64,000 nt of DNA from Piedraia hortae CBS 480.64. Its lineage: Eukaryota. A model generated the notes under the pieces. That model was not told the DNA's origin. It made no database searches and saw only the letters and a program-made list of their open reading frames with translations. A program made the translations under genes and the position numbers. This document shows positions 1 to 64,000 of this stretch, one piece after another (within the stretch, counting starts at the first letter, position 1; each line of letters starts with the position of its first letter). The DNA lies in assembly GCA_010093745.1 (NCBI GenBank), contig MU005997.1:62001-126000 (forward strand). Reading direction: 5' to 3'.

Positions 1-201
1 CCCTGGCATGATGAAGTTGAGCGCGAGCGGCAGAAGTTGAGACGCTTGATGGACGTTTTGGATAAGAAATTGTCCAAATCGCAGAGTCACGTTGAGCTGG
101 GAGAGACGGAATCAAGCGAGGATGACGTGTACATTGAGGACCAAGAGGAGACTCTATTTGTCAACCCGGAGACACTTGCAGCGCTGGAGAGTAGGTTGTA
201 G
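1..201 (+). CDS. 3' end of a gene entering from the left; unknown product
   Basis: Frame 1 is open from base 1 (PWHDEVERERQKLRRLMDVLDKK...LESRL) to TAG at 199-201. Confidence 0.5.
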   Translation, partial: PWHDEVERERQKLRRLMDVLDKKLSKSQSHVELGETESSEDDVYIEDQEETLFVNPETLAALESRL

Positions 202-369
202 CATACATGTATCTTGTATTCTTGTGTTGTCCTGGCGTTCAGTTTCAAAGGTGACGTCGGGTAGGCCGAGGATTAGCCGCGGGCCTTGGCACACTACCAG
301 AAAACGCCCCACACGTCGACACCGGCACAGTTTACTGCCGCTCGCACAATCCACTGATACACTGCAAAT

Positions 370-859
370 ATGGGCGCTGCTAAAGCTCACATTCCGATTG
401 TCAAGAAGCACCGAGCGCGGTTCAACCGCCACCAGTCGGATCGCTTCAAATGCGTCGACCCCAACTGGAGGAAGCCTAAGGGCATTGACAACCGCGTGCG
501 TCGCCGCTTCAAGGGCCAGGCCGCTATGCCCAAGGTGTGTTACTACGGCAAATGGAAGGGAATGTGATGCTGACAGCTTAGATTGGCTACGGCAGCAACA
601 AGAAGACTCGTCATATGATGCCTTCGGGCCACAAGGCCTTTCTCGTGCGCAACCTCGCAGACCTCGAGCTTTTGTTGATGCACAACCAAACTTACGCTGC
701 CGAGTAAGCTAGACAGTGTCCCAGAGAATGGCTGGATGCTAACAGATCAGAATCGCGCACAATGTGTCTTCACGCAAGCGGGTGGAGATGGTTGCTCGTG
801 CGAAACAACTGGGAGTCAAGGTCACGAATGGCAAGGCGAGGATTTCAACCGAGTCGTAA
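370..859 (+). CDS. RPL32: 60S ribosomal protein L32 (eL32), 3 exons
   Basis: [50 protein letters not shown]; introns 535-581 and 704-750 (47 nt each) with GCTGAC/GCTAAC branch sites; TAA at 857-859. Confidence 0.97.
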
Positions 860-896
860 AAGTGTAGCGCGTATCTGATGCTTCCCATGGCTACCA

Positions 897-1595
897 TTAA
901 CTCTCATCCATGACATCCTCTGCACCTTTTATTTGCACAACCGACTTAATATCCCGATTCCAGTATGCCACAACGCCGACCTTGAAATCCGCCATGACAA
1001 TGCCAAACATCTTGAGCAAAGCCGTCTGGTTGCTGTCCATGACCTTTCCCTCCTCCACAATCGTATACTCTTGATCGAGCATGACCCGTCCTTTGCTCAA
1101 CTTGGTAGGCATCCCCCACTTCCTTAACGTCGCCTCAATCGAGTGTGGAACGGGCGTGTCATCCTCAACATCAATCTCCCCGCCCCTCGAATAGACCACT
1201 CCTTTCGGAACAGTAACGGTCCTAGTAGCCACATGTCCAGCGCGGGCATAATCCGTCCTCACGAAGGTATCAAAGAAACCCAACACATCACCCGGTGTCT
1301 CCTCCGTAAACAACAAACCAACATCCCCCTTTAAATACGGCGAGAGCGGAATGTTCACCTCCTCAAGCGCTTTCGCAGCAAGCTTAACCCCACCAAAGAC
1401 AATCTTCCCCGAGTCCCGGAACCGCTCGCGCACTTCTTTGAGGTAGGAATTGCGCATGTTGCGCACGCTGAGGACGTAGATGTGGCTGTACTGTTGCGCG
1501 TTTTCGAGTACTGTCGTCCATACTGCAATTTTGAGCCCCTTTTTCTTGGCCACTTTGCTTGTGTGCACTGTGCGCGCGCGTTTTGATTTCGGCAT
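897..1595 (-). CDS. MRT4: Ribosome assembly factor Mrt4 (uL10 paralogue)
   Basis: MPKSKRARTVH, NMRNSYLKEVR, GDVGLLFT, DYARAG, QTALLKMFG motifs; intronless, 232 aa. Confidence 0.93.
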   Translation of the reverse strand: MPKSKRARTVHTSKVAKKKGLKIAVWTTVLENAQQYSHIYVLSVRNMRNSYLKEVRERFRDSGKIVFGGVKLAAKALEEVNIPLSPYLKGDVGLLFTEETPGDVLGFFDTFVRTDYARAGHVATRTVTVPKGVVYSRGGEIDVEDDTPVPHSIEATLRKWGMPTKLSKGRVMLDQEYTIVEEGKVMDSNQTALLKMFGIVMADFKVGVVAYWNRDIKSVVQIKGAEDVMDES

Positions 1596-1843
1596 GGTGG
1601 GTGTGGTGTGTTTGGAACTTTTTTTTGGGGGGGGGGTGGAGTGGGGTCGCTAGCGCGGTTTGGTTCAGCGCGATGTGGGTGCGGGATGTGGGGGATGCGG
1701 GGGTGCGGGGCTGTCATCTTGCTTCTGCTGGACAAGTAATGATGGAGGAGATTGGGGTTTATTTCAAATCAGGTTCGTCCTTATCGATGAATATAAACTG
1801 GAGCCTGGCCGACGGACTTTGCTCACCTTGGCAACCTCATACA

Positions 1844-2739
1844 ATGGTCAACAACTCAGCACAAGGGCTGTTCAACGTCAACGGTCTCGTTGCTGTCATC
1901 ACCGGAGGGGGCTCGGGTCTGGGGCTCTATACGGCGCGCTCTTGATACTAACGGAGCCAAGGCTGCCTACATAACTGGTCGACGCGAGCAGACGCTCCAA
2001 GCCGCGGCCAAGACGGGCGTCAACGGGACCATCAAGTCTATCGTAGGCGACATCACCGACAAGGAGAGCTTGTCCCGCGGGGTTGAACAGATTCGTCGGT
2101 AACAAGGCAACATTAACGTCTTGTTTTGCCAATGCCGGCGTAGCCGGACACATGGATGTCGACATGCTCGAGGCCAATGACCAGCACCTCGGTCTCGAAG
2201 AGTTCCAGAAGAACTTATGGCAGACATCGGCCGAAGACCATTGCAATGTGATGTCAGTCAAGCTGTGTGCCTACCTACCTTGGCGCCGTTGCCTTCCTCA
2301 CCTTGGTGGGCGCAGGCAACAAAGAGGGAAACGTGAATCAGGCAAGTCCGATTGTGATCACGGCTTCATCGTCCGGCTCCCATCGCAACTTGATCTCAAG
2401 TTTTACTTATATCAAGTCCTGGGCGGCAGGCATCCATCTGTCCAAAATGTTAAGCACAACTCTAGCCCAGAACAACTACGGCATCCGCTGCAACTGTCTT
2501 ACCCCAGGCTTGTGCCCGAGCGAGCTGACACAACAGTGGATGAAAGGAGAAGCGAAGCACGGTGAATTCGCAGGTTCTCATCCATTACCGCGGAACTTTG
2601 TTCCCGCTGGCCGCACTGGCAGCGAACAGGATTACGCCAGTCTTGTCCTTTATTAGCCAGCGAAGCGAGTGCTGATGTGAATGGACAGGTCTTGGGCTCG
2701 GATGGTGGTGCGCTTTGCCTTGCGCCGGGCACTTATTAG
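1844..2739 (+). pseudogene. Short-chain dehydrogenase/reductase pseudogene
   Basis: VAVITGGGSGLG, YITGRR, GDITDK, ANAG, IRCNCLTPG and GQVLGSDGG motifs are split over several frames; in-frame TAA at 2100-2102; about four frameshifts with no splice signals; catalytic YxxxK reads YIKSW. Confidence 0.8.
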
Positions 2740-2891
2740 ACTGCGGAATCAAGCGGTAAAGTCAAGATCCGCCTTATGTAAGTGTAAACATCTTCCCTCC
2801 AAGCAATACAGCGTCATGGACAGCGAACCGCATATCAAAAGATGCTCATGCTAGGTATTATACTCATAGAACTATATCATATCTCATGCAC

Positions 2892-4280
2892 TCATGCAGA
2901 CACTCTGGCCAGTTCGGACCTCACAGGAACATTCTCCTTTCTATCCTTTGACGGGAACCCATCGACCTTTACGTGTTTACGGAAAAGGAGACAATGGGTA
3001 CTGCCACCAAAGTGGAACATACCCGTCTGCTCTCCCTTCTCGACATGCTGACCTTCCTTGACGGTGATCTCGCAGGTGCTGACCTCATCCATGCCAACGC
3101 CAATAAAGGCCATGAGGCCAATGGCCGGGTTATCGGCTTCGATGAAGATGATTGCACGCGTCGCCAAAGCGGTAAGGTAGCCCAGGCCGCCGGTTATGCC
3201 CTCCCTGTCAATGCTCGAAGTGTTGGGATCAGCAAAGCCCTCAAAGGGAGGCTCGGCAAAGTACGTCCCATCCTGTACAAAGGCTCGCTTGATGGTTCCC
3301 GCGACGGGAGAGTGCCAACGGTGGTATGACAGTGCCGAGAGGAAGGCTTGGTACACTGTGCCGCCGGCGAACTCTTCGGCCAGAGGGTCTTGAGCCAACA
3401 TGTCCCTGACGGAGTACGGCTGGCCTTTGATCCAGAACCGGTCTCGCAGCTTCACGTTGCGGGCCACGGTAAACGGCTTGCTCTCGCACGCATTGACGAT
3501 GACGTTGTCGTCTTTGGGCGATGCCACGGGGCGTGCTTGATCGTGGACGCGGCGGGTGAAGAAATCGTCCCACGACTTGAAGCCATAGTGCTTGGCCTTG
3601 GGGTCGCATTGGAAGATTTCCTCAAAGGCAAGTGAAGTGTTGGAAGCCGCATTGGCGACCTGGATGAGGTCTTTCTTACCAACTGGTCCAAACCAGCCTT
3701 GGGTGTGATCGCCCAGCACCTCCGCTGATTTGGGTGATTTGAGGAACTCACCCCAAGCGTTCAGAATCTTTTTCAGATGCTTGTTCACTTCAGGATCAAG
3801 GAACGCAGCATACCCAGCCGTGGTTCCCATGACATAATCCAGCAGACCGGCCATCGGAACTCCAACCATTCCCGCGTTGGCGGCACGATCGGTCCAATGA
3901 GGAGCCCTGGAAAAGGTGTGGTTCAGCACCTGCAGCAGCTGGTGATAGTCGTGGATCTGCTTGGTGCCAGTAGGGTCCTTGTTATAGGGTGCCTTACGAG
4001 GAACCTGCTCAAACATGTCGGTGAAGTACATGTAGATGCGTGGGTTGTTCTCTATAAAGTCTTTGAACTCTTGAAGCGTGGGCGACAGCTGCTGCTTGCC
4101 GGCCGCATGAGTGTCCTCGACCTGTTTCTTGACCCAGGCATGGGTGATGCGGTGGTCTGGAGGCAGCCAGTCGCTGTGCCTGTTGCTGGTTAGTTTGGTT
4201 TCGCTAGCATCGTGTCTGTTCTACCTGTGCACGCGGTGTTCATCAGGGATCTCGTGTTCGTCTCCGTGTTGCTGTACCAT
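2892..4280 (-). CDS. Phosphatidylserine decarboxylase-family protein (PsiD/L-tryptophan decarboxylase-like subfamily)
   Basis: QEFKDFIE, YGFKSWDDFFTR, NACES, FLSALSYHRWHSP, FIEADN, EVSTC and the GMFHFGGST pyruvoyl self-cleavage motif; ATG at 4280, 39-nt intron 4186-4224. Confidence 0.88.
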
Positions 4281-4371
4281 CTTGTCTTCGATCACGATGA
4301 GGAGGAGAGCGGGGAGGATAGCGGGGAGGGTGAAAAAAACTTGATTGACCTTGACGTCACTGTGGAACTAG

Positions 4372-4919
4372 TTACTGCGTCTTCTTAAGGCCGGCGCTAC
4401 TGAGCCAGTTTTGGAAGGGTTCCGCCACGAAGCGCCCGTCCTCGGTGAACCAAGTGGTAAAAGGTTCTTGGATCTCCATGGGCTTTGACTGCCCTCTGGT
4501 TACTGTTAGGTAGTATGTGGGGTCGTGTTTGTTCGTTTTGCTGGCAAATGAGGTCTGTAGCTTTAGCAGTTGGCCTGCTTTTAGGAGCCAGTACTCACCT
4601 TCTGACCCGTAGGCGGCGTGCCCTCAAACACAATCTTCTTCTCAACCCCCCAGATCCACCATGTAAAGGCGGCATTAAGCAGCGCGTAGGCAACCACGGC
4701 CACAGCTGTCCAGTCCTTGGTCGCCTCCCAGCCTAGCTTGCGGTCAAAGTAAAAGGTTGCGGCTGCCACAGCGACAGCTGAGAAGCCCAAGGCCAGCTTC
4801 ACGTCCATCTTTGTATTGTCCTGGACGTAATTAAGGGAGCGGAGATAGTTGCCGAGCGCATCGTCTGTGGTGCTTTTGAGGTCGTTGAGGTTGTAGGGGG
4901 AGATGCGCGAGGTTGCCAT
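4372..4919 (-). CDS. SPC2: Signal peptidase complex subunit 2 (SPC25 family)
   Basis: YNLNDLKSTTDDALGNYL, two TM helices, intron 4555-4598, exon 2 ...PFTTWFTEDGRFVAEPFQNWL...KKTQ* (KKxx ER retrieval signal). Confidence 0.88.
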
Positions 4920-5072
4920 GGCTGTACCTGTACTAGTAGTGCTTGTGTTGTTTGCTATGGTTTTGGTTTTGGTTGTTGTTGCTCTACCTTTATTGCAGTT
5001 GTTGTCGGTTTGGGTGGATCTATGTAGAACTATGTAGGTGGTTGAGGTCCATGTAGTTGACATCTGTCACCC

Positions 5073-5897
5073 ATGGCACAACAACAACTCCACCGAGATG
5101 CGGCGCTATTGTAAGCTACTCTTCCCCTATATAGTCTCAGCTAACCCGACAGCTACTGGATATTGCTGCCAATTACGGTCGTCATGATCCTTACTGGCGT
5201 CTTGAGGCACTACCTCTCGGTCCTTTTACAGTCGGCGCCCAAGAAGCTGCTGCTCCCCAAGATGCGCGAGCAGCGACAGCTGTGGCACGCACAGCAGCTG
5301 CGCTCTCATTGCTACCTTCTCAGCTCCGAGTCTTTTCGCCGGCGGAGGGATGCGTTCATCGCAAACGCCAAGGACGGAAAGTTCCTCGCCGATGGCCCCG
5401 AGAGTCGTGGTCAGGCCAAGCCCAATCCGCTGAGCGACCCAGCCATGATGGAAGGAATGATGGGCATGATGAAGGGCAATGTGGCCATGATGGTGCCACA
5501 GAGCCTCATCATGGGCTGGATCAACGCCTTCTTCGCTGGCTATGTCATCCTCAAGCTGCCGTTCCCCCTGACCCCTCAGTTCAAACAAATGCTCCAGGCT
5601 GGGGTCGGCACGCGTGACCTCGATGTGCGCTGGGTGTCGTCACTTTCGTGGTATTTCCTCACCCTTTTTGGCCTGCAGCCCGTCTACAACTTCATCCTGG
5701 GCAGCAACCACACAGCCAACCAGGTCACACAGCAGGTGCAGATGCAGCAGCAGAACCCCATGGCTGGAGCAGAGGATCCAGACAAGCTGTTCCTCAACGA
5801 GAGTGAGAATCTCGAGGTTGTGGAGCACTGGTCGATGCTGGACGGCATACAAGGGCGAGTCCTCGCCACATACAATAGACCTCATTATATCACATAA
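5073..5897 (+). CDS. EMC3: ER membrane protein complex subunit 3
   Basis: MAQQQLHRDAALF|YWILLPITVVMILTGVLRHY, KLPFPLT..FKQMLQAGV.TRDLDVRWVSSLSWYFL; intron 5111-5152. Confidence 0.95.
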
Positions 5898-7146
5898 ACG
5901 ATTGGCAGTTGCGTGTTACGCTGGTCATCAAATCTGTCCATCCATCCCTTCCTAACCTTTTTAGCATCACCTGTGCCCGCGGTGCCTCGGAAAAGACGGT
6001 GGCATTGATCCGCTGGTCCCGCGCGTTTTCGCTCACAATCTTCCCTGGGTACAATGCCCGGAGCATCTGCAGCACGAGGTTGACTGTGTAGGGGCTGGAA
6101 ACGGCAAATATCCGCTGTTGTTGCACATCCGGCAGAGCCAATGCCGCCACGTGCAAGGCAGCCGCATCTTGTACGTCGACAAAGTGCTCTGGTTTACGCT
6201 GTTAGCCTATATCAANNNNNNNNNNNNNNNAAAAAAAAAACTGGTCATGCTTACGTGGAGGTGCCCATGTGGCGTCGGCAGCACGGCCGTCAAAGATGCC
6301 CTTCAGCTGGCCCACAGATGTGCGGAATCCTTGATTGACAGGGTCAAGCATGCGGCCCCAAAGCGTGCCAGGCAAGATGGTGTTGACGGTAAACGGCCGC
6401 TCCTTGGCCTTGTCTATCCAAGTCCACACTGCCTGTTCTGTCTGCACTTTGCTGCTGCAATACACTGCCCATGCCCGCTCTGGGCCATACGGTGGCAAGT
6501 CCCATGCCTCGCCGAATGAAGCCATGTTCCAGCTCTCTGAAGTGACTTCTTCCACCCTTCCCGACTGGTACGTTGCCGCTGCCGCTGCGGCGCTGCAATA
6601 CACAAACCGCAGCATTTCAGGTTCACCCGCCGCCGCTTCCAAAATGTTCAAAGCTCCTGCCAGCGTTGGCGTAATAACCTCTTCTGGATCCGAAGACCAT
6701 GACATGACCGAAGCGAGGTGCACAACGCCCGCACATCCCCTGATGGCGGCGTCAAAGGCCCCTCGCGGCGTCATATCAGGTACAACTGCGACCGAATACC
6801 GCTCTGGGCCATAATTATCCCAGAAGTACTTGCTTGTCCACACTGCCTTTTCCAAGTCCCTTACCGTTCCCCTCACACGATAGCCATAGCGAAGCAATTG
6901 GTCCACGACGTGCATTCCCAACCAGCCATTGGCTCCTGTCACCAGCACAAGCGAATCCAGTGGCAAAGCGCCTTTATCAATATCAACGCGATCCGGGGAC
7001 GCTGGTGGTCTGTATTTGAGCTTTGGCGACGTCAAAGGCGACTCTATGGGTTCCGAAGTCGAGTTGGACGAGTGTGACGAGACATCGCTAAAGACAGATA
7101 GCGATTGTCTCTGCCGTTGCATACGTTCCATGAAGCGTGGAGCCAT
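5890..7146 (-). CDS. NAD(P)-dependent aldehyde reductase II / epimerase-dehydratase family with an N-terminal low-complexity extension
   Basis: VLVTGANGWLG, VRGTVR, YCSSK catalytic motif, |QHFVDVQDAAALHV; intron 6189-6254 spans the N gap; start codon uncertain (7146, or in-frame ATGs near 7178). Confidence 0.82.
6216..6230. other. Assembly gap (15 N) next to a poly(A/T) run inside an intron
   Basis: Ns at 6216-6230 followed by A10. Confidence 1.
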
Positions 7147-7379
7147 TGCTTCCCTTTCTCTTCCTATCATTGTCATCATCTCCAACCCCTCAGTGAAGAT
7201 TATGTTCCGCCGCCGCTGACATGCATTGAGGGGGCAATCAGCACACTTGTACACGTGGGGCTACGATAGGCTGCATGATGGCGTCTACACGCATATCCCC
7301 TTGTGTAATTCTGACTCGAGGCCCCCATTTTCGTGTCTGGTATCACCGCAGCTGAAAGTGAACGCATGTGAGAATATTC

Positions 7380-8900
7380 ACCCAAAGCTTGCCGCTTCCT
7401 ATAGGGGAGGCATTCTTGAACTGTTGTATCGGATGCAGAGTTGACACAAGCAATTTACTTGCATGCATGCCTGAAAATCCTGATCCTACCGAGAGGGAAT
7501 TCCAAGGTTATGTTGAATACGACATTGTCAGCCGATCTCATTGGTCTCGTGTTGGGTTGTTTGAGCGGTTGTGTAGCATTGATGGAACTACTAATGACCT
7601 TGTGTGGTGCGGTGGCAAATTTTCCAACTTTGATTCAAAGTGTAACAAAAGTGACTGACCTGGATATATGCAGTACCATTGTAAGATTTACTACCTATCC
7701 GGTCTTGATCATGTTTAGCAAACGGATAGCCATGGGACTCATCCTCACAAATGTTCATTGTGAAATCATCGTCCATCTCCCGGTATGAGGCTTTCCCTGC
7801 TCTTCCCCTTTGTACCCACGACTCGAGCTCCATTGGTGAAAACAATGTATGGCCTCGTAGACAAGTCATTGACCAATCGAAAACTGATCTTGCAAATACT
7901 GAGTGATGGGAAATTCTCTCTCGTATTTGTAAACCATTTAGACGTAGTGGAAATCCCCAGGTGACCATTTTCAAATCCTCAGGTACATTCAACCCCGGAT
8001 ACAGCGATTGCAGCTCTATGGCGGGCGGTCAGTACCCACATTCTACACACCTGGAGAGGCCGGGAGAGGCCTGCTGTATCTAATCTCGAGTTTCCCATAT
8101 TTCCCCTCTTCAGCCTTTTTACGAGTCCACCAGCGTTCTACCAAAAAAAGGTTGTATCAGACAACCTTCTCGAAAAACTTTCACGTTTTTGGCCATCCCC
8201 AACTCTATCTCATCACAACTAACCCCCCTCCGTAAACTCCCTTCGTATCCCACTACTTCGTTGCAATGTTCATCCAAATAATGGGACGATCCGCGAGGGT
8301 CTCGATCTGGGTAGCGAACCGGTATCATGTTCCTCCTCAATATAACATGCCATAATAGTCCTCCTTCAAGAAAAGTCGATACCATGATCGTGGTGGAACC
8401 TATCCAGAGACTTTCACCGAAGAAGGATCACAAAAGTCTACTCGTAGTGACGTGGAGACGGGAATTCTAAGGAGGGGTGAGAAGGTGAGACCGTCTTAAT
8501 GAACGTGGCTGTCCGCCTCGACTTCTGCAAACGAACCATTTTTGTTTGGGTGGGTTAGATGAAGATATAACCACTCACTCAGGGTCAAGGACCGAAAATG
8601 ACATTGCAGCAGATTTGGTAAGGTATTCCAAGCACCGCCATACAAATCCTCCGGGTGGAATAACCCGGAATGATTTTGCAACGCGAAGTTGATCAAAACC
8701 AATTCGATCCATCTACTCTCAAATTTGGTAGAACAGTACTGATATCCCCAACATTACAGACTCGTACATACAAGGTAAGTCCGTTTTTACTGCGCAAGAA
8801 TTTATACCCAGACCATATGAAGAAAAGTAGTAGCCTTGATTCCCACGGATAACTACACATGAAGCGTATATCCACACAGCGATATCATGTTCCATCCCAA
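7380..8900 (+). pseudogene. Candidate endogenous viral element: degraded Mononegavirales-like L protein fragment (CR IV to CR V/PRNTase)
   Basis: Ordered motifs across frameshifts: SLPLPIG, ENPDPT, GLVDKSLTNRKL, DCSSMA..HTWRGRERPAVSNLEFP, FTFLAIPNSI, NSLRIP/YF, TRSDVETGILR..STSAN..H..LDEDITT, DLVRYSK, EVDQN..GRTVL. Lower GC than the flanking genes, many stops, no introns. Confidence 0.65.
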
Positions 8901-9231
8901 AGAAACCAGCCCAGTTATCTACCCAATACCACTGGTTCATGTACCTAGAAGAGAATCCAATGAGAAGTTCACATTCAAGCAATGGTAATTTGCTCCACAG
9001 GAAAGTATACACGAAAGCCTTTTCGCTTGGGTCTTGTCATGAATGCCTTCCAGACGAATTGCATCTCACTGCCAATTGACGAACATGCGAATAGTCTGCT
9101 ACAAGTATTCCGGATTTAGATAGCTTCTATATTGATCAGGGTAGGAGGTTTTTCAGCACCAAGACTATTTCAAAACAGGAATCGAGTACAGAACAGCACA
9201 ATCAAACACACTCCTTTGCTGTACTATACAC

Positions 9232-11176
9232 TTACGAAAAGCCCTGGTTGAACTTCTGAATCACACTCCGAAGCTTCTGCTCCAACTCTTTGCTGACAGC
9301 CCCCTCCTTTTCGATCTGATCCAGAATGCCACCCTCATTAGACTTTAGATGGCTCAAGAAGTCGGATTCCCACTTGAGGATCTTGTCGACTGGAATCTTG
9401 TCCAAAAGACCGTTGACACCGGCAAAGATCAGCGGTACCATCTCGTTGACGGCCATTGGGTTGTACTGCTTCTGCTTGAGCAGTTCCGTCAAACGCTCAC
9501 CACGGTTGAGCGTCTGCTTGGTAGCAGCATCAAGATCGGAGCCGAACTGAGCGAAAGCAGCAACCTCACGGTATTGCGCCAAGAAGAGCTTGAGGGATCC
9601 GGCAACCTGTTTCATCGCCTTCAGCTGGGCCGCTGATCCGACACGCGAGACCGAAAGACCGACGTTGATGGCCGGACGGATACCCTTGTAGAACAGTTCA
9701 GATTCGAGGAAAATCTGACCATCAGTAATGCTGATGACATTTGTGGGAATATAGGCCGAGACGTCACCACCCTGAGTCTCAATGACGGGCAGGGCAGTAA
9801 GCGAGCCACTTCCATGATCCTTATTCATCTTGGCAGCACGCTCGAGGAGACGCGAATGAAGGTAGAACACACTGCGAAAATGTTAGCAATACATCGTGAA
9901 TATTTCTCACACATTAACATACTCGCCCTATTAAACGTTAGCAGCAGCTCAGAAAGTACAAAGGGCAAGCAACATACAGGGTACGCCTCACGTCCGGGAG
10001 GACGACGGAGCAGCAGAGACATTTGCCTGTAGGCAACGGCCTGCTTGGAAAGATCGTCGTAGGTGATGACGGCGTGTTTGCCGTTGTCCCGGAACCATTC
10101 ACCAATGGCACAGGCGCTGAAGGGTGCAAGGTACTGCAGGGGCGCAGCCTCGGAAGCCGTGGCAGCAACGACAATCGAGTACTTCATGGCATCGTTCTCT
10201 TCCAGCGTCTGGACGAGCTGGGCGACCGTGGACCGTTTCTGACCAACGGCGACGTAGATGCAATAAAGCTTCTTGTCCTCGTCATTGGAGTTATTCCATC
10301 GCTTCTGGTTCAGCATGGCATCAAGGGCAACAGCCGTCTTTCCAGTCTGACGATCGCCGATGATAAGCTCACGCTGGCCACGGCCAATCGGCACCATGGC
10401 GTCGACGCACTTGAGGCCAGTCTGCATAGGCTGGTTCACGGAGCGACGAGGAAGAATGCCAGGGGCCTTGGCCTGAGCACGACGGCGCTCCTTGGTCTTG
10501 ATTGGGCCCTTGCCATCAATCGGGTCACCGAGGGCGTTGACTACACGTCCCAGCATCTCGGGGCCGACGGGAACGTCGACCTGGCTAAGTTAGTAGGGGT
10601 ATGTTGTAGCCGGGGATTATGCTTACAATGTGCCCGGTGCGCTTGACGCTCTCGCCTTCTTTGATGGTAATGTCGGAACCGAAAAGCACGACACCGACCT
10701 GGCCAGCTTCCAGATTCATGCACATGCCGCGGACACCGGACGCAAACTCGACGAGCTCCTCAGCCTGGACATTGTTCAGGCCATGGACACGCGCGATACC
10801 GTCACTGGACCTGCTGTCAGCCAATGTCCATCTGTCCAACCTGTCATGTCCCTTACCCAACCGACAATACGCGACCAGTCTCGGAAAGTCCGCTCTCTTC
10901 TTGCACACCGCGAATTCGCTGCTCGAGGATGGAAGAGACCTCAGTGGGGGAAGCCTTAGCTTCAGAGGCATAGCTGCGAGCGAAGGTGTTCGCAATGGCG
11001 GGAACGCGTTGCTGAGCGTCATGTTAGCTCAATCAGACCATTCAGCCATCCGCGCCTAAGAGTATAGTAACCCCGGTGCGACGCAAGCTGCAGCAAAAAC
11101 TCACCGATGTCACTTTGCTGGTCGCCGTCAGCGCTCCCGCGCAGCGGGCGCTCGTCCGGAGGGCCCTGCTTAGCAT
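9232..11176 (-). CDS. ATP1: Mitochondrial F1 ATP synthase alpha subunit, 6 exons including a 5-nt micro-exon
   Basis: [23 protein letters not shown] Walker [23 protein letters not shown]; introns 11012-11104, 10805-10856, 10581-10626, 9928-9977 and 9872-9922. Confidence 0.98.
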
Positions 11177-22493: not shown

Positions 22494-24498
22494 ATGGCCG
22501 ACACGGACTTGTCTATCCAGAACATCCTACCGCTGCCTACAAACGTCGAAGCAGCGGTTGACCCCAATAAGATGGAGGTTTTGCACACTTTAGATGACAA
22601 ACCGACGGGCAGCCATGCGCTGGCTGTTGACGACCATGATGAAAAAGGCGCCGCGCAAGTGGAACCCCATGTTGCAACCGACCTTGGATGGAACGAACCA
22701 GAGTATAAATTGCCAGACCCTCTTGTTGGCGGCCTGAAGAACGATGATCTTTGGGTTTTGATCAGAAGGTTCAACAAGGTATCATAACTAACCACAACTA
22801 ATTCCAGGCTGATCAGTGTAGCAAATGTACCATGTCAAAGAGTCTCGATTTCCCGTACCAGGGAATCTCGATCTCAACGTAGCAGAGGACGAAGAGTTCT
22901 CTCCCGATAAGCTACGGGCGACGATTGAAAGGATCTATATGACCATCGGAATGGGCATCCTCGCTACCACCAAACACGTAGCGCGTCTGCGGTCTTGGAG
23001 GGAGACCAGACGAACAGCTGCTTTCTGTTTGGCGTACACGGTTGCCTGGATGTTCGATTTCCTGGTTCCTCTACTGAGCATAGTGCTGATTACGTTGATC
23101 ATGTACCCGCGAAGCCGGAGTGTGATGTTTCCGCCTGTCCCGATTGCTTTAATATCAGCCGACACGGGTGGAATTCAGAAGCCAGCAGCAGGCATGCTAG
23201 GGTCAACCGACTCCGCTACGGGCGCAGCGGAGAACCACAAAGGCGAGGCAGTGGAGCAGGAAGCCACGCACTTTGTCAATGGCATTGCGTCTGTTGCTCT
23301 TTCTGGGGCCAGCGGGAAACACCCACAGGCAGAACCCACAACCGAAGCTGTAGACGACAAAGTCCCTGATCCCACAGCAGTAGCCACGGGCGTAAGCGAA
23401 GCACGCGTAGCCGCCCAAAGTGGGCCACAAGGCGATAAAGCCAAAGTACCCATGGAAACCGCGATGTGGAACAAGATGCGTCCTCTAATGCACGGCCTGG
23501 GCGAAGCGGTCGATACATGGGAAAGGCTCGGAAACGCACTGAGTCCCACACCACCTTTCCCTCGAGACGTCTACCGCCTCCGTCTAGCCAGTGTCATGGT
23601 TCCTCTCCTGGGAATCTCAATCTTCACAACGCCCTACACAGTCATCAAATCCAGCACCTTCATGCTAGGCTTCATCTTCTTCGGCGATCCCATAATCCAA
23701 CGAGGCCTCGCACTCCTCAACCGCAAATTCCCCAAATGGCAAAAACTCCTCGAACTCCGCAACACCCTCCTCAAGGGAATCCCCACCAACGCCCAACTGA
23801 CACTAACCCTCCTGCGCATCGGCGAAGCCAACAACGCACCTTTACCGCCACCGCCCTCCTCCCTGACCCCACCCCCCGAAGATCCCGCAATCGACCCCAC
23901 CCACCCCTCCCTCGACGCCCTCGACGCAAGCGACGGGGAAGTGTCCTCAGCAATCGATCCCACCTCCGACACCACCCCTTCCGACCCCCCAAAGAAATCC
24001 AAAGGCAAACGGGTCCTCGGCGTAGTGAAAGGCGGCGTAAAAGGCGCCATCGAAACCGCTTTGGGGGCAGACAAACTCAAAGCAAAAGTCGGAAGCGAGA
24101 ATGCCAAGAAGCGCGTGGGTGTCATTCCCTCAAAAGCGCGCGTGGAACTTGAAGAGGGACCCAAGGAGTTTAGGTGTAGATTTCGGGGGAAGAGGGGTAC
24201 ACTGTTCATTTCCGATGGTGGGGAGGGGAGGGGGAAGGTTGTTACTTTTTGTTTAGATAGGAAGGATGAAGAGGTATGGTCGCTCCGCGCGGGGGATGTT
24301 GCGGAGTTGAAGAAGATTGGGGGGTTTGGGTGGAAAGCGAAACTTGTTGTTGGGTGGGCGTTGGATAGGGAGGTGGCGGATGGGTTGGAGATTGTCGATC
24401 GCCATGGGGAGGGAGTGGTTCTTACTGCGATGGTGTTGCGTGACGAGTTGTTTAATAGACTTGTTGCGTTGGGGGGGCAGAAGTGGGTTTCGTATTAG
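22494..24498 (+). CDS. DUF3292-like conserved fungal membrane protein
   Basis: DLGW..PLVGGLKNDDLWVLIRRFNK|QMYHVK, LDLNVAEDEEFSPDKLRATIERIY, RLRSWRE, GIPTNAQLTLTLLRIGE, RDELFNRL; intron 22779-22821. Confidence 0.8.
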
Positions 24499-24575
24499 TC
24501 GTAGTTTATGGCGAGAAGGATTTTTACTATTAGATGTCATGGGAGAAGTATGGGTGAAGTGGTCATTCTATAGTT

Positions 24576-26677
24576 CTACCCATCGCTTCCTCCGCTTCCA
24601 AAAGACGCACAGAGAGAGGTATATTCGTACGCGAGGTCGAGAACGTGGGGAGGCAAGTTCGACGCCTGAATAAGACTACGCACTTTGAGTGCGCCTTCGT
24701 CTTCGATGAGTCGTCTCATGAAGACTAACAGGTCTGGTGAAAACTGTTTCCGTTAGCCAAGGCGCACACAATACTGGTGACAACTCACCTCGGAATACCA
24801 CCGAAACTGCCACGCAATGAGCCTGATGAGTGCATCCAGTGTCCCCTTTTTATCCCCCTTTCGCTCGCACCATTCCATGATGCCCCGTGTGGCCTTTGGG
24901 CTGAACCGTATTTCGAGACAATAATGCCACGCCTCGACTGCATCTTCAGGATGGTGCAGTCGCTCTGCCAGCTCTCCCAGAATCTCCCATTCCTCAGCAG
25001 ACTTGTCATACGTAATCTTTTGTTGCTTGTACTGCGTTGCTTCGGTCCGCCAGATGGTGTAGATGCGCAAGTCTTCGTATAACACCATGAAGAGGTTATC
25101 TAACCAGCGTTCGCAAAGACGTTTGTGCTGGAACTGGGTGTATGTTTGGTGGGACGGATCGGGCGGCTGGTCCCCGTCTGGGTGTGAATCTGCCGCCACG
25201 AACCCCTGTGGCCTCGAGACGCCGTGGTCCTCTTCCGCACCGTTGGACGCCCCATCTCCGTCTCTCGCGGGTCCGGCCATGCTCGCATTCCGGCTGTGGC
25301 CTCCCGTCTGTCTCTCGTTACGATATTCCTCCTCCATGACAAACACCTGACTTCGAATCTTCAGCAAATGGTCCCAACCAATCTTTTTTGTCAGCCCCGT
25401 TAGCAGCGCATACGCCTTGGCAAATGTTCCCTTGTAGTTGCCAGCCGAAAGCCGCCGTAGGGTGTGGCGAACAGTATCATTCTCCGAGGCGGCATTATCA
25501 TCGATCTCGTTGCAAATCGTTTCGGGCGCAAGAGGGAGAACCATCTTGGAGGGCTCCGGTAGCCGAGGGGCATCCTTGTCCTGATAAGTAAACATGGGAC
25601 ACGAATTCAGAGTCAGCAGCGCCAGATCCCATTTTTCCAAAGCAACGTAAGTCTCTGCGAGTCGTGCCCAGGTGCCAAACTCGGACGGCGCGGCCACCAC
25701 CTCCCGCCTCGCAATTTCCAGAGCCAGATCGCTGCGTCCCTTGCGATTGCAAAAGTCGGCCTGGCAGTCCAACAGCGCGTGGTCCATGGGAAGGTCGGAA
25801 ATGGCATCGTGCAGCAGCCTCACCGCCGTAACCTCTTCATCTCCAGCCAAATAGACGTATGCGAGCAGAGAGGCGACCTCATTGTCGCGCTCGCGCAGCT
25901 TCTCAAATAGGTTGATGCCAGATGCATAGCGTCCGGTGGTCCTGATGTAATGCAGCAGTCCAGCAGTCATATGGTTCGCGACAAGAGTTGGGACTTGAAT
26001 CTCGGGATCGGAGCCCAGCTGCCATCCGCTAAAGAACAATTTCTCGGCTGCATCCATAAACTTTTGCTCTTGCTCCGTATTTGCAACCGGATTGAGTCGC
26101 CGGACGCCCATGATACGCTTTATCTGGTCGCCGGATCCATTGTCGGCATAGCTGTAGGCGCGCAACACGCTGCAGAGATATGTTTCCAGCCAAAGTTCCT
26201 CGGTAGCGTCCAGTTTCTGGCCGCGTTCGTCGACACAGTACGATTCTACAGTTCCGGGAATCTTGACTTGCACGCGCATGTCGACGCGCGAAAAGGCATT
26301 GTAGCAGCAGTACAGCCCGGACGTCATTTTGGTCGTCTTGTCGTGTGTTTGGTGGATAAGAGTGTTGATGTACGCAGCCAAAGCCGCAGATGACGAGGCA
26401 TCGAGGCCGGTTACATGGTGATAGACGCCTACCTATCGACCTTTAGCTTTCATCTGACCCAAGTCTTGGCCTTCGTACCGATTTCGATGCGCTCTTGATC
26501 GACTGTTTGGTCAGGTGGACCAGATCCGGAGGGCCTAATTCCCTCAGCGACTGCAGACTCTCGGTGCGGATGTCTACAACAGGATGCGCTTCAGTCTCGT
26601 ACAGTCTATTGCTGTTAGTTAATTATTCGGTCGCGCTGGAGCCAAACGGCATACTCTGGCACTGCTGTTCGGACCAT
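24576..26677 (-). CDS. BUD7: Exomer ChAPs-family protein (Bud7/Bch1), 4 exons
   Basis: LRELGPPDLVHL, YHHVTGLDASSSAALAAY, YCCYNAFSRVD, ALLTLNSCPMF, KRLCERWLDNLFMVLYEDLR, RWYSE|FSP. Confidence 0.9.
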
Positions 26678-27539
26678 GTTGGCTGGAGCTATCCGTATGA
26701 CAATCCACGTCTCTATACAAGGCCGTCTGCTGTCGTAAGAAATCACGTCGCAACTCGTCCGGCGATGCTGTTGACGAGGCGGGAGTTGGCCGGATCGGGC
26801 CGTGCATTCCTAGTTCAGACGAACGAATCACGACTCACCGATCGCTCAGGGTTCGGCCCGCACTTCTCGCACACCAACTTATTGAAGCCAATACGATAAT
26901 TTGTTGACACATTCAATTTGTGCAAGAAATCACAACACCCGCCTGATCCTCATAGTTCCTTCATCGACACAATCCCGAAGACGAAGGGATCGATCAATGC
27001 AATGATGCAAATTTATGGCACATTCTGCCATACTTTTCACAATAATCCCACCACATTTTTTTTTCTCATCGTTCCGACAGGACAGTGGCAATTAAGTGAT
27101 CATGACGGCGGTCATGAAGAATATACCCAAGGATGTCGTTTACGAATACTGCCGAACACCTTATAAAATTCAAGTTGCAGCTGTTGCATATAACATGTCA
27201 CCGGCATATGCAACATTTCCAGGCTTCCTCAATTCAAGATATGTATAGCCGCCATTCCACCTTTAACTTCAACTAATGCTGACTGATAATTATAGGGGCC
27301 AAGCTGGCTGTTCTTCTTGCGAACGGTGTGCGTGATTGACAGCATTCCTACCTGGTTGCGGTGCCAGTCATTCTGTCCTTCTTGCTTCAGCTTCTCATAC
27401 ATTTTCGAATTCACAGGGCTGAACTCCCTCGAGAAGCCACACCAGGGCCGGTAGAACAGTGATGCAATGACCAGTTGCTACCCGTCCCATCTGCCTGGGG
27501 CATAGACCGTGCTCTTCGAGTGAAGTTCAACGACATATG

Positions 27540-28900
27540 GGAGCTGATGTTGGGGCGACATTTCACCTAGAGCTCTTGAATCTGGCGACATGATCCGAAT
27601 TGCTGACAGTCACTGCCGGCAGACATAATCTTCGTTTGCAACGTCGGCGGCCGCGTAGATTATCTCGCAATTAGCCACTCCTACAAGTCGATGAACAACG
27701 GGATAGAGACCATACCTACCCGCGCCAACCCGCCAAGTTTGCCCGGCTATCGACCAGGATGCTCTTGCAGCTATCGACGAGACCTGGGTCAACGGTAAGT
27801 CGTTTGCTACCAAGTTCCAGAACGATTCAGCCTACTTTACTACGTACTGCTTCCAAAAAGTTGCACGTATGCAATTGTGACAATCCTGAAGTTTGTTGGC
27901 TCGTTCACCTACGGCATTCTCTACTAGCGAGTACGCAACAACTCATGGGTGGTCATACTCCTTCCGCTTGGCAATTGCTTTGGCGGGTGGATTCATCCTC
28001 AGGTTCAAGTCAAAATCGCGCCAGGAAGAATACAATAGCACCATGTACAATTCAGCAGCTCGCGGGACCGTTGCTCTTGATGGCGTATAACAAGTCTTGC
28101 GAAGAGGCGGAAGCACAGTGGAGGAGCCCCAGAGGGGGGAAGGTCTGGCTCACCCTCGCCACGGACGCATAGACAAACTGCCGTGGCGAACCTATCGTAA
28201 ACTACGTGCTCGTTACCCCAGAAGCGAAGTCGTTCTTCTATCGGTCAGTGCCACCAGGCATCAACAAGCACACCACCGATTACCCCTGAAAAGTCATCGA
28301 TGAGGTCGGCTCAGAAAATGTCGATGTGATCAGCACTAACACGGCGTCCAACATCCGAAAGGCCGTATGGATGGTGTTGCCCAGGAAAAGTTTCTTGTCA
28401 AATGCACCCGGGCATCAATAATGTAGCTCGCCATCTGCTGCAATTCCCGCCAATTCGACCTTCTGATCAAAGGCATTTGTTTAAAAATCTGCTGGTTAAG
28501 GCTGTTGAACTAGCAAAGTATTTTCGCTCGCCTCATAATACCATCGGCCGAGCTCGAGTTATCGGGGCTTGGGAGATCTCCCTAGCTTGCTGGTCAAAAC
28601 CAGATGACAGTCGAACAATAACTGCTTGGACTCGTTGCTCGCATGAAAGGAAGCGATCAAACTGGTTGTGAATTTGTCGGCGGTCAAAAAAGTTCAAGGA
28701 GCATTCCGAACCCGAACGTCAAGGATGTGAAGTGGTAGGCCGATATTCAGCAGCTGTTAAGTTGGCACCGTCTTTACGGATCCAAGCGGAGAATACCCGT
28801 ACTCGGCTCGAAAATCACGAAACGAGGTTCAAGGTCCTTTGAGGCAGTGTAAAGTCTCAAGTGGAAAGAACACTCAGTCCTGCCAATTACACTGCATGTT
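27540..28900 (+). mobile_element. Degenerate hAT-superfamily DNA transposase relic
   Basis: QQLAGPLL..AY, WLTLATDA*TNCRGEPIVNYVLVTP..FFYRSV....KHT, KVIDEVGSENVDVISTNTASNIRKA, H.INNVARHLL..KAVELAKYFRS match the hAT RNase H-fold pattern; stops and frameshifts; no TIRs recognised, so boundaries are approximate. Confidence 0.75.
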
Positions 28901-29153
28901 GAAGACTAACCGTGGACAACACGAACTGCTCGATTCTACATCCCGCATGGACACAGTAGCCAGAACCATACCGTTACAGCGAAGCTTTTCAGGAATCCAT
29001 ATGAAAAGTGCTAGACCGAAACATCACTACCTATATAGCATACTCTCAGAGTGCAACAACTCCCAACGGGAAAACCCCCATTCCACCTGATGAATCTCTC
29101 ATAAAGATGCTTCGTAACCTACCCAAACACCAATCATAATCATAACCATGGTA

Positions 29154-29828
29154 TCAAATCAAACCTCTCTGCCATCGCCCAAACAGATACCCCGTCCCAA
29201 ACCCAATCACAGACACAAGAACCACAACACCAAGACACGTAATCACCAACCTCGTGAACCCTCTCTTCCTCTTTACTTTCCCTTCCTTCTCCTTCTCCTT
29301 CTCCTTCCCCCTCTTCCTCTTCTTCTTCTCCTCCTCCCCAACCGACGGCTCCGACTCCGGCAACCGCTCCTTCAACGTGGGCACAAACCCCTCATCAAAC
29401 CCAAAACCCCTCTCTATCGCTTCATCATCCGATTCCCCTACCCCGGAGGGAGTCGTTTCCCTAAAAAGCCTCACGGATCCGTAGTTCGGCCCGCGTTTGG
29501 ACGCAGCTTCAGCGCATGAGAGGACTGTTGTGAGGCTGGTGAGGAGTGCTTCGTTTTGGTGTAGGACTTTTGCTAGTGGATGGGAGGAGGAGTGGGTTCT
29601 TCTGGGTGGGGTAGTTGGACCGCTGGTTTGGGATGGTGAGGGGTCGGTGAAGCGCCTGGCTTCGCGTAGGGAGGCTTTGCGATGGAGGTCGGGACGGGAG
29701 AAGGCGTTAGGGTGTGGTTTGAATGTCGTTGGGGTGGGGGAGGCTTCTTCTTGAACCGGCTCGTCGAGTTCGGTTGTTGGGGAAGGAGGTCGGGATGGTA
29801 ATTCTACCCACGACTCGGACATGGCCAT
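29154..29828 (-). CDS. Tail-anchored protein with an N-terminal LIR/AIM-like WVEL motif; uncharacterised
   Basis: MAMSESWVELPS; Ser/Pro-rich linker; NEALLTSLTTVLSCAEAA helix; Lys-rich stretch; C-terminal TM LVITCLGVVVLVSVIGFGTGYLFG followed by RWQR. Confidence 0.75.
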   Translation of the reverse strand: MAMSESWVELPSRPPSPTTELDEPVQEEASPTPTTFKPHPNAFSRPDLHRKASLREARRFTDPSPSQTSGPTTPPRRTHSSSHPLAKVLHQNEALLTSLTTVLSCAEAASKRGPNYGSVRLFRETTPSGVGESDDEAIERGFGFDEGFVPTLKERLPESEPSVGEEEKKKRKRGKEKEKEKEGKVKRKRGFTRLVITCLGVVVLVSVIGFGTGYLFGRWQRGLI

Positions 29829-30002
29829 GGTTACGGTTGGGACGAGATGGAGAGGACAACTACAAAAGTGTGGCCTGATGAAAGATGCAGTGTCATGCGC
29901 CACCAGGCAAGGCACCATCAACGCCCCGCGCGCGTGGGGCAAACATGTGACGAATTTGGGGGCTAAACAACCTGGTCACGGTCTACGTCATGCGACTACG
30001 GA

Positions 30003-31933
30003 TTAGAACGTTGTCTTCTGGCCGCTAAAGTCTCCAAATCCTCCGCGGTTGGTGGAAAAGTTACCACGGCCGCGCTGGTTTCCTTGTCCACGGCGATTAC
30101 CTTGAAATCCCGCACGGCCTCCTGCGCGGCCAAAGCCACCCTGACGTGCGCGGCCCCCTCCGCCCATGTTGTGCTGACCACCGCTCTGATCGCGGCTGCT
30201 GGCGTAGTCGAGACGGATAGGACGGTTGTCAATGTACGAGCCCTGGCATCCTTCAAACGCAGCCTTGGCCTCATCAATGGAGCCCATCTCGACGTAGGCA
30301 AAACCCTTGGGTCGGCCAGACTCGCGGTCAGTAGGCATGCGCACGGCGTTGATAGTTCCGTAGCTTGAAAAGTGCCCGGACAGCATGTCCTCGTTGGCGT
30401 TGAACGACAGATTGGCGACAAACAAAGTCGTAGACGGCGCAGACGGCACGTCCCCAAACTTGTTGGCGCGGTTGTTCGGGCGCTCCTGGCGTTCCGTGCC
30501 AAAGTCAACGCGAATGGCACGGCCATCAACGTCGGCGCCGTTCTTGGCTTCCAAGGCCTTGACGGCCGAGTCGACGTCCTTGAAGGTGACGTAGCCAAAG
30601 CCTTTGCTGCGGCCAGATGAAGGATCAGTGACGAGACGCACGTCAACCACTTCGCCAAACTCGCCAAACTCCTGACCCAGCAGGTCCGCATCGACGTTCC
30701 AGCTTAGGTTGCCCACAAACAGCTTGGCGGTCGGCTCCTTGAGCTCGCCCCCGACCATGACCTTGCTGCGCTTGGACGTGAACGTGTCCTCCGTCTCGGC
30801 CTTGCGCTTCTTGCCAGCCTCCTTGGCAGTCTCTTTGGAAGCTGGCTTTTCTTCCTCCTCGTCGGAAGATGAAGACTCGTCGGAGGAGTCCTCGGTGCCT
30901 TCAGACGCAGAAGAGTCGTCCTGTCACTGGTTAGCATGATTTTCTATAGCATAGTGAGACATCATACCTTGGCGGCCTTAGCCTTGGGCTTGGCCTCTTT
31001 CTCGTCGTCACTATCGCTCTCCGAACTAGACTCGTCGCTGGTCTCAGCAGCCTTGGCGACCTTTGTGGTAACCTTGGCCTTCTTGGTGACAGTCTTAGAT
31101 GGCTTGGTCTCCTCCTCGGACTCATCGCTACTGCTCTCAGCCGCGGCCGTTACGGCAGCCTTGGTAGGCTTCTCGTCCTCGCTATCAGACTCTTCAGAGG
31201 AATCTTCGGACGCAGACGTATTGTCAGAAGATTCATTTGTACCGTTGGCCTTGGGCTTGGTTTCGACCTTTGTTTCCACAACCTTGGTGGTGGTGGCCGG
31301 CGCATCAGAGTCGCTGGAGTCGGACTCGGAAGAGTCGCTAGAGTCGTTAGAATCGCTAGAATCGCTACTATCCTTGGGAGCAGCCTTTGCCACGACATTA
31401 ACGGCAGCCTTCTTGTCAGCAATCTTGCCATTAGCAGCCTTTCCATTATTAGCCTTCCCATTAACCTTGCCGTTGGCCGGCTTAGCAACTTCCTCCTCAG
31501 GCTCCGACTCCGACTCCGACTCCGACTCCGACTCAGAAGAAGTATCCTCCTTAGCCGCAGCCTTGGGCTGGGTTTTGACGACGGTCGTCTTCTTGACAAC
31601 CTTCTCAACCTCCGACTCTGACTCACTGCTCGAGTCCTCCGCATCATTCATAACGACATCCTCACTCTCCGACGACTCTTCATCGGGAGTAGGCTCCTTC
31701 TTGGCCTTCTTGCCACCCTTCTTCCCATCAGCTGCAGGCTTGGCTGCAGACTTAGCCTTAGCCTTCATCTCCTTAACCTTGGTCTTCTCAGCCGCAACGA
31801 CTTTCTTAGCCGTATCTTTGGCAGTAGCCTTAGCCACCTTCTTCGGCGTCTCAGCGGCCTTGGTCACACGACCCGTCTTGACCTTCTTCTCTGTAGCTTT
31901 CGCCACCTTATTCGCAGCCTGCATCTTTGCCAT
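30003..31933 (-). CDS. NSR1: Nucleolin-like nucleolar protein (Nsr1/Gar2)
   Basis: Alternating K/A-rich and S/E/D-rich N-terminus, two RRMs (LFVGNLSW..KGFGYV; LFVANLSF..KGFAYV), RGG/GAR tail; intron 30921-30967. Confidence 0.93.
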
Positions 31934-32266
31934 TTCTTTTAATCACTATTCCCCTCAGAGAAACCCGTCAGCACAAAATCCAACCCTCGAAGACGTAGTC
32001 TTTGAAATCCAGCCCTCCAATCCCACCAGGTGAGAAAGAAAGAAAAACCCTCGAGAAGCTAAAGACCCTCGGTACCCTCGTCAGGTTGAAAAACCCTCTG
32101 TAGCGAAGCGACTCGCCAAGCGCAGTCTCAGTCTCAGTCTCAGGCGCGTGTTCCCACAAAAGCCCTCGACAGAACAGCCCTCTCTGTGTTCCTCTCAAAA
32201 ATCAGCAAAGAAAAAAAAAGCCCACGAACCAATAGTTTTGTCACGGTGTAAATGCGAGTTGGTGAG

Positions 32267-32285
32267 GATGAGAAAAATTTTTTTT
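32267..32285. promoter_or_regulatory. Overlapping PAC-like (GATGAG) and RRPE-like (AAAAATTTT) elements upstream of NSR1
   Basis: gatgagaaaaatttttttt lies about 340 bp upstream of a ribosome-biogenesis gene, the class these motifs are known from in yeasts. Confidence 0.55.
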
Positions 32286-32435
32286 GGAAATGGAAGTGCA
32301 TGAGGTGGGGCACCCAGCCTCCTCGCTAGCCGTATGGGGATTAGATCAATAACCACAAGACTGGGGCTTCGATGAATTACTAATCCTTGACCGCATCCTT
32401 AAACGGCGAAACGTCAAACTGACTCGGCAGAAGAA

Positions 32436-32705
32436 ATGTCTACCCAAGCGCAATTACCCGCCCAACCGGTCAAACTTTCTGCGTCGGCGGAAAACGGGGA
32501 GAAAGTCAAGGTTCGTTCCATCCCCATCAGTTGTATCTTTCACGCTGAATTAATAATCTAGCCATGCTGCGTCTGCAAAGAAGAGAAAAACTCGCGAGAC
32601 GAATGTATGCTTTTCAGCCGGGCGGCCGATCCTCAGGAGGAGTGTAAACCCCTAGTTGATAAGTACAGGGCATGTATGAAGGGGTATGGGTTTGAGATTC
32701 CGTGA
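32436..32705 (+). CDS. COX17: Cytochrome c oxidase copper chaperone Cox17 (absent from the ORF track)
   Basis: ..EKVK|PCCVCKEEKNSRDECMLFS..EECKPLVDKYRACMKGYGF; intron 32511-32561; CC motif plus twin CX9C. Confidence 0.95.
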
Positions 32706-32770
32706 TGCATTAGAAGGGGAATGGGGGTATGATTATTGTTTGTAATGGTAGTGTACAGATAACCAACTCT

Positions 32771-34381
32771 TCATTGAGTTTTCTTCTTTCCCACTCTACG
32801 AACTTCGATTGAGTTGTAGGCGAGGAGCAAGCACCAGAGATAACAGAGTACAAAAGCGGCACAGCCGAGGGAAATGTTTCCCACGACCCAGAGATCAGGG
32901 AGTTTTTCGGGAGGAGGGATTGTGCTTTCAATGATGTGCCACGCTGCCATGGCGACGTAGCTGCCTATGTGAATCAGCTTTGTGAGAGTGTTCAATTGGT
33001 TGGATTTGTAGACTGTTGGAAGGCCGATGAGGTAGGCCCAGAGGAGTGTGAGGACAAAGTAGGGAACGCGCAGACCGTCCCGGGCGACAAGGGGGAACAT
33101 GGTCCAGCAGCCAAGGATGTTTGCATAGCCCACCCAGGCCCGTATACTTGGGGTCAGTCCGCCTTCCGACGCCAGCAGCAGCGTCATGGGCAAGAGTGGC
33201 AGAAGAACATTCTTCTCATGCACTTGGTAGGAGCAGAGGAAAAAGCCCCAGCTTGATGCTGCGAGAGCGGGGAGGAGAGCTTTCTTCTGAGGGTGGAGAA
33301 ATAGGAGAAGACAAGGCGGAGTGATGAAGACAAGCGTCAGACCCAACGCTGCACGGCTGAGAAGAGCGGTGTCGTACTTGGAAAGCTTGAACAAGCCCGA
33401 GCTGTGGACGAAGCACCATATGTTTGCCACTTTGTCCTCAAAAAGGCCTCTTGCAAAGGGGAAAATCCGGTGTATTGCTTGTTTGACCACAGCGAGATAA
33501 GGATCGTGCCATAGCTGAGAGTCGAGCGCGACAGAAGTCGGAAGTGCATTTCGGCGGACATCGTAAGCGGTGCCCAAGAGTAACGGAGCAAAAAGAACGC
33601 CAAACAGCAGCAAAGTAACAAGCGCAATCCCACACAAAGTTGCAGGGCGGCAACGTGGAACGAAGCAGGTGCCCGCTAGAAATGCAGCTATAGCGGGTGC
33701 GTAGAAAAGGGCCATCTGCTTGAATCCCAAGGCAGCAACGAAGAACAGACAAGCCCAAAACGTGTCGTTTGTAAGCAATGCCGCAATCGTCGCAGCGGCG
33801 AACCCGAGCATGACTGAATTGTATTGAAAGTGACCATGATCGATCAGTATCAAGGCCGGTTGCATTAGAATTGCTGTAAGAGCCAAGTTTGCGCTCCAAG
33901 GGTCTTTGCCCAGTCTTCTCACGCACATTACCACGGCAGGAGCATACACCAAAATCTCTGACGCAGCCACAGACGCACGCATAAAGACTTTGAGGCCATA
34001 GTCCTCGACCCCTCGACTGACATAGAGAGCAAACCAACTGCTGTCGATCAAGCTGCCCAGTCGCCCGAGTAGCCATGAATGGTATGCTGTAAGAGGAGGA
34101 TAGTCCAGACCCCACCATTCGAGGTCGTAGAAATACCAGTGTGACATGGGCAGATGGGAGGTAATTTCCATCCAGTGTCGTTGAGCTTCAAAGTCTCCAT
34201 ATAGAGGAGGCTTTGCCATGCCAGAGTAGGGCCATAATGCAGTTGCCCATCGGAAGAGAAGTGCAGTTAGGCAGACGAGTAGAGGAGCTGTGTTGGATTT
34301 GGAAGGGGGTTTATAAGGAGACAGCAAGTTCTGAAGCAGGAACTCGTCTTTCTTCTTCTTCTTCGGACTCTTTTGAGCCAT
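32771..34381 (-). CDS. ALG6: Dolichyl-P-Glc alpha-1,3-glucosyltransferase
   Basis: PPLYGDFEAQRHWMEIT, WWGLDYPPLTAYHSW, IDHGHFQYN, HRIFPFARGLFEDKVAN, YQVHEK; KKTQ* ER retrieval signal. Confidence 0.95.
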   Translation of the reverse strand: MAQKSPKKKKKDEFLLQNLLSPYKPPSKSNTAPLLVCLTALLFRWATALWPYSGMAKPPLYGDFEAQRHWMEITSHLPMSHWYFYDLEWWGLDYPPLTAYHSWLLGRLGSLIDSSWFALYVSRGVEDYGLKVFMRASVAASEILVYAPAVVMCVRRLGKDPWSANLALTAILMQPALILIDHGHFQYNSVMLGFAAATIAALLTNDTFWACLFFVAALGFKQMALFYAPAIAAFLAGTCFVPRCRPATLCGIALVTLLLFGVLFAPLLLGTAYDVRRNALPTSVALDSQLWHDPYLAVVKQAIHRIFPFARGLFEDKVANIWCFVHSSGLFKLSKYDTALLSRAALGLTLVFITPPCLLLFLHPQKKALLPALAASSWGFFLCSYQVHEKNVLLPLLPMTLLLASEGGLTPSIRAWVGYANILGCWTMFPLVARDGLRVPYFVLTLLWAYLIGLPTVYKSNQLNTLTKLIHIGSYVAMAAWHIIESTIPPPEKLPDLWVVGNISLGCAAFVLCYLWCLLLAYNSIEVRRVGKKKTQ

Positions 34382-34549
34382 GGACTCGAACCATAGACCT
34401 CTCGTAGTGTTGGATCTTGTTGAGTGTCGTAAATCTAACCGAAAAGGGCAAGACATCAACGTCATTACACGCGTCGGCGGGGTAGTGGGACACCGTCAAC
34501 ACCAAGACAACCACCGAAACCATCAGGCCTTGAACAGGATATACACACC

Positions 34550-35788
34550 ATGGCTGACGACCAAATCTTTTCGCTAAAGGGCAAGTCGCTGAAGCTCGAC
34601 AACGCCAATGATATCTCGCCGCACATTATCCCACTGCAAAACACAAACGACATCCGCGAGATCCACCTGGAAGGCAACACTCTGGGTCCGGCGGCATGCA
34701 TCGAACTCGCGCCTTATATCGCTGCACAAAAGGGCCTCCGCGTAGCGAACCTAGCAGACATCTTCACTGGCCGCCTACTGTCTGAGATTCCCACGGCTCT
34801 GGACTCCCTACTGCAAGTCCTCCTCACGCTTCCGGAGCTGCACACAGTCAACCTCTCCGACAACGCCTTTGGTCTAAACACCGTCGCACCATTAGAGTCC
34901 TTCCTCGAGCGTAGCTCGCCCCTGAAACACCTCTACCTCAACAACAACGGCCTAGGCCCCGAAGCGGGCGCGCGCGTAGCCAAAGCTCTCGCCAAGCTCG
35001 CGGAGAAGAAAAAACAAGACAGAGCCCCCGACCTCGAAACTATCATCTGCGGCCGCAACAGGCTCGAATCAGGCAGCATGGAGGCCTGGGCGGAGGCGTT
35101 CCGCGCAAACAACAAGGTGACCACCGTCAAAATGGTCCAGAACGGGATCCGAAAGGAGGGAATCGACCGACTGATCCGTAAGGGATTGAGTCAATGTAAT
35201 CAGCTGAAGGTGTTGGATCTACAGGACAATACTTTTACGCGTTTTGCCGCCACTGCTCTGGCCGAGACGCTACCTTCTTCTTGGCCGCAGATACAAGAGC
35301 TTGGAGTGGGCGATTGTCTCCTCTCTTCGGCTGGTGGTCGTCTCCTCGCGTCCGCGTTGGCAAAGGGGAAGAATGCAAACATCAAGACGCTTAGACTGCA
35401 GTTTAATGAGCTTCGCTCGGAGGTCCTTGCGTTGCTGTGCGATGCTATTGATAAGGTTGCTGCTTTGCAGAGGGTGGAGCTGAATGGAAATAAGTTCGAG
35501 GCGGAGAACCCGCTGGTGGAGAAACTCACTCTTGCATTGAAAGCGAGGAGGAAAGATGATGCTGACGACGACGATGAGGAGTGGGGGCTCGACGAGCTGG
35601 ACGAATTGGAGGGATCAGATGACGATGACGAGGATGAAAGCGAAGGAGAAGACGAAGCCGAGGTCGAAAGCGACGAAGAAGAAAAGATTGTCAAGGAAGA
35701 CGAACGCAACGAAAACGAACCGGTGGCCCAAGAAAAAGACAAAGACGTCGATGCCCTCGCTCGGGCATTGGAGAAGACGGAACTGTAA
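34550..35788 (+). CDS. RNA1: Ran GTPase-activating protein
   Basis: LRR units with GNTLG, ADIFTGRL, LSDNAFG, NNGLGP, CGRNRLE, QNGIR, LDLQDNTF; acidic tail. Confidence 0.94.
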   Translation: MADDQIFSLKGKSLKLDNANDISPHIIPLQNTNDIREIHLEGNTLGPAACIELAPYIAAQKGLRVANLADIFTGRLLSEIPTALDSLLQVLLTLPELHTVNLSDNAFGLNTVAPLESFLERSSPLKHLYLNNNGLGPEAGARVAKALAKLAEKKKQDRAPDLETIICGRNRLESGSMEAWAEAFRANNKVTTVKMVQNGIRKEGIDRLIRKGLSQCNQLKVLDLQDNTFTRFAATALAETLPSSWPQIQELGVGDCLLSSAGGRLLASALAKGKNANIKTLRLQFNELRSEVLALLCDAIDKVAALQRVELNGNKFEAENPLVEKLTLALKARRKDDADDDDEEWGLDELDELEGSDDDDEDESEGEDEAEVESDEEEKIVKEDERNENEPVAQEKDKDVDALARALEKTEL

Positions 35789-35823
35789 GACGCCATTCCT
35801 TCCCAGGCTATTTTTTTCTTTTT

Positions 35824-38394
35824 TTAAACGTTAATGCCATCAAACTCGGCGTGGCCCAGCGCGAGGTTCATGTTCTGTAAACACTGCGTCGCTGCTCCCT
35901 TTCGCAGGTTGTCTATCGTCACGTTTACCACCACCCTGTTGCCCCCAGAATGCACCGCGAAGCCCCCAATCTCCACGCCGTTCCTGTCCTTGATGTCTTT
36001 GACTAATGGCGACTCGCCCGTGACCTTGACCAGGTCTTCGCCGTGGTAGCGGTCTTGGTAGAGCTGTCGAATGTCGCGGGAAGTCATCTTCTGGGATAAG
36101 GGGATGGATATGGTGTGGTGGATCCCAGAGAACCAGTCAGCCACGTGTGGGATGAACGCCACCGGAGTCCCAAGATGATGGCTGATTTCACGCTCGTGGA
36201 TATGATCCGTGAGGCTGTACGGGATCAAGTTGTCTCGAAGCAGCTCCACGTCGTTCTTGGGCGACGGCTTCGTGCCTGCCCCAGAGTATCCTGATACTCC
36301 AAACACCGTGGGATGAGCCGTGGGAGACAGGAACTTTAGCAATGGTGCAATGCCCAGCTGGGCAGCTGTTGCATAGCATCCCGGGTTGCTGATGCGTTTG
36401 GAAGACGCAATCTTCGACCTGGGCGTAAGTTCAGGCAGACCATAGGTCCACTTGTCGTTGAAGCGGTAGTCTGCAGAAAGATCGACCACAACGGCCTCAT
36501 CGTGGCCAGACTCGTCAATGGCATCGACGTACGGATGACAGACTCCGTTTGGCAGTGCCATGACCCAGCAGTCTACTTCCTTGGCAGACGCCATTCCATG
36601 TACATCATCAGGTGTGAGGCTCTCATACATAATCTTCTTCTTCCCGTAACTTGAAAGATGCTTCCCCTTTAGCTCACGCGAGGAGACATGGCAGAGATCC
36701 ATGTATGGATGTGCCGCTAGGAGATCGATGAGCGCCTGACCAGTGTACCCCCGAGCTCCAATAAGAGCAACTCTAGAAGGATAGTTCTTTTCCTTGTTCT
36801 TCACCCCAAACGGCGGATTGGGATTGGTCGTGTACATTCTCCTTTGCGCCGTCGAAAACGATCTTTTTCTCATCAACGCCGCTGCCCCGGCACGGATCCG
36901 CTCAGCAGAGGCCGCTGCCCGATGCAACTGCGACTCTAGATTGATGTCTCCAAACATCTTTCGTCCATGCTCCACAAACTCACTCATCAACTGGCGAATC
37001 TCTTCTGGGCCCTCGATGCCATACCAGAATAAGACCTCCCCTTTCCGCGCTATGCTGCCCTCTGCTTTCTCCGCAAACCACATCAGATTGTCATCGTCTT
37101 GCTTGACCGTCCACGCAAGTTTTGGAAAATCGCGCTTCAGATTTTGGAAGATGTTATCTGCAATGTTTGCCCGCCACGCTGATTTAGTCATTGTGAGGGT
37201 AGACAGGTGAGCGATTGGGCCCTTCTCCGACGGCAAAACAATGCCTAAGGCTTGCATATCGTTGTCAAAGTAGGCACGGAATTTCTGGCCTTTCAGTGAC
37301 TCGATATAGCGATCAACGACGGCTGTGGAATCCAGGCCATCTCGCTCCCTGACCAGCACCTTCTTCACCTTGGCCAAGTCTTGAAACTCTGACAGAGATG
37401 TGGCTTGTCGTAGCTTTGTTCCCCGACGGATCAGCGTTCCCGCCCCTGAGTCTGTAAACAGCTCCTTTTCCAGTCTGGCGGGATGGATAATCGCCACGCT
37501 GGACGTGGGCGGGAGCTCATCCAGCAGCGTCTTGATATCGCGTATCTTGCTGCGGGTACCGTGAATCACCCACGGTTTCTTCATGTACTCTTCGTACTCC
37601 TCGTCCAAGTTGATAGCTTCAATCAAGCGATTGGTTTCCTTATCGTAGATGCCACCTTTTTCAGAGAGATAGACCGTCTTCAGCGGCACCAAAGTCCGGG
37701 CCAGCTCCGCTGCAGCCTTGTCTGCGTTTACATTCAGCGTCTGACCCTCTGCAGTCTCTGCCATGCAGGTCAAGATGGGTATATATCCCTGAGCAATGGC
37801 CGTGTGGATGCTAGCCACGTTCACGTGGTTTATCTCACCCACGAACTTGTACGTCTCCTTGTCCTTGTAGGTAGCCTTCAAGACTCCGTCAGTGATCGGC
37901 CGCGCCGGCACTCCCAACTCTTCCAACCTGTTGACAAGCTTCAGGTTCTCTTCCAGAAAGAGCTTCTTGGCGATTCCCAACGTCTTCCCGTCGGTTATGC
38001 GAATGCCTTCCTTGTATTGCGGCTCAACGCCGGCCTCTGCCAGCAGCTTGTTCAGCTGCGGGCCTGCTCCGTGGATGACGACGGGAAACAGGCCCATTTG
38101 GTTGAGATTCCGCAGGCTGGCGCATAGTTGGTCGAGATGGTCCGTCAAAACGGCCCCACCAACCTTGATGACGGCAAACTGCTGCGAAGAAACTGAAGTG
38201 AACTGGTCCAAATAACGCTGTACCTCGCGCTTGGAAGCGATATTGTTCAACACGCTGATCACGGCTGCCCGGGCTGCGGCATCATCATGACGGGAAGTAA
38301 ACGCTCGGTGCTGTATCCTACAGAATCTTGGGAATTGCCGCTGACGCAGCGCACGCGTCACTAATGGACGGATTGGACGCATAGTGGTAGTCAT
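35824..38394 (-). CDS. ARG5,6: Mitochondrial acetylglutamate kinase / N-acetyl-gamma-glutamyl-phosphate reductase polyprotein
   Basis: Arg-rich presequence, QQFAVIKVGGA, HGAGPQLN, LNVNAD, internal RSFST linker, IGARGYTG, ISNPGCYATA, DNLRKGAATQ. Confidence 0.96.
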   Translation of the reverse strand: MTTTMRPIRPLVTRALRQRQFPRFCRIQHRAFTSRHDDAAARAAVISVLNNIASKREVQRYLDQFTSVSSQQFAVIKVGGAVLTDHLDQLCASLRNLNQMGLFPVVIHGAGPQLNKLLAEAGVEPQYKEGIRITDGKTLGIAKKLFLEENLKLVNRLEELGVPARPITDGVLKATYKDKETYKFVGEINHVNVASIHTAIAQGYIPILTCMAETAEGQTLNVNADKAAAELARTLVPLKTVYLSEKGGIYDKETNRLIEAINLDEEYEEYMKKPWVIHGTRSKIRDIKTLLDELPPTSSVAIIHPARLEKELFTDSGAGTLIRRGTKLRQATSLSEFQDLAKVKKVLVRERDGLDSTAVVDRYIESLKGQKFRAYFDNDMQALGIVLPSEKGPIAHLSTLTMTKSAWRANIADNIFQNLKRDFPKLAWTVKQDDDNLMWFAEKAEGSIARKGEVLFWYGIEGPEEIRQLMSEFVEHGRKMFGDINLESQLHRAAASAERIRAGAAALMRKRSFSTAQRRMYTTNPNPPFGVKNKEKNYPSRVALIGARGYTGQALIDLLAAHPYMDLCHVSSRELKGKHLSSYGKKKIMYESLTPDDVHGMASAKEVDCWVMALPNGVCHPYVDAIDESGHDEAVVVDLSADYRFNDKWTYGLPELTPRSKIASSKRISNPGCYATAAQLGIAPLLKFLSPTAHPTVFGVSGYSGAGTKPSPKNDVELLRDNLIPYSLTDHIHEREISHHLGTPVAFIPHVADWFSGIHHTISIPLSQKMTSRDIRQLYQDRYHGEDLVKVTGESPLVKDIKDRNGVEIGGFAVHSGGNRVVVNVTIDNLRKGAATQCLQNMNLALGHAEFDGINV

Positions 38395-38751
38395 GCGGCA
38401 GCTATCTGCTACGGTGCGAGGTAGGAAAATTGTGAGACGACCTTCCCTTTCAGGGAAAGCGTTGGAAACCCAAAGCTTGGTTATCTTGGACTCTGAATGC
38501 ACCTTCTGTCAAGGATGGCATTCGCAACCTTCTTCTCCTACAAGTCTGGTCAATAGGGCTTCAGTATTCGGACATTTATTGACATCAAACGGGTGCCCGT
38601 TGAGGCGTCAGCTGTTCGATAATCAACGTTTACCGCCAACCTTGGACTAGTGCAACGCTGACACAATCACATTTCACGCGACGCTGTTCATGGCAGACAT
38701 CAAAGGCTTTTCATTGGCTGTCGTTAGCTTTCATTAGGACATCTACCTAAT

Positions 38752-39358
38752 TTACAGCTTCGCAAGCACCGCGTCAGCGCCAGAAACCTGTTCTCCGTCA
38801 GTAACATGTACCACATTCAGATAGTCATGACAACTTACCGTCACCTGGCCCGGGTTGCTCTCGTTCTCCGCGTAGCTGATGGTACCGTCCTTCTCAATGA
38901 CCATGGCCCAGCGACCATTGCGATCGCCCATCCCGGCAGCCCAGCCGTAGTTCTTCGAAAACTGGGTCTTGGTATCGCTCATTAGGAGAATCTTGCTGTC
39001 AGGCTTGATGCCATTGACCTTCCCCCACGCATTCATGACCCAGGCGTCGTTGATAGCGATGACGACAATCATGTCAACGCCCTTGTTAAAGAACTTGCTG
39101 GCCTCTTTGATGTACGGAGGCAGGTGATGAGCCTGACATCCGGGCGTAAAAGCTCCAGGTACAGAGACGAGGACGACCTTCTTTCCGCTAAACTCCTTGG
39201 ATGCATCATACGTCTGCGGAATGCCGCACGCAGTTGGGTCAGGGTCCGTGATTGGTGCGTACCTACATGGTTAGGCTGCTGCGAACTTTAACGTGACAGG
39301 CAGCTTACTCAAACTTGACATCCTGGGGGAACTTGTCTCCGGCTTTGAGAGGTGCCAT
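38752..39358 (-). CDS. AHP1: Peroxiredoxin Ahp1/Pmp20 (Prx5 type) with PTS1, 3 exons
   Basis: MAPLKAGDKFP..|..ACGIP..KVVLVSVPGAFTPGC...HLP, NDAWVMNAWG; ends in AKL; last intron 38788-38838. Confidence 0.9.
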
Positions 39359-39405
39359 GGTGCGTTTGACAGGAACTTTCGGTGGGCGACTTAAAAGCAA
39401 CAATT

Positions 39406-39443
39406 GCCCCCCTCCATGCCCCTCCATGCCCCACTTTGCGTCA
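39406..39443. promoter_or_regulatory. Tandem STRE-like CCCCT repeats and a TTGCGTCA site in the 149-bp AHP1/MSC7 divergent promoter
   Basis: gcccccctccatgcccctccatgccccactttgcgtca. Confidence 0.4.
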
Positions 39444-39507
39444 CTGGCACGTTAGCGTCGCTCGCGTGGGTTTTTGGAATTTTCCAATTAGGGTTTCTCG
39501 CTTGCAA

Positions 39508-41325
39508 ATGTACTTGATCTCGCTGGTTGCCGCAGCAGTCGTTGTGGTATTGACTTTGTTGATATGGAATGGGTTTCAGAAAGATTCGGGGGAAGTCGCC
39601 GATGTCAAAGTTCCCATTCCAGACCAGTGCAAACCTGGATGGAAGGGAAACATCCTCGATAGCCCAACAGTGAACCTCCCAAATTCAAATGACATTCAGT
39701 GTTATGCGCCGGCCAGCGGAAAATTACTCGGATTTGTCACAGCAGCTACCCCTCAAGACATTGACAGGGCTGTGTCTGCCGCTGCCGAGGCGCGACTCCA
39801 TTGGTCCAAGACATGTTTCTCGGAGCGCCGGCGGGTTCTCAAGACTCTTTTGAAATTCATTCTCGACCACCAAGATCTCTTGGTGAAAGTGGCTTGCCTC
39901 GATAGCGGCAAGACAAAGATCGACGCCTTATTCGGAGAAGTTTTGGTGACGGTCGAAAAGCTTAAATGGACTATCAAGCACGGAGAAACAGCGTTACGGG
40001 CAGAAAATAGGCCGACCAATCTGCTCATGTTGTACAAACGAAATACGGTACAGTATGAGCCTCTTGGAGTTGTAGGTGCTTGTGTCAGTTGGAACTATCC
40101 CTTTCACAATTTCATCGGACCCGTAATCAGTGGCTTGTTCAGCGGGAACGCCATACTTGTCAAAACTAGCGAGCAAACGGCGTGGTCATCGGGGTATTAC
40201 GCAAAAGTTATTTCCTCAGCGCTTGCTGCTTGCGGCCATGATCCGAATCTGGTGCAGGCTGTGTCGTGTTGGCCGGAGACCGCTGATTACTTCACAGGTC
40301 ACGTCGGCATTCGCCATCTGACGTTCATTGGCAGCCGGCCAGTGGCGCTCAAAGTTGCACTATCAGCAGCCAAGTCGCTGACACCCCTCTGCGTCGAACT
40401 TGGTGGGAAAGATGCGGCCATTATCCTGGATGACCCGGCTGGGTCCAAAGAAAAAGCCAGTGAGATGCAGCGCATAGCGAGCATCATCATGCGAGGGGTC
40501 TTTCAATCTGCCGGGCAAAATTGCATTGGCATTGAACGAGTCATTGCCATGCCACAAGCTTACGATATATTAGTAGAGATGTTGCAACCGCGCATCAAAG
40601 CATTACGTCTGGGGGATGACCTTGACGGCAATGTAGACATGGGTGCTATGATTTCCGCTGCATCGTTTGAGCGTCTCGAGACATTGGTTGCTGAAGCAGT
40701 CGCTCAGGGAGCCAAGCTTTTGGTAGGTGGTCGCCGATGTGAACATGGTCGATATCCCAAGGGTCACTACTTTGAACCAACCCTACTTACAGATGTTTTA
40801 CCTTCGATGCGTATAGCTCAGGAGGAACTCTTTGCACCAGTCTGTACTTTGATGCGGGCTTCGTCTGTGGAATCGGCGATTCAACTCGCCAACGACAGTC
40901 GATATGGGCTGGGATGTAGCGTCTTCGGACCTACAACAACCACCGCTGGCAGGGCCCAACTTCAGAGAGTTGCTCAAGCAATGCAAACAGGCATGGTGGC
41001 AATAAACGACTTTGCCGTATACTATGCTGTACAGCTGCCCTTTGGAGGGACCAAGGAATCAGGATACGGTCGTTTTGCTGGTGAAGAAGGGTTGAGGGCG
41101 TTGTGCAATGTCAAAAGCGTATGTGAGGATCGTTGGAATGGTTTAATCAAAACAACTATTCCATCGAGCCTGGATTATCCCATGCAGAGTAAAGCCTGGG
41201 AGATGGGTCAGGGTGTGATCGAGGTGGGCTACGGAGAGAGTTGGACCCGACGGTTCCGCGGCCTGAGAAAGATGTACCGGGGTTCCGTCAACGATCCGAC
41301 CCCGCCTTCCACGACCCCGCCTTGA
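39508..41325 (+). CDS. MSC7: Msc7-like aldehyde dehydrogenase with an N-terminal membrane anchor
   Basis: N-terminal TM, IQCYAPASG, ACVSWNYPFHN, LTFIGS, VELGGKD (Glu), SAGQNCIG (Cys), QEELFAP, LPFGGTKESGYGRFAGEEGLR. Confidence 0.88.
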   Translation: MYLISLVAAAVVVVLTLLIWNGFQKDSGEVADVKVPIPDQCKPGWKGNILDSPTVNLPNSNDIQCYAPASGKLLGFVTAATPQDIDRAVSAAAEARLHWSKTCFSERRRVLKTLLKFILDHQDLLVKVACLDSGKTKIDALFGEVLVTVEKLKWTIKHGETALRAENRPTNLLMLYKRNTVQYEPLGVVGACVSWNYPFHNFIGPVISGLFSGNAILVKTSEQTAWSSGYYAKVISSALAACGHDPNLVQAVSCWPETADYFTGHVGIRHLTFIGSRPVALKVALSAAKSLTPLCVELGGKDAAIILDDPAGSKEKASEMQRIASIIMRGVFQSAGQNCIGIERVIAMPQAYDILVEMLQPRIKALRLGDDLDGNVDMGAMISAASFERLETLVAEAVAQGAKLLVGGRRCEHGRYPKGHYFEPTLLTDVLPSMRIAQEELFAPVCTLMRASSVESAIQLANDSRYGLGCSVFGPTTTTAGRAQLQRVAQAMQTGMVAINDFAVYYAVQLPFGGTKESGYGRFAGEEGLRALCNVKSVCEDRWNGLIKTTIPSSLDYPMQSKAWEMGQGVIEVGYGESWTRRFRGLRKMYRGSVNDPTPPSTTPP

Positions 41326-41369
41326 TCAATCACGTCATCGTTTCGCTGACAAGAACAAGACAGTCAAAG

Positions 41370-41646
41370 ATGCCCATCATCCCAGAGAAAGGAGACGGTA
41401 GGATTTAGCCTGTAGTACATCCCATTCTGAATCTGATAAACCTCAGACGTATCGCAGCGCCTTGCTGAAGCATCCAAAGATGGAGACAACTCTGAATCCA
41501 ACAAGAAAGGCTCCGACAAAGATGACCAGAAGTTAGCGACTATGCAAGATCATCAAGGGAATCTTGGGCCAGCTATTGCATCAAACCTGCCTGAAGCTGC
41601 AAGCAAAGAGGAACTCAGAAAGCGTGCAGAAGAACTCAACAAGTAG
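41370..41646 (+). CDS. Small hydrophilic protein, 75 aa (absent from the ORF track)
   Basis: MPIIPEKGD|DVSQRLAEASKDG...HQGNLGPAIASNLPEAASKEELRKRAEELNK*; intron 41398-41446 with CTGAT branch site restores the frame. Confidence 0.75.
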
Positions 41647-41733
41647 ATCAACGGGTCAAGTAATTCACAGGCAGCGAAGATAATCTACTTCGAGACTCGG
41701 CTACTCAAATGGAATCTGTACGGTATCATCCTA

Positions 41734-42591
41734 TCATGGAAGAATCTCTTCACCCTTCCAATCCCAACATCTCCCCCTCTGCTCCACTTTAAGCCTATTG
41801 ATAACATTCATCAACTTCTCTGCCGCGAATTCCGGCTCAAACAATTTGTCCTCTGCCACATTGCCCCAAAACCCTTCACTAAGACCAGTCTTGACCGTTC
41901 CAGGATGCATCGCAACAGCAACAGCCCTGTCACCTGCAACCGTTTTCAAGTGCAGGTCGAACGTCTTTGTGATCTGGTTCAGTGCAGCCTTGCTACTTCT
42001 ATAGCTGTACCAGCCACCAATGCGATTGTCTGAAATGCTACCCACTCGTGCAGACATGTTTACCCACACTGCCATAGACGGCATTCCAACATCACAGGTG
42101 GATGCCACTTCAGTATACTTTTTGGGCAGAAAGCGGCCAAAGTGTTTTGCGAGGATTAGCGGTCCCAAGGCGTTTGTTTGAAAGGTTCGTAGTGCATCAT
42201 TGTACGATACCTGAGAGGGTGATCTTTCGGGATGCAAGATCCCAGGGAGGCTAAAGACCAGATGCAAGTATCCTTTCTCTCCGATGAGAGAGGAGACTCG
42301 TTCAGCGGCACGAAAAAAGCTTTCCTCCTCTTTTGAATGCGAGCCCCGTTGTTAGCGGAAGTTGTTACGTGTGCACGGCTACATACGAAGAAAATCAAGA
42401 GGAAGAACGGTCAATCTGTCCTCTTTGACGTCTGTGCCTATCAGGATGGATCGTTTGGTGGCGTCAACATCCTCGGCTCTACGAGCTGTGGCGACGACAG
42501 GAAGCAACGACTTCTGCAGCACATTACGGGCTATGGAACGACCGATTCCGCGCGATGCAGGAGTTACCAGCGCCCAAGGCTTGGGCGACAT
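41734..42591 (-). CDS. Short-chain dehydrogenase, C-signal (CsgA)-like
   Basis: WALVTPASRGIG, VVATAR, one intron, PGILHPE, NALGP, MSARVGSISDNRIGGWYSYRSSKAA, HPGTVKT. Confidence 0.88.
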
Positions 42592-42874
42592 TGTGATTAA
42601 TTACAGCGAGCGGGGAATGAATGACGCATGATTACAGCATGCTGGTAACGGCACAAACCGTTGTTGCCGTGCGCAACGAGAGAATAAACGGTCAACACAA
42701 GAGGCAGAGAGCGGCAGAGAACAATGGAAAGCGCTGTGCTGCGAACGTACCGTGTTAACAGCAACAGTCCCGGTGAGTCGGACAAAGAGATTTTCCGAGC
42801 TGTAGGCTGACGTCTTTGTCACAGCCAGCCCGTGCAAGCAACAGACGTTTCGGATTGAGGAACAAAAGATTGAC

Positions 42875-43759
42875 ATGAAGCCGTCGTCGTCCACCATCCG
42901 TCACGTCAGCGGCCTCGCGCCGTCCACGTCGGCCAACAATTCCGCACCAGTTCCCGCCCCTGACGGTAATGCGCAATCCATGGACGACGGTCCCCAATGG
43001 AGCGCCATCGGCCACGCCACAACGGGCGGTAAGTCCGGGAGAATCATCGAGAGGCTGATGAGCGACAATGACAAGCTCAACCGCCAACTCAAAGCCGCCG
43101 AGCTCAAAGTATTGGCCTACCAAGATGAATTAGCGCTCTTCAAGCCGCGCATGGATGCGCTGAAGCACGAAAACGAAAACATGCTCCACGCGAGCAGTGT
43201 CGATTCCTCTCTCCTAGCCCGCCGAGAGCGCAAAATCGAAGAGCTGAAGTCTGACCTCAAGTTCCAGACCGAGCGGGCAGAAAAGGCAGAGTCCTCTGCG
43301 CGGAGATCACGCGCGGAACTGGACGAACTGCGCAAGAAGCAGAGCAGAGAAAACCAAGCCCTTGTCGATGAAGCCAAGCACGCAGTCACGCACTCGGAAA
43401 TCCTCGAAACCAGCTATCGCCAGCTCAAGACCGAGTTAGCCACAAGAAAAGAAGTCTGGGAAAACGACCTCAAAGCCCTCAAAGCCGAACAGAGGGACAA
43501 CAAGACACGCTTTGCGCGCCTGGACCTTGTGCATGAGCAAATGAGACTAGAAAACGAGAGGATGAAAAAGGTCAATGAAGATCTCAGAGCTCTGTGGGAC
43601 GGGTGCGAAAGGGATTATAAAGCCTCGTTGGAGGGCGCACAAAGGGAAGAGGAACTCTTGCGGGAAAAAAGAAAAGAGATGCAGGACACTCTGGATAAAA
43701 TGAAATGGGTCATGGCTTTGAATGCTGAGAGAGGTGGTGGCGGTCGTCAAGGGCGATGA
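42875..43759 (+). CDS. Coiled-coil protein (resembles Pezizomycotina proteins annotated She3-like)
   Basis: WSAIGHATTGGKSGRIIERLMSDNDKL followed by long heptad repeats; ends KMKWVM. Confidence 0.65.
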   Translation: MKPSSSTIRHVSGLAPSTSANNSAPVPAPDGNAQSMDDGPQWSAIGHATTGGKSGRIIERLMSDNDKLNRQLKAAELKVLAYQDELALFKPRMDALKHENENMLHASSVDSSLLARRERKIEELKSDLKFQTERAEKAESSARRSRAELDELRKKQSRENQALVDEAKHAVTHSEILETSYRQLKTELATRKEVWENDLKALKAEQRDNKTRFARLDLVHEQMRLENERMKKVNEDLRALWDGCERDYKASLEGAQREEELLREKRKEMQDTLDKMKWVMALNAERGGGGRQGR

Positions 43760-45178
43760 TTGTCACGGTTGAAGCATCAACATGTATAGATATCTTGCAC
43801 GGGTCATGGGGTTATGATGGAGTTTGGGCGGTGGTTGATATGTTCATTTTTGAGGTCATGGTGATGAAATTTTCACGTTTCCAGTTCGGTCATCTGGGTC
43901 TGGTAACCGCGGTGACTTTGGGTGGTCATGTAGGTTAAGGTACGGTTCATGTTCAGTCGTCTCGAAGGCTGTGTTCTCCCAAAGAGTATCTGCAGAATTG
44001 AATGTCACCTAGCCTGTGTCTCTATTGTTTGCCAAGGGTAAAACGAAGACCAGTGTTGGTTCAAGCTAGACAAACTTATGCGTTTCACCGAGGATCTAGT
44101 GAAATCCTGATGTTCACACTATTAGTCCTGGCCAAGTAAGATCATCATTGGTAGAGGATTCACGCCCGAATATTGCAGCTCTATCTGCTCATCTAACTAG
44201 TGGCAAGAGCCACAAACCTCAAGTTCACAAGATCAGCTGCAAGATCAGTTGTATGTCAACAGCTAGCTGAACCTCGATGCTGCAAATGCTGCAGCGCGGC
44301 TACAAGATGTTGAGCCAAAAGGTCTGCATGTATGAGCATGGCCATTGGACCCGTCTCACGATCAAGTGCATAAATGGGAACCTACGTTGATAAAGGCGAT
44401 TCCTTTTGACAATCTATCTGACTTTGAAAGACGCCCGTTAATGGATGTAATCTTGACAGCGATGTCATGGACGTCAGCCAAAGACAACGGGTCTCGTTAA
44501 ACTTCAACGACGTTTCGTCTTCATCTTTAAAATTAAGGTCAGTGAACCTACGATGATCGACCGGCGCATATGCGACGCAGCTGCAACGCTACGCCGGCTT
44601 TTGTTACGGAGTATATGCAGTCTGGCCTTGTGCCTGGCAACCTTCGGCAATTCCAGACCCATAGAACCCACTGCAAGGAAACAGTGGCCCGTTCAGTGGC
44701 TGCATCATGCATGCAGTCGAACCGGTGTCGTACTACCATCCCGTCTACATGCATAATTGCAAAAAAAGCACTGCTACGTATCCATCCCGTGGGCGGTTAT
44801 CGCGCCGTCGCAAGCGAGGAAAACTGAATACATACAAGCAATGACAGATTTTAGCGAGGTGTGGTTGTCCGCGTTCTAGTGCTCCCGGTAGGTAATCATG
44901 CACGGGGGGGGAATGCAGGTCCGCGACATGCATCATGGTTGGATCGGCAGCTTTAGCAAGGAACCTTGTAATGCGAACAGATTTCCATGGACCTGGGTAA
45001 CAAGGCTATTCAGGGCCAGATCGGGCGACTACACAAAAAGCCCCCAACGGTTTCGTGATTGCCACCATCGATGCGGGCCGATACTATCTGGCTGGTTGTT
45101 TGACTACTGCTTCAAGCCTTGCGTCACTGTAACCCGCATAAGGACTAATACCCGTCTGCCCACCATGTTCTCGTCAAC

Positions 45179-46252
45179 ATGGGGAACTGGCGTAAGCTGG
45201 TCGCTTTTCTAAGCTGTGCTGTTGAGGATGTATCCGAACGGAAGCGAGACGAGGAGCAAGCAAAGCCTCCTCTGAAGCGACTAGCACCTGCTCGTCAATA
45301 CACAGACGACAAATATCTCGAGGCTAAACCTCCCAACCAAACTTGTGTTGAGAACTTCTCCCGACCTCTATCTCGACCGGCATCAACAGCATCTCTGCGA
45401 TGGGAAGGGCTACAGCCCCAAGCCTCACACAAGCGATCCTATTCGAACTTGTCTCTGCTGAATCTTTACGTCGACGAGCTGGATGAACTCCAAAAGCCCG
45501 AGAGGCGGCCTTCCCGACCCAGCATGGAACATCCAATCCAACGGAAGAAGAGGTCTAGTTTCGTGCAGGGCTCCACAGAAAGACCGATACTCAAGCGCAT
45601 GAGATCCAGTCCTTCTGCCGATTACATGAGCAAGGTCGACCAAAAAATTTCCGAGCTCAACGCCATCATAGAACGTCGTCGTGCGTGCAACAGAACACCT
45701 TCCGCTGATCAAGTCACACGTCTCCACACCCACACCAGCACAGCAGACCTTGGTATGCACAGCGACAGGAGGAAGCGGTCCAGCCAATACAGTCTCCGAC
45801 GAAGCGAATCCACCAGCTTCATTGAACGCCCCAAAATGCGCACCAGCCGAGTTGAAGCCGAAGTCTCCAGCCTCAACGTCATCGTCGAACGACGCCGCCA
45901 AGCCAGCGCGCGCCTGCCTCTTATCGAGCAGCACGTACCAGCCATAGCACCGACACTGAAGCTCTCCGCGCGATCCCAGACCCTAACGGACATCGGCTCA
46001 GCATTCGCCCGTCCTTACACCGCGTTGGAGACTGAAGAGCCCTCTCTCTGGATCGACGATGACGAAAGGCCCGATTCGGCTTCGACAGATGCGACGGTCA
46101 CGGCACCGGAACCGCTGAACCTCTTTCCGCCGGATTACTTGTGGGCCGACAGTCGTCTTCCCTCTTGGGGCTCCCACCACCCACTTGGATATGATGAGAA
46201 ATGTATTGATGAGAATTGGCCGTTGGGCGTTGTGCAGGTTCGTGATGATTGA
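45179..46252 (+). CDS. Hypothetical Ser/Arg-rich protein with an internal duplication
   Basis: 357-aa ATG ORF; HVPAIAPTLKLSARSQTLTDIGSAFARP looks like a conserved fungal motif; two E(L/V)..LN.I.ERRR units. Confidence 0.65.
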   Translation: MGNWRKLVAFLSCAVEDVSERKRDEEQAKPPLKRLAPARQYTDDKYLEAKPPNQTCVENFSRPLSRPASTASLRWEGLQPQASHKRSYSNLSLLNLYVDELDELQKPERRPSRPSMEHPIQRKKRSSFVQGSTERPILKRMRSSPSADYMSKVDQKISELNAIIERRRACNRTPSADQVTRLHTHTSTADLGMHSDRRKRSSQYSLRRSESTSFIERPKMRTSRVEAEVSSLNVIVERRRQASARLPLIEQHVPAIAPTLKLSARSQTLTDIGSAFARPYTALETEEPSLWIDDDERPDSASTDATVTAPEPLNLFPPDYLWADSRLPSWGSHHPLGYDEKCIDENWPLGVVQVRDD

Positions 46253-46539
46253 TTTAATGTACGATTGAATGAGTATGATTTTGTAGTTGGACATTAATAT
46301 GATGGCGATTGGTGAAGACGTCTAAGATGTGTTTCAAGCAAGCCGACTGCGCTGCAGTTTAGCAGGGTCTCTAGCCTGTCGCTCAAGCTGGGTTCTGCAT
46401 ATGAGCGTGTGTCCCAATCATAACCTTCGCGAGCCTTCTTCGACAACGGTAGCAGCGCAGCAAAGCCGTCCCAGTTCACTGACCGGCTTATTGTTTTACA
46501 GTTCCATTTGACCCATATCTTCTTTGCATGTCTCTTGCT

Positions 46540-47640
46540 CCCTCGGGTTCACCATTTTAAATCTCCATCCCATCCTTCTACTCATTTCTAACCTCAGATC
46601 TTCAATCACTCCATTCAACAGTATCGTCCACGAAGAAATGATACATCTCAACCGCTGAAGATACACCCATAGCACGTACATGTTCACTCTCACACCTCCC
46701 TCCCAGCTTGCCAATCTTGTCCACCGCAAGCATAAAGGCTGCAGAACCGCCGTTCTATTAAATCTCTCTGGAACACCCTATGTGGCAGAAAAATAACACC
46801 ATTACCTTAAAGTACACCACCCAGATGAGAAAAGGGATGGGTTACAGTCAAAATTTTTACAAAGATCCTAAGAACCATCCAGCTCCAACTACCAGAAGAA
46901 AAATCAACATAACCCCCCTATCCAGCCTTGTTAGCAAGAGGATGGGAACACCACGCAAAAACCGATTCTACGAACCGCCTCTACAAACCGCCTCTACAAA
47001 CCGCCCCGCCCCCAAAACCCCTATGCAGGCCACCCCTCAGCATCAAATTCCTCATCATCAGGAAGGAGATACGTGCTTGGCTCCGAGACAATCTCCTCTG
47101 CTGGCTCCAGAAACCCCTGCTCTATCTCGAACAACGTCAGCTCGTGTCCAAAATGTGGAGTATGTTCCCCTACCAACACCATAAATCCACTCTAGAATGT
47201 AGCCCAGCTGTGCGATGGAGAGACAGCGGCCGAAGGAGTTGGTGTCAATCCTTCGCGGGTGGGTTGCATCAGGGATCTTGCCGACTTGGTGGCTCATGCT
47301 ACACAGTGGTGTTATTTGGGTGGTTTGGGGGAGGGGTGTTTAACGGACTTGCTGAGAATAAAGGCTGTGTGTTTACGTGTGGGATGCGGGAGGACTTGGT
47401 GATGGAGGTGCGGTGAGTTTGTGGTGTGCAGAAGAGGGGGTTGAGTGGTGCAAGGAAACCACTGCGTGTAAGCAGCGACATCATTGCTTTCTCGGCGCTG
47501 AGATTCACCGGCACGCGCGACATCATATATGATGCTGCGCGTGCCGTTGGCTGTCTCTTTGGATGGGAAGGAGGGTTTGCTGTGGAGATCCAACTGACAT
47601 CTCAGCATCACGGACTGATGACTTTACCATGGTGACCTCA
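46540..47640 (+). pseudogene. Possible decayed gene (weak F-box-like N-terminus)
   Basis: Broken frames ILNLHPILL / FLTSDLQSLHSTVSSTKK*Y followed by fragmented ORFs; weak resemblance only. Confidence 0.2.
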
Positions 47641-48249
47641 GCCATGGCATAAGCTGTATGCTTCTCTTACCGAGGGGTTTCATGCCCCTCAGTGATCGTA
47701 CTCTCCTTCTCATGGGAGAGTATCGATAGACCCTGGATATAGCGGATCGATCTGGCCAAGAACTCTGTCCGCTATATCAAACTTCGACTTATCTTGGGTC
47801 GAGTGTCGAGTTTGTTTGGGTTTTTGACCACAAGGAAATCGCTGTGGATGAGGTGTCCGGACCTAGCAACCACAAGAAGACGCTAAACGCTGTATTTTGC
47901 ACCTGAAGCCAGTCTTCTGAGAACTGACTCTCGCAGCCCGCGCAATGGGCGTACAGCGTGGCAAGAATCGACGTCCTGAGAGAATGCGGCTTTGATGATC
48001 TTGTCGAACACTCCGGTGGAAGTTGAATGTCGGAAAGAACTGTGTATGTTGCGTGGGCAGGCAACGCATGACATGTGACAGCTATGCTGGCACCATCAAG
48101 ACAGCTGTCATACGTTATCGCATCGTAGACAAACCCAGGCCAATGATGCTGATGGCAGGATTCGATTGATTTCCGACTTCATATGACCGAGGATCTTCAG
48201 GCTGGATCCCCGTTCTCTGTATATTAATAAAGCTGGTCCTCTAAAACAT

Positions 48250-50085
48250 GACAGCTTTCCATGTAAGTGTGTGCGTTTACGTGTGCCGTGCCTCGAGGGC
48301 CCACTGTTGTGAATATGCGGTAATTACGCGCATTATTAGTAATCGGCGCTCGGCTCTCGACTTCACGCGTCAACTAGTTTTCCGTAGAGAATTGTATGCA
48401 GGTACACATCTACTCACAATTATAATACCCACTCTGGAGCGCATTTGCCGAACTCAAGTGCTATCATAGGATGACTTCATCACGGGAGAAATTTTCTTTG
48501 TGAGCTAGGAAACACCCGTGAAGTCTCGGGCACCAGCTACCCTTCTTAAGACCAACTCCCCCAGCACCGAGCTCCTCATGCTGTTCACAGCTAGATCTAA
48601 CCAGCCTATCAGGAAATGAATCAGTATTTTTCCACCACATGATACCTGAGACACAGAAACTACCAAGAAATAAATTTTGTTTGTTCCTGCACCACCTTGC
48701 ATTTAACTCCTCCGAGAAATTGTCCTTTTCTGAAACTTCCAACGATGACAAGGCGAACCACATGTAGGTTAGTTGGATGATCACCACACTCGACGCTGAG
48801 CTTCAGATGGTGCACTGCCTGCAATGTCCATCTCTGGGCGTTTGCGGTGCGGTCTACTCTCGAAGTCGGACCGCTCCGAGTCAGTTGAAGAGACTCGCAC
48901 TATCGAGGAGATATTGCTCTCGGGACTGAAAGTTTTCAAGTCATACGCAGAAGAGGATGATAGGGTATTTTGAAACTGCAATTTAGCTTTCCCCGCGATA
49001 ATATATCCAGCCGCTATATGTCTTGTCAATACTTTGCTGCGAGAATATGAATCATCTTTGTAGAACAGCTATCTAAGGAAAAAGGCCCATTGAGCCCTCC
49101 TATCGGACGACGAGCTGCCCATAACTACATTTCACATCACCTATCTCAAAAGGTCTGACCAGCACATTCCTACACAAGGCATCACCGATGATTCCACGCA
49201 CTTCCCACCTTGCGAAGGGCTTTTGAGCTGCCTGGCTCGGAGATGACAAGACTGATGGGTTCGACGAAAGCCGGCTCAACCCATGAACCAAACGGACTCG
49301 AATGGCGCTCGGTTGATGCTTACGTTATAATCGTCCAGGGCATATTTCCACTCAACGCATGGCCTGCCGAACCGTCCGCACCATTGCAACAACCATCCAA
49401 CCCGCGGCGCAGGAAAATGCGGGGCCCTTCATACACTGCACGAACAACCAAAACCAGGGACAGTGGCGCAGTTGGTCGGGTCAAAGATGATCGGATTGGC
49501 ACTACATTCCGCGTCGGAAATGGCCTGGGTTCTATGGCCATCAAAAACTCGAATCAGATCCAGGAAAGAAATGCTACTTCTTCCAGAGGCTTCAGGCCTA
49601 CTCGACGACAAGCCCCAGGACGTTTAAACCTCGCAAGTACGTGCAGACATCACGCCAGAGCCCAATATGGACACGCCGTTGGACAATACAGGCGCCAGTG
49701 ATAGAGACGCCGATCTGGAGATGCCCCTGACTCGTTGGCCATTTCGCCTGCTGCTGATGCTGCCACCAATCATGAAACTCCAGCTCTGGGATGCGGCAGT
49801 AATGTGGTGCGAAACCGCATGCTGAACATCCAGGGTGTGACGACTAGGCAGTAGACCCGAATTCACACACCGCGCATCAAACAATCTTTCGATACCGTGG
49901 TTCATGACCACAACACGCTTGAGCTCAAGAGGCTAGAGCTCGAGTATGCGAAACTAGAGTTGGAGAAGGAGAGAACGCGACTTGAGCACCGCCACCTGGA
50001 CCTACAGCGGGACGAGTTTGAGCATAGAAAACGTGTGTGGAAGGGAGAGCAGGCGAAATGCCCCAAGGGAGTAAGATGGATGTAA
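48250..50085. mobile_element. Degenerate PIF/Harbinger-like element: divergent DDE transposase (-) and Myb/SANT-like partner (+)
   Basis: Minus strand NC..VD[G]TCIQFST (48401-48413, one extra base) then RVIT/IFTTVGPRGTAH. Plus strand GNGLG..QE/KCYFFQRL and a C-terminal coiled coil LELKRLELEYAKLELEKER ending at 50085. Confidence 0.45.
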
Positions 50086-50239
50086 AATTCAAGAGCTATG
50101 CACCTCTACAGTGTGGCAAACTGATTGATGTGGGCGACAGTACTCTGGAGCAAAACCCTCCTGCCCCTAATTTCCTGGGCAAGAGGGCCTTTCCAAAGTG
50201 CCACCACCTTATTGCTGAGGAAAAGGCATGTATGCGTAG

Positions 50240-52070
50240 TTCGAGCATGCCTTCTGGCCGAATAGGAGGAGCCAGCCACAACTTTGATGACCTTGGAAGA
50301 TGTGAGGCGGGAAGCTTGGTAGTTTCGGGGTACATAAGTCCAGTGTCTTTCTGTAATCATAGGTTCCTGGATGGCAAGAATGGGACAAGTTTGCGGGTCG
50401 AGTGTGTCGAACAATTCCCTTGTGCTTCTGTTATTGGCGTTACCGCAGTTGTATTGTAGGATCCTTGTGTCTAATATTCAGAGTCTTTTGCTGTTATGTT
50501 CAGGTCCGCGCTTTTGGGGAGAACTGTCGGTGTCGCTGGAGTTGCCCGCAGGACAACATCCTCTGAGGTATTGTCTGCGTCAGATGTTGGGCCTCACGCG
50601 GCGACTGAGGGCACATATGCCTGGACGGCTTTCTCCGAAGGCCCTGGTAGCGGTGGCATCAGCAAAGGGAATGGACTGAAGGTTCAAGTACGTTGTCCTT
50701 CTACAAGGATAATCCATCGCTCATATCATTAATCAGCAATTCCATTGGGATAGACTGCTGGTGGTTCTGTTGTATGGAGTCTGTAGCTGCATTCAGCCTC
50801 TCTTCGATTTTCTATGTCTTTCACAAAATGCTTTATAGGCCGGGCACGATCGTGCCATCCATGCGGAGTGACCGGGTTGCTTGCACCCAGTGCATCTCGC
50901 GTGACGTTCGTCTTTTTGTTTACACTGGCGCGTGTCATGTGCTCCCGCACAGTAGCCGCAGGTGTCGGTGTTGGCGTTGCATACTGACTGGGTATGGCCC
51001 CATTTCCGGCACTTAAAGCATTGGACAGTCTTCATTGTCGTGTCCCACAGCTTTACTGGGAGCCAAAGAGCCCCATGATACATTTCCTCCTGGACGAGAT
51101 GCTGTTGGTCCTGCTCGGAAGCCACCTCCACAAGCAACGAGCCCTATGTCTGCTTCTTCTGTGTCCTGATATATTCCAATTGTTTGGCCGTATATAGCCA
51201 CGAGACTCGTTCAATCCTAAGAGCATTCTTCCCTGATATCATTTATCTACTCGTTGTTTTCTAGCCCACCTCTGTTGGTGATACGCGTGTCCAGAGGCAC
51301 GCCCATAACCATAAAGAGCTTGGGGCGACAAATTATTTCACATCCTCCGTTGTAGGAAAGCCCGTTGCTAGAATTTTGGTCTCGTCGCATGGTTAATCCC
51401 ACGGCAACCAAAACCTTGCCTTCAGCTCTTGGGTGTGGAATAGTGTCCTTGGCATCCGGTATCGATTGCTTGATCGTCTTGAGCTTTTCTTCGACCGTTT
51501 TCTCAGCATCTTCCTGGTTGTTGAGTCGTACCTCAACTGTGGCAGTTACTTTGCTTTTGCCCGCCACTTGACTCCAAAGGGGCTTACCCGCCATCACTTG
51601 GTTGGCAATGGGAGAGGTTACTGGTGCTCCCTTCTCCAACTTGTCGAGCCGTTTAATGATAATGTCCAAATTGACTTGAACGGCTCCGTCCGTAGTCACC
51701 GTGTTCTTCTCATGCTACATCATGGCCTGGCAGAGACCGAGGACGCTGTGCGCGTGTCAGGAGACCACAACGTTACCCTCCCCACCGAGACTTTCCACAA
51801 TTGATTTCTAGTGTCCCATGATCTCTCCGAGCAGTTGAGCTCTGTTTGTCCCCACCATTTCTGTTTCTGTGCCTCCCACGCGTGTTCCTCCGCTTCGCTT
51901 AGCCGGATGCGTCTTGGACGCATCCGACCCTCCAGGGCCGCCACTTCCCGTTCCCACGCTATACATAGCAGGCAACGGGCAGAATCCCTTCTTCTTGACC
52001 TCCTACATTCCTCTATCGCAGTCCGCTGCAAGAAAATGGTTCTTGTAAGGGTTTCACGTGGTCACATGAT
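50240..52070 (-). mobile_element. Tad1-like LINE (non-LTR retrotransposon) relic: ORF1 gag plus the start of the ORF2 endonuclease
   Basis: ORF1 zinc knuckles QCFKCRKWGHTQSVC, CGYCAGAHDTRQC, CTGCKQPGHSAW..C; ORF2 APE motifs ILQYNCG (50442-50462) and LAIQEP (QEP at 50361-50369); frameshifted, no RT seen. Confidence 0.85.
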
Positions 52071-53021
52071 GTTTTTCCATAAAAACTTTTGAGTCGCTTA
52101 TGAGAGCTAACAATACAAAAAAAATGTATGGATGCACAGTAGAAAGAATCAATGTGTCTAATTCGGAGCGCATTCGTACGTCTTAGCCTCATGGCGTATG
52201 GTGCTGGAAGCTCGCCAAAGATGGGCCATGATCTCAGGTGATTTCATAAAAACTTGTCCAGATATGAATTCTGCGGTACATTCTGTCTTCTAGTTCAATT
52301 GTCCCTCGGGGTCTCATCCGTAAGGTGCGCAAGATTGCGCGAAATCGCGTAAAATCGTCAGATTCCATGCGAATGTGGATGGCACGCCGCAGAATATCCT
52401 ACAGCCTTCCTAGTCAATTTGTTCGAAACACAGCATCTTAAAGATCAGATCTCGTTGAATTTCACGTCTGCGATCGTGCTTCGTGGCCCATTTGACAAGG
52501 GATTCAGAGGACAATTCAATGCAAACCCAAAATGGACATAATTCACGGCGATGGACAGAATGATCACTTGCAACGTATACCACTCAATTCTTTACAGGAT
52601 CACCACGCTAGCCTGCTTGCGACAGGCACACAGTGTATTTTGCTGACTCAAAACCAGAGAAGCCGTCGCGAAAGCAGCCCGTCAACTTCAAAGGAACATA
52701 ACTCAACTCGCAACCCTCACGCATGCCTGAAGCAATGTGTATGGAAAGGCCAATATGTACCATGTAAATCTCCAGAGCATACGCTTTCTAGAAAACTGAT
52801 TTAAAAACATGTCAGACCGTCGTGTGAGGTGTTATTCGCGTTTGAATTATTGGTAAAAATTTGTGAATGCAGTGGTGTACTGCCCGCAGTAGGGAAGACT
52901 TCAAGTGTACGTAGTGGGAAGACTTCTAACACATGCTGAAGGTGCAATTATCTGTTGCGTGTCGACACCGTGACTCCAATCCCAGCTTCCAGCTGTGGCA
53001 CTCACGGCCAAACAGCGCGGA

Positions 53022-54060
53022 ACACAATCCCAATCGTATTTTGAATACCCCTAGAGTATGTGTCTACCAGCGGTTTTAACCGTCTCATCGCTAGTTGAGC
53101 TATGGAAAACGCCTTCTGACGTCGATCGCCCAAGGTCAGAGCCACGGCTTGTGCGATCTATGGTAGAAATGTGGGGACGGGCGCGGTTGTGTGTGAGGCC
53201 CCTTGATGCCGCGCTACGAGCCCCGAGACTAAAGCCCACACGTTTTGCCATTTGAGCGAGAGACTCTGAGCAGCTGCGTGTGCGTTGGGTAGTAGAGTTG
53301 CCGGCGCGGGGGGTGAATGGAGGGTCAGAGAATGGGGATGCTTCGTGGAGGTCAAAACCGGAGAGGTCGCCAGGTGTACCGGAGTGGCCGGTACTAGGCG
53401 GAGACGTGTGGGACGTTTTGGAGGTAAACGGGGAAATTATGTTTCATGCCTGGGAAACGCATGTACGGCCCCTCAACGCCCATTTCTTGCATGCTGACCA
53501 TAAGCGTGCTGATAAATTTGTTCCGGCGGGCAAGACGGAGGCTTTCATCCTGCCAGTTGGACTTATAAAAGAAAGGCACGTTGAGATAGAGGCTGTGCTC
53601 TTGGAAAATGTCCCGGAGTTCTGTCAGGATATTTTCCTGGCATTCGCGCTTCCCGGGCTTGACGAACTCGACGAGCTTTTTGCGCACAGGCCTTCAATCT
53701 GCTCAAGGCTCGTGCCGTACTCTATTATTATACTCACAGCTTCCGCTAGAGCGCCGGACCGCCGCTGGTTCAAGATGAAATGCCTGTTGAGATGGCTGAT
53801 CAGGGCTCGTACGACGTGCTCTTGCATCCTTCTAAACTCCGTGTACAGCAAGCTGATCTTCTTTATAAAGGAATTATCCCCGCGGCTCAAATCGCGCGAC
53901 CCGCCATGTATCGTTACTCTGTTGCCAACATAAAACGGATGTTTGATGAAGACGAAGACGAAGACGACGGATTGGAGAAACTCCTGTGCCGTCACCGAAA
54001 AGAGGCAGGAAAGCGCCAGGATAATCGCGCTGGAGACGCTCAAGAGATTGGAAGCAGGCC
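53022..54060 (-). pseudogene. Partial, frameshifted copy of the 3' half of the adjacent MscS-like gene
   Basis: [84 protein letters not shown] align with 55480-56590. Confidence 0.92.
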
Positions 54061-55409
54061 CAGAGGGAGCGCGTGCACAATAGTGGATACGACAGCGCTA
54101 ACATCTTCCTCTGAGAATGCCGCCTTGAGATTTCCGTGGGCTTGTCAGCTCCTTAAAGCTTTGGACATTTTCCACGGGTATTTCTTTGTGACCTGTCAAG
54201 CAGGTGGGCGACGGAAGTGCTGTCTCATGTCGTAGTAATGACCAAAAGGAAGCAGCCGTGAGGAGGATATTGTCGCATAGCGTTGTCGATGGAGACACGC
54301 ATGCATAGGTTGTATCGCGGGCGTGTAGGATTCCAATCGACAAGGCTCTCGTTTCTGTCGAGAACGCGTACGCTCAGTGGCGATCTCTGAGCGTTGGCGA
54401 ATATCTCCCGGAAGAGGAATCTTCTCATCGCACTCCGATATCGGTGAATACTAGTACGGTGAACAATGTGTGTGATTTCTTTAGCATGGAAATGGTCGCA
54501 GGCGCGAGGAAATCTTGTGTGCCAAGGGTGCCCCATGTTGCGGCACAACTCGCCGTGATGACATCCTGTGACGTGACTACGCCTCAGAGGAATATTCATG
54601 GTGAGGTAAAAGCCCTGGGAAGTCCGGTGCGTCTGATATAGCATCTATGTCCTTACAAAGACGTAAAAGTGGAAAGAGCAACAAATGTGTGTTTATATCG
54701 TGTGTCTATTCCAAAAGAGACCTGCACGCATGCCAAGACGCTAACCCGACACCGTGGGCCAGGCCGCATTTTCTGAAGTCACATGCAATGACGTAACCCC
54801 ATCATCTGAGAAACGTATATGATGAGGGTTGGGGTTCTTGCTGTTGCATGTTTGTCTCACCGCCTCATCTTCCTGCATTAATCCTTTGAGCTTCCCATAG
54901 AGCTCAATAAATATTCCCCTTGAGAGACAAAAACCCTGTGAGATCTGACTCGTGCACAAGGGGTAAGCTGCATGTGAGGGTCTACCATCTTGCAGTTGGG
55001 AAGGTGTGATGATGGAACTGAATACCACTTAAAAAAAAAGAGAGTCAACTAATGTTTCGGTGGATAACAGACGCGCAATCAACTGGAGCTGCGAGTTGCG
55101 ATGCGAACGAGTCAACATCCGCCCCCACTTGCGGCCGCATTCGTCAACCTCATATCACACTAACTTTGCCCGGAGGGCATCTTTTCCCTGGCGTATACCA
55201 ACCCCGAGGAGTCATCACCCCAGACAAGCAGACCGGTCCACCCAGCAGCGACACCATCCCACCCTCCCCTGCACCCACGACTCTCACAACACAGAAACAA
55301 ATATACAAAAGGAACTTTTATGCAACGCTATGCCCCTTACCCACCCTTCTGCTGCCCCCATTCCGTATGCCTCCTCATAAGCCCTAGCCCCCATCAGCAA
55401 CTTCCTCCG

Positions 55410-58118
55410 TCATCTCTTGTCAAGCCTACCTTCCGCGCTCCCATGCCTGGTAGACGGCGCTTCCGGAATCTCCTCCATCGCAATCCCACTCTCCAGATCG
55501 TCTTGCTGATTGCCCCTCCTGCCTACGAAAAGTCAGCACGCGAAGCGACTCTACCATCCCTGTGGGCACTTACCATAGAAGCGATGTCGCCCAGACGCTT
55601 TGACAGTCCCATCGCTCGTCGACCGACGGGAGAGATCTCTCGACGTTGAGCGGGCGAGATCTGCGGAGTCGCGAGTGGCCGTACGATCTATAGTTGGGAT
55701 GCGAGGCCGAGCGCGTTCACGGGTGAGGTCACCAGCGAAGAGGTCTCCCGTTGCGGCGCTTCGAGCCCCTAAACTGAAATCGACCCGTTTTGTCATTTGG
55801 GTTAGGGACTCGGCGCGGCTGCGTGTACTTTGGATTGTGGAGCCACGGGCGCGGGGGACGATGGGGGTGTCGTTGGATTGAGAGGATGCGTCGCGAAGGT
55901 CGTTCATCCCGGAAGGGTGGTCCGGTGTACCGGAGTGGCCGGTTCCGGGGACAGAGACGTGTGGTACATTTTGGAGGTAGACGGGGAAGCTTTGCTTCAT
56001 GCCTGGGAAACGCATATATGGTCCTTCAATGCCCATTTCTTGCATGCTCACCATCAGCGCGCTGATGAACTTGTTTCGGCGGGCGAGGCGGAGGCCTTCG
56101 TTTTGCCAGTTTGATTTATAGAAAAAGACCACGTTGAGGTTGAGACTGTGCGCTGAGACGATGTCGCGGAGTTCGGTCAGGATGTTGTCTTGATACTCCC
56201 GCTTTTCGGATTTCACGAATTCCAGGAGCTTGTCACGAAGGCCTTCGATCTGTTCGAGTGTTGTGCCGTATTTGATCGTTATGCTGACCGCTTCCGCTAG
56301 GGCTCCGGATCGCCGTTGGTTGAGGATGAAGAGTGTGTTTAGGTAACTGTTCGGGGCTTGTACGACGTGGCCCTGCATCTTTTTGAATTCGGTATACAGC
56401 AGGCTGATCTCCTTGACGAAGTAGTCATCCCCGCGGCCCAGATCACCAGTGTTGCCATATATGGTGACTCTGTCCCCGACGTCAAACGGATGCTTGACGA
56501 AGACAAACACCACGGACTGGAGAAACTCCTGTGCCGTTGCCGAAAAGAGCCAGGACAACGCCAGGATGGTCGAGCCGGCGGTGTTCAAGCCACCGGCAAC
56601 AGAGTGCCAGAGCAGGGACATTAAAACGAGAACGGTGACTACGAAGACGATGAACATGAATATGTTGTCCAGCTTGGCGACTACTGAGTCCAGGTCTTTG
56701 AGAGAGGCGGTGATGCTTTTGCGTTCCCGCCCAATCTCCACACAGACCGCCTCAAGCTCCTCCATGGATATGTCGCCATTCATGTCCTTATCAAACATGC
56801 TAAAAGCCGCATCGGCTTCATCGTCTGTATCGAAGGCATTTAGCAGGTTAGCCGGGCTAACATTTTGCGTATCGCCATCAGCAAAGGTACGCCAGAGACG
56901 TCTGGCCAATACCTGTGCACCACTGCTATCGTTCAACAGGGTCAGCACGACTTGACGGGGGTGACTGCTGGACGTGGTCTGTCTGCCTGTAAAATCTCCG
57001 GCCACCTTGCCTGCGACATCGCCGAATTTAGTGAAGGCAAACTTGGTCGTCTTGGCTGCGTCGTTGACAATCCTCCCCGGAGTGCGAGTCCCAGACCCGT
57101 CAGTGGACGGGGATTCAAATTCTGCGTCGTCCGCTTTGATCTTCTCCTTGGAAAACTTGTACGCCTTGACCAGGGATGCGATTTGAAACTTGTTGATTTC
57201 GATGCGGTCAGCATACGTTCTCAGGTGGAAAGAGATTGCAATGAGCTGGATGATGAACTTCTCGAACAGATTCAGAACTGAGCCGACGAAGAAAGCGATG
57301 AGGACCTTGTCCATTGTCTTCATCCAGTCCCTTGGCTCGTTGTTCTTGATATGAGGGTCTGCGTTGTGATCGCGAGGCTTTTGGTGATTTTTCATCGTTG
57401 GCAGGAACGAGACCTTGATGGCTAACCACCAGAAAAACAAAGTCGCCGGTAACTCTAGTTGTTTGCCCATGTCTCTCCATTTCTTGCTGTTGTTCGTTAC
57501 GATAGATGTAACTAGGCCGACAGGGAACGGGAGGCATTTTGCGAGGAGACGACCAGCCCAGAGAGTAAGCCACACAATCTCCCACCAGATCATGAACCAC
57601 ATTAGGTAAACGTTGCCCACAGTGGCCTCTTTGAATAGAAACGTTCCAAGCATGAGTGGTATCAAGAGAATAATCGTCACCGGCGCGATGTAGGTGATCC
57701 ACCTGATGAATATATTGGAAGCATGAATCTTCTTCACCAAGATTCCGAACCGTGAGGGGGTAGTATCAGCGGATTGGTAGGCTTGTGCCTTCTCATGGAC
57801 GGGATTAGTAGCCTCATCGAATTCATCAACATGTTCCACCTTCCGTCGTTGGCGTGAAAGGCCAAGATCGCTAGAATCCTGTGTCCTCCAAGGCGACAAG
57901 GTATTATCTTCTTCCCGGCGACTCACTTCACGCTCCACCTTGAGCATCTGCAACTCATCGTCCAGCGTCTGTTCGTTGTCCATGATGGTCGACGGCGACA
58001 TTATGTTTGTGAGGTTTTCATCTTCGGTGGCATCATCTCTCGCCCTCCCGTCACCAGAAAGTTCGCCTTGGGAGGGTTCTCGACTGACTTGTCGATGTTG
58101 CTGCGTTGTGTTCGACAT
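55410..58118 (-). CDS. MscS-like mechanosensitive channel (Msy1/Msy2 family) with EF-hand
   Basis: IQLIAISFH.RTYADRI, DKDMNGDISMEE EF-hand, [30 protein letters not shown]; intron 55523-55573, TGA at 55410. Confidence 0.92.
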
Positions 58119-58442
58119 ATTTGGTAATATTCGCAAGCTTCCAGCACTTGGTCGCCTGGGTTAAACAAAAGAAAATGTCGTGAACCAATACCCCTAAAAG
58201 AAAAAGGAGAGATCTACGGGATGTTTTGACAGTGCGACACCGATAATCTACAACAAATTTAGAGTTTCTGATGCGCAACATCCGAACGTACCGGTAAGAT
58301 CCGCCACCTGATTTAGAAACGTCGCGTGGCGGGCCGGTCAACGGTCGACGCCACGTTCAAGCCAAGCGGTTTCAGCACTCGTCCAATCACAAACGGTATC
58401 TTCTGACCTCACTCGTATCACGTCACGTGAAGATATCACTCA

Positions 58443-59159
58443 ATGATCACCGGCAAAGCCCAGCACCCAGCGGCGGCGCAGCGCAAGGCTGAAAAGCGAA
58501 GAGAGATTGGCAAGTCGAAGCGACAACACCAAACGCAGCGAGATGAGAAGCTGGCGCGGAAGAACACAGACCGGTTGGAACAGCAGGTTAGCAAGCTCCA
58601 GGGCTTAAAAGAGCGCGGGGATCTCAGGCCTGTGGATCGAGAGAGGCTCACGCGGTTGGAGAAAGAGCTACGCGCTATCAATAGGGCCAAAGGTGATGCA
58701 GAGCCGCAGGTGAAGCAAAACCTTGGCAAGCGGCGACGCGATGAAGAAGACGAGGATGTGCTGGCGATACCCATGCCAAGAGACACTCCTCCTCCGTTTC
58801 CAGACCATGCATTAGATGAAGCGCGGACGTCACATGACTTGCCGCCAAAGCCTGAGGGTCCGGTAGCGAAGACTGTATATAGTGCCGCTCCACAATTGCG
58901 AGATCTGCAGAGGGAGGCTGTGCAGTTTGTCCCTGGCGTTGTGGCTAGACAGCGGAAACGGATCAAAGGGGAGGGGCGGCTGCTGGAGCCGGAGGAGCTG
59001 GATGAACTAGAACAAAAGGGATACGTTCCAGATATCTCTATGAAAGAGGTAGAAGGAGAAAAAGAAGATGATGATAACGAGGCCAAGCGGCTCGAGGCAG
59101 AGCTTGAGAAGCTCCAGCAAACGGTGCAAATGGAAGAAGTGGAAGACGAAGGCGACTGA
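58443..59159 (+). CDS. WBP11-like (WW-domain binding protein 11) splicing factor
   Basis: HPAAAQRKAEKRRE..K..RQ.QRDEKLARKNTDRLEQQ, IPMPRDTPPP, TVYSAAPQLRDLQREA..FVP. Confidence 0.78.
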   Translation: MITGKAQHPAAAQRKAEKRREIGKSKRQHQTQRDEKLARKNTDRLEQQVSKLQGLKERGDLRPVDRERLTRLEKELRAINRAKGDAEPQVKQNLGKRRRDEEDEDVLAIPMPRDTPPPFPDHALDEARTSHDLPPKPEGPVAKTVYSAAPQLRDLQREAVQFVPGVVARQRKRIKGEGRLLEPEELDELEQKGYVPDISMKEVEGEKEDDDNEAKRLEAELEKLQQTVQMEEVEDEGD

Positions 59160-59206
59160 CCAGGTATTAAACTTACGAGATGTATTCGATAATCTATATC
59201 AACGCT

Positions 59207-61300
59207 TCAACGGCTCTCTGGCATATCAAACCAGTATTCCTCTCCATTTAAGCCTTCTCGGGACGGAACCTGAATTGTCTCGGTCTTTTCATCTGACATC
59301 ATCGAGTCCCAGTTAATGTCGTCCCAGCGGAGATTGAGCATCCGCAAACGTATGCCCCAATCGGTCAACATGCTGATCCCGCTCGTTGTGTCCTTAGTGA
59401 TCGGTTCCTGGTTCAAGAGCATGAGTAAGCCATCGAGCCATTCGGATGCCAGAGCTGAAGTTGGAGGTAAGAGTTCGAGAAGAACCATCTCGGCACTGGA
59501 AGCGGTAGGGTGAAGGTGCTTCGCAGGCGGCATGCCAACGATGGAGATTTTCATGTTGGTGCCCGACCGCATAGAAGTGGCCTGACTTGAGCGGCTGAAC
59601 GTTTCATCCACGGATTCGTGACCAGACGCGGGAAAGCGAGACGAATCCGTCGAGACGTTGCTGTCTATCGAAGTCACAGTGTCCATGTCAATCTTGTCCG
59701 GCATCGCGGCCAGGGACGGGTCTGTATCACTGCGGTTGGTGGATGTCTGATGGTGCAGCCAGCGTCGGTCAGGGCTGAGTCGCACATATCGCCACAAGGC
59801 CTGCGACTGAGGAGCCATAGGGAACCAGGCGCCCTGGAGAAGACAGCGTATGCGTTGCTCCTTCATAAACTGCGCGCTCTCATCGTGCAGCTGCTGGCGG
59901 GTGTCGGTGAGATGCGGGCCCCAGGCCTCTTCGTACAACCGATCCAGATCCTCCATCTGCCACTGACGCACCGTCTCCAGCGTAACGGTCCGCAGCTGCT
60001 CTTCTGCCGTGCCGACCTCGCACTTTCGCCCCAGCCCTCCAACTACACGGTCGACAAGAACCCGCACGAGCTCCTCTATCTTATAAAAGTCATCCGCCTC
60101 TGCCCCAGCAGCCTTCCACAGCCTGATAAATGCATTCAGCGTAGCTGGATGTAGTCTGCCCCATTGCAACAGTAGCGGCCGATAGAGGGTATCTACATTG
60201 GCTCGACGGTCGACGAGCTCTCGCTCCTGTTCTTCCACCTCGTCGTCGATTCCAAAATGTTCAAACAAGACGAGGGTGACGCCAAGGCTCGCCCGGGCCA
60301 GTGGACACCGCTGAGAGGGGGGCTGAGCACTCTGCTCCATCAACGTCTTCCTAAAAACGTCTTCGTTGCTGCGAGCATAGTCGATGAGATCCATCATACC
60401 AAGAACGCCCGTCTCCTCGAAGTCCCAGGCGGGAGACTCGGTCTCGAAACCAAGCCGCCTCCATCTGTCAGGCGGATGGGTCGGCTTCCCCGTCTCGGAT
60501 TCTGGGACGCGACGGTCCTGAGAGTCTATGGATTTCTGAAGATTATCCAGCAGTCTTAGAGCACGTTTCTGCTGAGATGTCTGCAGATTGACCGGGACTC
60601 CTTTCCATTTCCGCAGTAGGACTTTGGTCAGGCGCTGGAACTCCAGGATGGCAGCTGCCAGGGGACTGCCCAGATCGACGCTGGAGTCGCTTCGCATAAG
60701 CATGCCTACACGGCCGATTACGCCCAGATCTTGCAGGCGGCGCACAAACTTGGGCCATCCATCTTCTTCACCGTTGGCCAAAAGATCGCGAATGAGGGCA
60801 TTGACGAGCTGCAGCGCATTCGCACATAGGGAATGGTCAGCCGCGCTCAGACGCTGAACGAGCGATTCAAGAAAGTCTGGATGGTTCTCGAAAGCGGCTT
60901 CGATGGCTGCAAACCCACGGAGCCCCTGGTTGTTCCCTTCTGCTGGCTCGCGGGATACGACGAGGACGAGGAGCGTCAGCACATTGCGCACGATATTGAC
61001 TAGCGGGTGTGTGGCCGCAAGCTCCACAGCGCGGTCTATGAGATGTGCGTCTACAGCTGCCCAGCCAATGTCGGACGACAGCAGTACGTCCAGGCTGCCG
61101 AACGCATACGCCTGCGTGTTGCCGCTGGTTTCCAGTGCCGCGTGCCTCAATGCATACAGTCCATTCTTTTCCAAGAATGCGTCGACAAACGACGGCTCCT
61201 GGAGCAGCGTCTGCAGCTTGAAGACGGCATATTTTCTGGTGCCTTCGTTGTCTGATATGAGACAATCAACGAGGGCAGAGACGTCTGGTGGGTCAGCCAT
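59207..61300 (-). CDS. ELMO/CED-12 domain protein with a C-terminal PH-like domain
   Basis: HPLVNI.R, WRRLGFETESPAWDF..TGVLGMMDL, RCPLARAS, F+KEQRIRCLLQGAWF, WRYVRLSPDRRWLH, ASEWLDGLLMLL. Confidence 0.9.
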   Translation of the reverse strand: MADPPDVSALVDCLISDNEGTRKYAVFKLQTLLQEPSFVDAFLEKNGLYALRHAALETSGNTQAYAFGSLDVLLSSDIGWAAVDAHLIDRAVELAATHPLVNIVRNVLTLLVLVVSREPAEGNNQGLRGFAAIEAAFENHPDFLESLVQRLSAADHSLCANALQLVNALIRDLLANGEEDGWPKFVRRLQDLGVIGRVGMLMRSDSSVDLGSPLAAAILEFQRLTKVLLRKWKGVPVNLQTSQQKRALRLLDNLQKSIDSQDRRVPESETGKPTHPPDRWRRLGFETESPAWDFEETGVLGMMDLIDYARSNEDVFRKTLMEQSAQPPSQRCPLARASLGVTLVLFEHFGIDDEVEEQERELVDRRANVDTLYRPLLLQWGRLHPATLNAFIRLWKAAGAEADDFYKIEELVRVLVDRVVGGLGRKCEVGTAEEQLRTVTLETVRQWQMEDLDRLYEEAWGPHLTDTRQQLHDESAQFMKEQRIRCLLQGAWFPMAPQSQALWRYVRLSPDRRWLHHQTSTNRSDTDPSLAAMPDKIDMDTVTSIDSNVSTDSSRFPASGHESVDETFSRSSQATSMRSGTNMKISIVGMPPAKHLHPTASSAEMVLLELLPPTSALASEWLDGLLMLLNQEPITKDTTSGISMLTDWGIRLRMLNLRWDDINWDSMMSDEKTETIQVPSREGLNGEEYWFDMPESR

Positions 61301-61764
61301 AGGAAGAGCGCATTGCCGCTGCAGCTGATGACTGGCCTATAGGCTCTCTCTCTGCGGCGTATGGCTTGATTAGCACTGCGCCTATCACTGCATTCAGCCT
61401 ACTAACCCCCTGCCGCAGCACCTGAAACGAGATGAACGGCCGCACGTGATATTCACAATGTGCATATCCAAGGGTGAAAATTATTCCCATATACCGCAGG
61501 CGCTGTCTACCTTTTAAGAATTCAAACAATCGCTTCCCTTCATGCCCAAACTCCCCTCACGCTAATCCAAATGCACCCAGTCTTGGTGGATTTTCTGGTC
61601 CTCGAAATCCGCGAACCTGGCTCCGGGACCTGCATCTTGCCCAAAAGAGCCTTGCATGTTCCCCAGAGCGGTCTCCAGTCCAGCTTGTACGCCATTTCAT
61701 ATCGACACCTGTACACTGCCACCATCCCAACAGTTTTCCACCGTCTGAACAGCTCATCCCAGCC

Positions 61765-63552
61765 TCATTTTCGCCATCCAACATTCCATATGACATGGGC
61801 AATGTCCTTTGCCGTGTTGATCGTTTCGCTGACTCTACCGAAGAGCCCGACAGCCATCATGTCGTCCTCGTCGTCTTCTGGCAATAGCATGCCGCTAGAA
61901 GACCGATGGAACTCGCCACTGTAATTCCGCTGAACCTGCCGCGACGATCCAGGTGCGCCGCTGCCGCCACGCTGTACCCCAAAGTAATCTCTCCGATTCC
62001 ATCGAGGTGGTTCGACGTCATCCAAGGGGCTGGCGGCGCCCAACGACGACTTGGGGTTATGTGCACCAAACGACCATGTGGACGCCGGCACCGACGTGGG
62101 CGAAGTCGACTCCTTGTCGCCCGCAGAAATTACGTTGCGTGATGGATAACTGGGTTTCAGCGTCTCTTGCGACGGCGACGGCGATATTGTGGCGGTGCCC
62201 CAATTGCGTCCAAATGTGTGATGGCGCTGTTCGCGGTGCGAATCCGGGCTGTCCAGCCGATATTTCAGCGTTGTGGCCGGCAGCGTCTCGATTGTCTTCC
62301 GTTCCACGGGCGCAGTCCGCGCTGGCTTGCTGTCGGCCGGCTTCTTGGCCGGCTTTCGGCTACTCTTCTTCGGCAGCGGTGCCTTGCCGCCCTTGCTGCC
62401 CATTACCAAACAGTCGTCACTGTCAGAGTCGGAGAGGCCATCCATATCCTGCCACTGCCGGTTGTAGGCGCTGAACTCGTCGTCTTCGTCTTCGTCTTCG
62501 TCAACCTTGCACTCAACAGCGATGCACTGCTCGACCTTGTCGTCGAATCGTATGTGGCGCGGAGCGGTGGACTCGCTGGGAGTCGCGGGGTCGCTGCTAT
62601 ACGGGGTATTGTATTCGAAGGTCGATGCACGAACTGGAGTGCGAGCGAGCGCAAACGTGGAGTTTGTCGACTGGAGACAAGGGAAGCGCTCGTTTTGCAG
62701 CGACTGAGCCTGTACCGATGCCGTCGCGCGGCGAACCAACGAGGATGTGGAAATGGAGCGCTGGAGCATTACCTGCGATGCACTGCGCTTCTTCAGGATC
62801 GGCTTCTTCTGCAGCGAGCCAGTTTGAGTAGAGCGCGAGTGCGTGTCCATGAAGCTAGGCGTATCAGGCTGTGCGTCGGCCTCCTTGAGCGGACCATACA
62901 GCCACGTCACATCAGACTCCTTCAGCCAGTTTAGCGCCTCGGGCGAGAGAGTGCGTAGACGATACTTGGACTGCGCCCACGACCGCCACGATGCATTCTC
63001 CAGTCGCGATCGCTCGCCGTACACCTTGCGCTGTGACACGATATGCCGCCAGCTATGCCAGATATCCTCTTCGCGCCAGTTATGGTTGAGATAATCGACG
63101 CAGATACGTGGCTGCACCGAAACTGCCAAGTCATCGACAGCCGGCGGCGTGCATATGGACGATTCAGATCGCGTGGTGTCTGCGCCGGACACGGTCGACT
63201 CAGCAAAATCGTCGCTCAGCAGCTCATCTTCGGCCGGCGGACCGTCGAAGCGCATACCAGCATAGTCAGGAAAATCTACTGTGCTGTCGCCATTTTCGCA
63301 TATGGCTATGGCGGGGACAGCTGCAGCACGTCGAGTGTCAATGGCGGGTGGGCGGAAGGGCAGCGTCTGCGGCATCGGCGTCCCTGTGTTGTCACGGTGG
63401 CCGACAGAGTAGAGCGAGGATGACGAGGACGAAGACGAACAGGAAGCCGTGGCCGAGCGGGCGTCGAGCAGCCTCGACGAAGGTTGCCGTGACAAGGGAT
63501 ACAAGTCTTGACAGGACGGATCGGGTGATGGCGGGCTCAATACCTCGGCCAT
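61765..63552 (-). CDS. REG1: PP1 (Glc7) regulatory subunit, Reg1/Hex2-like
   Basis: VDYLNHNWREEDIW.SWR, RLENASWRSW, NWLKESDVTWLYGPL, RHIRF PP1-docking motif, TINTAKDIAHVIWNVGWR; probable ATG at 63552. Confidence 0.85.
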   Translation of the reverse strand: MAEVLSPPSPDPSCQDLYPLSRQPSSRLLDARSATASCSSSSSSSSLYSVGHRDNTGTPMPQTLPFRPPAIDTRRAAAVPAIAICENGDSTVDFPDYAGMRFDGPPAEDELLSDDFAESTVSGADTTRSESSICTPPAVDDLAVSVQPRICVDYLNHNWREEDIWHSWRHIVSQRKVYGERSRLENASWRSWAQSKYRLRTLSPEALNWLKESDVTWLYGPLKEADAQPDTPSFMDTHSRSTQTGSLQKKPILKKRSASQVMLQRSISTSSLVRRATASVQAQSLQNERFPCLQSTNSTFALARTPVRASTFEYNTPYSSDPATPSESTAPRHIRFDDKVEQCIAVECKVDEDEDEDDEFSAYNRQWQDMDGLSDSDSDDCLVMGSKGGKAPLPKKSSRKPAKKPADSKPARTAPVERKTIETLPATTLKYRLDSPDSHREQRHHTFGRNWGTATISPSPSQETLKPSYPSRNVISAGDKESTSPTSVPASTWSFGAHNPKSSLGAASPLDDVEPPRWNRRDYFGVQRGGSGAPGSSRQVQRNYSGEFHRSSSGMLLPEDDEDDMMAVGLFGRVSETINTAKDIAHVIWNVGWRK

Positions 63553-64000
63553 GATGATATTGAGGACGACGTGGAAAAACAGAGGGGGTGAGGGGAGAGC
63601 AAGACCTTGTCGAAAGGGAACGACGGTAAGCAACAGGTGTTGCTGGCGGTTGGCGGTGGTTCTGGTCAAGATAATTGTTCTCCGCGTTCCGCTTTCCCGG
63701 CCCGCTGCCGCCATGCCAAATCAGGACTGGATCATCACGATCCAGCCAAGGCGGTGCCAACCAATCGCGATTAATCAATTCCGCTTAATCCATGTCGCAA
63801 CCAATCCAGACCCTACCGAACGCTCCACGCCTGCCTCACACCACTCGTCACGCTCGTGGCGAACGTGCTCGGCAAGTCTTCCTCATTGGAGCGTTGATAT
63901 TGCACGACATTCCACGTTTGACTATCGGGGTGCTGCTGGGTGAGAGAGGTCAGACTAATCCGCCACTGCTGCATCAGCCAAAGCTAGTTGCTAACCTGCC

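What the first reader, a model, noticed from the sequence alone, without database searches (positions are those of the whole stretch)
29154..29828. Candidate fungal BNIP3/NIX-like mitophagy or pexophagy receptor
Seen: the protein starts MAMSES-WVEL-PS (WVEL at 29799-29810), a W-x-x-L Atg8-interacting motif preceded by Ser/Glu. It continues as a disordered S/P-rich region, one helix, a Lys-rich stretch, and a single C-terminal TM with tandem GxxxG (GFGTGYLFG) and a short basic tail. Knowledge: animal BNIP3/NIX carry an S-WVEL LIR near the N-terminus and a C-terminal GxxxG TM anchor; the yeast receptors Atg32 and Atg43 are lineage-restricted. Inference: a homologous or convergent tail-anchored selective-autophagy receptor of filamentous fungi, where I know of no established equivalent.
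Basis: partly seen in the sequence, partly recalled or inferred. Interest (0 to 1): 0.72.

Follow-up and report, generated by a model that had tools for sequence, protein, structure and literature searches.

The report
Unnamed fungal autophagy-receptor-like membrane protein family
This gene is a shortened member of a large, unnamed family of mould proteins that keep a docking motif for the cell's recycling machinery on a membrane anchor, and the family's other signals point to the nuclear envelope or ER more than to mitochondria, so it is a candidate for the still unidentified receptor that marks nuclei or ER for digestion in filamentous fungi.

Summary
The ORF and motifs are as described. The protein is a fast-evolved, shortened member of an unnamed ascomycete family (about 1,800 clusters; no Pfam, PDB or literature name found). 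BNIP3 homology is not supported, and this genome has a separate Atg43 gene. The organelle guess is doubtful: typical members have a ~47-residue tail after a long transmembrane segment, no positive charge next to it (230 of 233), a bipartite NLS-like pair before it (222 of 233, shuffled 50), and in one large group an N-glycosylation sequon in the tail (84 of 123, shuffled 20; but 3 of 104 in a second group). That suggests an ER/nuclear-envelope type II protein laid out like yeast Atg39. The BNIP3-like short basic tail is peculiar to this copy. Best reading: ER/nuclear-envelope autophagy receptor (about 0.42); mitophagy/pexophagy receptor 0.18; non-receptor 0.3. Binding, location and function are untested.

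The parts
29154..29828 (-). Single-exon ORF, 224 aa (P0001; the database copy P0002 starts at Met3); only member of the family found in this genome
   Evidence: relative P0011 hits only this locus in G000 (E 1.1e-8); profile built without P0001 matches it (hhalign 98.6%, E 1.3e-15)
29799..29816 (-). ESWVEL: candidate Atg8-interacting motif; also fits the published FIR (Atg11/FIP200 claw) consensus; Ser at -1, +5 and +9 are candidate activating phosphosites (inference)
   Evidence: consensus from PMC7615515; weak fold support
29700..29723 (-). F-x-P-x-P-N-A-F linear motif, near-invariant in the family, partner unknown
   Evidence: 213 of 227; invariant F36 P38 P40 F43 in alignment A2
29496..29579 (-). 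Conserved isolated helix, residues 84-111 (L-x-x-S-L-[ST]-T-[LV]-L-S core), partner unknown
   Evidence: 194 of 227 by strict pattern
29262..29327 (-). Two basic clusters (residues 168-173 and 184-189): bipartite NLS-like element just before the TM
   Evidence: 222 of 233 against 50.4 +/- 5.8 in shuffles, P0001 positive
29178..29249 (-). Single transmembrane helix (194-217) ending in a G-xxx-G-xxx-G glycine zipper (29178-29204); probable self-association (inference)
29157..29177 (-). 7-residue tail; relatives have 28-75 residues here, with a conserved Cys (227 of 233) and in many an N-glycosylation sequon

Best explanation
[quoted passage not shown] Shown: family membership, conservation of each motif, disorder, one TM. 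Inferred: the TM inserts into the ER; the basic pair and the lumenal tail bias it to the nuclear envelope; on starvation or stress kinases phosphorylate the serines around the W-x-x-I/L motif; the motif docks into Atg8 on the growing phagophore and perhaps first into the Atg11 claw; the glycine zipper clusters receptors; a piece of ER/envelope, or a whole nucleus, is engulfed. This copy keeps the minimal kit (motif, FxPxPNAF, helix, basic pair, TM) and has lost the D-E-I-V-T-T block, the acidic block and the lumenal tail.
For: Motif in 227 of 233 listed members, with I/V/L, V/I and E/D exchanged only inside the AIM consensus, and kept in this copy despite a terminal branch of about 2 changes per column. 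No fold apart from two helices. Atg8 and Atg11 genes are in the genome. Fold of residues 1-45 with a stand-in Atg8: weak support, ipSAE 0.34, best of 3 controls 0.00, contact agreement at least 71%, partner pLDDT at least 47; the mark was reached by 51 of 78 solved and 2 of 108 mismatched pairs, but at 0.60 or under by only 5 solved pairs and all 4 mismatches that passed (of 180); peptides are untested and Atg8-AIM complexes are solved, so it may be memory. For ER/envelope: sequon in 84 of 123 tails against 19.7 +/- 3.7 shuffled; 84 of 106 Asn at tail positions 10-18 are in sequons against 4 of 28 further down; on a tree S/T swaps outnumber sequon losses 9 to 6, background 94 to 207; first ten tail residues carry net charge of zero or less in 230 of 233 and the uncharged span is a median 32 residues, unlike mitochondrial tail anchors (established knowledge, recalled); bipartite basic pair 222 of 233. 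Layout matches Atg39 (PMC8789198).
Against: No binding, location or phenotype data. The listed members were ranked by profiles that contain the motif, and are the best 120 of 1,844 and of 1,796, so conservation is overstated to an unknown degree. The sequon is at chance level in the Dothideomycete-rich set (3 of 104, shuffled 2.3), absent in 149 of 233 overall, and 3 of 23 background S/T columns show as strong a swap ratio. The whole tail is net positive (median +4). This copy has no lumenal tail and a +2 short tail, which taken alone fits a mitochondrial or peroxisomal anchor. A working NLS could take the protein to the inner nuclear membrane, where the motif would face away from cytosolic Atg8. 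The D-E-I-V-T-T block fails the published FIR consensus at its last position. Whether Aspergillus, Neurospora, Fusarium or Magnaporthe have the gene was not shown: none is among the named rows.
Confidence: 0.42

Rival explanations
1. One reading: an outer-membrane mitophagy (or pexophagy) receptor working like BNIP3/NIX or Atg43, with the tail in the intermembrane space.
For: Same conserved AIM; SWVELP is shared letter for letter with the NIX LIR printed in PMC7615515 Table 1; GxxxG followed by R/K at the TM end; this copy's tail is short and +2; whole tails are net positive; Atg43's AIM is reported as restricted to Schizosaccharomyces (PMC7609059), leaving the role open in moulds.
Against: Sequon enrichment, neutral or negative TM-proximal tail, long uncharged span and the conserved bipartite basic pair have no reason to be kept on a mitochondrion. 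S-W/F-V-E-I/L is a common optimum of unrelated LIRs (OPTN, FUNDC1, TEX264 in the same table).
Confidence: 0.18
2. An ER/nuclear-envelope membrane protein that is not a cargo receptor: a tether or scaffold (KASH-like outer-membrane protein, or inner-membrane protein imported by its NLS), or a membrane-held regulator whose NLS-bearing arm is released by cleavage; the W motif would serve its own turnover or bind something other than Atg8.
For: Type II layout with a 40-50 residue tail and a Cys 23-31 residues from the end in 118 of 123; several other motifs (S-rich run, EEYEES, FxPxPNAF, helix) are as conserved as the W motif; NLS-like pair; SUN-domain genes are in the genome.
Against: No C-terminal poly-proline, which mammalian KASH domains need (PMC2733748; last-three-residue counts); Cys distance is spread rather than fixed; this copy has lost the tail yet kept the W motif; no DNA-binding or cytoskeleton-binding domain.
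Confidence: 0.3
3. A true distant homologue of animal BNIP3/NIX.
For: Same order of N-terminal LIR, middle helix and GxxxG anchor (the BNIP3 side of this comparison, apart from the LIR, is recalled).
Against: PF06553 is not among the 25 of 35 families shown for 64 members at E up to 10 nor for 9 others scanned singly; no PDB sequence hit; no animal protein among the 10 phmmer hits or named rows; HMM survey finds BNIP3 only in animals (PMC5526904).
Confidence: 0.03
4. This copy is a decaying remnant whose function differs from, or is lost relative to, the family.
For: Longest branch in the tree (2.05, median 0.067); 224 aa against about 400; three conserved blocks and the tail missing; a 400-aa relative failed to find it in G000.
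Against: Intact frame, covered by contigs of a run with spliced joints; five motifs kept in order; no other copy found with P0001 or P0011 as query.
Confidence: 0.07

Closest known systems
Atg39 (Saccharomyces cerevisiae nucleophagy/perinuclear ER-phagy receptor)
   Same: Single-pass, N-terminal cytosolic arm with AIM and Atg11-binding sequence, C-terminus in the lumen (PMC8789198 passages).
   Different: Atg39 is reported only in budding yeasts (PMC13201548), has a 234-residue lumenal part with membrane-binding helices; this family has a 40-50 residue tail (7 here), an NLS-like pair and a glycine zipper; no sequence link found.
BNIP3 / NIX (animal mitophagy receptors)
   Same: S-W-V-E-L LIR near the N-terminus with flanking serines; C-terminal TM with GxxxG.
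   Different: No profile match; family tail long and neutral next to the TM; the short basic tail is special to this copy; BNIP3 reported as animal-only.
Atg43 (Schizosaccharomyces pombe mitophagy receptor; PF08589)
   Same: N-terminal AIM, disordered arm, C-terminal TM, similar size.
   Different: The genome's PF08589 gene is elsewhere (G000:C17, E 4.6e-33); this protein has no PF08589 match.
CCPG1 (animal ER-phagy receptor)
   Same: LIR plus a FIR; the family's D-E-I-V-T-T block resembles its S-D-I-V-T-L FIR2. Type II ER topology of CCPG1 is recalled.
   Different: No homology shown; the block misses the consensus at +3 and is lost in this copy.
Npr1 and Epr1 (S. pombe), AeiA (Aspergillus oryzae), MoAti1/CaSun1, MoAtg24
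   Same: Atg8-binding factors for nucleophagy, pexophagy or mitophagy in ascomycetes.
   Different: Npr1 is multi-pass, Epr1 soluble, AeiA has no TM, MoAti1 is a SUN-family peripheral protein, Atg24 is a PX-BAR nexin.

Membership tests
Organelle-resident Atg8 receptors (functional class) | [WFY]-x-x-[ILV] core with acidic or phosphorylatable residues at -1/-2 | tested here: met
   ESWVEL is the only extended LIR match in P0001; 227 of 233 members
Organelle-resident Atg8 receptors (functional class) | Motif in a disordered arm, attached to a membrane anchor | tested here: met
Organelle-resident Atg8 receptors (functional class) | Motif-dependent binding to Atg8 | tested here: inconclusive
   weak support only, 0.34 against best control 0.00, no contacts given
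Organelle-resident Atg8 receptors (functional class) | Needed for selective turnover of an organelle | not testable with these tools
   requires deletion and flux assays
BNIP3/NIX (PF06553) | Match to the BNIP3 domain profile | tested here: not met
   the genome-wide search was blank but so were its controls, so it adds nothing
BNIP3/NIX (PF06553) | Profile-profile similarity | not tested
   no BNIP3 sequence was available from a tool
BNIP3/NIX (PF06553) | Short, positively charged tail after the TM | tested here: inconclusive
   met in this copy only; not met in the other 232
Atg43 (PF08589) | Conserved C-terminal PF08589 region | tested here: not met
   another gene carries it
Atg39 | Sequence homology | not tested
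   no Atg39 sequence or profile was compared directly; no yeast protein among named rows
Atg39 | Lumenal C-terminus with membrane-binding amphipathic helices | tested here: inconclusive
   sequons suggest a lumenal tail in one group; no tail helix predicted in the full-length model; tail absent in this copy
KASH proteins | C-terminal poly-proline motif | tested here: not met
   commonest endings VVA, IVA, VRV; requirement from PMC2733748
KASH proteins | Type II TM with about 30-35 conserved lumenal residues | tested here: inconclusive
   median 47 residues with conserved Cys; SUN binding not tested

The most novel reading that the evidence does not exclude
The family is the unidentified nucleophagy receptor of filamentous ascomycetes: a nuclear-envelope protein that joins an Atg8/Atg11-binding arm to an NLS-like element and a clustering TM, and marks whole nuclei, chromatin included, for engulfment, which yeast receptors do not do; this copy shows the minimal working set of parts.
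Probability: 0.22. Interest if true: 0.85.

Novelty: new member of a known kind. Interest (0 to 1): 0.64.

Why it matters
Filamentous ascomycetes digest whole nuclei by autophagy during starvation, hyphal fusion and infection-cell development; the A. oryzae authors infer that a receptor exists but do not name one (PMC11335778 Discussion), a 2026 review lists only 'ATG proteins' for it (PMC13377003), and receptors are said to be hard to find by homology (PMC12005406). A widespread, unnamed, single-pass protein with a near-invariant AIM gives one gene to tag, delete and mutate. If it proves mitochondrial instead, it would still be an integral-membrane mitophagy receptor of a kind not found in the papers searched for these fungi.

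Tried and rejected
Single-sequence word search found only the window's own protein. Pfam AflR hit (E 0.003, below cut-off, 1 of 64 members) rejected. ESM Atlas: three unnamed Ascomycota clusters at 0.89-0.90, structure hits all under TM 0.33; no usable named cluster for a full-length member. PDB by sequence and Foldseek on a low-confidence model: nothing. BNIP3 HMM on G000 blank with blank controls. P0148 did not find the gene in G000; P0011 did. No RNA holder listed on record. The longer frame from the ATG at 29918 (254 aa) is not favoured: it begins 85 bases after the neighbouring stop and the database copy starts at Met3. FFAT-like reading of EEYEES considered by eye and dropped. The 14 'hypothetical' MoAtg8 two-hybrid hits in PMC10938464 Table S1 could not be mapped to sequences. 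Six locus tags of family members gave 0 papers. One search dropped 6 of 110 new proteins through a filter; they were put back and all carry the motif. One search also held 112 redundant cluster members and fragments, so counts are taken. The tree did not place this copy (long branch). Synteny was not examined.

Full report
Observation. The frame window:29154-29828(-) gives a 224-residue protein exactly as described, directly downstream of an RRM-protein gene in a compact fungal genome (G000, 16.9 Mb). WVEL lies at 29799-29810. A model on a 64-row alignment shows two helices only, 84-111 and 191-217. Contigs of run X1, which show intron-like joints in neighbouring transcripts, list no joint or letter difference inside the gene (one study, RNA by guess, 8 of 85 pieces printed). 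The motif alone is weak evidence: shuffles give an extended LIR pattern in 22.5% of cases, 3.7% with W.

Family. phmmer against 1.84 billion representatives gave 9 relatives at E 1.6e-7 to 9e-4; those with an organism name are hypothetical proteins of filamentous ascomycetes. Profiles then found 1,844 and 1,796 clusters among 8,000 candidates each, of which the best 120 were listed; named rows are Leotiomycetes, Sordariomycetes, Dothideomycetes and small lichen-related classes (class names recalled from the genus names), all unnamed in function. A profile built without the window's protein matches it (98.6%, E 1.3e-15), and relative P0011 finds only this locus in G000. No Pfam family over its cut-off, PDB sequence or fold matches. 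Members are about 400 residues with blocks in fixed order: [DE]-S-W-[VI]-E-[IV], a serine run, D-E-I-V-T-T, an arginine run, EEYEES, D-x-V-M-T-S-S, FxPQPNAF, one helix, two basic clusters, the TM and a tail. The window's copy keeps the W motif, FxPxPNAF, helix, basic pair and TM and has lost the rest; it has the longest branch in the tree.

The Atg8 motif. Among 233 proteins (the window's plus 232 listed relatives) the strict motif is in 227 and a looser one in 231; the two without it look N-terminally incomplete. Exchanges stay inside the AIM consensus (last position I 162, V 65, L 4). Because the profiles contain the motif and only top rows are seen, this is an upper estimate. The motif also fits the FIR consensus and resembles the dual LIR/FIR of OPTN; serines flank it as in BNIP3 and NIX (PMC7615515). 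Atg8 and Atg11 are encoded in G000. Folding residues 1-45 with a stand-in Atg8 (L006, 90% identical to the genome's over 86 residues) gave weak support: 0.34 against 0.00 for the best of three controls, contacts agreeing at least 71%, partner pLDDT at least 47, no interface shown; passes this low came from 5 of 78 solved pairs and from all 4 mismatches that passed, peptides are uncalibrated, and similar complexes are solved. I give Atg8 binding about 0.75, mostly on conservation.

Not BNIP3, not Atg43. No member scored with the BNIP3 profile among the families shown, and a published HMM survey finds BNIP3 only in animals (PMC5526904). The genome has its own Atg43-family gene elsewhere. The likeness to NIX is six residues of an optimal LIR plus a generic GxxxG anchor: convergence. 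A profile-profile test against BNIP3 remains open.

Which membrane. The tail after the TM is a median 47 residues; this copy's 7 is the shortest, the next is 28. The first ten tail residues have net charge zero or less in 230 of 233, and the uncharged span is a median 32 residues, 24 here; mitochondrial tail anchors are usually shorter with basic flanks (recalled). In the first protein set 84 of 123 tails hold N-x-S/T against 19.7 +/- 3.7 in shuffles, nearly all 11-17 residues from the TM, about the least distance at which the ER glycosylates (recalled); 84 of 106 Asn at positions 10-18 are in sequons against 4 of 28 further on. On a tree, S/T swaps outnumber sequon losses 9 to 6, against 94 to 207 in 23 background columns, 3 of which show the same excess: moderate support. 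Against: the Dothideomycete-rich set has 3 of 104, chance level, and whole tails are net positive (median +4). A bipartite NLS-like pair precedes the TM in 222 of 233 against 50 in shuffles and is kept here. A tail Cys is in 227 of 233. Together these favour a type II protein of the ER or nuclear envelope, at about 70% if it is a receptor. This copy, taken alone, is ambiguous.

Mechanism proposed. Insertion in the ER/envelope, phosphorylation around the motif, docking on Atg8 and perhaps the Atg11 claw, clustering through the glycine zipper, engulfment of envelope, ER or a nucleus. All of these steps are inferred. The NLS-like pair is a tension in the model: at the inner membrane the motif would face the nucleoplasm; the pair may instead bind importin as a chaperone, acidic lipid or chromatin. 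FxPxPNAF and the helix are unexplained. The main rival is a non-receptor envelope protein; a KASH identity fails on the missing poly-proline end.

What is known. Atg39 has the closest layout but is reported only in budding yeasts; Npr1 is multi-pass and Epr1 soluble; AeiA has no TM; MoAti1 is SUN-family; Atg24 is a nexin. I found no paper on this family in ten searches of a library that lacks most subscription journals and does not search supplements; Atg8-interactor lists in supplements could hold a member, and the 14 hypothetical hits in one such list could not be mapped. Seen: whole text of PMC12005406; first of eight parts and Table S1 of PMC10938464; passages and Discussion of PMC11335778; passages and Introduction of PMC13201548; passages of PMC9980689, PMC7609059, PMC13757524, PMC13208281, PMC8789198, PMC10940145, PMC7615515, PMC13377003, PMC13696596, PMC2733748 and PMC5526904; listing only for PMC12136678. 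Earlier notes of this scan: none by sequence or place; one by words on an orphan protein in another genome, not compared with this family.

Verdict. Observation confirmed; receptor-like reading partly supported; BNIP3 kinship and the mitochondrial guess not supported by the family. A new, widespread, unnamed candidate of a known kind, best read as an ER/nuclear-envelope autophagy receptor (0.42), directly testable. Interest 0.64.

Noticed in passing
window:27000-29271: One contig of run X1 spans this stretch with a GT..AG joint on the + strand (27243-27295) and runs into the 3' end of the finding's gene from the other side; no ORF over 137 codons lies there. A spliced non-coding RNA, a long UTR or merged convergent transcripts.
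   Followed up: partly
window:29919-30002 and 30003-31933 (-): The gene starts only 174 bases after the stop of a nucleolin/Nsr1-like gene (acidic N-terminal part, two RRMs, RGG tail; name recalled, RRM); a contig runs across both without a joint.
   Followed up: no
window:22825-35788: Neighbours are ordinary housekeeping genes: DUF3292, a ChAPs protein, Alg6/Alg8 glycosyltransferase and a leucine-rich-repeat protein resembling RanGAP (last name recalled).
   Followed up: no
L084:1312-2460: The genome's Atg43-family gene lies head to head with an EF-hand ORF resembling calcineurin B (name recalled).
   Followed up: no
P0003-P0124 N-termini: Relatives differ freely just upstream of the W motif except for a recurring R-x-R-N-[DE] form, which suggests an intron there that gene callers often miss; the window's gene has no acceptor at that place and starts at an ATG instead.
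   Followed up: partly
P0058, P0062, P0095: Three members have S-W-V-G-[IV] in place of the acidic third residue; a natural variant for testing Atg8 affinity.
   Followed up: no
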